Shown: positions 1 through 64,000 of the stretch, piece by piece | Layout of the letters: the number at the start of each line of letters is the position of its first letter | Numbering within the stretch: the stretch's first letter is position 1 | NCBI GenBank assembly: GCA_951406725.2 | Contig: OX597816.1 | Coordinates: forward strand, 98,890,001-98,954,000 | Length of the DNA: 64,000 nucleotides | Direction of reading: 5' to 3' | DNA from: Octopus vulgaris | Taxonomy: Eukaryota | Notes under the pieces: model-generated | Told to the model about the DNA's origin: nothing | What the model saw: the letters and a program-made list of their open reading frames with translations, nothing else | Databases searched by the model: none | Translations under genes and position numbers: made by a program

Positions 1-679
1 GAATATAGCTTTTCAAAATAGACACAGAAAACTACCACACGAAGCGACATGTTTCGTTATAATCAAACCTAGGTCCTTGTAATAGAGTGCATTATATTTC
101 GTCAACATCCTATTCTATAAATATCAGTTGCACAGAAATTCATTATCAAAACACGCAAGAGAAATTTTACGATTTATTTGGTGTTTTCTTGTATTGAGAG
201 AGCGTTAGATAACTTTCACTTACTTATAACACCTTACACTATGTGTATTACAAATTAAATGTTTGTAATATTCCTAACCATTTGAGATATCTAAACTGAG
301 TGGGGTATATCAAACAACAACAGACTTTTCTTGTGGTACTAAGGGGTGAATAAAATAACATAATAACTTGCATATCAAGTAAATAAATACGACGGTATTC
401 ATATAGCTATATTCTTATTTTAAGAAACATAGTTACAGCAAGCCAAGTATTCAAGTGTATGCAGTCTTATTAGTACACGAGCTGGCAACCATGCATCGAT
501 ATACATAACTACAACTCATTCTATGTACACACACGCACGCACACAACCGCTCTCTCTCTCACTCGTTTTCAGTTTATAATCATGTGTTTGAATGTGTGTG
601 TATGCGTATCTCTTATGATAAAAGGCAGATTTTCTCTGCCTCTGACATAGTTTGTTTTTAATACAATTGTACAATATAG

Positions 680-1070
680 AATTTCTTCAATTGGAATTTA
701 CCTATGATTTTTCGAAGTAGATTCGATTGGGTCATGGCTTTCAATTTTTTCAATTTGACCCCCAATTAAGCAAAATTCGAGAAAACTAATATGTTACGAT
801 TTGCCTCTCTCATATCAACTGCTTCACTCCTTCTATTACCACACTTTCTCCTACTTTCTCTTTGCAAGTGTAGCTTAAACCATTACTCAAAAAAAATACA
901 CAGGAAACAGAAACAAATAAATACATAACGATTTACTCCTCACACAATTTCTTCAATTGGAATTTACCTATGATTTTTCGAAGTACATTCCATTGGGTCA
1001 TGGTATTGAAATTTCTTTCAATATGACCCCCAATGAAGCAAAAATTCGAGAAAACTCAATATTTTACGAT
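680..1070. repeat. Imperfect direct repeat, two ~120-bp copies (680-800 and 947-1070)
   Basis: Both copies read AATTTCTTCAATTGGAATTTACCTATGATTTTTCGAAGTA...GGGTCATGG...AAGCAAAATTCGAGAAAACT...TTACGAT. Confidence 0.85.
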
Positions 1071-1169
1071 AGGTTTTTAATTTACTTTCTGTCGCTAAAT
1101 TTTCGTAGTATTAATTTGCGAGCGTACTTCAGTTGTCAATTGTTGAAAGAAAGAAATTGTAAGCTAAGA

Positions 1170-1171
<2 letters not shown>

Positions 1172-1242
<71 letters not shown>

Positions 1243-1258
1243 TGTGTGTATGTGTGTG
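1172..1258. repeat. (GT)n microsatellite
   Basis: Direct reading; source of the spurious CVCV/HTHT ORFs. Confidence 0.97.
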
Positions 1259-1332
1259 TAGGAAGTGAAGGATAAAAATATGGCAAGAAGTGGACAGATG
1301 TACATATATACATACAAACATCCATACATACA

Positions 1333-1371
<39 letters not shown>

Positions 1372-1391
1372 GTATTAATGTGTGTGTGTTA

Positions 1392-1883
<492 letters not shown>

Positions 1884-2189
1884 GAAATTGGAGTGAAGAA
1901 AGAGTACGTTTAGACATTTATTATTCACTACAATTGTTCCCAACAATACAAGTATTTGTTTATGCAACTGTTTGTTTGCATAATGGGATCCAGTTGTGTT
2001 TCAGTCTATGGGAGGGATCGTGTGAGAGTCAGCACGCAGGGTTAGAGATAAGTAGAGAGTTATGTATATGTCTACATATATATGTATATACATATATGTG
2101 TATGTGTGTGTTTGACTAAGAGTGTGTATATACACATGCGCTTCGCCATATGCATGTTCAACACAAAGTCGTAGGTTTACTTACTTATC

Positions 2190-2226
<37 letters not shown>

Positions 2227-2714
2227 ACAAATGCGTGAAGTTACTGAAATTTAACCATATACTTCACGCTGGCACAAGTATACATGACTACAAAACATGA
2301 GATCAGTTAATGAATGTCATCGAAGTTTCAGATTATCTAACTTGCAACCTTTTTTCGTTTTTTAATTAGAAACCGTAAAATTCTTGTCTCATTAATGTTT
2401 AACCTCTTACAGGACTTTGTCTGAGACATTGATTATCCACTCTTCACAGAGTATATATATATATACGATAGGCTTCTGTCAATTTCCGTCAACCAGATCC
2501 ATATATATGTGTGTGTATAAGAAGGAATTAAAGTTCATGCTATAATTCTTCGTAATAATCATTATTGTTAATATTAAATATGTATATATAAGTATATATA
2601 ATTGCGTAAGTATATGCTTTCTAATTATATTAAACAACGTCGCCTTTTAAAGATTATTGCTATACATTTATAATGATTCATTTCACAATAATGTTACTTT
2701 CAATATTTTCGCTA

Positions 2715-2804
2715 ACAATCTACAATGACTCTACACTAATAAATTGTTTTATACACGAGTTCATGTATAAAGCAATTTATTAGTGTAGAGTCACTGTAGA
2801 TTGT
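2715..2804. repeat. Near-perfect 90-bp palindrome
   Basis: 44-bp arms with 3 mismatches and a 2-nt loop: ACAATCTACAATGACTCTACACTAATAAATTG... / ...CAATTTATTAGTGTAGAGTCACTGTAGATTGT. Confidence 0.9.
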
Positions 2805-4926
2805 GAACATATTGAACATAGAGGAAGCTGTTATATTTTCATTGTCTAATAAGTCACAGTTATTTTCTTCTGTTTTGGAAGCACAGTTTTCTTTTACGCG
2901 TTTTCTTGGGTAAGTTTTCTTCTTTTTATTACCGTAGCCAGTAATTTATAAGAGGTATATTTTGTTTAAAGAAACTCTGTGAAAATCGTTGTAAATTTCC
3001 TTAAAGATTGTTATGTAGGAAGCAACATAAGGATGTATAAAATAATTACTATTTTGTAGTTACCAGTATTCTATATTTGATGTAAATTTTGTTTCTAGTT
3101 CTACTGTATTATAGCAGCTATCTTATATTTAATGAGTATGTGGTTGTGTATGTGTTTGCATTCAATTTTATACGTGTGAGTGCGTGTGTGTATGTTTATG
3201 AATTTGTATTTGAAGATATGTGCTTGTGTGTGTTTATGTTTTAGCCTGTGTACAGCCGCCTTGTTATTTTTCCTTCTTTCATATCAGTGAGAGTCCGAGA
3301 AATCAGTGACGCCCCATTTTATCTTTCACTGTTATAAGAACATTTAGCCAGTTACTTTTAATCCTGACGCAATTTTTCACAAATTACTATATAAAATAAG
3401 ATATATTATGCATTAAATATGTTATTCTCTGAATAATCCTAGTTCAATTCTATTCCAACTTGATTTCGGATTTTATCTATCAAAGTCTTGTCAAATCTAA
3501 AAACAGTATGCTCAATCACTTAAGCATGAACGTTCTTATACGAAAGTGAGATACATATCCAGGAATTCCTTAAACGAAGGATTAGAATGTCATTAGAAAA
3601 CTTTAACAATTGTCAATCCATGTGTTGTTATTTTTGAGAACTGCTTCTACTGGTGAATTTCTTTTACGTATACAACTGTGTATAAATTCATTTGTAACAA
3701 TTATAAATCTGATAGGATATACATATCTTTACTTACATAAGTGTCTATGTCAACAGATAAGTCGGCAGCTATCTTAGATTTTTAAGCTCACATCAATACA
3801 ACATTATAAGCTTTCGCTATGTCGAGTGCTGCTGTCGTCTTGTCATGGACGTTGTTTCCAACTCTGGAATGTTCTATCTTGTAGCATTTTGTTATGTCAG
3901 CATTCAAACATTTTTCATATTGTCTCGTACTAAAATCAGAGAAGTTTCATATGATTACCAGAAAGCGTGTCTTTCAATGATTGGAAATTATATTTCCATA
4001 TATTCTTTTTGATATAGAGTGTGTCACCATATTATTATGCTGTTTATTCGTTCAAAATGCTCCACACTTGCTGCATTTGGCATATTGATATATGGCTTAA
4101 TCCGATACCATGAATGCTGATACTTTTGTTACCTTTTTAAGCTGGATTTGTTCATTCAACAGAACGATATATTTATTAATAGTTATCCGGATCCCTGAAA
4201 TATTGGCTTTTTAAGAATATGACTTTATGGGTGTTCAGGAGCTCTCATTCCATGTCTTTTTGTGTAACCCAAAACCCATCATTTCCAGTGGTATATCCGT
4301 GTGTTTGTGTGTGTTCTTAATTAGCGTCTCTAGTTATTTATCAATCAATGGCACTTGATGTATTTCCTGATATCGCCGAAGATCGCTGACTGTTCTCCAC
4401 GGCCTTTGTAACCATGTCGCTGAACATATGTCGAAAAGTTCTTGGGTACAAGAGAAAGGTACTGCAGATGCAGTGTACTCTTGGAATATTCTAATAGAAA
4501 TACAATTAGTTCTTAAAATTCCCTCTTTATATGTATCTTCAGAATGGCTTGCGATTTACTCAAGTTCAGTTAAATGCATCTCTAATATTGTTACTTCTGT
4601 ATTCTTGGCTAATATTTCTATAATCTAGGTGTCAGGAACACTGTTAAGAGCAGTCTAGGAGTCAATGCACTCCATGCTTCTCAGGTCCGTCTTTCACTTT
4701 CCAATCTTCATTTATGACCTTGCTATTTGACAGTTGCACCATGGTTTATATTCTGGAAGTTAATTATTTTGTCCAGATGATTATTAATCATAGGCGACCT
4801 TATCGCTCTGTAATATTTATTATACGAAGGATTTAGGTTTCTTTACTTAAAGATTATTTTCTCCCCAGCAATACAAATTTTCTATGCTATTAAAGATATT
4901 TTCGCCTTTTTCGTGTATGGTATATA

Positions 4927-5080
4927 TCGACCCCACTTATGGTACTTATTCTAGCGACTCCCAAAAGGATGGAAGGCAAAATTGATCTCAAGAGTATTTT
5001 ATTTCAGAACGTAAAGACGGAAAAAATGTCGCTAAACATTTTGCCCGGCGTTCTAATGATTCTGCCAGCTTACCACCTTA
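4927..5080 (-). mobile_element. SINE, family A (diverged)
   Basis: Reverse complement resembles the AAGGYGGTGAGCTGGCAGAATC...GTTCTGA...AAGTACCA...GGGGTCGAT copies at 20070 and 41608. Confidence 0.65.
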
Positions 5081-5567
5081 TCGTTACCAAACATTCCAAC
5101 CAGAATTTTCGCGTTGTGCCATCTAATCGTACATTTTAGTTGTTCGTTTATTCAAGTATATGATATCAGTTCTAAGCTGAAATACCTCCCTCCCACCTCA
5201 CGCAACTACGATTTTTCAGTTTTTGATTTTATTGTTTAAAAAAAAGACAAACACTAGCTCCTGTGGCGATTCGTTCACTGACATAATTTTAGTCAAAATT
5301 ATATTGCTTATCTTGATATTGGAACTGTATTGATTTATACTTTACTATTGCCGAGGTCATCATATCCTCTTGGGGGTGAAGTTGAAGTGTTTTTATTTGA
5401 TGCCTAATTATCGACATTCATAAAAAGACATCTTTTCCAATGTTGAAAGACTCTTTTGTTTAATGCATTCTTTGATTTTGGAGACAAATACTTTTTTCCA
5501 ATATTACATTTCTGCAGTGTTTGTGTCTGCATGATTTAAATTTATGTTCCTTTTTGGTTATTAACAT

Positions 5568-5945
5568 GGAGGTGCAATGGCCCAGTGGTTAGGGCAGCGA
5601 ACTTGCGGTCGTAGGATCGTGGTTTCGATTCTCAGACCGGGCGTTGTGTCTGTTTATTGAGCAAAAACACCTACAGCTGCAAGAGGCTTGGGCAGAGGGT
5701 GGGGGCGAACCCTGCTGTACTCTTTCACCACAACTTTCTCTCGCTCTTTCTTCCTGCTTTTGCTGTATCTGTATTTCAAATGGCCATCCTTGTCACATTC
5801 TGTGTCACACTGTATCTCCCCGAGAACTACGTAAAGGGTACACGTGTCTGTGGAGTACTCGGCCACTTGCACATTAATTTCACGAGCAGGCTGTTCCGTT
5901 GATCGGATCAGCTGGAACCTTGTTGTCGTAACGGACAGAGTGCCC
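5568..5945 (+). mobile_element. tRNA-derived SINE, family B
   Basis: tRNA-like head with A box TGGCCCAGTGG and B box GGTTTCGATTCT; body matches the copies at 18452 and 52146. Confidence 0.85.
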
Positions 5946-7269
5946 TGCTTTCGTGCTACTTTCATTTTATTTTCAACGTTCTCTAAATGTTTGCTTGGGT
6001 TTCTTATATTCTTACATGTGTAGAAATTTTAATATAGATCTATAAAAGTTAAGATTGCATTTTTCAGCTGTCCTTACTAACTGTTCATCCTAAGTCAAGT
6101 ACTTTTATTCGTTTATAAAAAAATGTGTATGCCATTTAATCCTTAACTATTTAAATGTTTATAGTGGTGCCGTATATTGTTTTCTATGTTTATGGCTTTC
6201 TATTCTGGCTTTTTGTTCATGTTTGCTTTTGTTCTAATTATGTTTTTAGTTTTGATAATATTTTGTAGATTCTCTAGTGTCTCACTTCCTATTGTTATGT
6301 GGTTTGTAATGCACCAGCTAACCGTATATGTTTATTTATGTTTTTTTTCAGCATTGTTCTCGGCATTTGCATCGTTTGGATATTTATATTTTTGTTATAA
6401 TTTTTCTTTTTAGATTTTCACTTCTATGTTTAATGGCTTTCTGGCTTTCCAGGTGTTTTTGTTGTTTTTGTTTTGTTGCTGCAGTTATCGTTGTGTTTCT
6501 TCTTTTTCTAGTCCTTATTGTTGTTATTTTTGCCGTTGCTTTTGTTGTTGTTGAGGCTGTTTTTTGCTACTATTGTTAATGATATTATTTAGTGTCATTT
6601 GCATGCATTTACTACCCTAACGATCACTTCACCTTCCATATGTGCAGTGTATTTTTGTAATTTCGATCTCTATTTTATCATTCATGATTTCAGAAGTAAA
6701 TTAAAAATTTACTATTTTGAATCAAGTATTAGGGCATCATGAAGAACATGCTATTGGAATGTATTCTTCTACTTCATGCAGGTAAAATAGGATGTTAGAC
6801 ACATTATCTCACTTCTATATTGTACTGCTTGGTATAACTTGCTTCTCGCCAAGATTATAGTACTTTACTTTGCTATGGTAATAATTAACGTCATTTTAAT
6901 GACGAAGAATATCTCCTGATGTAATATGAGCTTGCTGGTGATTTGTCAGCGTCATAAAATTTAATATTTTCTCCAAATGTCCCTGTCTGATAATCCCCTT
7001 GTTTTCAACAGAGTTATGTGAATTTCACACCACCAGTGTGAAGATTTATGTATGATACATTAGACACTAGTAAAAGAGCAATCCGAATTTGAACATATAA
7101 ATCAAAAAAATACAGTTATCCTTCAAACATTTCGTAAATGTTCTTCCGTTTTACTTGTTGATATATGCTTAATGTTAGAAGAACCATAGGGGTACGGTGT
7201 ATTCGCTACATGTCATCTTAAGGATTTCCCTGTGTTACTGTAGACAGAGCTGATTGGTGACCCCTTCGC

Positions 7270-8120
7270 AAACGTCTATCACAGCTGACAACAAAAAGGA
7301 AGAATTCCCAGATCTGTTAGTCTAAGTGTGTTAACATTACTGAAACAAGGAGCCAATACAGCGGATATTATAGACAATTTCCTACCCATAAGCCTGTTAA
7401 ATATTGAGTTTAAAACTTTGATTAAAATATTAACAAAGAGGTTAGTACTTCTCATGGATGATTTAATCGGTAAGCTCAAACATGTGAGGTCCCTAACAGA
7501 ATCGTGTGCGACAAACGTCGCCTCACGCTTTACATCATAGAAGGAATGAATAGTAAAACTGACTTCAATGGGGCTTTGATCAATTTGAACCAGTCGATAG
7601 CCTTCGATTCGGTCGAGAATCGCTACTCGGAAGAAGTTCTAAAAGTAGCCGGTTTCAGAACCGATTTCAGTGGCTTGAGAGCATCAATGCTAACTAACAC
7701 TGGTTTAGTGGTCAAGCTAAACGGGTCCTCTCGAAATAAAGTAAACAGTTCCTTCTCTGGTGCTCATGCCTTCACTACGGAAGTTAAGGCTCTTTAGGGC
7801 TATATCTTGCGAACTGGGATTTGGTAGAGCTGTGTCGGCTTATGCAGACGATATCACGGTAATTGTGTCACACACAAGTTCATGTGATCGATTTTATTTT
7901 AAAGAACTATGAGGTGATAGCAGGAGCTAAGAAAAAATCCGAACAAATCTGTAGACTTGCAACTCGGCGACTGGAGACCCGAGTCTATGGCAACGAACAA
8001 CATAGCAGGTCGATGGACAGACCGGTGAAATTGTCCGGTGTCTGGTTTGGCCCTGATCTTTAAGTGAACTAGAAATGGGATGAGATTGGCCCAGGCTCGC
8101 CCATAAATAGCCCAACAAGA
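7270..8120 (+). pseudogene. Decayed L1/Tx1-like LINE reverse transcriptase fragment
   Basis: Frameshifted motifs NFLPISLLNIEFKTLIKILTKRL, GALINLNQSIAFDSV, VSAYADDIT (~7833-7860) and PVKLSGVWFGPDL. Confidence 0.85.
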
Positions 8121-8127
8121 AATTATA

Positions 8128-8200
<73 letters not shown>

Positions 8201-9561
8201 GTGTGAGTGTGTGTATAATATATATATATAGTCACACATATTAAAATGTGTTCCTGGGTGAGTGTGTGTTGGAGTGAGCATGAAGTTTTATATTCAAGTA
8301 TGCATACACATACAAACGCTAGTAAATTCACAAGCAAATGGATAAAAGAATTGATGACACGCTCCGGAATATGTGGGTGTGCATATATTCCTACAAATTT
8401 ATATACATATATATCTTACATTGACTGTACAAATGTTAATACGTATTCATGTACATGTTTGAGATTGTGCATGTACGACAACTTCTGTCTGATATAATTA
8501 ATATTTTTGTTGCGATGTTCACCGCAATATAATTAATACCGCGCAATACGACAAATAATACTTTCTTATATTTACAAAATTAATGGATATTTTTTTTTGC
8601 AAACCAAATAAAGTATAATTACATCAACACAAAACATCAATTATATATCAACGTATAGATGTTATTCCACCCATGAGATAACAGGTTTTGTCCAGGAAAC
8701 ATTCGGCAAATTGCATTGCTTCAATATGTATATATATACATGTTTGTGTATGTGTTTTATATATATTTATATATATGTAATTATATTCATGTATGTATAT
8801 GCATATTATGTATACGCATGTATAGGTATATATGCATATATGCGTGTTTGCGTTTGTGTGTGTATTTTCCCTGCACATATAATAATGAAATCATTTGTAT
8901 GCATATATTCAACAATTTCGTTCTTCTACGGCAATAAGAATATATGTGCGCATGTATGTGTGCGACTGTGTATCTATAAAATACATACGTGTATGTGTGT
9001 GTGTGTGCCAGTATGCGTGTACGTGTGTGTGTTTGTCTGTGTGTGTAAGTGTGTGTGTGTGCATGCGTGCGTGAGTAGTGCACATATGTAGTATAAATTA
9101 CAAAATGCAGTTATTAACTTTAAAGTAGCAGGCAATGTGACCACTAAACGATTTTATTTCTGCTCTTAACCCGCTGTCATCTATGGATGCAACAAATTGC
9201 CAAAAGATATAGCGACCTTTGTATATGGCAGCTGTTATTTGAATGATACAACAGAATTCGAGTAAGAAATATGTATTCAACTTCTGTATTGAGACATATG
9301 ATCAAAAATGTCAACATTAGTTAATTTACAAATGCTTTTCCATAAAACATTTGATACAATTGATACCTACTTCAAATTTAATGTTTACAACATAATATCA
9401 CTTATTTGTGTATTGTCGCATGCACGTTTGATTATGTAACATTATGTCTACAATGATAAGAACATATCTACCAACATATATTCCCATATACGAGTGCGTG
9501 TGTGTAGGCATGTGTTTGTGAGGCGAAACAGTTCAGTAAAGATAGAATATATATATATATA

Positions 9562-9846
9562 CTCTTTTACTCTTTAAATTTGCTTCAGTGTTTTCATTGT
9601 GTCTATGCTGGAGCACTGCCTTTCGGCGAACAATTCGATTCCAAGACTTATTCTTTGTAAGCCTGGTATAAATTATATCGGACTGGCTTGGCAGAGTTAT
9701 GGGCACGTAAATACACCGATACCAAAGGATCTACAAAATCCACTCACAAGGCTTTGGTCTGCCCGATGCCATAGAAGAAGACACGCTTTTGGACTGAGCC
9801 CGGAAGTATGTGGTTGAGAAGCTTAACACAGAAACTCCAGCGCCTA
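9562..9846 (-). mobile_element. SINE, family C (tRNA/CORE-like, internally deleted)
   Basis: Shares ATGCTGGAGCAC, AAATCCACTCACAAGGCTTTGGTC and AGAAGACAC blocks with the copies at 29705, 38860 and 54015. Confidence 0.75.
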
Positions 9847-9849
9847 TAA

Positions 9850-9899
<50 letters not shown>

Positions 9900-11316
9900 T
9901 CACCTGCTTCGTGCTCCTTCACCTGTCTACGTTTTTTATATTCTGTAAATTTGCACCCAATATTTTATGTTTTTATTGTCTTTTGGTTTTATGTATTTTT
10001 GTTTTACACAGTGAAATTATTTGATAAAAATAGAAATTTCCGGGCATGACTTATATTCTCGATTTCATTATACTGTATGTCATGATATATCTAAGCAAAT
10101 TCTAGTTCATTTATAAGTATATAAATTTCTTTTCTCGAAACAGACAATAAAATAGAGCAAGAGAAAATTCTGTAAATCTTTTAGTATTTTTATAATGAAC
10201 ACTTTCAAACCAACTAGTAACTGAATTCCATTCTGCGAAGATGATTCTCTAAACTAGCATTTCTGCAGGGGTTTTTTCGGGTTTTTTTTTTTTGTAATTG
10301 TTTTGTGAAATTAATTAATCTACATTTATATATCGAAATGGAATCTTAAATGTGTTCCTTCAGTGTAATATTTTTCTCCCATTGCGCTAAAAATTCCAGA
10401 TCATTATATAATTTTAGATAATGAGTTCTATTTTAAGAACCCTTTCGTTAATAATGTCAGACGATGAGTTGTTCAGACCGATAATAATAAACAATAATAA
10501 ACAGTAAACGATTTGGGTTTGAAAATCAATCAGCGTGCTAATTCATGTATTTTATATGAACTTGTATACTATATTGTGTGTGTGTCTATTTCTTTGAACC
10601 ACTTTGTATAAGTGTGTACGCATGTATGTAAGCATCTATGTATATAGGGACACACATTATGGGGCAGAAATATATTTGGCATTTCGTGTAACGTAGGTAC
10701 AATAATTTCACGGTTTTGTAAAATCCATGGTGCATATACAAATTAATAATTACAATACTAATATTCAAAATAATATATTTATTAAGATTAAATTAAATGA
10801 GACCTCATTTGTAATTTTTACAATAAACACGTTAGCAATAATAACACTGTTTAAATATGAATTAATTAATGACGTAAACTATTGATTAATTCCACATATG
10901 GCATCGTGACGAAACACCCGACAATATCATTAGTATTGATTTCGTTCATACGTATTGGGTACGCCGATTGTCTTCATGTAACCATCCATTATGTGTATGT
11001 GAGTGCGTGCTTCTGTGTGAAGAAGTATTTGTGTAGAGGGTCGCTTTGTGAAATATCACTTTTTCAACCTAAGGGTAGCATAACTGGGTTTTACCCACTT
11101 TAATAATGGGGTTTCACTACGACTGATTTAAAACCTTATGTAGTAATCATGCTAAAGAGATCATCATCCAATAAAATGAAATACCAATCCTCACACAAAT
11201 ATGATGATAAGTAATCAAAACTAGCATTAATATAATCACTTATTGATTCATATACTGTTGCCTTATCAAAACCAAGTTAGATGTTTGGCGGTCAATATGA
11301 AGCGGCTTTGTTAATG

Positions 11317-11356
<40 letters not shown>

Positions 11357-11452
11357 GGAGTAAACACATAAATGTGAAACAAGGTGGAAAAAAGAGTACT
11401 CAAATACCAGTGGTAGAGTAATATGCTTTATTTTAAGCAGCAGAAAATTCAA

Positions 11453-11502
11453 CAAAATCTGTTACTCTGAGTTTCTCGTTGCCGTTCATCAGACAGTTTT
11501 TG
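11453..11502 (-). ncRNA. Type I hammerhead ribozyme motif (left-arm copy)
   Basis: Reverse complement: CAAAAACUGU-CUGAUGA-ACGGCAACGA-GAAA-CUCAGAG-UA|ACAGAUUUUG. Confidence 0.8.
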
Positions 11503-12504
11503 CTAGAATGGAACATATATATTAATTCAATCTATACTCTTACAAACGCTACACCTTTAAAAAGAAATGGACTTGTTTGATTGGCCCTTTAGAAAAAACG
11601 GTCAATCTTCGAGCGATAAACAAAAAGGTCAAAAATATATGTATATATATATAAAAACTTATAAAAATTATAAAATCCGCGGAAAATACCGAGGAAAAAA
11701 CCTGTTGCCGTTAATGAAGACAGTACAAATTAATGCATAGAAATTAAACCTGTTATAAATACTGCAATACATATTTATATTAAAATCCACATATATATAT
11801 CAACATACACAAAAGGATGCGCGTAAACGCCATACATACATATACAGACGTATGAATATGAATCTAAATTATACACATAAAAGCATGTGTACATATATTC
11901 ACGCAAACCGTCTCGCACGCAAGCTAAAATTCATCTATGTAGCAATTCTCATATACTGAGCAAGGAGGGGGAACGAAAGAAAGGGAAAGAGAGAAAAAGG
12001 AACGGAGGAGGGGTGGAGAAAAACTTGTAGCGATGTTATTTGGCATCTATAGAGGCCAGTATACATACACAAGTTTGAATTGATACATATACATACCGTC
12101 GTGTATATGTGTGCTTAAGCACAAGCATACTTTCACTTACACATACACAGATACGCATGCTTACAAATACATATGCTTTGCTATACACAAACTTATATAA
12201 ACATTCTAAATTTGACAACATTGCTTTTTTATAAAAAAACATTGCTTTTAAAAAATGGGTGCATTAATAAAAATATATACGAAAGACCTATAAAATAAAA
12301 TATAACATCCTATTTTGGGTCATTTATAAATAATCAAGGTAATATAAATAATCAAGGTAATCTTATGCAATACAATAACATGAAAACAAAGTTTGTAGGT
12401 TTTTCCTAATATATATGTAGAAATAATAAGACTTTGCTATAGGTCCGTTGTAGCGCTCAAGAGTCAAAATCAAAATCAAAAAATCAAAATACAAAATATA
12501 TACT

Positions 12505-13383
12505 CTATCCATATGGTATATTTATATTCGACATTTTAAATTTAGCCTTGTGCCTACATAAGTTCATTAATTCACTTCTTTGATTCAAAGAATTATTGTC
12601 TTTGAATAATATGTGCATTTTTTCTAATAAGCAAAGCCTGCACTTGAAATTATATTTGTAAGCTCCATGCCTGTATGGTGCCGCCCTGTCCAGAATGCTC
12701 CATGTCACGTTGAAAGGTGGGGTTTCCTTTTCTTTTAGTTCCCAGACATATTTTGCTAGGCTGGTTTTCTTTCTATTCTCTGGGTATTTAAAAGAATTCT
12801 TATGAGAATAAAATCTTGTTTTAAATGAATTTTCTGAAGCCCCTGTGTATGTCTTGTATTCCGATGAGCCTTCCACTTGCACCTTGGCTCTATAAACTAC
12901 TCCTTTCACTAGACATTTCCCTTCTAACGGACAGGAGCTTTCGTTTTTGCAATTACATTTCTTAATGGGCTCGGCACCATGTCTAATCTCAATTAGCTTC
13001 CTATTATGTTGGCTAATGTAAGAGGCGAAATTTCTGCAACAAGAATAGCTAACCTTCAGGGTTCTTCTATTAAATATTCTGTAGAATTTATGACCCTGCC
13101 TAAAATGCTTAGAGACTAATCTCAAAAATTCCTTACCTATATTAGTCTTTACGGCCAAATTGAAAGCCGGGTTGAACCACAAAACTTTCCTAGTCCTAGT
13201 TCTTCGTGCAGCATTATTATTAGCATTAAGCTGGTTGAACTGGATCTTCTCCGAGAATCCACTATTCTTTAATGCGCTATCGTAATAAGGTGCAGCATTA
13301 TGGAATGCTGCCTCGTCCGAAGAAATTGAAGATATTCTTCTACCTACATTGCTGACTAAGTTAATAAGGATAACTATGAGCAT
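12505..13383 (-). CDS. PLE ORF C-terminal part (thumb end, CxC linker, GIY-YIG endonuclease), inverted copy, 292 aa
   Basis: Identical to the C-terminal ~289 aa of the + strand ORF; no stops. Confidence 0.85.
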   Translation of the reverse strand: MLIVILINLVSNVGRRISSISSDEAAFHNAAPYYDSALKNSGFSEKIQFNQLNANNNAARRTRTRKVLWFNPAFNLAVKTNIGKEFLRLVSKHFRQGHKFYRIFNRRTLKVSYSCCRNFASYISQHNRKLIEIRHGAEPIKKCNCKNESSCPLEGKCLVKGVVYRAKVQVEGSSEYKTYTGASENSFKTRFYSHKNSFKYPENRKKTSLAKYVWELKEKETPPFNVTWSILDRAAPYRHGAYKYNFKCRLCLLEKMHILFKDNNSLNQRSELMNLCRHKAKFKMSNINIPYG

Positions 13384-14464
13384 ACATAATTCAAACGGCC
13401 ATGAATCAGATAGACTTAGGAAGGACCTTATAGCTTTCTTTCAAAGGATGGGCTTACGGATTACGATAGATACTAACCTGAATAGTGTAGATTTTTTAGA
13501 CGTAAATTTTAATGTAAGATCGGATAGATTTAAACCTTTCCGTAAGCCCAATGAAAAGCTATCGTATATTAGCAAAGATTCGAACCATCCACCAGTTATC
13601 CTTATTAACTTAGTCAGCAATGTAGGTAGAAGAATATCTTCAATTTCTTCGGACGAGGCAGCATTCCATAATGCTGCACCTTATTACGATAGCGCATTAA
13701 AGAATAGTGGATTCTCGGAGAAGATCCAGTTCAACCAGCTTAATGCTAATAATAATGCTGCACGAAGAACTAGGACTAGGAAAGTTTTGTGGTTCAACCC
13801 GGCTTTCAATTTGGCCGTAAAGACTAATATAGGTAAGGAATTTTTGAGATTAGTCTCTAAGCATTTTAGGCAGGGTCATAAATTCTACAGAATATTTAAT
13901 AGAAGAACCCTGAAGGTTAGCTATTCTTGTTGCAGAAATTTCGCCTCTTACATTAGCCAACATAATAGGAAGCTAATTGAGATTAGACATGGTGCCGAGC
14001 CCATTAAGAAATGTAATTGCAAAAACGAAAGCTCCTGTCCGTTAGAAGGGAAATGTCTAGTGAAAGGAGTAGTTTATAGAGCCAAGGTGCAAGTGGAAGG
14101 CTCATCGGAATACAAGACATACACAGGGGCTTCAGAAAATTCATTTAAAACAAGATTTTATTCTCATAAGAATTCTTTTAAATACCCAGAGAATAGAAAG
14201 AAAACCAGCCTAGCAAAATATGTCTGGGAACTAAAAGAAAAGGAAACCCCACCTTTCAACGTGACATGGAGCATTCTGGACAGGGCGGCACCATACAGGC
14301 ATGGAGCTTACAAATATAATTTCAAGTGCAGGCTTTGCTTATTAGAAAAAATGCACATATTATTCAAAGACAATAATTCTTTGAATCAAAGAAGTGAATT
14401 AATGAACTTATGTAGGCACAAGGCTAAATTTAAAATGTCGAATATAAATATACCATATGGATAG
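13376..14464 (+). CDS. 5'-truncated PLE ORF (RT motifs 6-7 and thumb, CxCx5C linker, GIY-YIG endonuclease), 362 aa from the ATG
   Basis: VDFLDVNF...FRKP...SNHPP (PLE RT end), CNCKNESSCPLEGKC, GVVYRA...YTGASE..FKTRFYSH (GIY-YIG-like) and C-terminal CRLC...RSELMNLCRH. The catalytic YxDD motif is absent. Confidence 0.9.
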   Translation: MSIHNSNGHESDRLRKDLIAFFQRMGLRITIDTNLNSVDFLDVNFNVRSDRFKPFRKPNEKLSYISKDSNHPPVILINLVSNVGRRISSISSDEAAFHNAAPYYDSALKNSGFSEKIQFNQLNANNNAARRTRTRKVLWFNPAFNLAVKTNIGKEFLRLVSKHFRQGHKFYRIFNRRTLKVSYSCCRNFASYISQHNRKLIEIRHGAEPIKKCNCKNESSCPLEGKCLVKGVVYRAKVQVEGSSEYKTYTGASENSFKTRFYSHKNSFKYPENRKKTSLAKYVWELKEKETPPFNVTWSILDRAAPYRHGAYKYNFKCRLCLLEKMHILFKDNNSLNQRSELMNLCRHKAKFKMSNINIPYG

Positions 14465-15469
14465 AGTATATATTTTGTATTTTGATTTTTTGATTTTGAT
14501 TTTGACTCTTGAGCGCTACAACGGACCTATAGCAAAGTCTTATTATTTCTACATATATATTAGGAAAAACCTACAAACTTTGTTTTCATGTTATTGTATT
14601 GCATAAGATTACCTTGATTATTTATATTACCTTGATTATTTATAAATGACCCAAAATAGGATGTTATATTTTATTTTATAGGTCTTTCGTATATATTTTT
14701 ATTAATGCACCCATTTTTTAAAAGCAATGTTTTTTTATAAAAAAAGCAATGTTGTCAAATTTAGAATGTTTATATAAGTTTGTGTATAGCAAAGCATATG
14801 TATTTGTAAGCATGCGTATCTGTGTATGTGTAAGTGAAAGTATGCTTGTGCTTAAGCACACATATACACGACGGTATGTATATGTATCAATTCAAACTTG
14901 TGTATGTATACTGGCCTCTATAGATGCCAAATAACATCGCTACAAGTTTTTTCTCCACCCCTCCTCCGTTCCTTTTTCTCTCTTTCCCTTTCTTTCGTTC
15001 CCCCTCCTTGCTTCAGTATATGAGAATTGCTACATAGATGAATTTTAGCTTGCGTGCGAGACGGTTTGCGTGAATATATGTACACATGCTTTTATGTGTA
15101 TAATTTAGATTCATATTCATACGTCTGTATATGTATGTATGGCGTTTACGCGCATCCTTTTGTGTATGTTGATATATATATGTGGATTTTAATATAAATA
15201 TGTATTGCAGTATTTATAACAGGTTTAATTTCTATGCATTAATTTGTACTGTCTTCATTAACGGCAACAGGTTTTTTCCTCGGTATTTTCCGCGGATTTT
15301 ATAATTTTTATAAGTTTTTATATATATATACATATATTTTTGACCTTTTTGTTTATCGCTCGAAGATTGACCGTTTTTTCTAAAGGGCCAATCAAACAAG
15401 TCCATTTCTTTTTAAAGGTGTAGCGTTTGTAAGAGTATAGATTGAATTAATATATATGTTCCATTCTAG

Positions 15470-15519
15470 CAAAAACTGTCTGATGAACGGCAACGAGAAA
15501 CTCAGAGTAACAGATTTTG
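15470..15519 (+). ncRNA. Type I hammerhead ribozyme motif (right-arm copy)
   Basis: Core CTGATGA (15480-15486) and GAAA (15497-15500); stem II CG-GCAA-CG; stem III ACTC-A-GAGT; predicted cleavage after GUA (15509); stem I CAAAA-A-CTGT pairs with ACAG-A-TTTTG. Confidence 0.82.
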
Positions 15520-15545
15520 TTGAATTTTCTGCTGCTTAAAATAAA

Positions 15546-15585
<40 letters not shown>

Positions 15586-17027
15586 CTTTTCCAAGGTGAT
15601 AACATAATTACAATTCACGGCTGTGGGAAGTTTTATTTCAGAAAAAAGATAATTTCTGTAGTAACCAATATAAAGAGGTTGCCTTATTGTAGTATCTTTA
15701 TTAAAATCACAAATCATATCACAAATAGATTATATCAGAAAAGGTAAGGTTGGATGATAAAAGCCAGCGATGGGATTTGTTTTCTCGTTTGACATATTCG
15801 ACTTCCTTACTCAAAATACAGTTGCGGTGAGCTTGTAAAAGCTACGCTTTGAGCTCCGATTCTTCTTTGATGGAAATCTATTTCACTTCCTTTAGTAATT
15901 CTTATTTTAAAATTTGTTAATATTTTCCTGTTGAAAATGTGATAATTGGCTAAATAATACAACGTCCTGTTTGCACTTGTGTTTGTGAAATGCCAAAACA
16001 TTAACACGCACCTCTGCCCAAATCTGTTTAGATGTAAATTTTCAACGTAATTATAACTTTCGTCATGGGTTAGTAAAGTGAGATTCAGTAAGATTGGATA
16101 AGTCCACAAGAGATTCTTTCATCGATTCAACAAAAGCGTATGATAGCAGAACAAAAATTCTATTAATCAGACGTCGTGATAGATAATTGTCTGATTTTAT
16201 AATATAATAATGTGGAGATAATCCCTTTTACATATAATATTTTCATAACCTTCATTGATTAATAATACATTCATATGCATGACCCCTGCGTATCAACGCC
16301 GATTCTTTTCTGTTATTGCTTACCCATGAGTAAAAGCAGTGCCCATAATGCTATAAAGGGCACAAGTGACACTTTTTATTAAAAGCACATTAATTGTTCG
16401 CTCAATCACATATTTCTCAAGGATAGAGAGAAATTCATTTAGCTAATTTACATTTTGATATTAATGCACTTTGAGAAAGCTAAGAACACAAGAATATCAA
16501 TTACCACTTGTAGAATAAGATATATTATATTGTATTTCAGTCAAGTATCATTTCAAGCCCAGACAGCAATAAGCAGGAAATAGAAATGTGAAAACTAGGA
16601 CCAGCTTGATGGTAAAAGAAAATTCGTAAACACCAATTTTTGAAGTGATTCTTTCTCACGACAGTAGACTCACCATGGCAAGCATTCAAAACTTCTTTAT
16701 CATGGACGGCAACACATTGACGATTAAAAGGCTGGCGCAAATTTTTTAGCTTGATGCAACAGAGAATTCCTAAACACCCGCTCTTTGAAATTTTAATCCC
16801 CTTCCAGCCCCATTTAGACCCCTTTTCACATTTTGGTTAATATAACCCGATTTCATTCGGGTGTACTGGGGCCACATTTTATAAGATGAGGAATTTTGTC
16901 CTAGAGGTGACGCCTTTCATTTGAGGAACAAAATAGTTGTGATGCAAACTTGTCAGCACCTTTAACATAGGTGTGCATATTTTCAGGTGAATCGACCGAC
17001 TACGTAATGCACACATATATATATGTG

Positions 17028-17063
<36 letters not shown>

Positions 17064-17206
17064 CACGCATTATATATACAAATGTATACAAATGAGATAT
17101 ATATCTGTATAAATTCAATTAGAGATAAAACCACTAATAGGCAGATCAAACAGTGAAAAACCAAAAACAAAAACATAAAAAAAGAAAATATAACATAGAA
17201 AATATA

Positions 17207-18342
17207 TCTATATATATAAAACTGTAGTTGTGTGAGTGTCTGTCCCCTTCGATTTAGATTCCTAACTACTCCCAAATTTTGCGGTGCAGTTTAACTAAAT
17301 TCGGGTATCTTATAGTCGTGATTCATATCGAGCCCGTCTGGGTATTAGCGCGCGTCTACGATGAGTGTACGATTTTTAAAATAATTTAACATCATTTTTT
17401 TATTCCATTTTAATGCATATTTTTTCGTGTGTCGATGGCGGCGGAGTTGGCGTCCACGCTCACGCCTGCACCTGTGTTGCTTCTCCCCCTTCTTCCCTCC
17501 CTCGTGAAGCTGTGGGGAAGGGAGTGTAAGGAAATCAACGTCGTAATGCGTTGTGAAGGAGACCAGCGTTCTTTTAGAACAACGACTTCATGGCTTGAAG
17601 TCGCCAAAACAGAAATCGCTAAAAAAGCTGAAACAGATCCACAAAAACGGCAAAAACCGCCACACAGGGCAGGTTTCCTGTGCAAACAATTTGCACAACC
17701 GAATGTTTTAGTTGTTGCACAAATCTTTATATATAAAAGTAAGGTTGTGTGTCTGTCTCCTACGATTTAGATTCCTAACTACTCCCACATTTTGCGGTGC
17801 AGTGTAACCAAAACCGGGTATCTTATAGTCGTGATTCATATCGAGCCCTTCTGGGTATTAGCGCGCGTCTACGATGAGTCTACGATTTAAAAAAAAATTT
17901 ACCATCATTTTTTATTCCATTTTAATGCATTTTTCGCTATTATATAAGGGAAGTAACTTTCTAATAATGTCTACGATAGTCAACGATTAAAAAAAAAATT
18001 ACCATCATTTTTTTATTCCGTTTTAATGCATTTTTCGCTATTATATAAGGGAAGTAACTCTGTAAAAATGTCTACGATGAGTCAACGATTTAAAANNNNN
18101 NNNNNNNNNNNNNNNNNNNNNNNNNNNNNNNNNNNNNNNNNNNNNNNNNNNNNNNNNNNNNNNNNNNNNNNNNNNNNNNNNNNNNNNNNNNNNNNTGAGT
18201 CAACGATTTAAAAAAGAAATTACTATCATTTTTTATTCCATCTTTAATGCATTTTTTGCTATTTTTTTTGCTATAACTCACTAAAAATGCTTATATAGTT
18301 ATTTCCCTTACAAACCCGAGCAACGCCGGGCGATACTGCTAG
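17207..18342 (+). mobile_element. Composite non-autonomous Helitron with two 5' ends and one 3' end
   Basis: A|TC starts at 17207 and 17724 are followed by homologous ~200-bp blocks. Internal ~100-bp tandem repeats (TCTACGATGAGTC...TTTTAATGCAT) lead to hairpin CCCGAGCAACGCCGGG and CTAG|T at 18339-18343. Confidence 0.75.
18096..18195. other. Assembly gap (100 N) inside the Helitron tandem repeats
   Basis: Run of N. Confidence 0.99.
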
Positions 18343-18451
18343 TAAAATATAAAATTGGAAACTTTAAATTATTTAAATTGAAAATAAAAATTATGAAATT
18401 ATATTTATAATTTGTTTAAAAATATATATAACTATGAAAAAGTATGAAAAA

Positions 18452-18609
18452 GCAATGGCCTAGTGGTTAGGGCAGCGGATTCGCGGTCGCAGGATCGCGG
18501 TTTCGATTCTCAGACCGGGCGTTGTGTGTGTTTATTGAGCGAAAACACCTAAAAGCTCTACGAGGCTCCGGCAGGGGGTGGTGATCCCTGCTGTACTCTT
18601 TCACCACAA
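18452..18609 (+). mobile_element. tRNA-derived SINE, family B (3'-truncated)
   Basis: GCAATGGCCTAGTGGTTAGGGCAGCGG...GGTTTCGATTCTCAGACCGGGCG matches the copy at 5568. Confidence 0.85.
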
Positions 18610-18714
18610 TGGCGGTGCCCCAGCATGGCCACAGCTCAAGAGCTGAAACTGGAAAAACAAAAAACAAAAACAAAAAACATACATAAATACAGATATATAC
18701 ACTTTGTATATATA

Positions 18715-18980
18715 CATTATATATACATATTTATATATAGAACACACACACACACACATTATATATACATATTTATATATAGAACACACACACACACACA
18801 CACATTATATATACATATTTATATATAGAACACACACACACACATACATTATATATACATATTTATATATAGAACACACACACACACATACATTATATAT
18901 ACATATTTATATATAGAACACACACACACATACATTATATATACATATATATATAGAACACACACACACACGCACACATA
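18715..18980. repeat. Minisatellite, ~40-bp unit x ~6
   Basis: Unit CATTATATATACATATTTATATATAGAA(CA)n. Confidence 0.9.
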
Positions 18981-20069
18981 TAAATGAACGCAAGAATATC
19001 TGATTCATAATATTTGTTCTCATGCTCGTGTGTTGATTGTTGGTGACAGACATATACTTCAAAGAACGCCGCCAAAGTGATAGGAAGGTAGGAAACAGAG
19101 TCAGTGAAAAAGAAAGGAAATAGCGATAGTGACAGATACTTTAAATAACCGTAGTGGCATTCTGAAAGTTATAAATGAAGAGGAGTGACAGAGTACTGGA
19201 GGAAATAGGGTGAGGTAGGAAGATGGCCCCTAGAAACCACAGCTTTTAAGATAGGGATTTCTAAGGTAGCCACGCGCATCGTCACCTCATTCTACATGTC
19301 CCTGTAAATTTTGGAGCGAATCGGACGGGATGTAGTGACATTGAAAGCGAACCAAGCGGTAGCGAAGATATGTTTTTATGTTACTTATATCCATTTACGT
19401 TGTTTTATTTATGCATTTTTAAATTTTTCATCACCTCTCGTATCTCTTTCTATTAAATATCACCAAAAACTAAGTCTTTATGAATTTGTACCTTCGACAT
19501 TTTCTCAATCTGTAGTTTTGTCTATAACTGAAATGTAATAATGATTAAAACATGTTAAACATTTAATATTATCTTCACTGCAAAATACAAACAAATCAGC
19601 TGACAAAATGCAGAAAAATATGTCTCCAACTGCCTAATGTTTCTTTCTCTTAAACCATACAAGGAGTAGTCATCAGCTGTTCCATAAGTCTAAGAATTTT
19701 GCTTAACTCTAGTTTGTATACATAATAAATACTTATAAACTTTCTATCTACTACATCTTTTATGCCGTGCATAGAAGATGGATAAATTTTGTTATTGTTG
19801 TTTTTATCTGATGAAGGCATAAGAAGCCTACTGTAGAAACAAATCAAATTAATTCCATATACATAAGCGCGTGTGATATTCAGCATTTATTATAATATCT
19901 TTTTATTTTTACTTTCCATATGGATGCTAAATATCATGTTATGTACAAAAATTATGTATCATATTACCTAAAAGTTGTGGTATGAAACAATTCGTCTCAC
20001 ACGCACGCGCACACATACACACACATACACACACATACACACTCACACATAATATTTACTCTTGGTACT

Positions 20070-20290
20070 AAGGTGGAGAGCTGGCTGAATCGTTAACATA
20101 GTGAGCAAAAACGCATAGTGGCATTTCGTTCGTATCTACGTTCTGAGTTCAAATTCCGACGAGGTCACCTTTGCATTTAATCCTTTCGGTGTCGATAAGA
20201 TAAATATCTTTTGAGTACTGGGAACAATGTAACTGACTTAACTCCACTCCCGAAATTGCTGGCCTTGGGCCAAAATTTGAAACCAATATT
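20070..20290 (+). mobile_element. SINE, family A
   Basis: AAGGTGGAGAGCTGGCTGAATCGTTA...GAGTTCAAATTCC (B box-like)...ATCCTTTCGGTGTCGATAA...AAATTGCTGGCCTTG. Confidence 0.8.
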
Positions 20291-21131
20291 TATTCCTGAT
20301 GGAATGATATATAGACAAAGCCAGTCAAAGGCACAGTAAAACTGAAAGAACAGAGTGGGAAATAAATAGAACAGAAATAGTTTATGAGGATAAAATAAAA
20401 GGGTTGTGTAGAATGCCTTATCACAAAATGTTACACAGAAAAACAGAGAATGAGAAGCACAAATAAACAAATATGAACAAATAGACATTTCACGGATTCT
20501 GGCTTTCCATGTTTCATGATATCCACGCCGAGTAATTGCTGCTCTTTGGGTATGCACCACCGCCATCTACTTCCTATTGAAACAATGTGTCGTCCTCAAG
20601 GACTCTGTTTATAAAACTGGTGTAAACGAGTTTGATAACCTAACTAAAATTTCTTCCTATACTTAAACCATTCCCATAGTTTGTTTTCAATAGCAGTACG
20701 AATGGATTACAATGTGATATTACTCTTATTATCACAAAATCAATTTGACTGTTAGTATTCCAATGTATTTGCTCTCTACGTCCTGATAATATATCTTTGT
20801 GGGATTAAATTTGCGTTTCATCACTTCAAGGTCAATAAAGTAACCTCCCAGAACAGAAAACAATAAAGTAACCTCCCAGAACAGAAATAGAGTACTCTCC
20901 CTCCTTCTATCTTTCTCTCTTTATTCCTCTTTTCTATGAACAACGATCGTATTAGTAAGAGCAGATTTGTCCAAGAGTATCACATCGTTCCGTGTTAAGA
21001 ATCGCATTATGGCACGAATAATTGAGGAATACTCTCCAGATCACAATTACTCAACGTCTTTTGGTCGCAGACTTTTCTGCTTTCATTGCAAGTAATACTA
21101 CAACTTCAGTAACAATAATTCAAGACTAATG

Positions 21132-21570
21132 TTGACTTCAAATTTTTGCACAAGACCGACTATATTGGGTTCGATTACTTCGAACTTAGTGTTCAACTGG
21201 TACTCATTTTTCAACCCCGAAACGATGAAGGGCAATTGAATTTAGAACCTAAAGAAATGTCGGTAAGCATTTCGCTAGGCGTGCTAACGATTCTACCAGT
21301 TCGCCGCCTTATTCAATGATAATAATGAATTGAAGTTTTAGCACAAGGCCAATAATTTTGGGACAGGTATAGGTCGACTACTTCGACATCATTGCTTGAC
21401 TGGTACTTATTTTATCGACACCGAGAGGAGGAAAGGCAAAGTCGACCTCGGCGAAATCTGATCTCATAATGTAGCGACGTGCAAAATCCGCTAAGCATGT
21501 ATCAGCAAAGCTTGTTGCTGCTAAGCATTTTGACCGACGTGCTTAAGATTTTGCTAGAGCGTCGCCTTAT
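21132..21570 (-). mobile_element. Two tandem SINE family A copies (21132-21311 and 21330-21570)
   Basis: Reverse complements of the family A head and body; both end in ...CGCCTTA on the + strand. Confidence 0.75.
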
Positions 21571-24074
21571 TCAAAACCAATATTATAAACATATATGGTA
21601 CAGGAGAAAATGGTTTTAGAGGACGTATTTTTCTACCGCATAACAGCGGTTGTCAATTTCCAGCTGCTGTAATCTATGAATAATGTCAAGTAGATATCAG
21701 AAATATTATTCGAATGGAACACATGTTAAATTTGAATTCAATATTTCCATTACTACAACCACTATGCTTAAGAAGTCAAACTTGCATACATATCTTTTAA
21801 AGTAATCTAAACGATAAGAAGCTAATTCACTGTGACAGGTATACGCAAATATTTAAAAATGTATAGTGTCTATCACAAAAGAAATTATTAAAATCATTTT
21901 CTTTCTCTTTTCTTTTACTGAAGAAGTAGATATATATCAGATTGATGACTTGCAACAATCATATTCGTGTTGTATAGAATTTGATGTCAAAAGACAAGGA
22001 TATAACTTGTTCTTAGTTTGCAAATTGTTTCTGTTTTTAGGCTATGTTCTTTTTTTTAATATACAGAACCGATTCGTATTCAAGTAGAAATATCAATAAT
22101 ACCATGACGTGAAAAAGGTGGAAGGCTTCATGAGGGAGAAAACGTGAATAATATCGGATTTCATGTCAAAAATCAGTATTTTATATATTCAAAAGCAATA
22201 AGATGGCAGAAAGATTACAGCAACTAAAGACCGCTTTAAGATTGTACATAGTGTACAGTTCACACGCATTTATTTTCGTGTAACCTCAGTGAAATTAATG
22301 ATAGTGGATTTCCCACCACTCTCGGTGATAAGCATGGTTTTGCAACCAAGAGAATGCTTGGATAATTAGCGTTCCCTAGACATGTGAACTCTTGACGCGG
22401 TTTAAGTTGTATCTGCATTACACAATACGAAAAGGTTTGGCCTTTGAATTAAAAATATGGTGGGAAAGACAGAAGAATTAATAGTGTTGGCGGAAGGGTA
22501 ATATATTGTTAGTTATAGGAAAGATTAAAGGGAATCTTAATAGGTTATATGCTCCGTGATCATAGAACCGGAATGCTTACGTGAGGTATCCCAGCTCAAT
22601 CTTCTGCCAATTCAACGTTCGTAAGAAATATATATTCACACGAACTCATGCATATGCATGTAGGTGTGTATGAATTTACTATGTATGTATTTATATGAAC
22701 AATATATATTTATGTATATGTATACATGCATATATAATAGAATAATCCATACACATATATTCATATATATTATCTATATTCATAAATATATAACATGGGT
22801 TTATAATTTTATAAATATTTATATATATATACATATGTAAATGCAGATAATAGGTGCAGGTAATTATTGGGGCACGGGGATATGTAACACACTGCCTAAA
22901 TACCAATCTTGAGAAGTTATGCTTCTCAAAAACCGGAGAGGACAAAGCTTTTCGAACACTATAGATAGAATCCATCACCAGAACAGTATCATTTATGTAC
23001 AAATGAGCATGTTTAGATATGCAACAATATGCATGAGAATATATACATAAAACAAAACATACCAGTCAACACATATATTCAAATTCCAATAAAGAAGCCT
23101 TGGATGTAGATTCGAAACCTGCTCTTTCTCTTTTGGCAAGAAGTTTTGAAATAAAACTGGATAATGACGTACACACATCCATACATGCATGTATATCGAT
23201 ATTTAATTGTAAGATTCCAAAATCTAAGAGTAGGAAGTTTGTAAGCTTCAAGCAGTATATGATAGGTAGAAAAACAATAATAATTTATTGTTGAAGAACA
23301 ATAATAATATATTGGCGTCGAAGGCTGTAGACTTTGCCCATATCTAAAATGCGGAGTACTCATAAGGCCCAAGATATGGTATACATGTGTGTGTGTGTGT
23401 GTACATATCGTACATAGGCATTTTTATTCGTGTTACTCTAGTTCAGCGGGTCATTATGTCCCAACGGTCTCTAGACGATTCCCGCAGAGCATTGGGTGTT
23501 AAAACACCTGGAATTCATGGACAGAAGATACAACACTCTCCAATACTTAAATCAGGTGTGATTGATAGAGATTCATCGCCATTTTTGTACTGAATCGAAC
23601 CAGGGACGAATTAAATCGCCAGTCTATGACTATAGAACAATATGGAGGTATGCCTCGGCGATGAATACGCTTCCTCTCACACCTACTTTCTCCCTTCACT
23701 CCCACCCACCTGTCCTCTCTTGCTCTGACATACTTCTCTTCATTCCTATCCACCCTCTCTCTTCATCGTCACCGACCCCTACACATTCCAACCCCACCAT
23801 CCCTATATATCCCATCCCACACATTCCACTCACCCATACCCACCCTCACACCTCACTTTTACATAGCCTTATATATATATATATTATATATATAAGGATA
23901 AGATTGTTATTTAAAATACCGATCATATCAAGTGGCTAGCATGGGAATAAAAACTCATAGGTGATAACTATTATTAAAATTATAGTTAAGGGTATCTAAA
24001 AGACACCACCATGCTAGATATAGCAGCCAAAACGTGACTCTAAAACCACGTTAAATGTCCATACAGCACCAGTA

Positions 24075-24995
24075 GAGAAGAGCCATCGTCTTTGACAGAG
24101 TCGACGATAATATACTGTTAAGGAAACTATTCAACGCTGGAGTTGGTGGAAAGCTACTTTAATGGATTAGGTATTCCCACAGAAACAGGACCCAGCATGC
24201 TGTGGTGGATGGCATCCTCTCAAGACCAGCACAGGTCATCAGCGAAGTCCGGCAGCGTACTCTGCTGGGTCCACTTCTATGTATTGTCTACATCAATGAC
24301 ATTGCAGATTCCATTGAACATAGCACCATAAAAATATTTGCAGATGACTCTAAGCTCCAGGAAGTCATTAAGGGGACATATGATCGAACAATGTTTCAAC
24401 CGGACGTGTGCGCAGTAACCCAGTGGGCACAAAAAAACAATATGCAGTTGAACGAAGAATACTTTGAATTCATCCCCTTTGGAAGAGAAGGCATTCTCAA
24501 ACCGTCGGATAATATCGGAAACTTAGGTGTAACTGTCTACAGAAAACTTAGCTGCAGTGTGCACAAAAAAGTCGATGTTGCCCGCAGAATATGCTCGTGG
24601 ATCCTCAGACCTTTTCAGTCTAGAGATCATGAAACCATCACCTTTCTCTTCTTCACATTCCCTAGGCCCTACCTCGAATACTGCTCCCCATTGTGATCCC
24701 CCTACAAAAAAAACAAGACATAATGAGGATCGAAGAGGCACAATGATCAATCACAAAAAAATAAATGGCATGGTGGGACTTTATTTGGCTCAACTTAAAC
24801 AGCTGGATTGAGTGATGCATTATTTGCAAAAAGTGGAAAATGTTCCACCAATATTGTCCAACTCATATCTGTATCATGTTTACAATTCACCCAAGACTAG
24901 GCCCCCGTGCAATGCGTCCCCTACAAATGTGGGGATCACATCACACAAGAACATTGCGAAATAATTTCTTCACTGCAAATGGTCCTGCAATGTTC
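24075..24995 (+). pseudogene. Decayed CR1-like LINE RT fragment
   Basis: FDRVD, VISEVRQRTLLGPLLCIVYIND, IKIFADDSKL, NLGVTV and RPYLEYCSPL motifs. Confidence 0.88.
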
Positions 24996-25019
24996 AATGT
25001 TACATATATATATATATAC

Positions 25020-25622
25020 ACGCCCGAGTGGGTACCCGAATTACAGGAAACGTTCTGTGTGAGACGAAACCGTTTTATTTCAGGCTTTCGCCTCTAGAAG
25101 CCGTTTGATGCGACTTCACTTATCGCTTGAAGACCAACCTCGTTCAAGACGACCATCGATCTCCCGCACGAATGAAAACATCGTGAAAAGTCATCAACTG
25201 ATCTTGAAGTACCGTCAACGAACTGATGACGAACTTGTTATTACCGGTATTCCTTTGAGCGAGGAATTGTGAATGAAATTGCAGCAAATTTTGTGCCTCA
25301 CTTGATCAAAATATAAATATTAGTCACGTGTCTCACTCGATAAAAAATGAAAAGCATCGTGAACTGATAGAAGTCATCATTGGTGATGAAGGAGGTGCTA
25401 CGGAATTTACAGGTGTGGCAGAGGCGGAGAAAAATCCGACAGAGGTGTTAAAGACATAATTTTGCAAGAGCGCTAGTACTGCTCCTAAGAGTGGAAACGC
25501 ACCTGGACCAATACATTCTTTCAAACAGAGAATACTTTGAAGGCAGTAAAAGTGTAAACTTGTAAAACTAAGTGAATAAAATAACATTGCACAATTGCAG
25601 TTTATTTTGGGTACTACCTTGC

Positions 25623-25623
<1 letters not shown>
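25020..25623 (+). mobile_element. Internally deleted mariner-like transposon
   Basis: LSLEDQPRSRRPSISRTNENIVK (HTH region), KFVPHL (WVPHxL-like) and a C-terminal EYFEG; flanked by TA runs. Confidence 0.75.
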
Positions 25624-25671
<48 letters not shown>

Positions 25672-26042
25672 CAAATTAATTAACAGAGTTTCAAGTAGTG
25701 TTGCAATACGACCGTTTCAAGCGACTCCATTTAATTGAACAATGCAATCATTACTACATCAATTTAAATACAACGCTATCTTCAGCTTCACAAATAGGAT
25801 TTTCAACAGACAAGATATATTAATATAATTTTTCTTAAATATTTTAACAGAACAAGAAGATAGAAGACGTCCATATTGCAACTATTGTAGCAAGAATAGC
25901 TAAGAGAACAGATAACAATGCGAGGAACAGTGCTAGGAATATTAATGCAGTATATGGGGATCCGACTATTCGGATTTTTCTTTCCTCGGTCGAGTTCAGA
26001 ATTATTTTGAAACACATATCTACATAAGTATATACACATATG

Positions 26043-26275
<233 letters not shown>

Positions 26276-28399
26276 CTGTATTTTCTGTGTCTTGTGCATT
26301 TATTTGAATAATGTATCTCTCTACGTATTCTACTAAAGAAAAAGAAATCATATTGAATGAAATCCATTATCATATACGTGTAATTTCGCTCCTCTAGAAG
26401 ATATAACTTTTTCTCACTAAACTCCTTTAGAAATGATATTTGAGCGCCGATTAGATATAAACAAATCAACAAATGCAACAGCGTATTAGATTTTTGCTGG
26501 AAAAAGTATAATACTCCTCTTACGTATTTCCTAGATGCAGTAGCTTTTGAAGAAGTAATGTCAAACAGATAAGGTTATAACGTTGTGAAAAGGGCTTCCC
26601 AGGAAATTACTCTTGTGCAACGGCATTTCTCGGGATAACATAATAGTAAAACACATTTTTTCCTTAGAACAATGACTTATATTTTATTAAGTCACATATC
26701 GGAATGGTTGATTAGATATTTGCTAGTAATTGTATTGAACCGTGAAGAGAAAAATAAACATGATTAGCCGTAATGGATTTTATACTCAAACTTAAACATA
26801 TCATTTTATAGTATTAGAAAATAGACGTTTTCTTCCTAGTTGATTCACTCAACCTATTATGCTCTAATACCTACAATTATTGCTAAAAAGTGAGGGACAG
26901 AGCATTACAAAACTACATTCGTTGGGTTGTACAAAATCCCATTTGTCGGGTTGAAATATGACAGATGTTTGTAGCACTTCTGTCTTATTTCGGTTAAACA
27001 GCTTCAGTTTCTCTTCTTGACAGTTTATTTGCAGAGCGCATTTGATCTTGTCGAGAACTGTTTACCACAAAGATTCTTCACGTCTATTCTCTAAATCCGG
27101 TTTCTTGTACTTGTCGTGAAAATCACTACTAACATAAATGCAACTAATTAGCTGTGAGAAAATTATGTTTGATTGAGATGACGCTTTTATGATTTGTTCA
27201 TACAGCGAGGTATTCAACTTAATATTCGCTCCAACAATATTTGATGTTAGAATGTACATAGTCGTTACTAAAAAAACAATTAGTCTTTCTATTAGTTCAC
27301 TCGTTTCACTATCCTCAAAAATTACGTGAGTAATGTTAGTTACCAGAAGGTTGCTCACGTTTTGAAGCTCTGGTCCTATATAAATAGGACCAGGGCTTCA
27401 AAACTGCATTAATTATAACTTCTAGTAGAGAGGGCTGCAGTCTTTTCATATATCAGGCCAATTTGTGCAACCGAATTTAAATTCAGAATTTTGCAATTAT
27501 CTAAGTAAATATGATGCACCCAAGCTTATTAAATGTAAATCATAAAAAGGGTGTATGGTTTATTACCAATGAAAATAGAGGATTAAAATAAGATGCTTCG
27601 CGTTGAAGAACATGGCAGATCATTCTCAATAAGCTTGAGAACTTTCAATTATATGTTTATTACAGAACATGTTTAGACTTGATGTTGATACACATCTATA
27701 TACACATAACGTTCGATTTTATAATTTTGAAAATATATACCCAATGATATAAGTGATCCAAAACAATAAAAAGAATATTAAGCATAATCAGATTCACTTA
27801 TACAAAAAGCCTCGGTTAGGAATCACTGATACAGTAAATCGAGATCGTTACTTCAGTTGTGCATTTTATTGTATCTGATATAGATTAATTTGCGGGATTT
27901 TCACTCTGGAATTATCTCGTTAAGAATTACTTTCTTTAAAACACTTTTACTTCGCCGCTCATTTTGAGGCATAGCGTATTATGTAGATGAATCTCTATAA
28001 TATTCCCGTCACATCTGCCGAAATAATTCACTAAATCACCATTTTATAAAACAATGAACAACACAAAATTTCAAAGTGCCATTTAAAAAGTACGTAATTG
28101 TTTTCTGATATCAGTGGCTATATATTCAAGTGAATGATATTTAAATTACCGCGTGAACTTATTGAAAGCCTCTCATAGCTGTCATTCCTCTAGTAGTCTC
28201 GTCATTAAAATAGTATGTACAGATTTTATACACCGTTTATAAATACCCCGGATAGACACAAGACGGGATCAGAAGGCATGCAGTAGAAATGTTTGAAATC
28301 CGATGAGCAACGAAAATTTGGGTTGCGTCACATGCAGCAGAACAAATTCTGGGACAGATTAGTAAAGAAAATGAAAACCATGATAAATTCCAAGATATG

Positions 28400-28790
28400 A
28401 TATTTATCGATACTATACACATAGATGGACATGTCCAAAAATATAGAAAAGCACTACATAAAACAAAACTTAGAATTAAATTGTAGAGATCCCTGCAGCT
28501 CAGTCAAGTTACTAAAATATAAATCATACCCATACTTTACATTGTTAGCTCCTGTAGAAAACTTCAAAACTGGAATCGTAGTGTACCACACGGGAAATCA
28601 ATATATGGGAAATCGATATATGGACACGACAACAAATTATATAAGAAGAACGGCCCGCAGTATAGGTGAAAGGACTGCAGAACATTTGCGAGAATACAAT
28701 GAAAAGAAGCAAGCATCCATACTTTATAAACATGCAGTGCAGAAAGAACAAATCAATAAATATGGCAACACTAAAAGAAAGAAGTAACAA
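28400..28790 (+). pseudogene. Decayed GIY-YIG endonuclease fragment, probably from a PLE
   Basis: GIVVYH...NYIRRTARSIGERTAEH...SILYKHA resembles VVY...YIGxTxRxLxxRxxEH...SAIxxH. Confidence 0.55.
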
Positions 28791-29021
28791 ATACATGTAT
28801 GTGTATGTGTGTGTGAGCGCTCGTATGTTCGTACCTATTACGAAATGAATTACGGTTATTAGGAAGCCTCTTTATGGAAGCTTATTAGTGTTTATAAATA
28901 GAAGATAGAAAAGCTTGATGCAAGAAGGGGGATAGAGGCCATCCCACTCTTACATGTTTAGACACACACGCACACACACATACACGCATACACACTCTCT
29001 CTCTCTCACTCTCTCTCTCTC

Positions 29022-29061
<40 letters not shown>

Positions 29062-29704
29062 ACACATACACACAAACACATACACGCGTGCGCGCACTAG
29101 TCTGCACATAAATACGCAATTGATAAGAAAACGGAAAGGCAAGCCATAAGGGACGTGACCGCAAGGGCAATCACAACGACAGCATTGATATTAATAATAA
29201 CAGTAATATGTACGACATTTTGAACCCTCATCTTTATACATCATGGTCACTTTCTTTGACAGGTTTATTATATCAGGCCGGAAGAAATTACTCCAAGGCA
29301 AACGAAGAGGGTCTTTGTAAATATTTATGTAGTCTTTTAAATGAGGTATGTATGGTATCACCAAATACCGCACCCTTCCATTTGCATGTGTCTACCATGG
29401 CACGTATAGAGTTAGTTACACAGTGCTACACTTAAAAAAGACTGGATCCATTGGAAAAGGCATCCACACATGTCTGGGCGAGCACACAGAATGACGGGTC
29501 GGGAATCATTCGGATCTCTAGAGTTCCCGTAAGTATCCACTTCTTGTGGGAGTTCATCTGTCACTTGTTCTCGTGAAACAGAAAATGTAGTTTGCGTAAT
29601 ATTGTTTGAGATTAAGCGTTGTGGTACCCGAGCAGTTTCCCGTTATACTATACTAACACTGCGCAGCTTTAATGGAAGGCACGTTCGGTGTGGTATCGTT
29701 ATAT

Positions 29705-30120
29705 TTTACTTTTTACATATTTCAGTCATTAGCCTGCTGCCAAGTTGTGGCATCGCTTTGAAGATGTTTTAGCCAAATGAATCGACCCTAATAATTCTTT
29801 TTATTTTTTTAAGCCTTGTACTTATTCTATCGATGTATTTTGCCGAACTCCCAAATTACGGAGAGGTAAACACACCAACACTTGTTGTCAAGAGGTGTTG
29901 GGAAACAAACATAGACACAAAGACACACATATATAGATATATAAATCTACACATACATAAGTACATATATATGTATATATGTATGGATGTATGTACGCAT
30001 ATATGTATGCATGTATGTATGAACGTATGAATGTATATGACGGTATTTTGGTTCCCATCTACCAAATCTACTCAAAAGATTTTGGTCGGCCAGCTTCCTA
30101 CCACACAGTGACAATGCACC
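29705..30120 (-). mobile_element. SINE, family C
   Basis: TTCAGTCATT...AATCGACCC...TACTTATTCTATCG...TTTGCCGAAC...GTAAACACACCAACA...CTACCAAATC. Confidence 0.75.
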
Positions 30121-30278
30121 CGTAGGGTAGGATTGCTTGATAGCATTTCTGCTTCAAATGCAATGGTTCTGATGCCGCAGCCCAGCTTGCATTTCAGTAT
30201 CGAATACCTGTCCACTTTATCAAAAATCAACAATTAGCTTCCACGCATTTTCAGTCAAGGAGTGTATTACAGGCACGT

Positions 30279-30329
<51 letters not shown>

Positions 30330-32589
30330 CGTGCGTGCATGTATGTTTCTATATATGGTATGCACTTGAATTTTTGCTATACGTTTATTTTAGGATCAAT
30401 TAATTCATTTTAGGGCTAATTGTTTCATTTTAGGATTAATTAAAATAAGATCTATATTCCCAGTTAATCTGCTATCGTATTTAATGACAATACTTCGCTA
30501 ATCTTCATTAGATAATTTCCATATTGTCTTTCCGCTGTTGATTAAGAATTCAGTTACATCCGTGCCAAGTTACCTATAAATCTTCTCGAAACTTGTTGTT
30601 GCACAATAGTTATGGCGTTTTGTACACTTCCTATGAAATTTTATAATTCCATGCGCTTTTAATGGTATTTCTAGATATGTTGCTTCATATTTTGTAACAT
30701 AATAAAATCAAGAGAAAACATACCCATGTAATATAAACGCGTTGTAATCTCTGTGGTAAAATGGAAAATATTGATGTTAGTACCGAATCATAGACTAAAC
30801 TGTCTAGCGGGACGCCCGTTTATGCAAAAAATACTTTATATATTCTTTAGATATATTTTAGATATTCTTTAGATTTATTTACGCAAACAACCTCTTGATA
30901 CTGTAATTATTTCTCTGCCTTATAAGTATTTCTAAAGTAGAGAGAAACCAACCATTACTGATCGTCAACGAAAAGACCTTTAGATATATGTAATCAATAT
31001 TCTATATCCAAGAGCTTGATTACGGCTCTTATCAAAATGTTTTTCTAACATAGTATCATTGGTTTTTCTTATGGATGCCTTATTAAATATCTACTGTTAT
31101 GTCTCCAAATCTTTCACATCAAACAGAAAATTCTAAAGACATCATAAAATTGATTTTAATATATATTACTAGCTTTGTATGAATTCTTTTACTAACCAAA
31201 CCCTTCCACAAGAGCCAGCTAAACTTAGAATTGCATCTTCTCATCTACGCAATATTTCCAGAAAGAATTCATATTATCGTATCAATGGAATTAGAATATC
31301 GAGACGCCGATTGGAAATCTACAATGAAAAACTTATTGGTGGCTTAATATTTCTAATCATATATTCCATACATAGATTGCTGTATTTGATCAAAGTTTCT
31401 ACGTTCATATTCCTAAGAACATTTACATGTTCCTACTTCATACAAGATCTAATAAGAAGGTTTGTTTCATCTGTTTAACATCAAACCTCTTCGATTCCCT
31501 TTCATATTCCAGTAAAGGCGTTATTTTCACCGAATTCTAAACATCTTGCCTTTCACATGACAATGCTATCAACCTCTCAAATTTTTCCGATAATTTTATA
31601 TATTTTCTTCTCCATTTTCATTTCTACATTCTGTCTTACTTTCTAGATGCATTCCGCTTTTATTTGAAATATATCTCTGTCTCATCATTTTATCAGATAT
31701 CTTTCGACTGATTGGAAATTTATTCAGTCAGATTAAATAGATTCCTCTGTCTGAAACAAATACACTTCATTTAAATAAAAATAAGATATGCTGCAGCTAA
31801 ATAACTAAAAGATAATCAATACCAAACGAAGAAATGTGATTAAAAATTCGCCTTTATCAACATTTGCATAATAATTGCTTATTAAATTGCTGTTAAGAGA
31901 GATCTGGATGTTTCCAATGTGACCAGGAATAAAATTAAATATGTTTACATAACGATATTGTGTTTTCTTACGTATAACATGCCGTTATGCAACAATTCAG
32001 TCTATTAAACATGGCAGACAACTTCTCTACCCGTACTTAACTATATTATTATTTTATACATGCAACACATTTTAAAATGAGTACTCATTATAAATACTCA
32101 TTCATAGCTTGGCATTGTTCTCAGTTTCTATAAAATGGAAGATCAAATATCCAGATCTTAAATATAAAGAAAAGAAATCTACTCCTTCTTATTCAGTTTA
32201 ACTATCCACGGTTTTCGTCATTTCTCTGCAGTTTGTTATAAATGTTACTGTTTCACTATACTTTTTTTTTTAAAATACGTTGATCTTAATAGTCAGTCAT
32301 GGCAGCGGTGAGGTTGGCAAAGACTGGTAATTTATGGGTTCAACTCTGATCAACTTTGATCAACATCATCACTACGAAAACCACCATTTTCGGGGAACAG
32401 CTGTTGCTTTCGCACTCGCTCGACGTAACGGATTGGCTGCCAATTCGCTTAGTCAAGTGGCAGGATATGTGTGTGTGTATGTGTGTGCGTATGCGCGTAT
32501 ATGTGAATGCCTTTGTATCTGTATATGTATATATGTGTGCGTGCGTGTGTGTGCGCGCGCGTCTGTATGTGCGTGTGCATCTTTTATTT

Positions 32590-32725
32590 CTTATTTCTTA
32601 CTTGTTTCAATCATTAGACTGCGGCTATGCTGGGGCACCACTCTAAAGAACATTTAGTTGAATGAATCAACTCCAGTACTTATATTTTTGTTAAACCTGC
32701 TACTTAGTCTATCGATCTCTTTTCT
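32590..32725 (-). mobile_element. SINE family C 3' fragment
   Basis: TCATTAGACTGCGGCTATGCTGGGGCACC...TACTTAGTCTATCG. Confidence 0.6.
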
Positions 32726-33145
32726 TGAAAGGCATCCTTACTGTTACATCCGTTTTGAAGTGTTCTTCATGTCGTAATATTCGAATCACTGTTGAATTGC
32801 TGGTGTAACAATGATGTTCAGGAGATCTGATGACCTGCTTTTCTTTATTTCCATCACTTTGTGAATATACAATTGTATAATATTGTATTGCATTTTATAA
32901 TGCAGAGCACTCATATCAATGTTGAGATATAAACATGACGAAACATATTATATTCCCCTCTAAAATTATTACTACATGAAGAAGGCTTTGAAACGACAGA
33001 ATGAATTAATGGTGTAATTTAATGCAGGGCTTATTTAAATAATCACTTGATAAACACGTCAATGATAATGAGTACAGTTTACGCTAATGTGCATAGCAGA
33101 CTACAAGGTATATAAAATATATACATATGTGTGTGTATGCATATG

Positions 33146-33213
<68 letters not shown>

Positions 33214-34599
33214 GAGACGTACAGCAACTTGTTATCAGGATATCGTGCTATCTTCCATATTCATATTGTCAGTGCAGACAAGGTATGCGTCTGCAGTGTG
33301 ATTGGTGAAATTTCAAATATGGAAAATAGGATGACAACATATTTCTTACTTTTTAAATCCCTCGTGTATGTGTCTATGTGTAGTTTAATCTTATTTCTGA
33401 AAAAAACATTTTCTTCAGTTTAGAAAGACATGAATTATCACCAGTATATTTCTTCCTCGTAAATTTACGTTATAAGCCTCTGTATATTTGTATGCCTACA
33501 TGACGGTATAGAATGATAAATATTCGGAGAAACAAAATGCTAAGGTGATTTCATTTGCGAATTAGCATATTTTGAATTTTTATTGTTATTGTTATTTGTA
33601 TGTGATGGCAAGAGATGGAAGATATTTTAGTTCAACATTCCTACTGGGTGTTGTCTTCCTTCATCGAACCAGTGTGAAACAGAGCTCAACTGGTTCAATC
33701 TCTTAAATTAAATGGATTTTCTTAGAAATGGAATGCCATAAGAGGCTTTAATGAAACTTTCTCATTTAATGAATATTGAATTAATCTTTGAAATTCTCCA
33801 AGTCTGGAATGATAAACAAGATTCTCCTTCGAGGTACTGATATTTGCTGATTAAAGAATGCATGCCCCAACAGAATTTCGTTACATCACGTTACAAAGGA
33901 AAGGGAAGTCCTTATAAAACTACAGATTACATAGAAAGTACATTCATAGCATAAGCATAGTAAAATTGAGAGAGAATTGTGAAACTGACGGTGCCAATTG
34001 TTCCAAATGGTTAAAGAATTTTCAGTTCCTCACATAACTAATCTATACGTTTTAAACAACACATTTGCTTTTGTGTAGCATTTAATTTCACCTGGATCGA
34101 CTAAAATAAAGCATTTTTGATTATATATTCCGATCTACTAAATCGATTGTAATCTCTCATTCCGAAGAAAACTTTATGGATGAAAGACGTAAATTCTGCA
34201 ATTAGTACATGGTCACACATTTGAAATAACTATAAAATTTGATATACTTTTGAACTCGATTATTACCTATTACATTGACAGCATAGGATTTCAAAATGAA
34301 GGCGATAATATGGAGAGCTAGCGAATCGAATATGATAAGAATTAAAATTCAACACTGTTGTATAGCACCGCTTTCCTGACTGGACATGTATGTCAGTAAA
34401 ACACGTTTTTTGCATAGACTATACGCAAGAGTCCTCATTGACAGACTAAAATGCCATGCGCCAGGGAAATAACAATACTAGTAGACAAAAACTATACGAA
34501 GAGAACAGACTGTTCTCTGCAATTCAGAAGATATTCTCCAGAACACTATTAGGGAAAATGGTACAGACGTTGCGCTGAATGATGGCGAATCCACACAAT

Positions 34600-36230
34600 T
34601 TTGGTAAAACATATGGTTGGGGAGGCGCTGCAAAAGAAAAAAAGCATAACATAGATGCAACATAGATATATGAAGTTTAATATAAATTATCTAATCTATG
34701 AAAACTGAGATGAGAAATATTTTCAAAGAAGAATATTCAAAAGCAAGATAGGAAGATGCCAATCTGGATATCTGCTGCACAGAATGGAATCCAAAGAGCC
34801 TTGTAGAAAAGATTTAAGTGTTATTCATGACGAAAGAAGCACTTAAAGGGATTATTTAGAAGAAGAGGAAATTCCAAGTTGGATGGTGAATAGAAGAAAA
34901 CTTTGATAATGAAGTCTGTTAAATGGACAATATAAGCTGATTGCCTGTTTGAATTTAGTTTCGAAGTTGTTAAGAAGCATCTTTGCAGCGAAAGTGTATG
35001 ATCACTTGCTTCAGAATGAAACGTACATTTTCAAGCAGAGGGGATGTTGAAAAATTCTTAGAGAACCAAGCCTTAGCCTATTATTGACAAGGTAATCACG
35101 ACTGATTTAAAAATACTACTAAAGAATTTTTGCTTGGCTTCGGTAGAGTATAAGAAAGCCTTTGACATGGTCTCGTATTCGTGGGTATCGAAATTTTGGA
35201 GAATATTTGGAATAGTATCATGCATTTTTGGAAGACAACTTTGCATGCAGGAAATAGACACATATGTGTAGTCAATATAAAACAGGAAATATTCCAAGGA
35301 GATTCATTCTCACCGTTGGTCTTTGCGGTCGGTATGTTTTCATTCTCGATGGTCTTACGAGAGACAGATATTGACTGTCCGGTTGAAGACAGAAGACCTA
35401 ACATCAATCATATACTTTTCAAGGATAATTTGAAGGCAACAATAAGCCACAGGTTCATTCACTGGTCAGAAATATCCCTTCGTGCTCTAAAGACACTGGG
35501 ATTGTTTTTGGTACTGCAACGAGTGCTACTGGGCACAGGAGGTGGTGTGGAATTACATGGTCAAATCGAAAGACAAAAGAAAGAATTAAGAATTAAAAGC
35601 GGAAACTTCATGGAATTGCTTGACAAAAATCTATTTTATGGGTGTGTTTGTTACTGCCTGCTCAGGATCAAGTGCTAAACACAAAATCGATAAGGAATAT
35701 GCATAGCCCAGAGGAAACAAACGTTATGTGATAATGTTGTAATTTGACATACATTGTGAGTGCCTGTGACATGATTGCGCAAAGGGAATATAATAGGCGT
35801 ACGATAAAGTGTGCTTTCAAGCCCTCTATTCTTTATGCGAGACAGATAGGGTCCTAAAACATTGGACAATGAAAATCGTGTGGAACATTAAAATCCAGAG
35901 GGAACGAATTCTGGAACATATAAGTCTAGACGTAACTTTAGTGGAGAAATGTACTATAAAAAGATGTGTGCTAGTCGATGTAACTTACCCAGCGTATCGT
36001 TATAAGAACGGTAAAAATAAATAAAACGAGAAATTTGTAAAATATGCAGATAAGAGAATAGTTGACGATACGATATAGGATATGAAAAAGAGGAGTGCAA
36101 CCGATTATAGATAGTTTCTTGTGTTGGTGAAGAAAGATTTTCAGAAGCACCTAGACACTAGTTCATTACGATATTGCAAAAGGCAACACTTTTGGGGACA
36201 GAAAATATCTTGTAGAAAATACTATCTAAA
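34600..36230 (+). pseudogene. Decayed R4/Dong-like LINE (restriction-like endonuclease class)
   Basis: EYKKAFDMVSYSW, IFQGDSFSPLVF, INHILFKDNLK (LFMDDLK-like), CVLVDVTYP and terminal LQKATLLGT. Confidence 0.8.
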
Positions 36231-36900
36231 GTTACATACCTTGATAAGGAGTTAAATAGATGATCCAGCATCAACAAGATCATAATACCAATACTGATAA
36301 CAACAACAATTTTATTTATGTTTTAACACTGGAGTTTAAACTTGTAAGTTCATCCGTAGCTTTACGCTATCAGACAGACAATAAACCGGAAATTGTTACA
36401 AGAAAAACACGCCTGAAAATCCATAAGTATCCACAGAGTTTCTACGATTATAAGCAAAGAGAATTAAATGACCAAGTTCTTTATTAAAGAGATTTACAGT
36501 TGTTGCATCGGATAAGATTCTCATGAGCATAGATATATTATGCAATGATATATGCAGATATAGCAAAGCAAACGCTGAAGCGATAGCCGGTTAATGAAAT
36601 GCAGAACTAGCTAAATCCATTCTCCTTTGCTATTACTGTATAAGTATATGATGTCTATGTGAGTGTGTTTACATACATATACAGGTTTATATATGTGTGT
36701 GTATATATATTGGTTACAGAAACACAAGTATTAAATAAAGGAAGTTAGAACTTTAGATTTCTATAATGCATTAAGTACTAGATTAGAAAGTAGAGTACTT
36801 AGTTCAAACCAATTACAGGAACATCATGCAATATAAGTATATACCTGTTAGTTTGCGCGCATGCATCTATATGCATACATGTATGATACATATATATATA

Positions 36901-36940
<40 letters not shown>

Positions 36941-37284
36941 CGCACAAATACATATTTATATACACACGTAAAATGTATTATGTGCGATAATTTAGTTTCT
37001 TTACTGGTAGATTTCGACCTGAAAGAAATATTGATATATTGTATATTTAAGGTAAAGACCAATAGTATTTCTTATTTATAAATAAATGTATTTCTCATAT
37101 TAAACATTGGTCATTCCATTTTGTTTTAATTTCTTTTGGTCTATGTAAACGATGATCTAAGGCACACTGCTTCATGGTACATCATATTGAATGACTTTCT
37201 AATTTCTGTACAAATCTTCTCTGCTGATCTTTTGTAAATGATCTATGAAGTTTTGTTTCGAATGTTTCCATATGTTCGATAATC

Positions 37285-37440
37285 TGGTAGAATTGCTTAA
37301 GCACCTGAAAAATTATAGGTGGCATTTGCTCTGTTTCTTTACATTCTCGGTTCTAATTGCCGAGGTCGTGTTTGGCTTTCATCTCTTCAGTACCGATACA
37401 TTTTGTATCAGTTGAGCAGTGGAGTCGATTACTACAACTG
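37285..37440 (+). mobile_element. SINE family A (diverged)
   Basis: CTGGTAGAATTG...GGCATTT...GCCGAGGTCG...GCTTTCATC...CAGTTGAGCA. Confidence 0.55.
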
Positions 37441-38219
37441 GCAGTAGTAGGAAAAAACATTGAGCGGAATGCAATAACAAATTCTGCAGAAGAACATTTG
37501 TTACACATTAATGCATCTTTACATGCCGTCTACTTAAGACATTGCATTTCCGTGGTCAGTCAAATAAATACCAATGAAGCATTCGAAATGTTATGATCGA
37601 TTATAACCGGCACCAAAATCTGGGCTTTGCACTTGTAATAAATCCAATCAGTATTCATATTAATATTTCATATTAATTATTATATTACTAAAGTGATTAT
37701 TAAGGCGATTAAATCGTTAGACTACCTGAGAAAATATTTCGTGGTATTTAATTACGTTTACCTCCTTGTTTTAATTAACGATTGGATTTAATTAACCGTT
37801 TGTCCTTCTGGGGTGTATTACACACGTACACATGATAAAATGAATAGCATTTAATCAAATATTTCATTCCTTCAGTTTGTGATTTTATGTTATAAATAAT
37901 TTATCTTATCAGTGTAACACATTTGAAATTGCTTGACTCAATATAGCTCTTAGTGACTGCAGGTGATAACGGTTCGAAGTATATGTTTCTGTGTATATGA
38001 CATTCAAATCCAAATGAGGTATTCGAAATCATTCACTCACTTGTGGTATTCACATGTGTCCCAATAAAATGTTGATTTCAAATAAATCAACTCGACTAAA
38101 TTGGAACATGCTTGGTGATATCGGAACCGATGAAACAAGTACCAGTTGTGCTCTGGTAGTCGATGCAATCGACTAACCACTTCCTCTAAAATTTCAGGAT
38201 TTATGCATATAGGAGAAAT

Positions 38220-38403
<184 letters not shown>

Positions 38404-38859
38404 GAATTCGCACTATATACAGTATCGTGAGGTTGTTGATTGAAGATATTATGTCTACTGGGGGTTTATACTGTTTGTCATGCCACAACTAGGACCTCAG
38501 ACAGACAGGTGTTTATGCTTTTGTTCTAGGAGTTCTCGAACGATCGACAGTTAGTTCTCTCTTCTTTCCCTTCCCCCGGTACTTATTCGCCTTCATTTAT
38601 AATTCGTCATGTGTTTTACTTGGTGGCGGGGGGGGGGAGAGACAATTTTTTTTTTCTTTTGCAGGCATGCTTAACATTTTCTCTACAAACTACAAACAAG
38701 CCCCATCTCAGTTCCTTTTTTCCATTCAAAAACTAATGCAAATTTTGAACAGAGTATATTTGTGAAAAGAGCCCACAAAAATGGGTAATACCCCCTACAA
38801 AATGGGTGGGGGAGAAAAGTTGCCTAGAGTCGGCTACAGGAAATTCAATTCTATACTTT

Positions 38860-39168
38860 AAGGTGTGTCTTCTACTATAGCCTCGGGCGACCAAAGCCCC
38901 GTGAGTTAATTGGGTAGACGTAAACTGAAAGGTAAAAGGAAAAGGAGCCCGTCATATATATATATATGTGTGTGTGTGTGTGTTTATCCTTCCACCACCA
39001 TTGTTTGACAACCGATGTTGGTGTGTTTGAGTCCCTGTAACCTTGCTGTTCGGCAGAAGATATTGATAGAACAAGTACCAGAAAATAAGTCCATGCGTCG
39101 ATTTCTTCGACTAGAGGGTGTTGCTGCAGCATGGCTACCGTCAAATGACTGAAACAAGTAAAAGAATA
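38860..39168 (+). mobile_element. SINE family C (5'-truncated)
   Basis: GTGTCTTCTACTATAGCCTCGGGCGACCAAAGCC...GTAGACG..AACTGAAAG...CAGCATGGC...AATGACTGAAACAAGTAAAAGA. Confidence 0.8.
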
Positions 39169-39510
39169 ACAGAATACCAGAAGAATGTTCCGCACCACTA
39201 AATCAAAAATATCTTTTGAACATATAAGATGTATTTAAGGCTAAATAATAATTGTTTACTTTTGCGTAAAATATATTTTGGTTGGATTATATAGTTATCG
39301 GTTTTACATTTCTTTCTATATTCTGTAATTGTCACAATATAGAAACATTTTCCATGACACCAGCACACAATTTACAGATGTTTACATTTTTTAAATATTT
39401 TCCGTGAAAGTTTCCCAGGTTCAGCTAAATATGTACCAGTTATTCAATCCCTTTATCTGTCCTTGTTTGTCCCCTCTATGTTTATCCCCTTGTGGGCAAT
39501 AAAGAAATAA

Positions 39511-39575
<65 letters not shown>

Positions 39576-39679
39576 CATTATTATTATTGAGTGAGGGAGC
39601 AGTATATGCCATCTAAGTAACACTGAGGTACAAATATACGAAGCTCACTATACCCATCATGACTACCCGTCTGATAAAG

Positions 39680-40345
39680 TTCCGTGAAAGATCTCAGACA
39701 GACTTAACGCAATATACGTGCAGTTCCAAGTAATGCCGATTTTTGCAATAGACCTAGATGGTAAGGTATTTCTAAAGTTTCCAGATGTTTCTTCAGAGTG
39801 GGTGGTATTGAACTCACTGCTCCAATGATAAAAGGGAGAAACTTTGTTTGACGCTCGTAGCTGCCACATCTTGGCGATCTCAATTCTGAGGTCTCTATAT
39901 TTATCAATCTTGTCTCTTTCATGATAATATGTTTATCTCCTGCCACTGCCACGTCGATTATTAGTCACTCTTGTTTGTCTCTTCTAAAGGTTACTATGTG
40001 TGGCCTTCGTTGCTCTAACACCTTGTCTGCCACGAAGTAACAGTCCCAGGGAATTTTTGCCTTCCCCTTTTCATCCATTACCTTTTTCGGTTTATGTTGG
40101 TACAAATCACCTGTTACATTGTACCCATACTTCCGGCAAAGTAGCCACTACCTTGTTGTGTCTGCGCTTGTACTCTTTATGCGCAAGACATTCACAAGCT
40201 CTAACAATGGGAGTCACGCTTTCGACACACTTCCCAAAGATTCTGCAGAGTTTCGTTGCACTTGTGTGGTATATACACCATTTCCCTGAGTTGGTATTCG
40301 ATGCCTGAACCTGAGCAGCTATAATTACGCTTTCAGACTCCATGA
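39680..40345 (-). pseudogene. R4/Dong-like LINE 3' fragment (zinc-finger and RLE region)
   Basis: ESESVIIAAQ, CRIFGKCVESVTPIVRAC..LAHKEYKRRHNKV, IIDVAVAGD and LLQKSALLGTARILR. Confidence 0.82.
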
Positions 40346-40499
40346 TGCATCGGGGTCTTTTAATTTGTTGTTATTATTGCTATTCTTATTTTTAAGACAT
40401 CGCACAGTATCCAATATTGTGATGTTGTTGATTGAAGATAATTCTGTCTACCGGGGTTAGCCGCAATATTATTATTATTATTTAAAAAATTTTTTTTTT

Positions 40500-40830
40500 C
40501 TTCTTTCAAATTTTCTTCCGTTTCTTGCCGAGTGTCTTCCCGACTCCTAGGGCAAAGAAACTCATAGTGTATATTGGTAGGCCATTAAACCAAACTCAGT
40601 AGTTCGTTTTTTTTTATTTATTTTATTTTTTTAAAGTTAAATTAAAATACATGAGCAACAACAGTTCTCACATCGACAATGCTCTTCTCAATACGTGTGA
40701 TGTACCAGTTAAGACAATCTTTTGCACTTCTTGCAGGGATGGTAAGCCAGGGATCATTCTCATATAATTTTCGGTTCCCTTCTTGATCATTCCTAGTGCT
40801 CCTATGATCACTGGTATTGTAACCGCCTTG
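40500..40830 (-). mobile_element. R4/Dong-like LINE 3' end
   Basis: KAVTIPVIIGALGMIKKG...IPGLPSLQEVQKIVLTGTSHVLRRALSM*, then a 3' UTR; (ATT)n on both sides. Confidence 0.85.
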
Positions 40831-40869
40831 AGATGCCTTGAGATTATTATTATTATTATTATTATTATT

Positions 40870-40947
<78 letters not shown>

Positions 40948-40951
40948 GTTG

Positions 40952-40983
<32 letters not shown>

Positions 40984-41031
40984 GTTATTATTATTATTGT
41001 TATTGTTATTATTATTATTATTATTATTATT

Positions 41032-41540
41032 CTATGTTTGACTTTTGCTTTATGTCTGTACAAGTTGGCTCCAAGTCTCACCCAGAGACCTCAAGAGACA
41101 ACAGGTTGGAAGTTCTGTGCCATATATTTGGGGTTTTTTTTTTTGGTGTTGTACTAGTGAATGTCTAATACATAAAAAAAATAAATAAATAAATAAAAAA
41201 GTTTGTTTTAAACCTTGGGATTACATAGAGAGTATTTTGCGTAGGATATGAGCAGTTCCCATGAGCACTATCTTTTGAATTTCTGCCATTTTGGGGTTTC
41301 CTGGTATCTGAGTTAGGTAGCAATCAGTCCCTTTCGCTATCATTCCCAGGGCACCTATGACAACAGGTATTGTTTTAGTCTTCAGCTTCCACATTTTGCT
41401 GATTTCTATTTCAAGATATATTTGCTCAGTTTTTGGTAGGTCTTGACAGATACGTTTATATCGATTGGGACAGTCATATCAATGAGGAGGTATGTTCTTT
41501 GTCTGAAGTCTTTCAATATAATGTCTGGCCTATTTGCATC

Positions 41541-41541
<1 letters not shown>
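41032..41541 (-). mobile_element. R4/Dong-like LINE 3' end with (AAT)n tail
   Basis: DANRPDIILKD...LLIDMTVPIDINV...SKY...TIPVVIGALG...EIQKIVLMGTAHILRKILSM*; flanked by (ATT)n at 40843-41031 and 41542-41607. Confidence 0.88.
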
Positions 41542-41607
<66 letters not shown>

Positions 41608-41609
<2 letters not shown>

Positions 41610-41822
41610 GGCGGTGAGCAGGCAGAATCATCAGCACTCCAAGCAACGTGCTTAGTGACATTTCGCTTGTCTCTACGTTCTAAGTTCAAATTCAGCCGAG
41701 TTCAACTTAGCTTTCCATCCACTTGCGGCTGATAAAATAAGAACCAGTTGAACACTGAGATCGATGTAATCGACTAAACACCTCTCTCAAAATTGCTGGT
41801 TTTGTGACAAAATTAAAACCGG
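41608..41822 (+). mobile_element. SINE family A
   Basis: AAGGCGGTGAGCAGGCAGAATC...AAGTTCAAATTC...GATAAAATAAGAACCAGTTG...TCGATGTAATCGACT...AAATTGCTGG. Confidence 0.8.
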
Positions 41823-41827
41823 TTGTT

Positions 41828-41874
<47 letters not shown>

Positions 41875-42507
41875 TGTTGTTGTTTATAGAAACGAAAGAA
41901 AACACTCAATAGGAAGTCAATAGAACGCATTTCTAATCGCAATATTTGAAACGTTTTTTTTTCCTCCATTTAATCCAGATTTATAGCACGACATAATGAA
42001 GTCATGAAATTTTCGTATTAATTTGTATTAAGACGCACATTAAATATACGCATGCAAGCAATACATAAATACCGATGTTGACATGAACATACACGTATAT
42101 GTGTATATATATGGATATTTGTGTATATATATGTGTGTGCATGTGTGTGTGTGTGTATAAAAGGTATTGCTATATCTAAGGCGACATAGTTGTGGTATAA
42201 TACACAGAGATAGCAGGGCAACGCTGTAGCAAGATGATGTGAGGGGGTATAATGCAAAGACAAGTAAGGCTAAATGAGGAGGAATGACCAGGTAGAAGAA
42301 AATAATACTTGAGAAGTAGCAATTGGCGATGGGGAAACCAAAATCTTGGAATGGAAGATGATAAAATTGAACAATGAGGATAAAATGCCAACACCAGCAG
42401 TGATAACCATGGAAATTCTGATGAAGGATTATAGGTCTTACTTAACTTATTAACACAAGAACTAGCAGCAAGCCTATATACACACTACACGCCACCAGTA
42501 GGTCCTC

Positions 42508-42566
<59 letters not shown>

Positions 42567-42751
42567 CGCTATCTAATTATGTTTATCTATCTAATTATGT
42601 CTGTCTATCTATCTACCAATCTCTCACAAAACCATTAGACATTTTAACATTTGTACTTTTGATAACAGGTCTATAGTTAAGAGATGAGGAATTATGTACA
42701 TTATTTACATTAAAATTCGACAGATATTTTTTGCTCATCTTGTTTATTGTT

Positions 42752-42797
42752 AACACAATGTTTCGGATGATATGCCCTCCAGCCTTCTTCAGGTGTC
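42752..42797 (-). ncRNA. Hammerhead ribozyme motif (slightly decayed) at the PLE 3' end
   Basis: Reverse complement GACAC-CUGAAGA-A-GGCUG-GAGGGCAUAU-CAUCC-GAAA-CA-UU|GUGUU; stem I GACAC/GUGUU; stem II GGCUG/CAUCC with one mismatch. Confidence 0.7.
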
Positions 42798-42810
42798 TTG
42801 AATATATCAA

Positions 42811-42850
<40 letters not shown>

Positions 42851-42851
<1 letters not shown>

Positions 42852-43106
42852 TATATTTGACTTTTGCTTTATGTTTGTACAAGTTGGCTCCAAGTCTCAC
42901 CCAGAGACCTCAAGAGACAACAGGTTAGAAGTTCACGTTGTTGTTATGCTAAGTGTGCCATATATTTGGGGTTTTTTGGTGTTGTACTAGTGAATGTCTA
43001 ATAAATATATTTTTTTTTAAATTGTTTGTTTTAAACCTTGAGATTACATATAGAGTATTTTGCGTAGGATATGAGCAGTTCCCATGAGCACTATCTTTTG
43101 AATTTC
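42851..43106 (-). mobile_element. R4/Dong-like LINE 3' end, same family as 41032-41541
   Basis: EIQKIVLMGTAHILRKILYM*; 3' UTR nearly identical to 41032-41283; (ATT)n on both sides. Confidence 0.88.
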
Positions 43107-43130
43107 GAATAATAATAATAATTATTATTA

Positions 43131-43160
<30 letters not shown>

Positions 43161-43162
<2 letters not shown>

Positions 43163-43223
43163 GGAATCGAACTCGGAATCTTGGGGTTAGTAGCCTGCGC
43201 TCTTAACCACTAAGTCATATGCC
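43161..43223 (-). promoter_or_regulatory. tRNA-like sequence with Pol III A and B boxes in the PLE 3' UTR
   Basis: Reverse complement GGCATA-TGACTTAGTGG-TTAAGAGCGCAGGCTACTAACCCCAAGATTCC-GAGTTCGATTCC; no complete acceptor stem. Confidence 0.75.
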
Positions 43224-44647
43224 TGTGGGCAATTATGGAGTGAATTTTAGGGCTTATAAATCTAATAATCTTCTATCCTTCCTTAATACCGGTTCCCATA
43301 TGCTGCTCATATCTACACTCGGTCTACTTAGAATATTGTTGTGTCCTAGCATATGTGCTGCTTCTTTTAGCTCGCGTATTTTCTAGTGGTGTTCTCTGTC
43401 TATTATTTTAACTTCATCCCACAGGGGGAGGTACTCTCCATTTTTCCATACATGATCAGCGATACCCGATTTGTCAATATTACCTCGTGTCACAGCTTTG
43501 CGATGTTCGTCTACCCTTATTTTAAGGGAGCGGCATGTTTCGTCTTCGAAGAACCTACCACAGTTGCATAGGATGGAGTACACTCAGTCTTTGGTCATAT
43601 TCTTTTCTATTGGTGGTTTTACTGGAAGGAGATATTTGTGAAGTGTTTTATTACTCATGAATACTCTCCTGATGTCACATGGGGCGCATATCTTTTGTAT
43701 CTTTTCGGAGAAGCCTTTCAGACAGACTGCAGATAGTTTATTGGCCTCATCCTCTCTCTTCTTCATAATTGGAGTGGGTAATATAATATTGGGGTAGTTG
43801 TTGCTTAACAGATCGTTATTGAGCTCATCATTTAGTAAAGGTCGGCTTGCGGTGTACGGATGTCCTGAATCCATACTTGGTGCGTGTTGTTAATACGTCC
43901 AGGAATGCTAGCTGATTGCCTTTTTCTTTTTCCATTGTGAACTGTATTGATGGTTTTATTGAGTTTACATGATCTAACAGCACTCGGATATCGTCCTGGT
44001 GAGGCCAGAGTACAAAGGTGTCTTCAACATATCGTAGCCATAGTGTTGGTTTTAGTGGTGTTGATACTAAAGTCAAATTCTCAAAGTATTCCATTGTATA
44101 TATTGGCTATTAACGGTGATAATGGCGAACCCATAGCTAAACCCTCCTCAAATCGATATATATCAGTTTCCATACTGAAGTAGGTAGTTTCTACACAGAA
44201 GGTCAACATTTCCATCAAGTTTCTAATTGGTATACTAGTGCGTTCTTTTGGATAGGTGTCTGTCAATAGTTTTTCTTTTGTCTCCGATAGTGCTTCGCCA
44301 GTTGGGGCTTTGGTGAACAGGTTTATCACATCTATACTCACCATCAGGCTGGTTTCAATGTGAGTATTCTTGATCAATTCTGTAGAGTGGGTGGAATTCT
44401 TCACGTACGATGTTGACTTTGTCAACATCATTTTTCTACATTTTCTATCCCTTTTTCTTCGTTGCTCAATTCTCTCATCTTTCATTCTCATCTTTTTGTT
44501 TCCACATCGCTAATACTTCTCAAATATCACTTCCTTCAAACTGTTCATTCTCCTTAACTTAGCGTTACTTCTTTTAGCATAGTACCCCCTCTCACTATCC
44601 TACTAATGTTTTACCCTCTTATCTCCCTCTTTCTCTCACTCTCTTTC

Positions 44648-44830
<183 letters not shown>

Positions 44831-45895
44831 GTTGAAATTTACTGAAAGACAGAGACAATTGTATAAAAACCAAGCAGGTGTATTATTTTGACGTTCGTAA
44901 AGGTCTGAAAGTCGTTTACGTTTTGAGCCGACGTTCTTCAATGGGAAGGAATGTGATGAAATAAACAGAGAGAGAATAAAAATCTTGTGGTTTTATCGGT
45001 CAATCATGGCGACTAATTGGGAAAAGATAGCTGGACAGGAGAGCTAGAAAGAATGAGAGATACTAAAGTACTGATGATACCAAAAAGGTGTGCGTGCATG
45101 TGTATGTGTAAGTGTGTAAGTGTGGGTAGGATTTGGTGACTTTGACGTGTGGATGTGTGCGTGTGTGCATTTGTAATGTGTGGGTGTGTCAGTGCTAGCG
45201 TGCACGGAGTGGTGTGGGCGTGTGATTTGGTACGGTGTGTTGTGGTGGTGTGTGATGTGGTGTTCTGTGGGGTGGTGTGCTGCGGGGGGCGGCGGGGGTT
45301 GATGTGAGGGTGCGGTGTGATGTAGGGTAAGGATGTGGGTGTGGGTGAGGATGTGAGTGGGGGTGAGGATGTGGGGGATGGAATGAGGTTGTGGGGTGAG
45401 GATATTGGGTGAAGGTGTAGGTGTGGGGGTAGGGTTGTAGTATGTGGGAGTGAGATGAGTAGGGTTGGGGTGGATGGAGGGGGTATCAATGAAGGGAAAA
45501 CATGGGTAGGAGAGATAAGAGGAAGAAGGTGTCATGGCAAGAAAGGAGAGGTAGGAAGAGAAGTAGTAGGTGTAAGATGAAGAGGGGAGAGTTGAGCCTA
45601 TGTGACGCAAAGGAGTGAAGAGAGAAGATTAATTCCTGTTCCCAGTGACGGCGGGAGTTCGGATAGCCCCTGTGCAAAGACAATCCAAACTCAGACAGGT
45701 GTTGTAATCAATAACCTGTAGAGCGAAAATGGCGCGAGACCGGAGTGTCATTACTGAGTCTAATATCTCGGAGGTGCTTCGCGAACCAAACGGCGTCCTG
45801 TCTTACCGATGTACGGAGAAGGGCAGAAAGAGCAGGAGAGGCAGTAAAGGACGTTGCTAAACGTGCTGGTAAATGAGTTAGTGTGATATAAGGGA
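44831..45895 (-). mobile_element. Neptune-like PLE 3' portion (GIY-YIG remnant, C/A-rich UTR, terminus)
   Basis: SFTSTFSNVLYCLSCSFCPSPYIGKTGRRL / FAKHLRDI...PVSRHF...EQELIFSLHSFASHRLN at 45585-45895. The terminus is homologous to 60580-60715 and 62895-63070 and abuts (TA)n. Confidence 0.8.
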
Positions 45896-45914
45896 CTCAC
45901 CACAAACCCGTGAA

Positions 45915-46099
45915 AGTAAACACATAAATGTGAAACAAGGTGGAAAAAAGAGTACTCAAATACCAGTGGTAGAGTAATATGCTTTATTTTAAGCAGCAGA
46001 AAATTCAACAAAATCTGTTACTCTGAGTTTGGTCTGATGAACGGCAACGAGAAACTCAGAGTAACAGATTTTGTTGAATTTTCTGCTGCTTAAAATAAA

Positions 46100-46100
<1 letters not shown>
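45915..46100. mobile_element. Miniature inverted derivative of the 11355-15546 PLE family
   Basis: Tail 45915-45981 is identical to 11359-11425. 49-bp perfect inverted arms (45982-46030 and 46052-46100) enclose a 21-bp spacer holding CTGATGA. It ends at the same AAATAAAG|(TA)n junction. Confidence 0.92.
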
Positions 46101-46134
<34 letters not shown>

Positions 46135-46142
<8 letters not shown>

Positions 46143-46584
46143 AGTGTATTTTTACCTTGTTAACAATTAACACGGAAAAATAAATAAATAGTTACCAGGG
46201 CAGCAAAAATCTCACAAGTAAAGGTGTTGTAACTCCTTGTTTATAAAGGTAGAAACTTCGTGTTTACGTTGAATATTTTGAATAATATGAATAAAAAAAA
46301 TTGAGTTAACGCAGGTGTAATCAAATATTTTTACTTTCGACACATGTTTCGAAAATTCCACTGATACTATTCAAAAGAATAAATGGTATAAACAATGCAA
46401 ACTTTTTTTTTTTTTGCTAAAATGTCTTATTGACGAGTTTCGTTTTTTTCACTTTCCTGAGGAGAAGATTGCATTGTATATACCATTTATTCTTTTGAAT
46501 AGTATCAGTGTAATTTCCGAATCATGTATCGAAACTAAGAATATTTGATTACACCTGCGTTAACTCCATTTTTTTATTCATATA
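46135..46584. mobile_element. Second miniature inverted PLE-like terminus with a long stem II hammerhead
   Basis: ~116-bp diverged inverted arms (46285-46400 and 46469-46584), a ~150-bp extension on the left only, and (TA)n on both sides. Confidence 0.7.
46451..46536 (+). ncRNA. Hammerhead-like motif with a ~55-nt stem II (decayed; intact 3' core retained in the opposite arm)
   Basis: ACUUUC-CUGAGGA-[long hairpin 46464-46518]-GAAU-CAUGU-AUC|GAAACU. The left arm (46333-46350, minus strand) reads GAAAC-AUGU-GUC|GAAAGU, restoring GAAA, GUC and a 6-bp stem I. Confidence 0.65.
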
Positions 46585-46609
46585 TATATATATATTATCG
46601 TTTAACTTT

Positions 46610-47030
46610 CACGGGTTTGAGCCAGCGGCCTCAGCCATACTGATTCACCTTGGACGTTGCCGCTCTTCTCTGTACATCTTGCCCCGATGTGGGTTCATCC
46701 GGGATTGCAAGTGAAAAAAAATGTCTAGACGTTTTTGAAGATTTCTATGTCCGTACCTCGCAGATCCCTGATGTCCTGTGGTAGGGCTTTAAAGAACTGT
46801 GGTCCCTTAAATCCAAACCTACTACAATATTGTGTTCGTATCCTCGATGAAGAAGATCGGCACTTTGATACTCTGTAGTGCCGTCCAGTTCAGGGATTGT
46901 TGTAGCTTTCTATTCCGAAGCTTTGAGTTATTTTCCATATGTATAGCACTGCATATCTCTCACGTCTCATCTCCGGGAGTAGAGTCCCAATTCCTTTAAC
47001 CTCTCCCAGAAGCCCTTATGTTTTACTGAG
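46610..47030 (-). pseudogene. CR1-like LINE 3' fragment
   Basis: FWERLKELGLYSRR, FGIESYNNP.TGRH, FGFKGPQFF and IPDEP motifs. Confidence 0.75.
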
Positions 47031-47086
47031 TCTAGCATATATATATATACATACACACTCACACACACACACAAACACACACATAC

Positions 47087-47132
<46 letters not shown>

Positions 47133-47221
47133 GCAAATGAATACACGAATACACACCTACACATATATTCTGTTTTATAACTATATGCGTTTATCTAAAT
47201 ATATATATACATATGGATATA

Positions 47222-47306
<85 letters not shown>

Positions 47307-47549
47307 GAAATGAGGTAATCAGAAGATCGGCTGGTTTGTATTTACCGATATTTATTTATATATTACATTTTTTACATATATATCATATCAATTAGTTCAT
47401 ATATATAAGCCTGCGCGCTTAGCCAGCGGGGTGGCGTCATTTGAAGGCTAAAACAATACGAAGCGCATTGTGAGCAGCGATGTATAGCAACATCTGATAG
47501 CCTGGTCGGTCACGGTGATATATATATATATACAGAGTGAGAATGAGAC

Positions 47550-47567
47550 AGATAAATAGATAGATAA

Positions 47568-47609
<42 letters not shown>

Positions 47610-47709
47610 GGGTAGGTAGGTAGGTAGGTAGGTAGGTAGGTAGGTAGGTAGATAGGTAGATAGTTAGATAGATAGGTAGGTAGTTAGATATATAGGTAGG
47701 TAGTTAGAG

Positions 47710-47789
<80 letters not shown>
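47550..47789. repeat. (TAGA)n/(TAGG)n compound microsatellite
   Basis: Direct reading. Confidence 0.95.
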
Positions 47790-48499
47790 TGAGCTAATCT
47801 GCATCTAAAAGATTTTTATATTTAGCGACTGTGGGGTTTGGTGTCTATTTGTAAATTCGGCATTCACACATCAACATCGCATTGTACCCAGGAGCGTGTT
47901 ATTGTTTGGGCTATGTGCCAATGATAGCTCATATCTTCCTGTGAATCCTAGACTGAATCTATCAATCAACTGTATTTCAAACTGGACGAACGCCATGACT
48001 AAACACGGGAATTAAAACATCTAAACGTGCACATGCGTACGTACAAGCACACACATATATGTGTGCTTATATATATATGTGCGTGTGTTTGTGTGTATGT
48101 GTGTTTGTGTTCGTGTAAGAGGAGTAGTTGAGGCACTTAATTATCAGTAGGTTACTTTATTCAAACATACTAAAATGTTTATTCGATTCTACATTGCTAG
48201 TTTTAGGTAGAGTGCTAAAATTCAAAAAAGAAAGTTAAAGTGCCGTCAGTCATTGTTGAAATATTTGTGGAAACCAGCAATTTAGAAAGTGACAACTTTT
48301 TAAACAATGCAAGATCTTTTGAAAGTTCTCGGCCAGAAGTTTTCAAGTTTATCAAAGTTAAAAGAAAATTCTGAACGTTTGTTACAGTATATGGACATCG
48401 CAATTCATATTATCTCAGAAAGTCAATGATGACCATTTGGTGTCTGAGTGAGCTATCAGAACTGTGCGGCTTACAAAGGTAATTGTGTCAAATAATTGC

Positions 48500-48960
48500 T
48501 AAACATGATTAATACCCTCACGGACACATTGTTTGGGCCTTCTCTGATGACAAAACCTTGAGTACGATCCGACGTTTAACATTCAAAATGAAAATGGTTT
48601 TACGCAGATTCTTGGATGTCCTCGGTGTGACGCATACTATTTCCAGTTTTGTGCAACGATGATAGTTTTAGGAGTAGTGTGTGGCAAATGTCATGTCAAA
48701 TCAGATTTTTCACGTGGGTCAGAATTACTCCTGCTGGTTATGCTCAATGCGTCAAATATGTCTGCTTGAAGAACACTCGGGACCTCCTCACAACATATAT
48801 CGAAGCCAAGAATGGGTATCAGACAAACTTGATGATCATATAACGCTAAAGTGGTCAGATTTAAATCTTATGGACTACTATATTTGTACAAATATTTTCG
48901 TGAATTGAATCCATAGCTTAGAACCATGGAATCCATAGCTTAGAACCGGTAGCTTCATTG
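48500..48960 (+). pseudogene. Decayed Tc1/mariner (DD37D/maT-like) transposase fragment
   Basis: EEHSGPPHN..RSQEWVSDKLDDHIT..WSDLNLMDYYI resembles QQDSAPxH..SQxWL...SPDLNPLDYYVW. Confidence 0.6.
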
Positions 48961-49227
48961 AAGGCTAACACTAAAACCCGTTGCTTGCTTGAACCCATAA
49001 CATTAGGCTATCACTCTCCAGATGATGATAGAAAATAAAAACGACCATTTAACTGAGGCATGGCAACCATTCCTATCCCGCACTGAATTGGTCACCAAAG
49101 GATTCATAGAGTAATCTTAAAAGAAAGCGTACCGAGTGCTTGTGCACAGATTCTTCATAATTTTTTTTCTTGTTGGATTACACCTGTATTCCTTAATTAG
49201 CACACACACACACACGCACACACACAA

Positions 49228-49260
<33 letters not shown>

Positions 49261-49271
49261 AACACACACAA

Positions 49272-49333
<62 letters not shown>

Positions 49334-49981
49334 TCAGATGAATATGGTACTTAAGTTGAGGCACCAGAATTTAGTACGGTATTATCCATACAATTTCAAA
49401 GTAAGATGTTTAAAATCAAATAGACAAAGAACATGCTGTCGCACTCCAGTTTAGAAGATGCTGAATTTTCAAGAAGATATACATTGTTACAGTCTCTGTC
49501 CGTTACTGATTTTTTTTTGTTTTTATGGGTCAGTTTTAATTTATAGACTAGTTTATCAAATCCCTTGTATATCTAATGCTGAGAGAACAGATGGCTGTAT
49601 GTGTTAGGGGTAGGGCTGAGGGACCAGACAGACATCGGACTCATAAAAATGAAGATTTATTAGAAGCAATATCCCTTTATCCCTTTACTAGTTTCAGTCA
49701 CTGGACTGAGGTCATTCTGGAGCACCACTTTGGAGGTTTGGTAAAGGAAAACCTAAACGAAGATGTTAGCTGATAATCAAGGGGTTCGTTTGTCTATCTC
49801 CCTAACTTCTTGGAGGTTTTAGGTATTGTGTTCATCTCTTCTAATTTAAATTCTATGTCTTTGTGCAGCTGAAGATTGCTCTGCATTTTAAATTGATGTA
49901 ATGATTGCCTTGTTCAATTAAATGGAGTTGTATGAAACGATCGTACTGCATTACCTCTGGATATCTTTCTTGCTTATTTTG

Positions 49982-50029
<48 letters not shown>

Positions 50030-51513
50030 TTACATGTAAAAATATGCATATATATGTTATATGTATACATCCATGTATATATCTGAGTTTGTGTTTTGTG
50101 AAATTTCTTCTTTGATAACATTTATATGTACATTGTTTACTAGAATTTTAATGGAAACGTCGAAGGAAAACATTCTTTATGATAATTTCCATACCAAATT
50201 ATTGAAGCATGTGTAATTCATACAGCTTTTATAACATGGAGCATTTATCAGGTTTTCAGTGTTAAAATAGTTTACTCAATAAATCAAAATTAGTATTCTT
50301 TAATTTCTTTGGGTCCATATTGGAAAATTAACATTTTTTTTTCTTAAATATATATCTTTATAGAAACAATAAAAAATTTTTCGTGAAGAAGTAACCCTAT
50401 TGCATTCGATGTTTCCGCATCCATTTTTTTGTATGCGCATCCATTTTTGCTGTAATAATGATATATGTGATATAAACTTTCGCAGAAAAGACATTTACCA
50501 ATTCTTTGACAGTTTACAAGATAATTAATTATTGATGTATGGATTTAATTAGGTAAGAAAATTATTCCTAACAAGCCATATAAAAATTGTAAATATGAAT
50601 TATCATTAAACATATTTTATTGTAGAATCAGATGAAATACATGCATTTCATAATTAAGAACTTATGAAATCTCACGAAATTTTTATGTTTATAGAGACCT
50701 CAAAGTTCTAATTTTATCTCTTATTATTTTGAACATCAGTCAAAATTCCAATTTTTGATAGCTACAATGTTTTTCACCACAACACCAACTCTAATCTAAT
50801 TCAAGGCTTTCAGATCATGCCAGACTCATCCCTTTCATTGAAAATGAAGTGTACTTTGCATCACAAACCAGCATTTTTATTTTCATTTTTAATTTTTTTT
50901 GCAATGATTGGAACGGATTGAGTGGGAACTGGGTCAAGTAATCCTATAAAGAGAACTTTACTAGCGCGAAGATACAACTGTATCAAGAGGAATAATATGG
51001 ATTGAAATGGGTGATGTGCATCAATGATATGTATTTTAATGGCGTCGCATTGTTTAAAGAAAAATGCAGTAATTGAGTACAAAACTAAATAGAGCAATTC
51101 ACTGAAACCAATGCTTTATCTTTTCTTTGAAAATAAGGACGGGATGTTTTTAAAAAGAATTAGTGTAGGAGATTTCATCTATGTACGAGATTTCATCCAG
51201 TGTAGGAGTTTTCATCTATGAAGATAGCTGGAATTTCATTGGTGGGAAGGGATGTAAGCTTCGATCGAACTCAATTGAGTCCGATGAAAGCTAACACCCT
51301 TCAATAATAATGAAATGCAGGTTCAACAAATCAATTTCTTAATTTCTTACATTGGAAAGCACGATTTCTACGCAGTCTCGGTGCCAGTTACACATCGATT
51401 CAGTTCGTTTACGTTGAATAATACAATCTAAGAAATATAGAGCAATGTAAAACTTGGAGAAAATCAATATTATAGTTATATGTAACAAGAAATATAGTTT
51501 TCAGTGGGAATTA

Positions 51514-51517
<4 letters not shown>

Positions 51518-51547
<30 letters not shown>

Positions 51548-51598
51548 CTTCTTCTTCTTCTTCTTCTTCTTCTTCTTCTTCTTCTTCTTCTTCTTCTT

Positions 51599-51629
<31 letters not shown>

Positions 51630-51653
51630 TAATAATAATAATATTAATAATAT

Positions 51654-51719
<66 letters not shown>

Positions 51720-51732
51720 TATTATTATTATT
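51518..51732. repeat. (CTT)n + (AAT)n + (ATT)n compound microsatellite
   Basis: Direct reading. Confidence 0.95.
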
Positions 51733-52009
51733 GTACTCATCATCACTACGAGAAAGGGGGCAAGGATGACGATGCTGACAATTATGGTGAAAATGATGAT
51801 GAAGAGGAGAAGAAAGAAAGAGGAAAAGGAAGGTATCTCTGAAAACACTTTCTTATCCGATATCTTTGGTTATAATTACAATTGCATAAATTCCATTTAT
51901 CAAACTGACTCAATATTATTATGTGTGCAAACCTCAATATATGGCAACAAATGTGACTTCTTGCATGATAGCATTTGAGTATGATCGAAAGTTAGTTGGG
52001 AATATATAA

Positions 52010-52093
<84 letters not shown>

Positions 52094-52103
52094 ACACACA
52101 TGC

Positions 52104-52140
<37 letters not shown>

Positions 52141-52145
52141 GAGTG

Positions 52146-52505
52146 TTTAGGGCAGCGGACTCGCGGTCATAGGATCACGGTTTCGATTCCCAGACCGGGC
52201 GTTGTGAGTGTTTATTGAGCGAAAACACCTAAAGCTCCACGACGCTCCGGCAGGAGATGATGGTGATCCCTGCTGTACTCTTTCACCACAACTTTCTCTC
52301 ACTCTTACTTCCTGTTTCTGTTGTACTTGTATTTCAAAGGGCCGGCCTTGTCACTCTCTATGTCACGCTGAATATCCCCGAGAACTACGTTAAGGGTACA
52401 CGTGTCTGTGGAGTGCTCAGCCACTTACACGTTAATTTCACGAGCAGGCTGTTCCGTTGATTCGGATCAACCGGAACCCTCGTCCTCGTAACCGATGGAG
52501 TGCTT
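52146..52505 (+). mobile_element. tRNA-derived SINE, family B
   Basis: TTAGGGCAGCGGACTCGCGGTC...GGTTTCGATTCCCAGACCGGGCG; body colinear with 5568-5945. Confidence 0.88.
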
Positions 52506-52899
52506 CCCCATAATGAGTTATACGTTTTCGATAATTTTCATTAGTAATTCACTTTATCACACAACCTTCGCTTCATTTATATGTATGTGTATATATGATG
52601 TACGCGTGAGTGTCTGTGTGAAAGATTGAGGTACGGGGAGCGTGTCTGTCTGTCTGCGCACGCGCGTATCTGTTAAAACATGTCAAGTTATATATAATAC
52701 ATGTATATATACATATATATGCATTATATAAATATTCTAGAATTATAACCATAATTATCAGGAGTCAGCTAATTGCTTCGCCACGCACCGAATGTAGAAA
52801 GAGAAGTTAAATTACTATTTTCTGCTACCCTATATATCTTCACCGCTCTCTCCATCTGCCTCCGACGCCGACATGGGTAGAGATGCGGTCTTCACTGGT

Positions 52900-53650
52900 A
52901 CTGATAGTTTTGTAGGGAGTGGAGAACACTCTACCTTTATGTGACCTTGTTGGTCACACTTAAAGCACTTTGGTTTCCTACCCTCCACCATCACCGTCTT
53001 CATTTTCCTACCACGATGGTGTCTGCTTTTGCATCTAGCGTTCCTGGGGTAGTCTTGATTAACATTTCAAGGCTTTGACCTAGCCAGTTCTGTATGGGAA
53101 CTCTCTCGGCCTGGAGGATTGTCACCATCTCATCCAGGCCTAATATTATCACTGCAATCGCCAGGCAACCTCCATCTCCGGTTGTATTTCCTCCACCCTC
53201 ACTCTGGAAACACGCCATCCAAGGTAAGGAAGAAGGAAAGTAATTTTATCCGAAGGAGGGCATGGGGTGTTGCCTGGCCTTTTGCTCGGGGGAAAATCTT
53301 ACCTCCACTGTTGCATGTTGGGCACTCTTGGCTAGGTAAGATATATCTGATCAGATAGGTGCCAAGCACTTTTCAACATCAATCTTTTATACTATGTTGA
53401 TTTTCTTTTCTTTCTTATTGTAAATCTTTAAAATTTCAGTTCTTCTCTCATAAAAACCATAGTACTTTTTCAGGTTTCGAAAATTCACCTTTTCCTTCGC
53501 TAAGCCGTCCACAGCCGCAAAACTCTACTTTTTCCTCGTTTTTCCTTTCTGCTTCTTTCGGCAACTTCTCTTTCATGCGGGCTACCCACCTTAATAATTC
53601 TTCCTCTGATTTACCAATTTCTGATATTAACATAACAACGTTTCCCCCTT
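52900..53650 (-). pseudogene. Decayed gag-like ORF1 with CCHC zinc knuckle (L1/Tx1-like LINE)
   Basis: Minus-strand reading TVMVEGRKPKCFKCDQQGHIKVEC gives CX2CX4HX4C at 52926-52967; not present in the ORF track. Confidence 0.7.
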
Positions 53651-54014
53651 CAATTAAGAGGGACAACAAGGTGTTTGAACACACAGGTGTTCAACACTTT
53701 TCAACACTTGATAGCACGCAAAAATACCACTAACCGTGATAATCAGCACAGAATGAGAAGAAAGAATGACAGGCTGGTAAATTTGTGCGTCTTTTATACC
53801 TGATGAGTCAACCTTTTGCACGTGCATCATGCTTTTCATAAAGATACATTTGCAAACGTTACCATATCCTCGAAAAGTGAGCAAGTTCGAACCCTATATG
53901 CAAACCATGTGTTTCCAAATGAGAATGGTGATGTGGGTCAGTGACATCTTCCTGGTGTCACATTACCTAGGAACGTGATAAAAACCCAAATAATCTCAAT
54001 ATACATCTAAAAGC

Positions 54015-54382
54015 GGCTATAGTGGAGCACTGGCTTGAAGGATTTTAATCGAATACATCGTCCCCGGGACGTATTATTAAAGCCTAGCACTTATTCTATC
54101 GAACACTTTTGCCGAACGGGGAAGGGGCGTAAATGCACCAACACCGGTTGTCAAACGGTGATGGGAGGACAATTACAGACATATACTCATAGGTATGTAC
54201 ATAAATAGTTATATATTTACAACGGGCTTCTTTCAGTTTCCGTCTACCAAATCCACTCACATAGCCTTCGTCCGCCCAAACCTATAGTGGAAGACACCTA
54301 CCCAACGTGAAACGCAGTGGGACAGAACCCGGAACCTTTTGATTGGGAAGGAAGCTTCTTACCACACCACCACGCGTGTGCC
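54015..54382 (-). mobile_element. SINE family C
   Basis: ACGGGCTTCTTTCAGTTTCCGTCTACCAAATCCACTCAC...GAAGACACCTACCCAA...CAGTGGGACAGAACCCGGAACC (reverse B box). Confidence 0.85.
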
Positions 54383-54433
<51 letters not shown>

Positions 54434-54519
54434 ATGTATCTATATAGTGGTTGTCTACTCCTTATGCAGAATTTGACCACCTCCTGTACGTACAACTTAG
54501 AATCATCATGGCATCTGAT

Positions 54520-54790
54520 GTGGTTTTCTTAAACTAGCCAATGTTCTGAAAAGACACCCACATAGATTGCATATACGATTTGAGCCACCAAGAGCTGCAG
54601 ATAAGTTCTGATCTTAAAGTGTATTTTGAGGTCTCTGTTATATTTGCAAACCTTCTGGCATACATTGTTGGTGGAGGTTCGTTTTCCATGCGCTCGCAAA
54701 CGGAATTTCAGCCCAGCAAAAGTAAGGTATGGTCTGTCACAAACTGCACAAACGAAAAGGGCATTGTGATTCACCTTCTCAACCGTAACA
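54520..54790 (-). pseudogene. Three degenerate C2H2 zinc-finger motifs
   Basis: FVCAVCDRPYLTFAGLKFRLRAH, NVCQKVCKYNRDLKIHFKI and (shifted frame) ICNLCGCLFRTLASLRKPH. Confidence 0.6.
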
Positions 54791-55170
54791 TTCCTCTTAC
54801 ATACATACATACATACATATATACGTACATACATACATATATACTTATATGCATGCATGCATACATACATACATGCATACATACATACATGCATACACAC
54901 ATACATACACACATACATATATGCATACATATACATTGTAAATGCCTTAATAACAATCTGGATAAACTAGAGTTGTTAGGAAAAGGAATTCAAGCAACGA
55001 ATATGCATCTTCTAAATACAATCTGTAGGTGGAACAGTAAACATATGTAAAACTTTTCCCAAGTTGGTAATATGATGTTTTTGTAATCCACATTCTCAAA
55101 ATGGAGCTTTGTATCTTTGTTAAATCCAACAATTTCCTCAAAAAAAGAATTTAAATAATGAAAAATAGAA

Positions 55171-55500
55171 CACACACATACATACATACATACATACATA
55201 CATACATACATACATACATACATACATACATACATACATACAAGCATGCATACATACATACAAACATACATGCATGCTTACATACATACATATATGCATA
55301 CATACATATATACATACATGCAGGCACACACATAGATATATACATGCACGCATACATACATACATACATACATACATACATACATACATACATACATACA
55401 TGCATGCATGCATGCATACATACATACATACATACATACATACATACATACATACATACATACATACATACATACATACATACATACATACATACATACA
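55171..55500. repeat. (TACA)n microsatellite
   Basis: Direct reading; source of the MYVC/HTYI ORFs. Confidence 0.96.
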
Positions 55501-58500
55501 TTCTTATATACCTACATACGTATATACATTCACAAATACCAATTTTGCAAGTGTTCTCCTGCTTTTGAAATTGTAATATGGTATCTTATATCTTTTAAGT
55601 CAATTACGTGTTCAGGAAGATAGGGAAGCATACATAAGTTATATTTAAAGAAAGGGCGAAGTGAAAATGGAGAGAGATATAATTATATATAAAAGTACAA
55701 CTGAAAAGTAAGTTATATTTACTTTTCTTATCTAATTGTTAAACAAGGTGTTTGAGATTGATTTAATTATTTGTAAAGTGATTACCTATGATGTAATTAG
55801 CTAGATTCTAAGATCAACATTGAAATGAGAAGCGCAGTTTTCCAACCAAGAAGGTTAGTAGATGAGTGTAGAAGCTCCAGCACAACACATATTACGGAGA
55901 ATGCCAGGAGTATCTCGAAGAGCATGGAAGCACATAGTTGGGAATGGTGAAATAAGAAATCCTCTTTGCTCTAATAGCATCAGACCATGGTAAATACCAT
56001 AAGCATAAAGGTCGTAACAACAGAGCTGATAGATTTCACTGATAACAAAATACTGTTAAAATGTATACCACACTACAACCGGCAACACGCTGGTGTATAA
56101 AACGCACGTCTGTATTCATTGTGCTGGTGCAGAGCTAAATATTTTACGTGAGAAGACTTGGTAGGGATGATCAGTGCACAAAAGCATCATTTCGTTGAGT
56201 TAATGGAATAAAAGATGAAGTGCCATTAAATTCTAATTCGTTCTCTGCCATCTTATAAATAAATAACACAGATGAACAATATACTCTCGCACTGATGCTC
56301 CTAAATGCTCCTACACGCAAACGCACGTTCGCGCGCGCTTACATACACACATTCCAGTTAGGATTGTAAAACATAACCTAATGAAAGTTATAAAGAAATA
56401 AACGTTTACCACCCATATTATTCTCAAGTTCCATGTCATATGCATACATATGGGCAAGTGTCCACACACACACCCACACACCCACACACACACACACCCA
56501 TGCGCACGCACAGCTGAATGAGTGTTAATTGGTTAAAATTTTATAAATTAACAAAAAACTAAAGAAGTGAACTTGAAACCCATTCTTTTGTTTATTTAGA
56601 CATTGTGATCGTCTCAAGATGCAGCAAAATCAATTTTAGGACACGTGTTTGCATCAGTAATCTTGCAAATCAAATACAAAAAGGACGTAGTTAAATATTA
56701 TTCTTCGAATATACATAATGTGACTCAGAAAGTCATTCGCGTTTTTTAAAATATCCAATCCTTTGTTTTGATAGCCCGCTCAAAATATTCTGAAGCATCC
56801 AAAAGTCCATATATTATCTTTCATAATATGAGGTTTATATGTAACTATGACATGGAAATTAGAACACTATTCTTTTCCAAATGTTACTCTAGCATCAGTA
56901 AGACTTCTAAAGTCCGTATTAAGCGATATGATGGAATATCATTCACTTGTCCTTTTTCTTAAGTGCTATTCAGAATTAGTATCATTTTGTAAATATAAAC
57001 TCTTCAGAGATTGTCTTTCAAACAAAATCATTGGCTAATGAATCTTCTTTATTTTGTTTCATTAGACTGTACAACTTTTTATCTAAATCCTACTGCAATC
57101 CTCTTAATAGTTTTAATTCACCCGTATTTTCTAGATTCTCGTGTTTTAATACCGATAAGCCGTAACTATCCCCCTGCACATTTACAATTTTCATTTCACT
57201 TCACTCTCTCTATTATACTATATCATTTTCCTTTTACGCGCTCTCACTCAACTTCTTTCCGTTGTTTTGTTTTGTCGGAATCCGACTTAATATTGTATCT
57301 GCACGTTTCACAATATTCACATATTTTAAAATGTTTATCATATAAACTGCACAAATTTATCACAAATTAACTGCACAAATTTATCAACGAAAATTACTCT
57401 ACATTTTACACTATATTTTTTAACAAAAACATTTAACGACCATCTTATCATAGCAAGACCACGCCTTAATTGATTGCCCCTTTCCAAACTGTTTTCTAAA
57501 TACTAGAAACAATCAAATTTCTCACAATATTTCAAATTTACCAGTCAAGATAACCTCGGCACCTCTCCCTTAGAATTTATTTTTATCTCACACTCATATT
57601 AACATCACTCACTCCATGAACCCCCCTCGCTCTCTTTCTCGTTCTCTTTCTCCCGTCTTTCTCTTGCCTTCTCTCTCTCTCTCTACATCTATCTATTTCT
57701 GTTTGTTTGTACTTCTCGTTCTCACACACATTCTCTCTCTCCCTTTCCCTCTTCTTCCCATCCCACTTTCTCTCTTCTCTTTCTCTTTCTTTCTCTCCCT
57801 CCCTCCCTCTCTCCCCTTCTTTCTCATAGATTAAGTTTAAAAATGCAATTTTTTCCAATGTTTTCAATAACACTCTGAAAACTCTAGAACAAATAATTCT
57901 AAACTTTTACAAGTGTAATGAACTGACTTAGTATGTTTACACGTATCTACATGTCTGAATATTCCTCATGCATATTAGAACTGGTAACAAGTTTACATTT
58001 GTACATATTATAAGATATACATATCTCTTGCCAGTTCTCAGAGTCTGGCTTTCCGATTTCTACTGCTGGGAGGAGATAACCACCACATGTCTCCACCAAT
58101 TTGGTTAGGGAACGGTCCGAAATGACTGACTGTGTTTACCCCTATCTCTATACAATAATACATTTTCTCCATAACAAAACAGAAAATGACATTCTTACAG
58201 GTTCAAATATACCTGAAGCACATTTGAACTAGAAAACAGTTTGTATAATTACAACTCAGTGCTTAGCGCTTTCTTTCCGTATATAAATTTACAAACTCTC
58301 TCTTTCTCTTATTGTAACCTTAATTAAACATGAACAGGCTTTCCAGACGCTACAATTACTATGGTACACTATCACTGAGGAACACTCCTCGATAGTGCAC
58401 ATCTTCACTACAACAACTACCGGATCTGAATGAGTGATATTACTCTTCAGAGTACAAAAATTCTTTGACTGATAACAGCATGGAAACACTGACCGCATAA

Positions 58501-59064
58501 TTAAAAAAAAGGGTACAGGTAAGATTGGAAAAATACTTCCTTCTTTCTCTACCAGATTTGCTTGAGCTCACGTCTTTGAGATTGCATGATTTTCGCCACA
58601 GCCTCTTGCGCAAAATAGAATTACACCTATGTTCCATAAATGTATTAATTATATTTCATTGGAAGTTAGACTGAATATCTCATATCATTTACAGGGCATA
58701 CCCAATTGCTATGGTTAAAGCGGATAATGTTTAGTCACATTTTCGGCAGTAAAACTGTGCATAGGGAGTGGGCACAGATTCATTGTGATATTGTGAAATT
58801 GGTGGCAGAAGCCCTAGCAGAGAAGGTGTGGCGGTGTGATACAGTGGAAGTTCCAATCATATTACTATCTTTGTTAACCTAAAGGGAAACCTACACTTGG
58901 GTAAGACTCCAGCTGAAGCAGAGAATCAAATACATATTGATTCCACTGACTTGCAAACATAATTTGTTATCGCACGCTGTGCAGTTTTCATTCTGTTGAT
59001 AAGCAATCCAAGCAGTTCAAGCTCCGTATATAGTGTGTATCATATATACACATATGTATACATG

Positions 59065-59131
<67 letters not shown>

Positions 59132-60579
59132 GTATGTATGTGTATGTTCAATAATATTGAATATATCAGTTGGATACAAGATACATTTTATAATATATTA
59201 AATTTTCGATCTTACTCAGGCCAGATCAGCTCTGATCCTGCAGACTTGTGATCAAAGACTTTCCAACTGTGACTGGCTCATTTCTTATTCAGAAAGTGTG
59301 TATTTATTTATATGTATTTATATACAACTCTATTTAACCTGACTTATAAATACGAAGTTCATTTAATGATTTTTGTTGGATGAAGTACTTTCTGTTAATA
59401 TGATTACACTTCTAGGATGAAGCAAACTACTGACATAACCCCCACTTCCTAAAGCATATTAATACCATTAATGTTCACACAGTAATGTATTTAATGCCCA
59501 TTAATATTGATAGATTGTTTGTTTATGATTACCATTAGAGAATTGTATGAAAAATAGATTGTGACTTTCTCAACGTCTGGGTAAGAATGTTGGCGCATGG
59601 TAATAACGATAAAACATAAAACATACTGCTGATACGAATTATTAAAGGAGGGAAAAGAAAAATGGCAGACATTATGCAAAGGAAAGGTATCGGGTGATCT
59701 TTTGGAAATTATAGGTACCGATCGAATGAAAAATTTATACATTCCGTAAATGTTTTTGTTGTCTGTATGAAATTAAGCCACACTCTTTTTGATTGATTCT
59801 TTGTGATATATCTATAAATGTGCTTTCTTTTAACATAGCTTCAATATATCAGACTCCTCTGTTTTAAAAAACAGTTGGCTCTTCTGTTATCAACGATGTA
59901 GATGGGAAGTTTCCAGTACAGTCTACGTCTATTCAGGGTTACCATTAAAAAATCTATATAGAATTAAAAGTGTAAGAGTATATAATGTATTATGGCCAGA
60001 TTCAAGGGAATTATATAGTATTTGTCACACTACATTAACTAGAACAAGTTCGTTTCGTTGCGTTTCTACCTCATAACATATGCTTTCATATTATTGCATT
60101 TTGTATTTCTACGGTAACATATTCTGCTACGAAGTGCGAAAATTCCCACAGCTCCATGCACATGCAATATTCTGTTGCAGTTCTGAGATAATTATGCTTA
60201 AATTTTTTTAATAAACTACTACTGATTTCTGATCATGTATTTAGCAATATAGCAGTACAGCAAGAACCAATAATTTTCCAAAAATATGTTAATACATAGA
60301 CAGCTGCAACATGAAAACATGAGAATGAGATGCAAAAACATGGATATTCGTTGTCAGTAATATTACACCATCAAACGTTCAATTGCATTAGGCTTGATAA
60401 ACATAAAGCGGTCTCTTCAAATACTCTATTGGTAATTGATATAATTTATGATTTAATTGTAGGGAAAATTTTAATCTAATGTATGAAAGTATTGGATTAT
60501 GATATTTAAATTTCTAATCATAAAAAAAATCTATAATTCAACAAATCTGAAAAGTGGTGAGTTACATACTGGTTCAATC

Positions 60580-60715
60580 TTTATTCCTTTCTGTTGAAGA
60601 ATGTTGGCTCGAAACATAAAAGACTTTTTCCTTTTCCCGAATGTCAAACTAACGCGCCTGCTAGCTGTTCATACAGCTGTCTTTGTCTTTTGTTTCTCTC
60701 TAGAAATTTCAACTA
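60580..60715 (+). mobile_element. Solo PLE 3' terminus with hammerhead-like motif
   Basis: CTTT-CTGTTGAA-GAATGTTGGCTC-GAAACATA-AAAG...AATTTCAACTATATA; homologous to 44831-44960 (minus). Confidence 0.6.
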
Positions 60716-60751
60716 TATATGTATATATATGTGCGTGTGTGTGTGTGTGTG

Positions 60752-61320
60752 TACAGTTTGCGATGGGTAAATTATCGCTATTTATATTTTGAATTTCGTG
60801 CATGTACATTTTTTAGTTTTGATTTTGTCGACTGCACAGTGTAGTTGGGCACCGTCTGTGAGAAAAACAGGACCATGACGCTATTCATTCTGCCAGAAAT
60901 TTTGCAACGGCATGCTGTACTGCTTGACACTCGCGCTGGAAGCCTCAGTACGAAACTTCGAGGACATGTACTTAGAGTGATAAAAATATAACATTCAGTC
61001 AACTTCATTGTGTTTGGAGTGATCACTAGCGATGGTGATGTTATGCTTCCATTCATTTTACCACACGGCCTCAGACTCACCGCTGAAGCCCCCATGAAGT
61101 GCCTGGGTCAAGAGGGTGGCAGCTGGAAGACCCTGTGTCTGGCAAGAGGACTCTGCACCTTGCCACACAAGTCGGAGAACCCAGTCACGGCTGTCAGACA
61201 ATTTCTGAGTGGGATGCAGTAGAACAAGAAACCGATAAAACTCCTTGTAACACCAAAGATGAACGGAAGACAAGGATTATGGCAGCATTCACAACTTAAG
61301 AAGATGACCGTCCAGAAATG
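60752..61320 (+). mobile_element. Deleted Tc1/mariner (DD37D/maT-like) element
   Basis: TA|CAGT start, VFGVITSDGDVMLPFILPHGLRL and downstream WQEDSAPCHTSRRTQSRLSDNF. Confidence 0.75.
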
Positions 61321-61818
61321 GATCATCGTAAAGTGAACTGGCTAGTTGGAATCTACTTGTAGCTCCTGAAAATTGAAACCGTTTCTCTAAATACAAAACA
61401 GTGCAGTAGTTTTTCTGCCTGTCATAGTGTAATGATGCTTAGTTATGTTAATCGCTTAATATTCACGAGAAGACAAAACATTATGTGATGACGCAAAATG
61501 CTATTCTGACAAGTGACTTAACACCAACAATATTTTGAATATTGCAAGTGGCAGAAAAACGTTTTAATGTGCAATTGTAAAAGTAAACTTTTAACTTTTC
61601 ACTGTAGGACATTGCTTAATCTTAAATAATAATATATTTCATGATTTAATATAATCTGAAGTTTGCATTTCTTATAGTTGAATAATATCCATTTTAATCT
61701 CTCTTCGTCGCATGGACTTCGTTGTTAGAACTACTGTTTAATTTGCAAATTTCAATCTGAAAGTACTTTAAGCGCAAATTGAAACAACTTTCAGTCAATA
61801 TCCACTACTTATTATTTT

Positions 61819-61950
61819 ATGGTGATCTTGTAACACCCATTGAATAAAATATATATATGTATATCTATATATGCAAATAATTTATATGACGATCTTGTAA
61901 CACCCATTATATAAAATATATGATATATCTCTATATCATCAAATAATTTA
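61819..61950. repeat. Imperfect tandem duplication, ~66 bp x 2
   Basis: GATCTTGTAACACCCATT...ATAAAATATAT...CAAATAATTTA occurs twice. Confidence 0.8.
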
Positions 61951-62231
61951 ATTATTTTTTTTATATCCGCATGTTGAAAACCCCAGAATTGAATGCAATT
62001 CTTTTACAATTTAAGCTTGAAGAATGAAGATTAGTCTTTCTACTAAAATGCGATATTTATTCTATACCAGATTAGCAGCCGCACTCCGTGCGGACTTTTA
62101 GCCTATCTCTTTTGGCCCAAGGCTGAAGAGAATTAAATAGCATGACTATCAGATCGTATTGCCTGATGTTGAAGAACCAGATGAAGGGCAAATGTTCAAT
62201 CCGGGGGTCATCCTGATCCCCAAAAGGCAGA

Positions 62232-62452
62232 AGTTTGCTTTTCAAACCAGCAGAACCATTAGCACGCCGGACGAAATGCTTACCATTATTTTGTCCGCCG
62301 CTACGTTCTGAGTACAAATCCTGCCGAGGTCTACTTTTCCTTTCATCCTTTTAGGGTCGATGAATTAAGTGCCAGTGAAACACTGGGGGTTGATGTAATC
62401 GGTTCAGCCCTCCCCCAAAGTGGTTGCTCCTGTAGCTAAATTTGAAGACATT
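62232..62452 (+). mobile_element. SINE family A
   Basis: CAGAACCATTAGCACGCCGGACGAAATGCTTA...ACGTTCTGAGTACAAAT...GCCGAGGTC...TTTCATCCTTT..GGGTCGAT. Confidence 0.8.
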
Positions 62453-62894
62453 AATATAAATGACATTATATTACTGGCCTTTCTCTAATCAGATTTGCAC
62501 TACAGTTATTACAAGGCCATACAGCAAAAAAAAATGGAACAATCATAATTTTGGCCTAGGTGAGAAAAGGCAAAATCGAAGTTACATTATAGAATGCAAG
62601 TTGCAAATATACTACGCTAGGATTTACATACATATATTTTCGTTTCTGCCGTAAAATTTAATATTCTCTACCATCTGCACTATTATGAATATATTCATTT
62701 ACACACGGAATTGTATTCGTACAAAGTTACATAGTCCCTCTTCCTTTCTTACTCAGCCTGCTGTAGCCATTGTGGACTAGATTAAGATCATTTATGCAAA
62801 TACTTCAAGCCAGCGGGTTGTTCACCACTAAGTTATGTCATTTTTCTTCTATGGAACTGAGGTAATGTCCTTAAATGTTCATGATTGATCGGTA

Positions 62895-63070
62895 GCCACT
62901 AAACACATTTCTTTCTCTACTTGTTTCTTTTTGTGCTCCTTTCTGTGGAAGAGCGTAGGCTCGAAACGTAAAAGACTTTTTCAATTCCCGAGCGTTATAG
63001 TAATACATATGTTTGTCTTCTACACCAACTGTCTTCGTCTTTTGTTTTTTTTTCGTGAATTCTCCCTATA
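62895..63070 (+). mobile_element. Solo PLE 3' terminus with hammerhead-like motif
   Basis: CTTT-CTGTGGAA-GAGC-GTAG-GCTC-GAAA-CGTA-AAAG, followed ~100 bp later by (TA)n; same family as 60580 and 44831. Confidence 0.65.
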
Positions 63071-63071
63071 C

Positions 63072-63112
<41 letters not shown>

Positions 63113-63371
63113 CATACATATATGTGTGTGTCTGTGTACATGTACTCACACATAAATATATATCTACACGTGTGTGTGCTCGTGCCGTGTATGTATGTGC
63201 GTATTATTGCATATATTGTCTAACCTTTATACATATCAGTCGACAATGACTAAAGTATCACTAAGTAATTTGAGAAAAAATACAAACATAGTTAATTACA
63301 TTAAATAATGTATGTTCAATAACGTGAAATTCTGATTAGCATGCAGAATAATACAGAAATTTCTTAAATCT

Positions 63372-64000
63372 CTGCTCGGGCACTACGCATATACATGTTA
63401 TATAGATTCAAGCCCTCTTGCATGACCTTCAAAACCGCACCCCTAAATTATTATGAATCAGAGAGTTCTGAATCTCATTACATTTGTTGTAAAACGTTTC
63501 TTCAAATTTTGGATTGTGGTCATTTGAGAGTAACGCGGTAACCTTTTTCCTGCACAGTCAGTGTAGTACTAAAACCTGAGTTTCTGATCTCTCTGGAGTG
63601 TAGAGAAGTCAGTGTCAGTGTATTATTATATGAATGCATATTTTCTCAGAAACTATTTCCTGTAAGAACAACATCGAAGTACCTAAGAATATTTTGTGGA
63701 GGAGGATGCAGTTTTTCCAGTTTCACCTTCCATTCAAAGTAAGTCGGAGCCTCCGATTCAGCAGGCCACCTGCAGGCTTTGTTGAGTTAACGAACCTTGT
63801 CGAAGAGATTCCCTGCACCATCTGATTGTATAACATGCAGGAAAAAGTTTGCCGCATTACCGATTCATTACTTTCAAATGACCACAATCCAAAATTTGAA
63901 GAAACGTTCTACAGCAAAGGTAATGCACTATGATTCATTATAATTTAATGGTGCAATTTTGAAGGCCATACAACATGTACATACGTAGCGTCCGAGCGGT
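63372..64000. mobile_element. Foldback/MITE-like element with long diverged inverted repeats (runs off the window edge)
   Basis: 63372-63554 is an imperfect reverse complement of 63836-64000, e.g. AACGTTTCTTCAAATTTTGGATTGTGGTCATTTGA / TCAAATGACCACAATCCAAAATTTGAAGAAACGTT. Confidence 0.75.

Follow-up and report, generated by a model that had tools for sequence, protein, structure and literature searches.

A head-to-head palindromic insertion of a Hydra-type Penelope-like element in Octopus vulgaris, with predicted RNA hairpins beside the two end points in relatives

Organization of the insertion and its coding regions

The window, a 64,000-nucleotide stretch of the Octopus vulgaris genome (contig OX597816.1, positions 98,890,001 to 98,954,000), contains at 11355–15546 two 5′-truncated copies of a Penelope-like element (PLE) arranged head to head. 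The inverted copy forms the left arm (1,950 bp; 11426–13375, minus strand) and the direct copy provides the right arm (1,953 bp; 13594–15546, plus strand). Consistent with the preliminary description, alignment of the arms recovers a palindrome with a 3-bp length difference and a 218-bp spacer. The 1,950 aligned columns contain no substitution (95% bound of 0.15%) and three one-base indels, each a base missing from the left arm (near 11959, 12019 and 12225) and all outside the ORF. Target repeats lie on both sides, as described earlier, with (TA)16 on the left (11323–11354) and (TA)19 on the right (15547–15584), and the unique flanks of the locus are unrelated to each other. The symmetry proposed beforehand is limited to the arms, since a 71-nt tail (11355–11425, minus strand) is present in the inverted copy only. 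This one-sided tail, the junction filler, a second small copy and the hairpins described below had all gone unmentioned.

The spacer opens with a junction filler, 9 bp (13376–13384) of non-family sequence: family contigs match only from 13385, where their loose ends lie. The remaining 209 bp (13385–13593, plus strand) are the unpaired 5′ portion of the direct copy and start about five codons past the YRDD motif of the reverse transcriptase (RT). The filler supplies an in-frame ATG on either strand, the two ATGs being halves of one 8-bp palindrome. It has no clear template, the longest match elsewhere in the element being 7 nt, and the junction shows a tiny inverted repeat of 4 bp with a hairpin stability of −0.1 kcal/mol. 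A second insertion of the same family (186 bp; 45915–46100) has the same layout with different break points; it consists of a 67-nt tail and 49-bp inverted arm, a 1-bp filler and a 69-bp direct copy, with (TA)17 (46101–46134) adjoining its right end.

Two ORFs start at the junction ATGs. The 362-aa ORF of the direct copy (13376–14464, plus strand) encodes the end of the RT palm, the thumb, the linker and the endonuclease, and the 292-aa ORF of the inverted copy (12505–13383, minus strand) encodes a thumb remnant, a CxCx5C linker and a GIY-YIG endonuclease. They match residues ∼358–711 and ∼426–711, respectively, of a 713-aa relative. Both frames are open as far as the natural stop and the endonuclease domain is whole in both, but neither ORF is intact as had been thought: both are 5′-truncated, lack the RT active site (YRDD) and take their ATG from the filler. 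Likewise, the reported identity of the two proteins is confined to their last 289 residues and does not extend to their full lengths (362 versus 292 aa). The locus is predicted to be dead for transposition.

Linker and endonuclease occupy aa 213–348 of the longer ORF (14012–14419, plus strand). The CxCx5C linker (aa 213–221) is present in 35 of 46 aligned proteins, and the absence of a CCHH motif from the endonuclease, noted before, is evident from the complete lack of Cys between aa 227 and 318. The endonuclease retains the invariant residues Y234, Y249, G251, R260, E324 and N337, and C318xxC321..E324, N337 and C346xH348 are invariant. Residues 230–340 of the predicted model match the catalytic domain of I-TevI (Z-score of 9.7, r.m.s.d. 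value of 2.3 over 89 aligned residues), and T4 EndoII and UvrC are among the next three structural matches. A Foldseek search of the protein data bank with the window protein gave no match at E≤0.001, the sequence search of the same bank returned only a retron RT (E 0.03), and Pfam assigned no family to the window proteins or to seven relatives. Among the long frames of the window, 57 of 86 were scanned for a host gene with no convincing Pfam match and one weak RT fragment.

Family contigs run past 13385 into YRDDG codons, so the family encodes RT and endonuclease in a single ORF, with the RT upstream. Longer relatives comprise 49 proteins of 646–940 aa; among the 46 aligned, YRDD is found in 43, DKT in 40, RW[KR] in 34 and DKG in none. 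Both RWK and DKT are present in P0001, the closest relative (56%), in a region missing from the window copy. Adding an ORF of ∼710 aa to the 1.08-kb 3′ untranslated region (UTR) of the direct copy (14465–15546) gives an estimated full unit of ∼3.3 kb; related tandem units measure 2.4–2.8 kb, and Hydra-clade units are generally shorter than 3 kb. The 1.08-kb 3′ UTR exceeds that of most related loci, in which the hammerhead is reached after 70–540 nt (one 1,108).

The family probably numbers hundreds of copies. Its presumed activity, put forward earlier as probable, is partly backed by these near-identical copies and by longer copies that reach the RT active site, but not by an intact full-length ORF or transcript; ten runs guessed to be RNA contain 0.64–0.74 of the words, and these runs may be DNA. 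Both arms carry alleles that are rare in the family, for example at 12424 and 12723, where the alternative allele makes up at least 99.4% of depth in each of four runs; this suggests that the two arms derive from a single source. The residual depth of the rare alleles is inconsistent from site to site. A very recent insertion, as first suggested, is plausible given the absence of substitutions over 1,950 bp, although arm-to-arm gene conversion could also preserve such identity.

Ribozyme motifs, hairpins and end points

Minimal type I hammerhead motifs occur in the right copy (15476–15513, plus strand; predicted cut after 15509) and in the left copy (11459–11496, minus strand; predicted cut after 11463), with matched cores at 15480(+) and 11492(−). 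The right motif has a 2-bp stem II and a palindromic stem III with a 1-nt loop. Related loci contain 56 such motifs, in 49 of 80 loci and in sense orientation in 55 cases, compared with 0.05 in shuffles. Rfam reports no hammerhead in the window, only chance microRNA-type matches, and the fold of the hammerhead monomer is not significant (z −1.07); the motifs are putative ribozymes. Their description as terminal is correct in that one lies near each end, but the predicted cuts lie internally, 37 nt from the right end of the insertion and 108 nt from the left.

These distances fit two classes seen in relatives. A (TA)n run follows 14 of the 56 motifs, seven times at 36–47 nt and seven times at 79–113 nt, one of the latter (L006) being followed by an ORF and thus possibly internal. 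Beyond the ribozyme cut, the right arm continues for 37 nt, to the proximal 3′ end, and the inverted copy with its tail for 108 nt, to the distal 3′ end. The proximal end is family-wide, because contigs of two runs (27 in one, 55 in the other) exit the element at 11421 into (TA)n-type sequence; the tail end, we infer, is a second RT start site.

A predicted bulged hairpin (hairpin 1; 11398–11419, minus strand), formed by a 4-bp outer stem, a 4-bp inner stem and a 3′ U-rich bulge, begins 43 nt downstream of the ribozyme cut, 6 nt beyond the proximal 3′ end. Of the 35 distinct tails that could be used, 27 contain the strict motif (shuffle mean of 1.0 and maximum of 5 over 500 shuffles) and eight do not. 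Inner stems of at least 3 bp with a 2-nt bulge occur in 18 of 42 (shuffle mean of 1.8; other registers 0–2). The first inner pair is C-G in 23 and T-A in 12, and internal mismatches are G-U nine times versus A-C once, while the outer stems (GCTC...GAGC) are almost invariant in sequence. The RNAalifold result is biased, because its 22 hairpins were picked for carrying the motif, and reverse-complemented tails, which give 11 motif matches, are a weak control because the outer stem is symmetric. Exact-pattern scans of genome contigs and viral contigs with the tail sequence gave no match, and no description of these hairpins was found in the literature searched.

Two hairpins are present in 12 of 29 tails, spaced by 56–71 nt in 11 of 13, and in relatives they are located in the leader, between ribozyme and start codon (+146 to +167 in 8 of the 12 loci where an ORF follows). 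Sequence comparison thus shows that a predicted, covarying bulged hairpin adjoins the first end downstream and is repeated ∼60 nt further in many relatives. Hairpin 2 is absent from the window. A (TA)n-ended relative (L059) halts ∼6 nt ahead of it, whereas the window tails pass its predicted start, by 7 nt in the large copy and by ∼3 nt in the small one. Only four cases (window, L059, L062/L066 and L047) pair an end with a hairpin within one family, and microhomology leaves the position uncertain by several bases.

The predicted hairpins beside the two end points likely tell the enzyme where copying starts. In a more explicit form, Hydra-type PLEs would carry in their leader a cis-acting RNA element of two bulged hairpins separated by ∼60 nt; one subunit of an RT-endonuclease dimer would dock on each hairpin, which would set the start a few bases 5′, at TA-like template bases. 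The chances of this model appear evenly balanced. A less probable reading is that GCTC...GAGC acts as DNA (an endonuclease or cruciform site, or a leader promoter element) or as a signal for translation or ribozyme folding, the proximity to ends being secondary. The near-invariance of the outer stems and the placement of the hairpins in the leader, between ribozyme and start codon, agree with it, as does the finding, cited in PMC11167929, that the D. virilis endonuclease needed the tail to be present in a plasmid in order to cleave it. However, the ends gather right 5′ of the hairpins, and the 9 to 1 excess of G-U over A-C together with the one-sided bulge favours a role for the sense-strand RNA.

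Origin of the palindrome

The reading to which we assign a probability of about 0.7 is a single insertion of a high-copy Hydra-type PLE into (TA)n, in which both target strands primed cDNA synthesis at two sites on the RNA and the cDNAs were joined through the 9-bp filler. Both cut target strands would prime reverse transcription, one at each hairpin-marked site. The right flank would prime at the proximal site and the left flank at the distal site, so that only the left copy holds hairpin 1 and the tail. Each hairpin may place one RT subunit, with copying starting a few bases 5′ of the hairpin where TA-like bases pair with the target. Because both cDNAs extend across the ribozyme site and on through 3′ UTR and ORF sequence, the template would have been a circle or a tandem transcript that had stayed uncut. 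It would have been either a single RNA copied twice, with the first cDNA displaced by the second, or two RNAs from one source, and the two cDNA ends would finally be joined through the filler. Against this reading, no long head-to-head copy appears among the 80 short-read related loci.

Self-priming, in which one cDNA (or antisense RNA) folds back and the second arm copies the first, has been proposed for Adineta Penelope elements, and junction palindromes are interpreted in this way in PMC3846280. It would account at once for identical arms and common rare alleles, and the junction does carry a 4-bp inverted repeat. We nevertheless consider it improbable here: the hairpin at the junction is almost without stability (−0.1 kcal/mol), a cDNA copy of the right arm cannot include the 71-nt tail, and self-priming from the left arm would leave the unpaired 209 bp in antisense, when they are found to continue the right arm in sense. 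The two conserved end classes would also be left unexplained.

The chance is smaller still that the palindrome is an assembly artefact, produced by a fold-back read or by wrongly joining two different insertions across the shared repeat. Such structures are known to trouble assemblies (PMC8557442), and each of the three indels is a base absent from the same arm, in two cases within a homopolymer, like long-read consensus errors. No spanning read is found among the contigs and reads listed; in the contig comparison, which left out 11313–11361, none of those listed spans the locus or the 13375/13376 junction, contigs ending at the (TA)n run. However, a fold-back would mirror the flank, and here the flanks are unrelated, the tail is one-sided and a filler lies at the junction; the arms carry common rare alleles, unlike two random copies, and an independent small copy repeats the layout. 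Finally, retention by the host as a source of a stand-alone GIY-YIG nuclease from the two junction-made ORFs is very improbable, for although the frames are open to the natural stop, the junction ATG is in frame and the invariant endonuclease residues are all kept, two in-frame filler ATGs have a ∼1-in-9 chance, a promoter has no space between them, read-through RNA would make a long duplex and a young copy is expected to have open frames.

With joint priming of both strands as the preferred reading, the locus is a clean, young-looking case of a known insertion type, and its value is mechanistic. PLEs are the closest relatives of telomerase RT; their start choice, one-sided tail and inverted copies are largely open questions, and in vitro testing has so far covered one PLE only. 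The paired hairpins offer a short, covarying and mutable RNA target that makes start-site choice testable. If the proposal is true, the hairpin pair would account at once for the tail, for (TA)n targeting and for the head-to-head palindromes, and a telomerase-related RT would have a template-boundary-like RNA signal. In addition, read-through transcripts of this 1.95-kb near-perfect inverted repeat are predicted to fold into a 1.95-kb double-stranded RNA, which would act against a family of hundreds of copies.

Comparison with known systems

The earlier assignment to the Hydra clade, as an inverted 5′-truncated insertion targeted to (TA)n, is supported by motifs, fold and hammerhead, and (TA)n is found at both ends of the large copy, at the right end of the small one and at the exits of the 27 and 55 contigs. 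According to Craig et al. 2021 (PMC8557442), Hydra-clade elements share with the window the CxCx5C linker, a lack of CCHH, CxxC/CxH around E and N, a canonical-core hammerhead within the 3′ UTR as well as a (TA)n target, and Hydra-2_aMil has hammerhead stems I and III as in the window motif. By eye, the WFNP...KVSYSC block matches the Hydra rows of its supplementary alignment and not the Penelope/Poseidon rows, and Hydra-1_Obim differs from the window family in both protein and hammerhead. As inverted truncated copies with a tail are already described for PLEs, the locus is of a known kind. Its inverted segment, singled out before as unusually long, differs in degree only: 1.95 kb against the 966-nt inverted 5′-truncated copy listed for the Hydra-clade Penelope-13_HM. 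Twin hairpins are not mentioned in the parts of that paper searched.

Penelope and Poseidon insertions (PMC3846280; PMC11167929) are alike in having a head-to-head 5′-truncated copy, a tail on one side only, a pair of 3′ ends corresponding to two RT starts and a hammerhead upstream. Work on a Poseidon PLE (PMC11167929) shows cleavage and extension of both strands in vitro, with two internal start sites delimiting the tail and use of uncut RNA; the protein is a predicted dimer. These two-site data come from another clade: Penelope and Poseidon have DKG and CCHH. The tail of 67–71 nt seen here is about twice as long as the 30–40 bp of Penelope/Poseidon. PAc starts involve one AC-rich stem-loop inside the ORF, whereas two similar bulged hairpins in the untranslated leader are predicted here. 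LINE-1 twin priming also produces an inversion, by joining cDNAs primed from the two target strands. There, the two parts are non-overlapping segments of the RNA, whereas in the window both cover the same 1.95 kb and produce a palindrome.

Architecture and coding content of the locus

The locus (11355–15546) consists of an inverted copy on the minus strand (left arm, 11426–13375) and a direct copy on the plus strand (right arm, 13594–15546) of a Penelope-like element (PLE), separated by a 218-bp spacer and flanked by (TA)16 on the left and (TA)19 on the right, beyond which the unique sequences of the two sides are unrelated to each other. Arm-to-arm alignment over 1,950 columns shows no substitution; three single-base gaps fall in the left arm, none of them within the ORF. 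This bears out the palindrome in (TA)n, and the cause of its unequal arms, put forward in the preliminary description. A tail of 71 nt (11355–11425) extends the left arm and has no equivalent on the right; hence the copies end at two points past the hammerhead cut, proximal (right) and distal (left). The same layout is found in a miniature copy at 45915–46100 (67-nt tail, 49-bp inverted arm, 1 filler base, 69-bp direct copy and (TA)17). Its tail ends outside (TA)n and its opposite end lies in (TA)n, suggesting that a start at the distal site may also be possible on non-TA targets.

The window is AT-rich, microsatellite-rich DNA. An older Hydra-type element has left a decayed piece of its N-terminal reverse transcriptase (RT) region, containing a stop codon, some 1 kb to the left of the insertion (10147–10417, minus strand). 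Another RT fragment (44084–44509, minus strand), with a weak Pfam RVT_1 match (E 0.006) and a different motif set, possibly represents another PLE clade. Also present are a MITE-like imperfect inverted-repeat element of ~300 bp, 79% self-complementary (46285–46583), a dispersed 300-bp repeat pair (5584–5883 and 52142–52441, 85%) and a 44-bp minisatellite (18670–19019).

The plus frame matches residues 358–711 of a 713-aa relative and the minus frame residues 426–711, with 56% identity. A search for longer proteins yielded 49 relatives of 646–940 aa; in an alignment of 45 relatives and the window protein (46 rows), YRDD occurs in 43, DKT in 40, DKG in none, RW[KR] in 34 and CxCx5C in 35. Foldseek and Pfam returned no significant match for the window protein, and its predicted structure (mean pLDDT 87.5) matches the GIY-YIG domain of I-TevI (Z 9.7), followed by T4 EndoII and UvrC. 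In the sequencing runs compared with the window, family contigs align to the spacer only from 13385 on, and upstream of this point they run into YRDD codons (at least four contigs in run X1, at least one in X19), indicating that the direct copy is broken just past the RT active site and that 13376–13384 is filler. Both ORFs (362 and 292 aa) begin at an ATG inside this filler. Judged from sequence, the twin GIY-YIG ORFs described earlier as intact are so as endonucleases, but not as element genes, and the locus is predicted to be dead for transposition.

At 12950 and 14019 (aa 215), an allele turning the second CxCx5C cysteine into phenylalanine makes up 63–100% of summed depth in all four runs, sums that are not copy numbers. 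This cysteine is invariant across the 46 aligned proteins and retained in the window copy; the Phe allele may mark a linker-defective subfamily amplified in trans.

Family abundance and origin of the two arms

Four of 24 sequencing runs were compared with window positions 10700–13593. Single X19 contigs identical to the window reach depths of 8,404 and 7,424, while the flank has 17.4; although depth is not copy number, this roughly suggests a family of hundreds of copies. The proximal end is family-wide, since (TA)n-type loose ends recur at 11421 in at least 27 and at least 55 contigs of two runs. Among the contigs listed, none spans the locus or the junction, contigs ending at the (TA)n run. 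At 12424 and 12723, the non-window allele accounts for no less than 99.4% of the depth in each of the four runs and both arms carry the window allele; such shared rare alleles argue for one source of both arms and point against a mis-join of random copies. The locus looks like a real, probably young insertion in which two copies from a new high-copy Hydra-type family lie head to head. In run X10, which bears another organism label, the family occurs over 10700–13593 at about 1% divergence and low depth with the flank absent, a signal that a close relative, low coverage or transfer could each give; several of its loose ends are one recurrent palindromic sequence, probably a library adaptor.

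Two classes of end and paired hairpins

Related metagenome loci were represented by the best 80 of at least 405 confirmed, to which all counts from relatives below refer. A hammerhead motif search found 56 in 49 loci, 55 of them sense, versus 0.05 in shuffles. A (TA)n run comes after fourteen of them within 260 nt; the distances from the cut form a short class (36, 37, 37, 39, 42, 43 and 47 nt) and a long class (79, 92, 92, 94, 104, 111 and 113 nt; in the 111-nt case, L006, an ORF follows the (TA)n run, which may be internal). The corresponding window distances are 37 nt on the right and 108 nt on the left. No long head-to-head copy occurs in these 80 short-read loci. In one locus (L050, 2305–2567), two different Hydra-type families stand tail to tail over a single (TA)n run; both stop at the distal site, and each has a single hairpin. 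Contigs about one unit long with direct terminal overlaps (L001, L010, L028, L049, L072 and L079) have the form that tandem arrays or circles would produce.

A predicted hairpin is located between the two ends. Its outer stem has 4 bp and usually reads GCTC/GAGC, its inner stem varies, and a pyrimidine-rich bulge of two bases sits on the 3′ side. There are 58 tails, 50 distinct and 35 of sufficient length, and 27 of the 35 contain the motif (500 shuffles: mean 1.0, maximum 5). When cases were chosen by outer stem alone (42 distinct), an inner stem of at least 3 bp accompanied a 2-nt bulge in 18 (1,000 shuffles: mean 1.8, maximum 8), versus 0, 2 and 0 for bulges of 1, 3 and 4 nt; the first inner pair was C-G in 23 and T-A in 12. 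Post-hammerhead sequence, 4% of the total, holds 50 of 73 hairpin occurrences. RNAalifold recovered the structure from 22 chosen hairpins, a biased set in which the first and second inner pairs show 11 and 10 two-sided changes and both sides of the outermost pair are changed in the window and L018. Internal mismatches (G-U 9, A-C 1, other 7) favour a hairpin acting as sense RNA, because G-U exceeds A-C.

Two hairpins are present in 12 of 29 tails, spaced by 56–71 nt in 11 of 13 cases. Among 12 loci that have an ORF downstream, 8 place its start codon at +146 to +167. The window proximal end is 6 nt upstream of hairpin 1, breaks in L062/L066 and L047 fall 3–10 nt upstream of it, and the distal end of L059 is about 6 nt upstream of hairpin 2, at TATA bases. 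The window tail stops a few bases inside the start of its hairpin 2, itself predicted only, which counts against a strict rule. A literature search found no description of paired hairpins; ‘hairpin’ and ‘stem-loop’ are absent from the Craig supplement (PMC8557442) and from the available passages of PMC7229834, and ‘hairpin’ from those of PMC4209133. A related fold may be described in subscription papers, in Repbase notes or in supplementary figures, above all Fig. S2C of PMC11167929. Paired hairpins adjoining both ends are the part worth pursuing and make the start-site question testable.

Insertion model and comparison with known elements

Each flank would have primed the cDNA of the arm next to it, the left one at the distal and the right one at the proximal site, on a tandem or circular RNA, a template suggested by both arms crossing the ribozyme site; the two cDNA ends would then have been joined via the filler. 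PLE RTs are not known to carry RNase H, and its absence would let a single RNA be copied twice. Stem III of the window hammerhead is palindromic with a one-base loop, a kind said in the available text of PMC4209133 to need a dimer, consistent with an uncut template. Self-priming, as modelled in the accessible part of PMC3846280, does not easily account for the locus, a tail on the inverted arm and a sense spacer being hard to obtain together.

In the available portions of Craig et al. (PMC8557442), Hydra elements are characterized by RWK, DKT, CxCx5C, absence of CCHH, CxxC/CxH around E and N, canonical hammerheads and (TA)n targets, and the window fragment shows every such feature whose region it retains. 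By eye, its block past the thumb matches the Hydra rows of their alignment, unlike the Penelope/Poseidon rows, and differs from that of Hydra-1_Obim; stems I and III of the Hydra-2_aMil hammerhead are identical to those of the window. The Hydra-clade assignment in the preliminary description fits these features. Head-to-head architecture is already known. For a Poseidon PLE, the accessible text of Frangieh et al. (PMC11167929) describes cutting and extension of both strands, two internal start sites bounding a tail, a predicted dimer and use of uncut RNA, and the locus layout fits such both-strand priming at two starts.

Follow-up and report, generated by a model that had tools for sequence, protein, structure and literature searches.

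The 71-nt tail that one arm of an inverted Penelope-like element (PLE) carries in the DNA of Octopus vulgaris is probably accounted for, in both position and length, by a duplicated bulged hairpin, which had been overlooked in a first-pass annotation of the same DNA. Judging from the sequence, the tail would be the stretch between two internal start sites of reverse transcription, each located about 6 nt upstream of one predicted hairpin, and a probability of roughly 0.65 is given to this overall model. We infer, likewise from sequence, that each hairpin anchors the reverse transcriptase (RT). While tails, (TA)n targeting, internal starts, and an uncleaved template are already known, the hairpin module appears to be undescribed in print. 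The window, as the whole stretch of 64,000 nt analyzed is called here, contains two copies of the element (Table 1).

Copy 1 (11355-15546) consists of two head-to-head, 5′-truncated arms inside (TA)n. Its sense arm ends at G15546 (...AAATAAAG) and is followed by a TA tract of 38 nt (15547-15584), the proximal junction reading AAAG|TATA, whereas the inverted arm runs beyond the equivalent base, 11426, by exactly 71 nt (11355-11425) up to a TA tract of 33 nt (11322-11354). These base-level coordinates of the arms and TA tracts bear out the unequal arm ends recorded in the first-pass annotation. Three one-base indels in homopolymers, without any substitution, are the sole differences between the two arms (11426-13375 versus 13594-15546; 99.8% identity), indicating that the insertion is young, and the segment 13376-13593 is unique to the sense arm. 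In copy 2, the last base of the sense arm, G46100, is the equivalent of G15546, and a TA tract (46101-46134) follows. The tail of this copy (45915-45981), which had been taken to be the same as that of copy 1, represents only 67 of the 71 nt: the final CCGG is missing, and the outer end is without (TA)n and adjoins an old endonuclease-like frame. The tailed arms of the two copies are nevertheless identical at 116 of 116 bases, far above chance. The left junction of copy 2 (45903-45917) shows a 15-nt exact inverted match to 46605-46619, about 700 nt away, or an 18-nt match if one gap is allowed (45903-45920 versus 46602-46619), and the partner is the 3′ end of a LINE-like remnant; such 15-nt inverted matches within 1 kb were found at 49 of 3000 random positions. 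Because this match overlaps the junction, secondary end-joining is suggested, and the junction has the appearance of a templated insertion or of a microhomology deletion, with loss of the TA tract and of the final four bases of the tail. Thus (TA)n tracts border three of the four ends of the two copies; no target-site duplication is readable inside (TA)n at the insertions. The GUA cleavage site of the hammerhead ribozyme (15509|15510) is traversed without indel by all four arms.

Table 1. Coordinates of the two inverted element copies and their parts within the window.
Feature	Position	Strand	Basis
Left (TA)n target tract, copy 1	11322..11354	.	sequence
71-nt tail, copy 1: 6-nt linker, hairpin 1, and spacer to the putative distal start site	11355..11425	-	
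Hairpin 1 (predicted): ACUC/GAGU basal stem, UACC/GGUA upper stem, 3-nt U bulge, conserved ACU	11395..11419	-	
Linker CATATT between proximal junction and hairpin 1, holding ATAT	11420..11425	-	
Inverted 5′-truncated arm, copy 1: thumb, endonuclease, 3′ UTR, hammerhead	11426..13375	-	
Hammerhead core, inverted arm	11463..11492	-	pattern; no Rfam match
Sense 5′-truncated arm, copy 1, to proximal junction	13376..15546	+	
C-terminal half of Hydra-clade ORF, starting right past RT YRDD: CxCX5C linker, GIY-YIG-like endonuclease, CxxC, CxH	13376..14464	+	
Type I hammerhead core CUGAUGA...GAAACUC-A-GAGUA; predicted cut after 15509, 37 nt short of the junction	15480..15509	+	
Right (TA)n target tract, copy 1	15547..15584	.	
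Copy 2 tail, 67/71 nt; hairpin 1 at 45951-45975; end without TA tract	45915..45981	-	
Copy 2 inverted arm, 5′-truncated within hammerhead (= 15498)	45982..46030	-	
Copy 2 sense arm (= 15478-15546), preceded by one extra G at 46031	46032..46100	+	
Copy 2 (TA)n tract	46101..46134	.	

By its protein motifs, the element is a new member of the Hydra clade of PLEs, which is defined by CxCX5C, CxxC, CxH, RWK, and DKT motifs together with a lack of CCHH and nearly all families of which target (TA)n, according to the text of Craig 2021 (PMC8557442). Among 1,395 candidates, 212 full-length proteins of about 700 aa are related to the frame at 13376-14464 at E ≤ 0.001, the best being 56% identical. The protein P0083, which is 41% identical to that of the window across 353 aa, has a 13-residue peptide in common with the published Hydra-1_Amil protein, N-terminal in P0083. 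In the window ORF, the linker takes the form CxCX5C (CNCKNESSC) in place of CX2-5CxxC, the CxxC and CxH motifs near the conserved E and N are present as CRLC..E and CRH, and a GIY-YIG endonuclease with conserved R, E, and N (VVY...YTG) lies C-terminal to the RT; CCHH is absent from its core, with no Cys between VVY and YTG. RWR/RWK and DKT motifs are found in the closest full-length homologs, the corresponding N-terminal part being truncated in the window. The endonuclease call rests on alignment, since Pfam gave no match for the window ORF and four homologs. Assignment to Neptune, Nematis, or Naiad was rejected, as the CX2-5CxxC linker and CCHH (and, for Naiad, the N-terminal endonuclease) were not found in the window ORF. 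The linker peptide of the window was not found in the searched part of the supplement of PMC8557442, and the family lies outside the six consensi of its File S7.

The core and stems of the hammerhead were found by pattern, and their layout matches that of Hydra-2_aMil in File S2 of Craig 2021 (PMC8557442), stem II of the predicted ribozyme having only 2 bp. In Rfam, no family reached the gathering score in the window and no model matched the hammerhead; below threshold, only weak miRNA-type matches were seen, at 11300-11700 and in eight of nine related loci (L006 not given), none of them a curated family on the hairpins.

Those related loci came from a scan of genome contigs, in which 46 stretches matched, 10 of them encoding a relative, giving nine loci (L001-L009) whose proteins are 31-71% identical among themselves. 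These contigs are filed under bacterial genomes but carry animal-type PLEs, and are most likely host DNA binned into bacterial genomes; in L002, the PLE is situated close to one end of a contig of 491 kb and next to a bacterial gene, probably through a chimeric join. The hammerhead is present in eight of the nine, L006 being cut off ahead of its position, and a motif of the form RCNC-stem-loop-stem-bulge-GNGY-ACT follows the ORF-linked hammerhead in seven. At the ORF-linked end of L009, (TA)n begins 31 nt past the cut, and the motif is found instead in two small non-coding elements at this locus, both inverted and with the same one-tailed layout as the window copies. Hammerheads without the motif are the 3′ one of L002, which diverges 8 nt past the cut, those of tail-less arms, and those of a third family in L009. 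In tandem copies of L003 and L008, the tail corresponds exactly to the stretch that follows the 5′ pLTR.

In all five loci that reach the start codon, two bulged hairpins (RCUC...GAGYACU) are located between the hammerhead and the ATG, with spacings of 62-68 nt from hairpin 1 to hairpin 2 and of 38-55 nt from hairpin 2 to the ATG. The distance from the hammerhead cut to hairpin 1 is 40-57 nt in each of the 10 tailed or tandem arms tabulated, being 43 nt in the window. Hairpin 2 of the window's own family lies outside the window, so that its position is a prediction. For pairing analysis, 15 distinct hairpins were chosen by eye and by a pattern that requires the 4-bp basal stem and leaves the upper stem outside. 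With a 2-nt bulge on the 3′ side, 34 of 42 upper-stem positions are Watson-Crick paired in 14 hairpins (34 of 45 if the window hairpin, with its 3-nt bulge, is included), and other bulge sizes give 6-13 of 45. Upper stems with shuffled partners form 15.3 ± 3.1 pairs and reached 34 in 0 of 20,000 trials, relatedness among the hairpins persisting in the shuffle. The nearly invariant basal stem has changed on both sides in three sequences (A-U for G-C once, A-U for U-A twice). Upper-stem columns contain two G-U and no A-C combinations, too few for a decisive strand call. Folding of single sequences recovered the basal stem in 13 of 15 cases, with z below -2 in only four of the 15, and the whole 71-nt tail is not unusually structured (z -0.69). 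Upper-stem pairs were counted on anchored positions because RNAalifold yielded no consensus pairs on the automatic alignment, in which the 5′ strands are misaligned. The covariation and the one-sided bulge point to a single-stranded fold.

When 102,928 bases were searched with a sequence model, each of the 18 matches was a training site or a duplicate of one at an element end; a strict text pattern gave 26 matches in 205,856 nt, eight of them away from such ends. Short tandem repeats upstream of the L008 element (L008:1206-1370) contain hairpin-like matches, with four off-target matches of the loose pattern. In the published Hydra consensi, which serve as an independent set, the motif is present by eye in four of the six, namely in Hydra-2_Amil and Hydra-2_Ajap, twice and 61 nt apart in Hydra-1_Ajap, and twice in a variant form in Hydra-1_Crog; the Hydra-1_Amil consensus stops ahead of the motif position, and a clear hairpin pair was not found by eye in Hydra-1_Obim. 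Nor was the motif found by eye in PAc, an element of the anole, and the mechanism may therefore not generalize.

Insertion ends keep a common distance from these hairpins. The comparison covers five junction types; in four of these, microhomology leaves the exact position as a range. The junction lies ahead of hairpin 1 by 6 nt in the window (two copies), 5-8 nt in L009a, and 6-7 nt in L009b, and ahead of hairpin 2 by 4-7 nt in L008 and 4-8 nt in L003, where the distal end was thus located directly; all five ranges include 6 nt, before hairpin 1 in ends without a tail and before hairpin 2 in ends with a tail. An end of the L009a family in the L003 flank reads AG|TAT by eye, as in L009a, the automatic value of 11-16 nt being skewed by two substitutions. 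Hairpin 1 is separated from the distal TA by 65 nt in the window and by 60, 58, 60, 61, and 61 nt in five other arms, i.e., in six of the seven arms, the seventh, in L004, showing no clear TA junction. Together with the linker, this distance gives tails of about 64-71 nt, near the spacing of the hairpins. Since the ends fit points before both of the homologous hairpins, the tail can be regarded as one repeat of a start module. The earlier proposal of a fixed internal start site at the 3′ junction is thereby upheld: the end falls on one and the same base in both window copies, other families of the Hydra clade likewise have fixed ends, and a PLE RT starts in vitro at two internal sites bounding the tail (PMC11167929). 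It had also been noted that the tail is about twice as long as in Drosophila, which is correct, although 64-71 nt is ordinary among the Hydra-clade loci compared and looks like the normal length in this clade.

The further proposal, that template AUAU pairs with nicked (TA)n, survives in a weaker form. TAT starts 4-9 nt ahead of 12 of the 15 hairpins, as compared with 1-2 of 15 at five control offsets and with an expectation of 5.2 after shuffling of the final 12 nt (p 0.00015, with the offset range set post hoc). Flush microhomology at the junction amounts to 3 nt in L009a, 1 nt in L009b, 3 nt in L008, and 4 nt in L003, but to 0 in the window, where the first base past the junction is C versus T: the ATAT of the linker is in register with the (TA)n target, yet one base off the junction (template CATATT versus target TATATA). 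The anole RT, moreover, starts at non-homologous sites. Owing to the enrichment of TAT before the hairpins, UAU pairing has comparative support as a helper, not as the determinant.

The model would operate as follows. The endonuclease would nick both strands of (TA)n; an RT on hairpin 1 would prime at one nick and produce the tail-less arm, and a second RT on hairpin 2 would prime at the other nick and copy hairpin 1 and the spacer first, producing the tailed arm. End-joining of the two cDNAs at their truncated ends would then leave inverted arms with a single tail. The UAU linker may help to seat the TA primer, mismatches being tolerated. In the window's family, hairpin 2 is predicted to start 4-8 nt after ...TTTACTCCGG. 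A variant in which one RNA carries two RTs, one leading and one trailing, was rejected. It predicts a tail-less arm that in every case extends farther 5′, as is true of the two window copies (by 218 and 20 nt); in L009b, however, the extended stem I shows the tailed arm to be the longer one, by 7 nt, and the arms of L009a cannot be oriented.

None of the ended copies compared includes hairpin 2, and if a distally primed cDNA is to reach the ORF, both hairpins must therefore follow the ORF in its template. As the tailed arm of the window does reach the ORF, the order ORF, hammerhead, and both hairpins is needed in its template; tandems in this order occur in L001 and L005. An uncleaved tandem transcript is ranked first, with about an even chance of being that template. 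A circle re-ligated after hammerhead cleavage takes second place as an unlikely candidate, and a precise template jump, such as is known from R2, comes third and is more doubtful still. All three yield identical DNA, so circular RNA is possible and not required. The first-pass annotation had deduced an uncleaved or circular template from arms that cross the cut site. The crossing itself stands, but the precise jump had been omitted, and uncleaved RNA is already a reported substrate. A bolder version can be offered only tentatively: Hydra PLEs would carry a duplicated, as yet undescribed cis-RNA element, in which a bulged hairpin and a UAU alignment segment act as a telomerase-style anchor and ruler, two RTs would prime on opposite (TA)n strands and in a single step create both the one-sided tail and the inverted arms, and copying round the re-ligated, hammerhead-cut circle would regenerate both start sites.

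The main rival explanation acts at the DNA level: the endonuclease would recognize the motif in its own cDNA or tandem DNA, cut at the TA-like linkers, and so resolve a longer intermediate with or without the tail. Sequence alone fits recognition at either level, the linkers, TA-like in 12 of 15 hairpins, are similar to the (TA)n target, Craig 2021 (PMC8557442) attributes tails to endonuclease-mediated resolution in its text, and the tail of D. virilis is cited in Frangieh 2024 (PMC11167929) as required for endonuclease recognition. Covarying stems with a one-sided bulge favor a single-stranded fold, however, the window linker CATATT is a poor (TA)n site, and the anole tail ends coincide with RT start sites determined in vitro (PMC11167929), so this explanation is considered improbable. 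A slightly lower probability is given to the idea that pairing of UAU with nicked (TA)n sets the start sites by itself and that the hairpins serve elsewhere, for example, in translation or as a promoter. The position of hairpin 2, 38-55 nt ahead of the ATG, would suit such a role, and flush microhomology reaches 3-4 nt in three of the five junction types; against this, the window has no flush microhomology and L009b has just 1 nt, longer TA runs in the 1-kb 3′ UTR of the window element (e.g., 11637-11653) are unused as ends, and the ends follow both hairpins at a single distance.

It is very improbable that the inverted arm arose by self-priming or fold-back on an antisense template, or that the 4.2-kb palindrome is a fold-back artefact of assembly. 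Self-priming of antisense templates has been proposed for rotifer PLEs (PMC3846280), the window arms are 99.8% identical, and the L009b junction is palindromic, but fold-back cannot create 71 nt that are missing from the other arm; in addition, the two flanks are not alike, the arms of each window copy meet at a unique spacer and not at a palindromic tip, and the one-tailed layout occurs again in copy 2 and in unrelated contigs.

Several parts of this reading have precedents. In the text of Frangieh 2024 (PMC11167929), the tail of PAc, a Poseidon element of Anolis carolinensis, is delimited by two internal sites at which its RT starts in vitro; nicking and extension take place on both strands of an AT-rich target, and the RNA serving as main substrate is uncleaved, hammerhead cleavage being unneeded, all as in the model presented here. 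The PAc start sites are non-homologous to the cut DNA, so that microhomology is contradicted for this element; they lie inside the ORF in an AC-rich stem-loop, and the tail has 30-40 nt. The putative start sites of the Hydra elements, unlike in PAc, are in the 5′ UTR, 62-71 nt apart, each ahead of a repeated bulged hairpin and a TA-like linker. Inverted PLE insertions with tails of 30-40 bp at one end were already described (PMC8557442), and the Hydra clade as presented there resembles the window element in its C-terminal GIY-YIG, CxCX5C, CxxC, and CxH motifs, 3′ hammerhead, (TA)n target, and inverted truncated copy with a tail at one end; it differs in the tail length, and hairpins or start modules are unmentioned in that text. 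The 34-37-bp repeat of Penelope in Drosophila virilis (Schostak 2008, PMC2377424) and the 31-bp tail of Adineta Pen2a (PMC3846280) are likewise optional 3′ extensions equal to the sequence after the 5′ pLTR, with inverted terminal copies, but they are half as long, are situated at the ORF start, and belong to a different clade. Non-LTR retrozymes share with the window element a type I hammerhead with a short palindromic stem III, and a circle has been proposed for their more-than-unit copies (PMC7229834, PMC4209133). A circular PLE template was proposed in 2014 (PMC4209133); circular RNA was shown for retrozymes, i.e., for short non-coding repeats (PMC7229834), whereas for PLEs circles are proposed. 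Since two-site starts, (TA)n targeting, and uncleaved or circular templates are published, the three earlier inferences drawn from this DNA were largely in print. Repeated hairpins at PLE tails were not found described in the literature searched by full text; Figs S1-S2 of PMC11167929, which depict the PAc stem-loop, may be relevant here. The origin of the inverted repeats and one-sided tails of PLEs has been a question since the 1990s, with one element studied in vitro, and a motif that predicts both ends makes it directly testable.

Two further systems are analogies and do not imply membership. In twin priming of L1, nicks on opposite strands give two primers and lead to inversion, but non-overlapping parts are copied and the second primer needs microhomology, whereas both arms of the window element copy the same region. 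In telomerase, a template-boundary hairpin sets the copying boundary at a fixed distance through the RT bound to it; this boundary element ends copying, while the Hydra hairpin would begin it. Because no RTs of mobile elements are more closely related to telomerase than those of PLEs, a start signal composed of a hairpin and an alignment segment bears on the origin of telomerase-like template recognition. A portable start signal of 30 nt for a (TA)n-targeting RT could also serve in tools for RNA-templated insertion, and the hairpin motif offers curators a boundary marker for Hydra elements.

Some additional observations concern the related contigs and the rest of the window. In L003:1757-1830, a single case, the proximal module may also be a point where copying stops, which a circle would permit. 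L005:1-141 and L005:2395-2535 form an exact 141-nt terminal repeat, so that this contig represents a single unit of 2,394 nt that closes on itself, such as a circle or the collapse of a tandem array would give. At L009:4225-5700, small non-coding hammerhead elements, two of them one-tailed and inverted, are nested serially in each other's (TA)n tracts, and the third hammerhead family there (5537, 6634) is without the hairpin. In the window, a weak tblastn match (E 5e-5) to the N-terminal part of the RT of P0001 at 10147-10417 (minus strand) is possibly a decayed PLE remnant, 900 nt to the left of the element. The stretch 44800-45914 (minus strand), with related ends at 60583-60745 and 62937-63100, has a broken C..C....YIG frame and a degenerate minimal hammerhead, and from its motifs we take it to be an old Neptune-like PLE; three 3′ ends of this family stop at a similar point, followed by (TA)n. 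An old 300-nt inverted repeat with arms 79% identical occupies 46285-46583, and 46597-47030 (minus strand) is the 3′ end of a broken LINE, presumably CR1/L2-like, which also terminates in (TA)n.

Follow-up and report, generated by a model that had tools for sequence, protein, structure and literature searches.

A minimal hammerhead, predicted to cleave only as a dimer, and conserved hairpins that probably set the reverse transcription start in a truncated Hydra-clade Penelope-like element

Penelope-like elements (PLEs) of the Hydra clade, as described by Craig et al. (2021, PMC8557442), encode a C-terminal GIY-YIG endonuclease without CCHH, a CxCx5C linker and CxxC and CxH motifs, and they target (TA)n; they show an inverted 5′-truncated copy, a tail at one end, and a palindromic hammerhead stem III of 4 bp plus 1 nt. 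All of these features are shared by the octopus element analysed here. The minimal hammerheads of PLEs were analysed by Cervera and de la Pena (2014, PMC4209133), and ours resembles them in being of type I, in its palindromic stem III, in its predicted dimer-only cleavage, in its pLTR location and in the circular-template model that can be applied to it. The consensus of that study has a long helix II with a conserved G10.1-C11.1 pair, whereas our ribozyme and most of its Hydra-type relatives have a mispaired closure, and its own helix II is only 2 bp long. A third parallel is PAc Poseidon of Anolis (Frangieh et al. 2024, PMC11167929), in which two internal RT start sites bound the tail, both target strands are nicked and extended, RNA is needed 3′ of the start, the protein is predicted to dimerise and a hammerhead lies just upstream. 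Unlike those of PAc Poseidon, the Hydra-type ends both lie in the 5′ UTR, each at a fixed distance before a covarying bulged hairpin; a term search of the supplementary files of PMC11167929, as far as these were covered, gave no matches. Non-LTR retrozymes (PMC7229834; bioRxiv 10.64898/2026.07.22.740005), which are thought to be PLE-derived, also carry type I dimer hammerheads, but they are described as short non-coding tandem repeats, whereas our element has an RT/endonuclease ORF; identity with them was ruled out by the coding element, the inverted arrangement and the lack of a head-to-tail array. How PLE tails and inverted ends arise, which RNA is recognised by the RT and what the hammerhead is for are stated as open in the parts of this literature covered here (PMC11167929, PMC8557442).

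We analysed a stretch of 64,000 nt from Octopus vulgaris (hereafter the window), which is AT-rich, microsatellite-rich and of animal type. On balance, we read the motif at 15470-15519 as a minimal hammerhead in the 3′ repeat of a truncated Hydra-clade PLE, predicted to be active only as a dimer and followed, in the longer copies, by conserved hairpins that probably set the start of RT. The new part is the twin hairpins near both element ends, rather than the A.A closure of the ribozyme.

Truncated head-to-head insertions in (TA)n

The motif sits in a head-to-head insertion, whose left arm runs from 13375 down to 11355 and whose right arm occupies 13376-15546, both ending in (TA)n. A third copy of the hammerhead core, at 46034, belongs to a second, small head-to-head insertion (45915-46100) with the same layout as the large one. 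The features of both are as follows.

11321..11354, no strand: left half of the (TA)n target, read from the sequence
11355..13375, minus: left arm, an inverted copy truncated more deeply, with the long type of 3′ end (108 nt beyond the cut site)
11355..11425, minus: 71-nt tail, found in the left arm only by comparison of the arms
11396..11419, minus: hairpin 1, with an ACUC/GAGU lower stem, a U-rich 3′ bulge and a 4-bp upper stem, then AC; a clade-wide covarying motif
11453..11502, minus: identical hammerhead of the inverted arm, from the arm alignment and the descriptor
13376..15546, plus: right arm, a 5′-truncated Hydra-clade PLE copy with the short type of 3′ end (37 nt beyond the cut site; in long copies hairpin 1 begins 6 nt further on)
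13376..14464, plus: open 5′-truncated ORF of 362 aa, with the RT end (DFLD), thumb, CxCx5C linker (14012), VVY...YTG GIY-YIG endonuclease, CxxC and CxH
15470..15519, plus: type I minimal hammerhead, from sequence, fold prediction and the strict descriptor
15547..15584, no strand: right half of the (TA)n target, read from the sequence
45915..46030, minus: long arm of the mini insertion, truncated within the hammerhead core so that only the 3′ half remains, and including the tail and its hairpin 1 (45952-45975); no (TA)n at that end
46032..46100, plus: short arm of the mini insertion, with the hammerhead core from 46034, most of the stem I 5′ strand missing, and the same short end into (TA)n

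The arms of the large insertion differ at 1 of 1955 aligned bases and by three one-base indels, which confirms that a second hammerhead copy lies on the opposite strand. (TA)n was found at three of the four insertion ends within the window, and also at loose ends in contigs from sequencing runs. Inverted 5′-truncated copies with a one-sided tail are a known product of PLE insertion, and the window copies are truncated, non-autonomous products. Their tail of 71 nt compares with the 30-40 nt reported for Hydra-clade PLEs (PMC8557442). The original prediction had placed the ribozyme 37 nt from the element end, which is right for the right arm; in the left arm the end lies 108 nt past the cut site, so that only one of two alternative 3′ ends had been taken as the end of the element and the hairpin in the tail had been missed.

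The 362-aa ORF lacks CCHH and the first half of the RT, and is 56% identical to the C-terminal half of its best match, the 713-aa protein P0001. Forty-nine longer homologues were found, mostly of about 700 aa, and the consensus of the 46 full-length ones that were aligned has RWK, DKT and YRDD, the RWK/DKT region being cut off in the window copy. Such protein motifs and the (TA)n target are described as marks of the Hydra clade (PMC8557442), and the element is almost certainly a Hydra-clade Penelope-like retrotransposon with a minimal hammerhead. This placement was made by motifs, the tree covering relatives only and the named Hydra-1_Obim stretch being compared by eye; as the window hammerhead differs from that of Hydra-1_oBim, it belongs to another family. 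Pfam gave no match above noise for the 362-aa ORF or for three full-length homologues, and a protein search of viral contigs gave no match.

Several further traits of these elements were recorded. The 3′ UTR of the window copy (14465-15469, about 1.0 kb, rich in simple repeats) is longer than that of 43 of 44 relatives, which mostly have 70-540 nt. Points of 5′ truncation or inversion recur within or just upstream of the hammerhead (46030-46032; 4415-4441 in L092; opposite-strand joints at 11498-11500), as if the RT stalled there or many templates began there. In L092, L095 and L089, PLEs of several different families lie nested within one another's (TA)n ends, with up to eight hammerheads in 7 kb. 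Fifteen loci with Hydra-clade PLEs (L081-L095) came from prokaryotic genome bins and symbiont assemblies, one of them (L086) in a 491-kb contig; these are most likely host DNA contamination.

The hammerhead and its relatives

Inspection of 15470-15519 bore out the anatomy first proposed for it, namely the core, a 9-bp stem I with an A.A mismatch, a 2-bp stem II capped by GCAA between two As and an ACUC-A-GAGU stem III. CUGAUGA (C3-A9) occupies 15480-15486 and is followed by A10.1 at 15487; stem II (C-G/G-C, 2 bp, GCAA loop) lies at 15488-15495, between A10.1 and A11.1 (15496); GAA is at 15497-15499, the palindromic stem III at 15500-15508 and A17 at 15509, which places the predicted cut at 15509/15510. 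Stem I pairs 15470-15479 with 15510-15519. The entire core set is present (C3 U4 G5 A6 N7 G8 A9, G12 A13 A14, A15.1-U16.1, H17), as are the open stem I and the stem II hairpin of type I hammerheads; the typical, non-universal G10.1-C11.1 pair is absent and replaced by A.A. An alternative register that restores a C11.1-G12 step was rejected, as both G14 and stem III are disrupted in it.

A strict descriptor (stem I of at least 4, stem II of at least 2 and stem III of at least 4 bp, loop of at most 2) matched twice in the window (15480, plus; 11492, minus) and once in 300 dinucleotide-shuffled windows. The hammerhead is thus confirmed as a real sequence motif. The Rfam hammerhead models gave no match in the window or in a 151-nt region, nor in six related loci with clear hammerheads, which indicates that such models miss Hydra-type hammerheads; the other Rfam matches in the whole window were microsatellite artefacts, none of them real. 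An exact hammerhead search of metagenome contigs and a degenerate one of viral contigs gave no match, and we found no description of this ribozyme in octopus in the literature searched.

Folding predictions suggest that stem III could form only as an intermolecular helix (8 of 9 pairs). The best monomer fold pairs CUGA with stem III and buries the core, whereas for two copies of the window sequence the double hammerhead is the best fold (-17.4 against 2 x -7.6 kcal/mol) and makes up about 38% of the dimer ensemble. Dimer-only cleavage, which had been proposed by analogy with other PLE hammerheads, is therefore probable by prediction. For the 11.1U and U4C/11.1G variants described below another dimer fold scores better than the double hammerhead, which makes the support for the dimer modest. 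The ribozyme quite likely has weak, dimer-dependent cleavage. Same-sense hammerheads flank an intact ORF of 701-728 aa in five of six loci examined, and the cis dimer would form between the two same-sense hammerheads of such intact elements.

The original prediction had called the ribozyme atypical, and comparison with its relatives speaks against this. Among 95 related loci (L001-L095; near-copies are included, so that counts overstate independence) we found 84 hammerheads in 59 loci, 65 of them distinct and 55 of these with a Hydra-type stem III. The letters at 10.1/11.1 in these 55 were U/U (31), G/C (17), A/U (2), G/U (2), C/A (2) and A/A (1), so that G10.1-C11.1 is absent in 38 of 55. Counted by eye in the File S2 of Craig et al. 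(2021, PMC8557442), as far as it was covered, 25 Hydra families have U/U (14), G/C (7), G/U (3), U/C (1) and A/A (0), that is, 18 of 25 without G-C. Stems II of 2 bp and U10.1.U11.1 have already been published, the latter reported as the best mispair (PMC3088659). A 10-nt stem II domain with two inner pairs (a 2-bp stem II) occurs in 3 of the 55 distinct relatives, and the stem III ACUCAGAGU is common to 4 of them. Among listed families, Penelope-3_HM has an identical ACTC-A-GAGT stem III and Hydra-2_aMil a CTGT/ACAG stem I, while none of the 25 combines with the window family in having an A.A closure or a 2-bp stem II (PMC8557442, in the portion consulted). The ribozyme itself is hence ordinary for the Hydra clade and its kind is already known; only the combination of A.A with a 2-bp stem II is particular to the window family. 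The A.A at 10.1/11.1 probably lowers activity.

On a tree with 44 rows (the loci with a near-complete match and a downstream hammerhead), all G-C closures fall within a single supported subclade, and A.A must have arisen at least twice. Of the 52 related loci with sufficient DNA downstream of the ORF, 39 have a hammerhead there, and the proteins of hammerhead-bearing loci are only about 40% identical. We also observed that among L001-L095 the G-C closure of stem II accompanies a 10-nt stem III and the U.U closure a 9-nt stem III; as this association mostly reflects one subclade of the tree, it does not show co-evolution.

Variation within the family was assessed by aligning contigs of four sequencing runs to 11353-11630, with shares that are weighted by depth and do not count copies. 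The two large DNA runs show U (16-21%) or G (34-37%) at position 11.1, with mostly A in the remainder; they also show GGAA instead of GCAA in the GNRA loop (6-10%), changes at N7 (6-16%) and at the stem I mismatch (60-65%), and U4C at 31-57% of depth. These are the five positions that vary by at least 5% in both runs, and four of them (N7, 11.1, the GNRA N and the stem I mismatch) are structurally free; among the rows listed, no variant of at least 5% falls in stem II, stem III, the four core-proximal pairs of stem I or core bases other than U4C. This enrichment at free sites gives a hypergeometric P of 0.002-0.009, with the free sites chosen by us. The original prediction had asked for preferential conservation of core nucleotides among copies; the common variants avoid invariant core bases, U4C excepted, but overall the motif varies at least as much as its flanks (5 common sites in 50 nt against about 3 in 100 and 3 in 128). 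U4C is a tolerated natural variant, with which viroid infectivity is reported to be kept (PMC3088659). Our reading of these few events is that selection may have acted on the fold in source elements, with weak or relaxed catalysis. Contig depth, a crude measure, drops across the hammerhead, not sharply at the cut site. U4C, G11.1 and the stem I change occur together on one contig (run X17 record 16), which departs from the element 13 nt upstream of the core (loose end 11505) and continues into a sequence that ends in a palindrome; it is possibly from an abundant short non-autonomous or fold-back subfamily.

Twin hairpins and two classes of element end

A (TA)n run lies within 400 nt of 27 of 74 Hydra-type hammerheads, and in all 27 cases within 118 nt of the cut site. 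Three of these runs (L006, L061, L082) are template-internal tracts before a hairpin and were dropped as ends. The 24 true ends fall into two classes, 14 at 32-60 nt and 8 at 92-118 nt, with 2 in between; the window ends at 37 and 108 nt fit the short and the long class, respectively. A bulged hairpin, GCUC-Y...-UYGAGC-AC, is present in long ends; its compensatory variants are ACUC/GAGU in the window and GCAC/GUGC in L091. The strict hairpin follows 36 of 50 hammerheads that are read through, 1 of 16 that are short-ended and none of 8 that are cut by a contig end; it is absent after the other 14 read-through hammerheads, and none was seen in L037 or L051. The background of the descriptor is 36 matches in 548,626 nt, many of them at other element ends.

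The upper stem, on which the descriptor sets no condition, is 86% paired against 55% in shuffled sequences (0 of 500) and at most 69% when slid, and it shows 32 two-sided changes in 27 sequences. In family copies, common changes fall in the loop and the bulge of the hairpin, not in its stems. A covariance model found 102 matches in 343 kb, two of them in the window. Thirty pairs of hairpins are spaced 52-83 nt apart, a range that includes the 71 nt of the window tail. The order in intact relatives is hammerhead, hairpin 1, hairpin 2, ATG, RT/GIY-YIG ORF, hammerhead, and of the 23 long ORFs that have more than 150 nt of upstream sequence, 16 have hairpin matches in the 5′ UTR. In the window family, hairpin 2 is not visible. 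Rfam has no match for the twin hairpin, the parts of the Hydra-clade description covered here make no mention of it (PMC8557442), and we found no account of it in the text of the openly accessible papers searched.

The position of the junctions relative to the hairpins could be read wherever a read-through copy of the same family was available, which was the case for 10 of 29 TA-ended copies. In eight of these ten informative ends the junction lies 6-10 nt before a hairpin, six being short ends before hairpin 1 and two being long ends before hairpin 2 (6-7 nt, two ends only). The other two junctions are at -3 and 2 nt, blurred by TA-like bases; a junction match in L080 was dropped, as it belonged to another family. 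Across 81 hairpins, TA/AT steps account for 0.44 of the bases on the 5′ side against 0.18 on the 3′ side. In each of the five clear head-to-head insertions, of which two are in the window, two in L092 and one in L090, a long end is combined with a short one, and the inverted insertion of L095 is probably long/short too. L092 also holds one short/short pair 3.3 kb apart, which may be an exception or two events.

Priming on both target strands and rival readings

Beyond the observed anatomy, end classes, hairpin distances and long/short asymmetry, we lean towards a mechanism with one hairpin per protein subunit. Each subunit of the RT-endonuclease dimer would bind one hairpin, and a nicked (TA)n strand would pair with the UA-rich bases just 5′ of that hairpin and prime copying. 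With both target strands primed, two cDNAs would be joined at their truncated ends, yielding an inverted insertion with a tail on one arm, the length of which would equal the hairpin spacing; the hammerhead of the template would be intact while copied. This priming model is supported by PAc Poseidon, which is reported to start at two internal sites, to prime on both strands and to depend on RNA located 3′ of the start site, and whose protein is predicted to dimerise (PMC11167929).

The hairpins may instead serve in the 5′ UTR for translation or for assembly of the RNP, or be recognised by the endonuclease as a DNA signal, and ends would then fall nearby only through pairing of UA-rich sequence with (TA)n. 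We consider this unlikely. Three observations would suit such a role: in most of the 16 ORFs with an upstream match, 46-71 nt separate the ATG from its nearest hairpin; the D. virilis endonuclease, according to a citation in PMC11167929, required the tail sequence in DNA; and UA-rich tracts do adjoin the hairpins on their 5′ side. However, AU-rich sequence abounds in the vicinity and yet the distance at both hairpins stays within a tight 6-10 nt; the covariation includes G.U pairs, which suggests a structure formed by a single strand; and the long/short asymmetry requires two distinct start sites in one event.

The role of the hammerhead in this priming mechanism is more tentative. Both hairpins are in the 5′ UTR and the 3′ repeats stop before hairpin 2, so that the ORF could be copied from both sites only with a circle, or with RNA read through tandem copies, as template. 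A source element would be cleaved by its two same-sense hammerheads, and ligation would then give a circle with the 5′ hairpins behind the ORF, in keeping with the published model of dimer cleavage and ligation to a circular template (PMC4209133); such a circle would keep a single, inactive hammerhead, which would explain the dimer-only activity. That cleavage and ligation supply this circle is conceivable, though we rate it a little below an even chance. The same caution applies to the full picture, in which Hydra-clade PLEs would possess a three-part RNA module: a dimer-only hammerhead, which would circularise the RNA and bring the 5′ UTR hairpins behind the ORF, and two bulged hairpins, each anchoring one subunit of a telomerase-like RT dimer with a UA tract 6-10 nt upstream, so that both (TA)n strands would be primed at once, with tail and inversion as direct outcomes.

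Work on the anole PLE counts against a role of the hammerhead, for mutating it did not alter insertion in vitro and RNA ends at the cut site were not observed; that hammerhead is reported to cleave only with protein and to be dispensable for in vitro insertion (PMC11167929). Naiad PLEs are described as thriving without hammerheads (PMC8557442), which counts against a need for it. It is possible, if somewhat unlikely, that the family hammerhead is decaying or a passenger, the A.A or A.G closure and U4C marking a loss of catalysis, with transposition through uncleaved tandem read-through RNA and hairpins that may still set priming. The anole mutants fit this, as do the A, G or U at 11.1, the share of U4C among family copies, the parasitism of PLEs by hammerheads raised by Craig et al. 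(PMC8557442) and the presence of both hairpins behind the 3′ hammerhead in several contigs, as tandem templates would give. Against it, common variants spare stems II and III, the core-proximal stem I pairs and the core bases except U4C, the A.A closure arose at least twice, and the hammerhead was kept in the 39 of 52 loci across proteins about 40% identical.

The first reading of the locus had also held that a single transcript of both copies would sequester the ribozyme in dsRNA. This is geometrically true for a read-through transcript of the window, but the locus is 5′-truncated and its intact relatives have same-sense hammerheads around the ORF, which limits the argument to the truncated insertion. 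That the window locus is a regulated unit, whose inverted copy silences an unusual ribozyme via dsRNA, is highly improbable despite arms that are almost perfectly complementary over about 1.96 kb and a predicted sense-antisense duplex of -87.8 kcal/mol for the 50-mer. Inverted 5′-truncated copies are normal for PLEs and are seen again at 45.9-46.1 kb, in L090 and in L092; the first half of the ORF is missing; and Pfam gave no host exon among the 71 ORFs of at least 85 aa in the window.

For the priming mechanism that we favour, a covarying hairpin at a fixed distance from both ends offers a concrete RNA element for mutation or relocation in the existing in vitro assay. If the model holds, this hairpin would define what anchors the RTs closest to telomerase to their RNA, and it would offer a portable signal to programme where such an RT starts copying.

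The window contains a few other features of this kind. An unrelated minimal hammerhead-like motif at 42750-42797 (minus), with CUGAAGA, an extra A, a 5-bp stem II with one mismatch and GAAAC, lies in a short repeat adjoining an (AAT)n run and is probably the end of another PLE family. Additional CUGANGA...GAAA strings at 19808 (plus), 19676 (minus) and 48544 (plus) all fail the stem tests and are probably chance or decayed motifs. A tandem repeat with a period of 42-44 nt is present in six copies at 18670-19019.

Follow-up and report, generated by a model that had tools for sequence, protein, structure and literature searches.

Does a PLE of Octopus vulgaris carry a Pol III promoter in its 3′ end, and does this promoter belong to the element? 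The question is raised by a locus in the 64-kb stretch of DNA analysed here (the window), where an earlier note had named a PLE stop codon near 43254, a tRNA-like A/B-box module, a split (AAT)n tract and a hammerhead at 42797-42752. All of these parts are present, on the minus strand, and in the window copy they follow each other in the order ORF stop, fold-back, tRNA-like head, (AAT)n, minimal hammerhead and open frame. The head lies 30 nt from the ORF stop, and 15 nt separate the hammerhead from the tail of a LINE inserted into the (AAT)n tract. The window copy is dead.

The coding part of the element is decayed and 5′-truncated near 44430. The C-terminal part of the reverse transcriptase (RT; 43834..44428, minus strand) is frameshifted and matches P0011, P0017 and P0030 at 56-77% in tblastn. 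It is continued by a linker and, at the C terminus, a GIY-YIG endonuclease with a CCHH motif, assigned by sequence comparison (43254..43889), which carry two internal stops and one deletion and end at the stop codon TAA (43256-43254). Compared by tblastn with intact proteins of 730-806 aa, the pieces of frame reach 53-77%. Two of four database hits carry names; these nearest named proteins are gene models of Octopus sinensis (65%) and O. vulgaris (77%). The RVT_1 domain is weak in the window piece (E 0.006) and scores between E 1e-8 and 1e-11 in all three intact relatives. RT and C-terminal GIY-YIG endonuclease thus follow each other in a single ORF, as in EN+ PLEs. The residues C108, C110, H129 and H146 of the endonuclease are invariant in 6/6 sequences where aligned, and a CX2-5CxxC finger is absent from the linker. 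The Penelope/Poseidon clade is defined, in the available text of PMC8557442, by a CCHH motif in the endonuclease and a linker without Zn finger. Because the CCHH motif is invariant and the linker has no such finger, the sequence points to a member of the Penelope/Poseidon clade by these definitions. A protein-led locus search recovered one distant PLE locus (L001) from 99 candidate stretches, and further searches of this type gave no locus from 65, 48 and 12 candidates. Behind the endonuclease of L001, two tandem hammerhead cores lie 80 nt apart (5375-5480) and A/B boxes are absent.

A 147-nt repeat of 75% identity flanks the PLE copy in inverted orientation (44594-44452 and 42238-42384). On the minus strand, 45900-44830 holds a further PLE-like endonuclease remnant, hit weakly by tblastn at 45858-45787, and behind it, near 44940, a motif that resembles a hammerhead; three PLE pieces are gathered here within 4 kb. 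A second, very young PLE family is found at 11359-15584 and 45915-46138. The frame of this second family sits in a 1.96-kb inverted repeat of 99.8% identity. Its 391-aa frame (13289-14464), with a cysteine-rich linker before the C-terminal GIY-YIG, is one we take to be Neptune-like. Hammerhead cores are located at 11492, 15480 and 46034, in a UTR that is rich in T runs and devoid of A/B boxes.

The tRNA-like head occupies 43163..43224 of the minus strand, 43224 corresponding to tRNA position 1. A D arm, an anticodon-like loop (ACT at 43191-43189), a variable loop and a T loop can be recognised in the sequence. The A box (43217-43207) deviates from the pattern at 43215 alone, a position that matches the consensus in the family, and the B box (43172-43163) matches the pattern. 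The head resembles, we presume, tRNA-Arg. It is preceded by a fold-back (43225..43243), an imperfect inverted copy of its first ~18 nt, which forms a hairpin in both the MFE and the centroid structure (z -1.2, which alone is not significant). ARAGORN reports 0 tRNAs at the locus, Rfam finds neither tRNA nor hammerhead there, and in free folding no part of the locus beats shuffles. The motifs are therefore decayed or minimal, and cloverleaf scoring with tRNA models, which failed in ARAGORN, Rfam and folding alike, speaks against a functional tRNA gene. The head does agree with the SINEBase definition of tRNA-derived SINEs (PMC3531059, available part) in its tRNA origin and in the A and B boxes that it contains. 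Family reads carry a 13-nt piece between the B box and the (AAT)n that is missing from the window copy. Positions 43225-43224 read CA in the window copy and TG in the loose ends described below, which suggests an ancestral CG and therefore a G at tRNA position 1. The window also contains three copies of another tRNA-headed SINE on the plus strand (5574-5943, 18452-18609 and 52142-52503), 85-90% alike, whose head is colinear with the PLE head and 62% alike.

Behind the head lies (AAT)14 (43162-43121), a simple repeat that is internal in the window copy. It is separated from the hammerhead by the insertion of an (AAT)-tailed LINE, which we take to be of the Dong/R4 type. The insertion comprises the last LINE codons and the 3′ UTR (43106-42851), followed by its own tail, (AAT)12.7 (42850-42813). 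Indels aside, it is near-identical to another copy, at 41283-41032, which is continued by a longer remnant of a reading frame. From its family majority, the PLE copy deviates at no fewer than about 40 of 750 places (40 rows listed of 157). Since the two LINE copies are near-identical and the PLE copy is diverged from its family, the LINE is the younger insertion. A chain of LINE 3′ fragments on the minus strand (41540-41032, 40840-40670 and 40440-39600), each between (AAT)n runs, suggests repeated insertion into AAT microsatellites. At two places the (AAT)n switches to its own reverse complement: at 43121-43108, where a short inverted (TAT) run marks the 5′ junction of the LINE insert, and at 38246-38217.

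The minimal type I hammerhead (42797-42752) has the layout of the minimal hammerheads described for PLE pseudo-LTRs in the available part of PMC4209133. Its CUGANGA / GAAA / UH core is complete, with CUGANGA at 42792-42786 and GAAA at 42764-42761, then two bases, U and U, and the cut is predicted after 42757. Helix I has 5 bp. Helix II contains one C-U mismatch and is preceded by an unpaired A. A palindromic helix III is absent from the window copy (ACAU), likely as a result of CpG decay, with CA in place of CG. From these features the motif is a minimal-type hammerhead and a candidate ribozyme. Two patterns were drawn up after the motifs had been noticed, a strict one for the A and B boxes and one for hammerheads with a structure check; each matches once in the 64 kb, at this locus. 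Sixty block-wise dinucleotide shuffles gave, over both strands of the whole window, means of 0.15 for A+B pairs and 0.10 for hammerheads. No second copy of the head or of this hammerhead occurs in the window, which holds a single unit, and the exact DNA patterns of the two had 0 matches in the metagenome, viral and prokaryote collections.

One frame, picked after the fact from three, is open through and behind the hammerhead from 42798 to 42613 (61 codons), a length reached in 0.36% of 20000 shuffles. Its peptide contains a short stretch that weakly resembles the N-terminus of P0030, immediately before the start motif conserved among the relatives; 3.3% of 4122 background peptides score as high. 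When eight N-termini were compared, two scored above 95% of the background; P0030 is well placed and P0153 misfits in register. A protein search with the peptide returned nothing among 19 candidates. The stretch 42670..42798 thus likely comprises the first PLE ORF codons and the 3′ end of the pseudo-LTR. In the Anolis PLE (PAc), the ORF starts inside the hammerhead and the RT starts 111-118 nt into the ORF, according to the available sections of PMC11167929. Because the open frame through and behind the hammerhead matches this layout, 43224-42670 is most likely a pseudo-LTR, with the head sitting where the promoter would be expected. The earlier proposal that the PLE 3′ UTR doubles as an upstream pseudo-LTR thereby gains support from an open frame; the layout fits that of a downstream copy in a tandem, although the window copy itself is 5′-truncated and no tandem was seen.

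Sequencing runs were used to determine whether the head is a feature of the family. Among 24 runs listed, 20, from 14 studies, contain part of 43150-43700, none of them half of its words. Four of the 24, from three organisms (A, B and C), were mapped to 43138-43887 (750 bases) at 80% likeness, yielding 9890, 9931 and 9192 contigs for A, B and C respectively and 4509 RNA reads for C. The family is high-copy, with thousands of pieces, the summed contig depth being no copy number. Depth in the bin holding the junction between ORF end and head, relative to the next bin on the ORF side, is 0.73, 0.82 and 0.78 in the DNA runs and 1.66 in the RNA run. Among 24 mapped pieces listed of 29213, one contig (X4 record 9) bridges 43176-43407 with 40 other letters; it is another copy in which the junction is alike. 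In the 24 loose-end rows listed of 1442, the ORF side never breaks off at this point. Position 43215, where the A box of the window copy has its mismatch, reads the consensus base in 96-98% of the depth in all four runs. Family depth is thus continuous across the junction, at which the earlier note had proposed to compare copies, and other members carry the head at the same place, so that its suggested refutation, family members without the tRNA-like segment, fails. The head is an integral part of the 3′ end of this PLE family. The mapping covered 43138-43887, and the link between head and hammerhead is that of the window copy alone.

The head also exists apart from the ORF. Depth in the head bin is 2.5, 2.0 and 2.0 times that of the ORF-side bin in the DNA runs and 2.4 times in the RNA run. 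In each DNA run the largest loose ends, among the 24 rows listed of 1442, lie upstream of the head, at 43212 (102, 91 and 73 contigs), 43223 (92 and 83) and 43231 (68). Their letters have a median length of 46-71 and an agreement of 0.39-0.45 among the rows listed. Loose ends within the ORF reach an agreement of 0.72-0.93 in all but one of those listed and reflect family indels. By eye, the rows at 43212 complete the head and then scatter, and those at 43223 and 43231 open with ~6-17 head letters inverted. The fold-back of the window copy (43243-43225) is a remnant of the one in these loose ends, as the inverted letters are the same. One RNA row (144 reads) joins the head start to an inverted copy beginning at the B box, which runs for 13 further nt and then into the start of an AAT run. 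Inverted 5′-truncated partners are typical of PLE insertions (PMC8557442, available text). Solo copies starting at or just before tRNA position 1 therefore exist, often with a fold-back. Together with the depth step, the loose ends correspond to the many dispersed short copies starting at the head that SINEBase describes for SINEs (PMC3531059). Some loose ends may be clipped ORF-linked copies, since indels are under-reported. Of the solo tRNA plus hammerhead copies that the earlier note had proposed to count, solo copies beginning at the head were thus recovered.

The transcript data are compatible with several readings. In the RNA run, which does not resolve the strand of origin, the two strands are covered to nearly the same depth. 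In this one run of organism C, neither an RNA 5′ start at 43223 nor a pile-up of starts or ends was seen, and two large RNA rows, one of 423 reads (agreement 0.85) and one of 294 (agreement 0.99), have the look of single loci. The RNA pattern is as read-through would give and speaks neither for nor against Pol III. Runs of four T number 0 in the 1266-nt sense strand against 1.9-2.8 expected (P 0.055-0.16, not significant), and 7 in the other PLE frame of the window; a single T4 sits at 42715-42712, within the presumed start of the ORF. This scarcity is suggestive only.

Our reading of the locus, to which we give slightly better than even chances, is that a captured type 2 Pol III promoter became fixed in the 3′ end of the PLE and sets the RNA start of the pseudo-LTR. 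With TFIIIC and Pol III, RNA synthesis would begin at tRNA position 1. Behind the hammerhead, the PLE protein would then bind the ORF start and prime there, as it does in vitro for the Anolis PLE, where the main substrate is uncleaved RNA and the endonuclease prefers ATT (PMC11167929, available sections). By copying uncleaved RNA to its 5′ end, the RT would leave solo pseudo-LTRs that start sharply and bear a snap-back, which amounts to a SINE mobilised by a PLE. Where copies stand in tandem, this promoter would face the next ORF and may drive its coding RNA. The (AAT)n would supply an ATT target from which tandems could arise, and cleavage by the hammerhead would need a dimer or the help of protein. 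The family-wide junction, the excess of starts at the head, the inverted partner, the intact A box of the family, the scarcity of T4 runs and the PAc-like layout support this reading, as does the absence of A/B boxes from the other window PLE 3′ UTR and from L001, both of which have hammerhead cores. It is weakened by the weak ORF-start match, the T4 at 42715-42712, the read-through-like RNA and the LINE-like nature of the characterised Penelope promoter (PMC2377424, available part). A bolder version, which we regard as rather doubtful, would have an autonomous coding retroelement run by Pol III, the head of its upstream pseudo-LTR driving a coding RNA poor in T runs, its leader trimmed by the hammerhead and its pseudo-LTR spreading as a PLE-mobilised SINE. 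Such a scheme would be a Pol III counterpart of the Pol I and HDV-ribozyme scheme of R2.

The same head could have come to the family as a passenger, if the tRNA head of a host SINE was inserted a single time into the 3′ UTR of a master PLE transcribed from a Pol II promoter, was then copied with it, and the solo copies were a separate, LINE-driven SINE with a different body. In O. vulgaris, 11.6% of the genome consists of SINEs (PMC13282606, available text), the other tRNA-headed SINE of the window has a colinear head, an origin by SINE insertion into an LTR has been proposed for TRIMp3 (PMC10886601), and a LINE-like Penelope promoter would suit such a history. In addition, the mapping of the solo-head family ends at 43138, short of the (AAT)n-hammerhead body. 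However, the solo starts bear fold-backs and an inverted truncated partner, which are PLE-type marks, the B box leads over 13 nt directly to an AAT run without a SINE body (in one RNA row), and the A box is intact in the family majority. We therefore consider a passenger head possible, if doubtful.

A quite improbable explanation is that the RNA 5′ end is set by RNase P-type cleavage of a Pol II precursor, or by arrest or recombination of the RT at the fold-back hairpin. Either process would equally yield starts at position 1; a hairpin does cap the head, and in family reads the T arm is still followed by a piece that resembles an acceptor. Against processing, neither ARAGORN, Rfam nor folding gives a cloverleaf in the window copy, and the T and acceptor stems pair poorly, by eye, in a head that has kept both promoter boxes; a stalled RT, for its part, should stop inside the head and not at its first base. 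That the locus owes its appearance to a one-off SINE insertion or to chance motifs is hardly credible. It is true that curated models pass neither motif, but junction depth is continuous in four runs from three organisms and a diverged contig bridges the junction, so that a one-off insertion is ruled out family-wide, and the shuffles leave little room for chance.

A promoter captured by the pseudo-LTR would bear on PLE transcription and on the role of the hammerhead, as it would place a sharp start site beside the ribozyme. If true, the range of Pol III terminal repeats would grow from non-autonomous LTR elements to include a coding PLE, and a SINE would have a named partner other than a LINE. 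Repeats that combine promoter and hammerhead, such as SMalpha, could arise by this route, and some of the many SINEs of octopus genomes that are unclassified may find their explanation here. The parts are known singly (pLTR-derived non-autonomous elements, TRIMp3 and SMalpha), and no paper in the literature searched joins them on a coding PLE. Ohshima and Okada are said to have described, in 1994, the octopus tRNA-derived SINEs OK, OR1 and OR2. The tRNA-derived head is shared with these SINEs, as compared by description only, and the solo unit may be OK or OR1 under another name; OR2 is a CORE SINE (PMC4758252, available text). The earlier note knew of no such promoter in a PLE, and the literature searched, including the available parts of PMC6962438 and PMC8967140, agrees in holding no PLE with a tRNA-derived or Pol III promoter; sequences in Repbase, Dfam and SINEBase lay outside this search, and the solo unit may already be named there.

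As far as the available texts go, the element resembles other Penelope/Poseidon PLEs (PAc of Anolis, Cercyon of Schistosoma and Penelope of D. virilis; PMC4209133, PMC11167929) in the order of RT and GIY-YIG with CCHH, in its linker without Zn finger, in the minimal hammerhead behind the stop and the frame open through it, and in its 5′ truncation and inverted partners. It differs from them in the tRNA-derived A/B-box head and (AAT)n where a promoter is expected; 'tRNA' and 'Pol III' occur 0 times in the available text of PMC4209133, and 'tRNA' 0 times in that of PMC11167929. The head and hammerhead also recall the non-autonomous PLE-end offspring with hammerheads, namely the animal non-LTR retrozymes (bioRxiv 10.64898/2026.07.22.740005; PMC7229834; PMC7761336) and non-autonomous Chlamys such as MRC1 (PMC8557442). 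Retrozymes are defined by circular RNA and by tandem units, each with a type I hammerhead, and such units are not seen here; they are described as without promoters in the available part of PMC7761336, and tRNA and Pol III are unmentioned in that of bioRxiv 10.64898/2026.07.22.740005. A Pol III promoter from a small-RNA gene in the terminal repeat of a retroelement is the hallmark shared with TRIMp3 (Cassandra, Helenus and Ajax; PMC10886601). TRIMp3 are non-autonomous LTR elements, whose author, in the text available, thinks an autonomous partner unlikely to share their promoter, whereas the head is here attached to the coding PLE itself. Finally, SMalpha and Sjalpha of Schistosoma combine a Pol III promoter and a hammerhead in a short repeat (reviewed in PMC6765202). 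These are tandem repeats with a canonical active hammerhead, and their coding partner is unnamed in the available part of that review, whereas the octopus unit combines a minimal hammerhead with a physical link to the ORF of a PLE.

Follow-up and report, generated by a model that had tools for sequence, protein, structure and literature searches.

We found that the insertion at positions 46101-46595 of the window (the whole 64-kb stretch of DNA that was analysed) very probably arose as a single event. It consists of two opposed, 5'-truncated 3' ends of a likely Penelope-like element (PLE), and it belongs to an abundant family with a predicted type I hammerhead ribozyme whose stem II is 55 nt long. 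The element itself behaves like a PLE 3' end and probably is one. This parentage rests on the architecture, because no reverse transcriptase (RT) or endonuclease open reading frame (ORF) was reached: none with an RT or GIY-YIG endonuclease of this family was found in the window, and only 30 upstream letters of the contigs are shown. The architecture of the insertion was already known. The new points are a long stem II in an animal, a 150-nt tail, and a common variant of the hammerhead core, with C instead of U at position 4 (U4C).

Anatomy of the insertion

The window is animal DNA that is rich in AT and in microsatellites; its repeats would fit a cephalopod, most probably an octopus. The anatomy can be read directly from the window, and repeat analysis and self-comparison confirmed the layout that was originally predicted: a (TA)n run, an extension of about 150 bp on one side, a 116-bp inverted arm, a sense arm, and an end at ATAT. 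The features are (with the strand, where there is one):

46101-46134: (TA)17 target microsatellite, common to the adjacent mini-copy of another PLE family
46135-46284, minus strand: one-sided extension or "tail" of 150 nt, in which the unit continues beyond its own short end
46285-46400, minus strand: inverted 5'-truncated arm of 116 bp, from self-comparison of the window
46401-46416: inversion junction in a T tract, likely a microhomology join (other copies of the family are joined elsewhere)
46410-46450, plus strand: family sequence upstream of the ribozyme (41 bp), from X4 contig 19 and from loose ends before 46410
46451-46456, plus strand: 5' strand of stem I
46457-46463, plus strand: core CUGAGGA
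46464-46518, plus strand: stem II region of 55 nt, with a 7-bp basal helix and a 41-nt imperfect hairpin
46519-46536, plus strand: GAA, stem III and its loop (46522-46529), C17 (46530, with the predicted cut 3' of it), and the 3' strand of stem I (46531-46536)
46537-46583, plus strand: 3' segment up to the short end, with the ATAT microhomology last
46580-46595: (AT)8 target microsatellite

The arms at 46294-46404 and 46465-46575 are 92% complementary across 111 nt. If one indel is allowed, then 46285-46400 (116 bp) matches 46469-46583. The ATAT at the end of the element (46583) is also part of the right microsatellite. What had been described as a spacer between the arms turned out to belong to the family: it is the sequence that precedes the ribozyme, as seen in X4 contig 19.

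The window copy is a dead relic, and neither arm alone is an intact ribozyme. The inverted arm starts within the 5' strand of stem II and does not include CUGANGA; its GAAAC-AUGU-GUC is intact, as is the 3' strand of stem I. In the right arm, nothing is truncated, but the substitutions A15.1>U and G16.2>A are present and one pair is broken in each of stems I and II (within 46519-46536, the broken positions are 46522, 46528, and 46535). No ORF of at least 20 amino acids is present in the element, and there is no second copy of it within the 64-kb window. An RNA that reads through the whole element is predicted to fold into one long arm-to-arm hairpin (-172.9 kcal/mol).

An abundant family in sequencing runs

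Of 24 sequencing runs listed, 20 contain the stretch, at 45-62% of its words and across five organism labels and ten studies. We describe the family from the contigs of four runs (X2, X3, X4, and X5), which were aligned to the stretch at 80% likeness. There are 1,959 family contigs in X2, 1,994 in X3, and 1,453 in X5. Their summed depth, which is not the same as copy number, reaches 1e5-6e5, versus about 7-100 for single long contigs. Together, the contig counts and the depth suggest that the family has hundreds to thousands of copies. The tail (46135-46284) is covered at depths similar to those of the ribozyme part.

The family had been proposed to be an older one. The case for this is weak: in its left arm and tail, the window copy departs from the family majority at just 2 of 270 places, and 1,114 of the 1,959 contigs from X2 are at least 95% alike. 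The right arm has seven letters that are off the family form (46478-46539), and six of these lie within 29 nt over the 3' core of the ribozyme (p about 3e-4 for the cluster, as compared to only 2 of 270 nt differing on the left). The window's letters at 46517, 46522, 46535, and 46539 are absent from all four of the aligned runs. These four letters are either private mutations or assembly errors.

The original prediction combined the two arms of the window copy into one hammerhead. This reconstruction is real: X4 contig 19 spans 46410-46574 with no gaps and with seven letters that differ from the window, and since every one of these is the left-arm letter, the reconstructed hammerhead exists on one molecule. 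(The contig is evidence of sequence, not of expression; that X4 is RNA is a guess.) The core, CUGANGA ... GAAA ... UH, is complete in this contig and incomplete in the window's own copy, and the pairing of stem I is predicted for the contig as well.

Predicted fold and chance expectation

In the centroid fold of the contig form, a 6-bp stem I (pair probabilities of 0.6-0.83) and the stem II region (0.71-1.0) are both predicted. Stem II has 55 nt in this form, which agrees with the length of about 55 nt that was first proposed. Its base consists of the G10.1-C11.1 closing pair and six more pairs (7 bp), and these are followed by the 41-nt imperfect hairpin. Compared to shuffled sequences, the stem II hairpin is unusually stable (z of -3.85 for the family form; z of -4.12 and 0 of 200 shuffles for the window's letters). 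For the whole 86-nt motif, the advantage in stability is modest (z of -1.5). Stem III has just 2 bp and a 4-nt loop and is not favoured in the monomer (P = 0.03). It is self-complementary, and its duplex with a second copy is predicted to have an energy of -6.0 kcal/mol.

We scanned for both cores together with a stem I of at least 4 bp, and 100 shuffles of the 64-kb window served as the null. There were 0.01 matches per shuffled window, three in the real window, and one on the contig form. The contigs, the fold, and this chance control support the claim of a separate PLE-type family with a long-stem-II type I hammerhead.

Searches of other collections returned no relatives. Gapped core patterns matched 53 and 11 loci in public metagenome and viral collections; we ruled these out as relatives because 0 of the 64 have a stem I of at least 4 bp, and they serve as another null. 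The exact-motif scan had no matches in metagenome contigs or in viral contigs. In genome contigs, it had one match, versus 1.08 expected by chance, and the homology around this match ends within 22 nt. An Rfam scan gave no hammerhead among the best 150 of 156 matches (E up to 5), and the short-stem hammerheads at 11492 and 15480 (see below) are also missing from the matches listed.

Core variants and signs for or against activity

In the family, C replaces U4 (46458) at 43% of the depth in X2, 75% in X3, and 60% in X5, and there is also an A variant at 46461 (N7). Apart from N7, none of the other core positions and neither strand of stem I has a variant at 5% of depth or above, within the bias of placement between the two arms. 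According to the available portion of one report, U4C considerably lowers activity in vitro, yet viroid variants that carry it are still infectious (PMC3088659).

Within stem II, one G.U pair at the base becomes G-C in a minor variant (2-8% of depth); this change is one-sided. If three minor stem II variants are combined, the hairpin becomes slightly weaker (-12.6 versus -14.6 kcal/mol, where the linkage between the letters is not given). No two-sided covariation in the 55-nt stem II was demonstrable from the run variants.

Adding the 41 nt upstream of the ribozyme opens the predicted stem I (P = 0.002). We considered an upstream switch that would act against the ribozyme and dropped it: among 500 shuffled upstream sequences, 401 open stem I too and 33 pair equally well. 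The segment 46426-46442 looks like the antisense of the hammerhead's 3' half and is predicted to pair with the 3' core (P = 0.5-0.7). Pairing of this type is equalled by 31 of 2,000 random 41-mers from the window. This segment is possibly a fossil inversion junction.

The motif might be a fossil: the PLE origin would be right, no amplifying subfamily would still cut, and the long hairpin would be a neutral insertion in loop II. We take this possibility seriously while thinking it somewhat improbable, and it is compatible with the architectural part of our preferred explanation. A lost ribozyme would account for U4C at 43-75% of depth and for an upstream sequence that is predicted to open stem I, and an anole PLE inserted without needing cleavage, so far as the accessible text of that study describes it (PMC11167929). 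It would not lead us to expect that the rest of the core and both strands of stem I lack variants at 5% or more (apart from N7), nor that the core would be intact in a second family of the window, whose stem II has 58 nt. The infectivity of the U4C viroid variants also speaks against it.

Variable junctions among copies

We found 36 joints in the family contigs, of which 15 are listed. In eleven of the 15, an inverted part meets a sense part, and no two of these inversion junctions use the same pair of places; another is an internal deletion, and in the other three, the unit passes from one arm to the other. A separate table of joints has eight further inversion junctions. (Many of the joints have fewer than 30 letters on one side, aligned at 80% likeness.) TA runs occur just before 46136 in 15 loose ends from X2 and 19 from X3, and TA is also seen in the loose ends from X5. 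The variable inversion junctions and the TA flanks indicate that the copies are paired, variably truncated units in TA runs, without fixed termini. Longer copies extend further upstream, as shown by loose ends before 46410 and by X4 contig 19, which has 189 extra letters.

Two other contigs from X4 are unusual. In contig 21 (aligned at 46412-46445), the upstream segment is joined straight to sequence that resembles the 3' segment, apparently minus a ribozyme of about 100 nt. Contig 18 (aligned at 46321-46353) is a diverged relative that has kept the 3' core; the 3' strand of its stem II is different, but pairing with the 5' strand of the family would still be possible.

Another explanation is that the family has no autonomous members and consists of a retrozyme-like RNA, which would be cut by its hammerhead from tandem arrays, circularised, and inserted by PLE enzymes, so that the window copy would be a truncated offshoot. 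Such an RNA would be expected to be abundant and to have no ORF of at least 20 amino acids, as is the case here, and retrozymes have type I hammerheads and are proposed to descend from PLEs, according to the portions of the retrozyme literature at hand. The window copy, with its head-to-head arms and its tail, does not fit, and neither does the presence of U4C in much of the family. Furthermore, no return from head to tail is seen among the 15 listed joints of 36, where the upstream end of the unit lies outside the aligned stretch. We consider this explanation unlikely, and because no head-to-tail repeat was seen in the window copy or among the listed joints, the description of the family as retrozyme-like finds no support.

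Finally, a terminal-inverted-repeat DNA transposon (MITE) or a TA-inserting foldback element, with a hammerhead-like sequence by chance, would be short, non-coding, and high in copy number, with inverted arms and TA flanks, but it is very improbable, since the variable junctions already largely refute it, the arms do not form symmetric ends (there are 150 bp beyond the left one), the unit runs on upstream in longer copies, and the motif is far above chance.

Other elements in the window

A coding PLE at about 11359-15551 has the same layout as the element at 46135-46584. Its inverted arms (11421-13375 and 13594-15551) are 1,958 bp long and 99.8% identical, its tail is 62 nt, and it has short-stem hammerheads at 11492 (minus strand) and 15480 (plus strand). 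This PLE is young. Its ORF at 13289-14464 encodes a partial RT and an endonuclease-like region and, by eye, resembles Hydra-clade proteins; Pfam found no domain in this ORF. A mini-copy of the coding PLE at 45915-46100 abuts the element and has the left TA run in common with it.

In a third family, the type I core is intact, stem I has 6 bp, stem III is palindromic, and stem II has 58-60 nt. One copy lies at 49864-49950 (plus strand; motif at 49869, with a 58-nt stem II region) and another at about 25700-25795 (minus strand; near 25790), and no kinship to the other families is apparent. The (TA)n end is about 38 nt past the predicted cut. Between the two copies, the first pair of stem II is flipped from U-A to A-U, a two-sided change. 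The long hairpin of this family is not stable relative to shuffles (z of -0.74). We make no claim of homology among the three hammerhead families: in one of six comparisons, the best score was matched by 9 of 300 shuffles.

Several fragments lie near the element or elsewhere in the window. A broken LINE 3' end (46595-47040, minus strand), which we take to be CR1-like, meets the right TA run, and a 15-nt match to the end of this LINE borders the left mini-element at 45903-45917. Degraded pieces that resemble a PLE reverse transcriptase or GIY-YIG domain lie at 43584-44509 (minus strand) and 28425-28787 (plus strand); the former has a weak match to RVT_1 (E = 0.006).

Comparison to known hammerheads and PLEs

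The motif resembles the hammerheads of animal PLEs in its type I topology, its CUGANGA and GAAA cores, the G10.1-C11.1 pair, the 7-bp basal helix II, the short and self-complementary stem III, the site just before the 3' end, and the (TA)n targets. Pairing of stem III with a second copy has been described for PLE motifs in the text at hand of two reports (PMC4209133, PMC6765202). One difference is the stem II region, which has 55 nt here; among the 26 animal rows in File S2 of Craig et al. 2021 (PMC8557442, with a list for the Hydra clade), the longest has about 26 nt, within the part of that file that was available. U4C being common and the lack of any ORF found in the family also set it apart.

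The original prediction held that PLE hammerheads typically have a tiny stem II. This is inexact. In the accessible text of Cervera and de la Pena 2014 (PMC4209133), on the pseudo-LTR hammerheads of type I in animal PLEs, helix II has 7-8 bp and a short loop. In the available part of File S2, by our own count, the stem II regions of two PLE-X1 hammerheads from Selaginella have 53 and 48 nt (PMC8557442), and these two rows are marked "deviates from canonical structure." The likeness to Selaginella PLE-X1 is drawn from the length of stem II; unlike the family described here, PLE-X1 is from a plant, lacks an endonuclease, and is specific to 28S rDNA. The suggestion that standard searches could miss the motif holds up: the published min-HHR descriptor, as given in the portion of the paper at hand, allows a stem II of 3-7 bp and a loop of 3-10 nt (PMC4209133), so a motif with a 55-nt stem II would be missed.

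Typical PLE insertions, as far as the accessible text of Craig et al. 2021 (PMC8557442) describes them, are inverted truncated copies with tails of 30-40 bp and a bias toward (TA)n. Like the insertions described in the available parts of Craig et al. and Frangieh et al., the element has an inverted 5'-truncated copy, a one-sided tail, an AT-rich target, and two 3' end points. Its tail differs in length: with 150 nt, it is four to five times as long as the 30-40 bp of the published cases at hand, and the neighbouring family has 62 nt.

The family is also similar to the non-LTR retrozymes of animals, which are non-coding and abundant, have a type I hammerhead, and are likely moved by PLE enzymes, according to the accessible portions of two sources (Cervera and de la Pena 2020, PMC7229834; Li et al. 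2026, preprint 10.64898/2026.07.22.740005). In those portions, the retrozymes are head-to-tail tandem repeats that give rise to circular RNAs, whereas the window copy is head-to-head.

Literature searches turned up neither this family nor any animal PLE with a 55-nt stem II, although repeat databases may already contain the family. In the available part of the supplement of PMC8557442, the exact words of the element's motifs are absent from the Naiad, Chlamys, and Hydra consensus families (words that are broken across line ends could be missed), and the Octopus Naiad 3' ends differ from the element by eye. The idea that "half cores" of Octopus Naiad are long-stem-II hammerheads found no support: in the two ends that were examined in this part of the supplement, GAAAC is upstream of CTGATGA.

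A proposed route of insertion

We return to the explanation that we prefer, which is a pair of truncated PLE 3' ends from one insertion event. The anatomy, the abundance, the varying junctions, and the intact motif on a single contig are observed; we infer the enzyme, the priming sites, the dimer, and any cleavage. On the model of the anole element (Frangieh et al. 2024), a TA run would be nicked on both strands by a PLE protein with RT and GIY-YIG activities. Synthesis of cDNA would start at two internal sites on the RNA, one at the ATAT that is 53 nt past the predicted cut and a second 150 nt further on, and the tail would be the stretch between these two sites. Both cDNAs would stop early and be joined head to head in the T tract, which would give the one-tailed inverted pair. 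The ribozyme may work weakly in the parent RNA, either as a dimer via the self-complementary stem III or with help from a protein, and insertion probably does not depend on cutting.

The anole PLE offers a precedent: in the accessible text of the report, cDNA is made from two internal start sites at an AT-rich target, the hammerhead cuts only with protein, and cleavage is dispensable for insertion (PMC11167929). If cleavage is not needed, then a U4C subfamily would be able to spread.

More tentatively, hammerheads with a 55-60-nt stem II may be common and overlooked in the PLEs of this animal group, as a class that escapes the published descriptors. The long arm could be a handle for a protein that lets U4C subfamilies amplify, alongside the 150-nt spacing of the start sites. 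The basis for this idea, which we think is rather doubtful, is that two unrelated long-stem-II families lie within one 64-kb window.

Implications

The pattern of insertion is known and the window copy is a relic. The finding bears on the role of PLE hammerheads, which is debated: they may process RNA, act in dependence on a protein, or simply ride along. It also means that whole families are overlooked when animal hammerheads are counted with descriptors. An abundant family that comes in U4 and C4 forms, and whose stem II is long and whose tail has 150 nt, lends itself to testing whether cleavage matters to the spread of these elements and whether the length of stem II matters.
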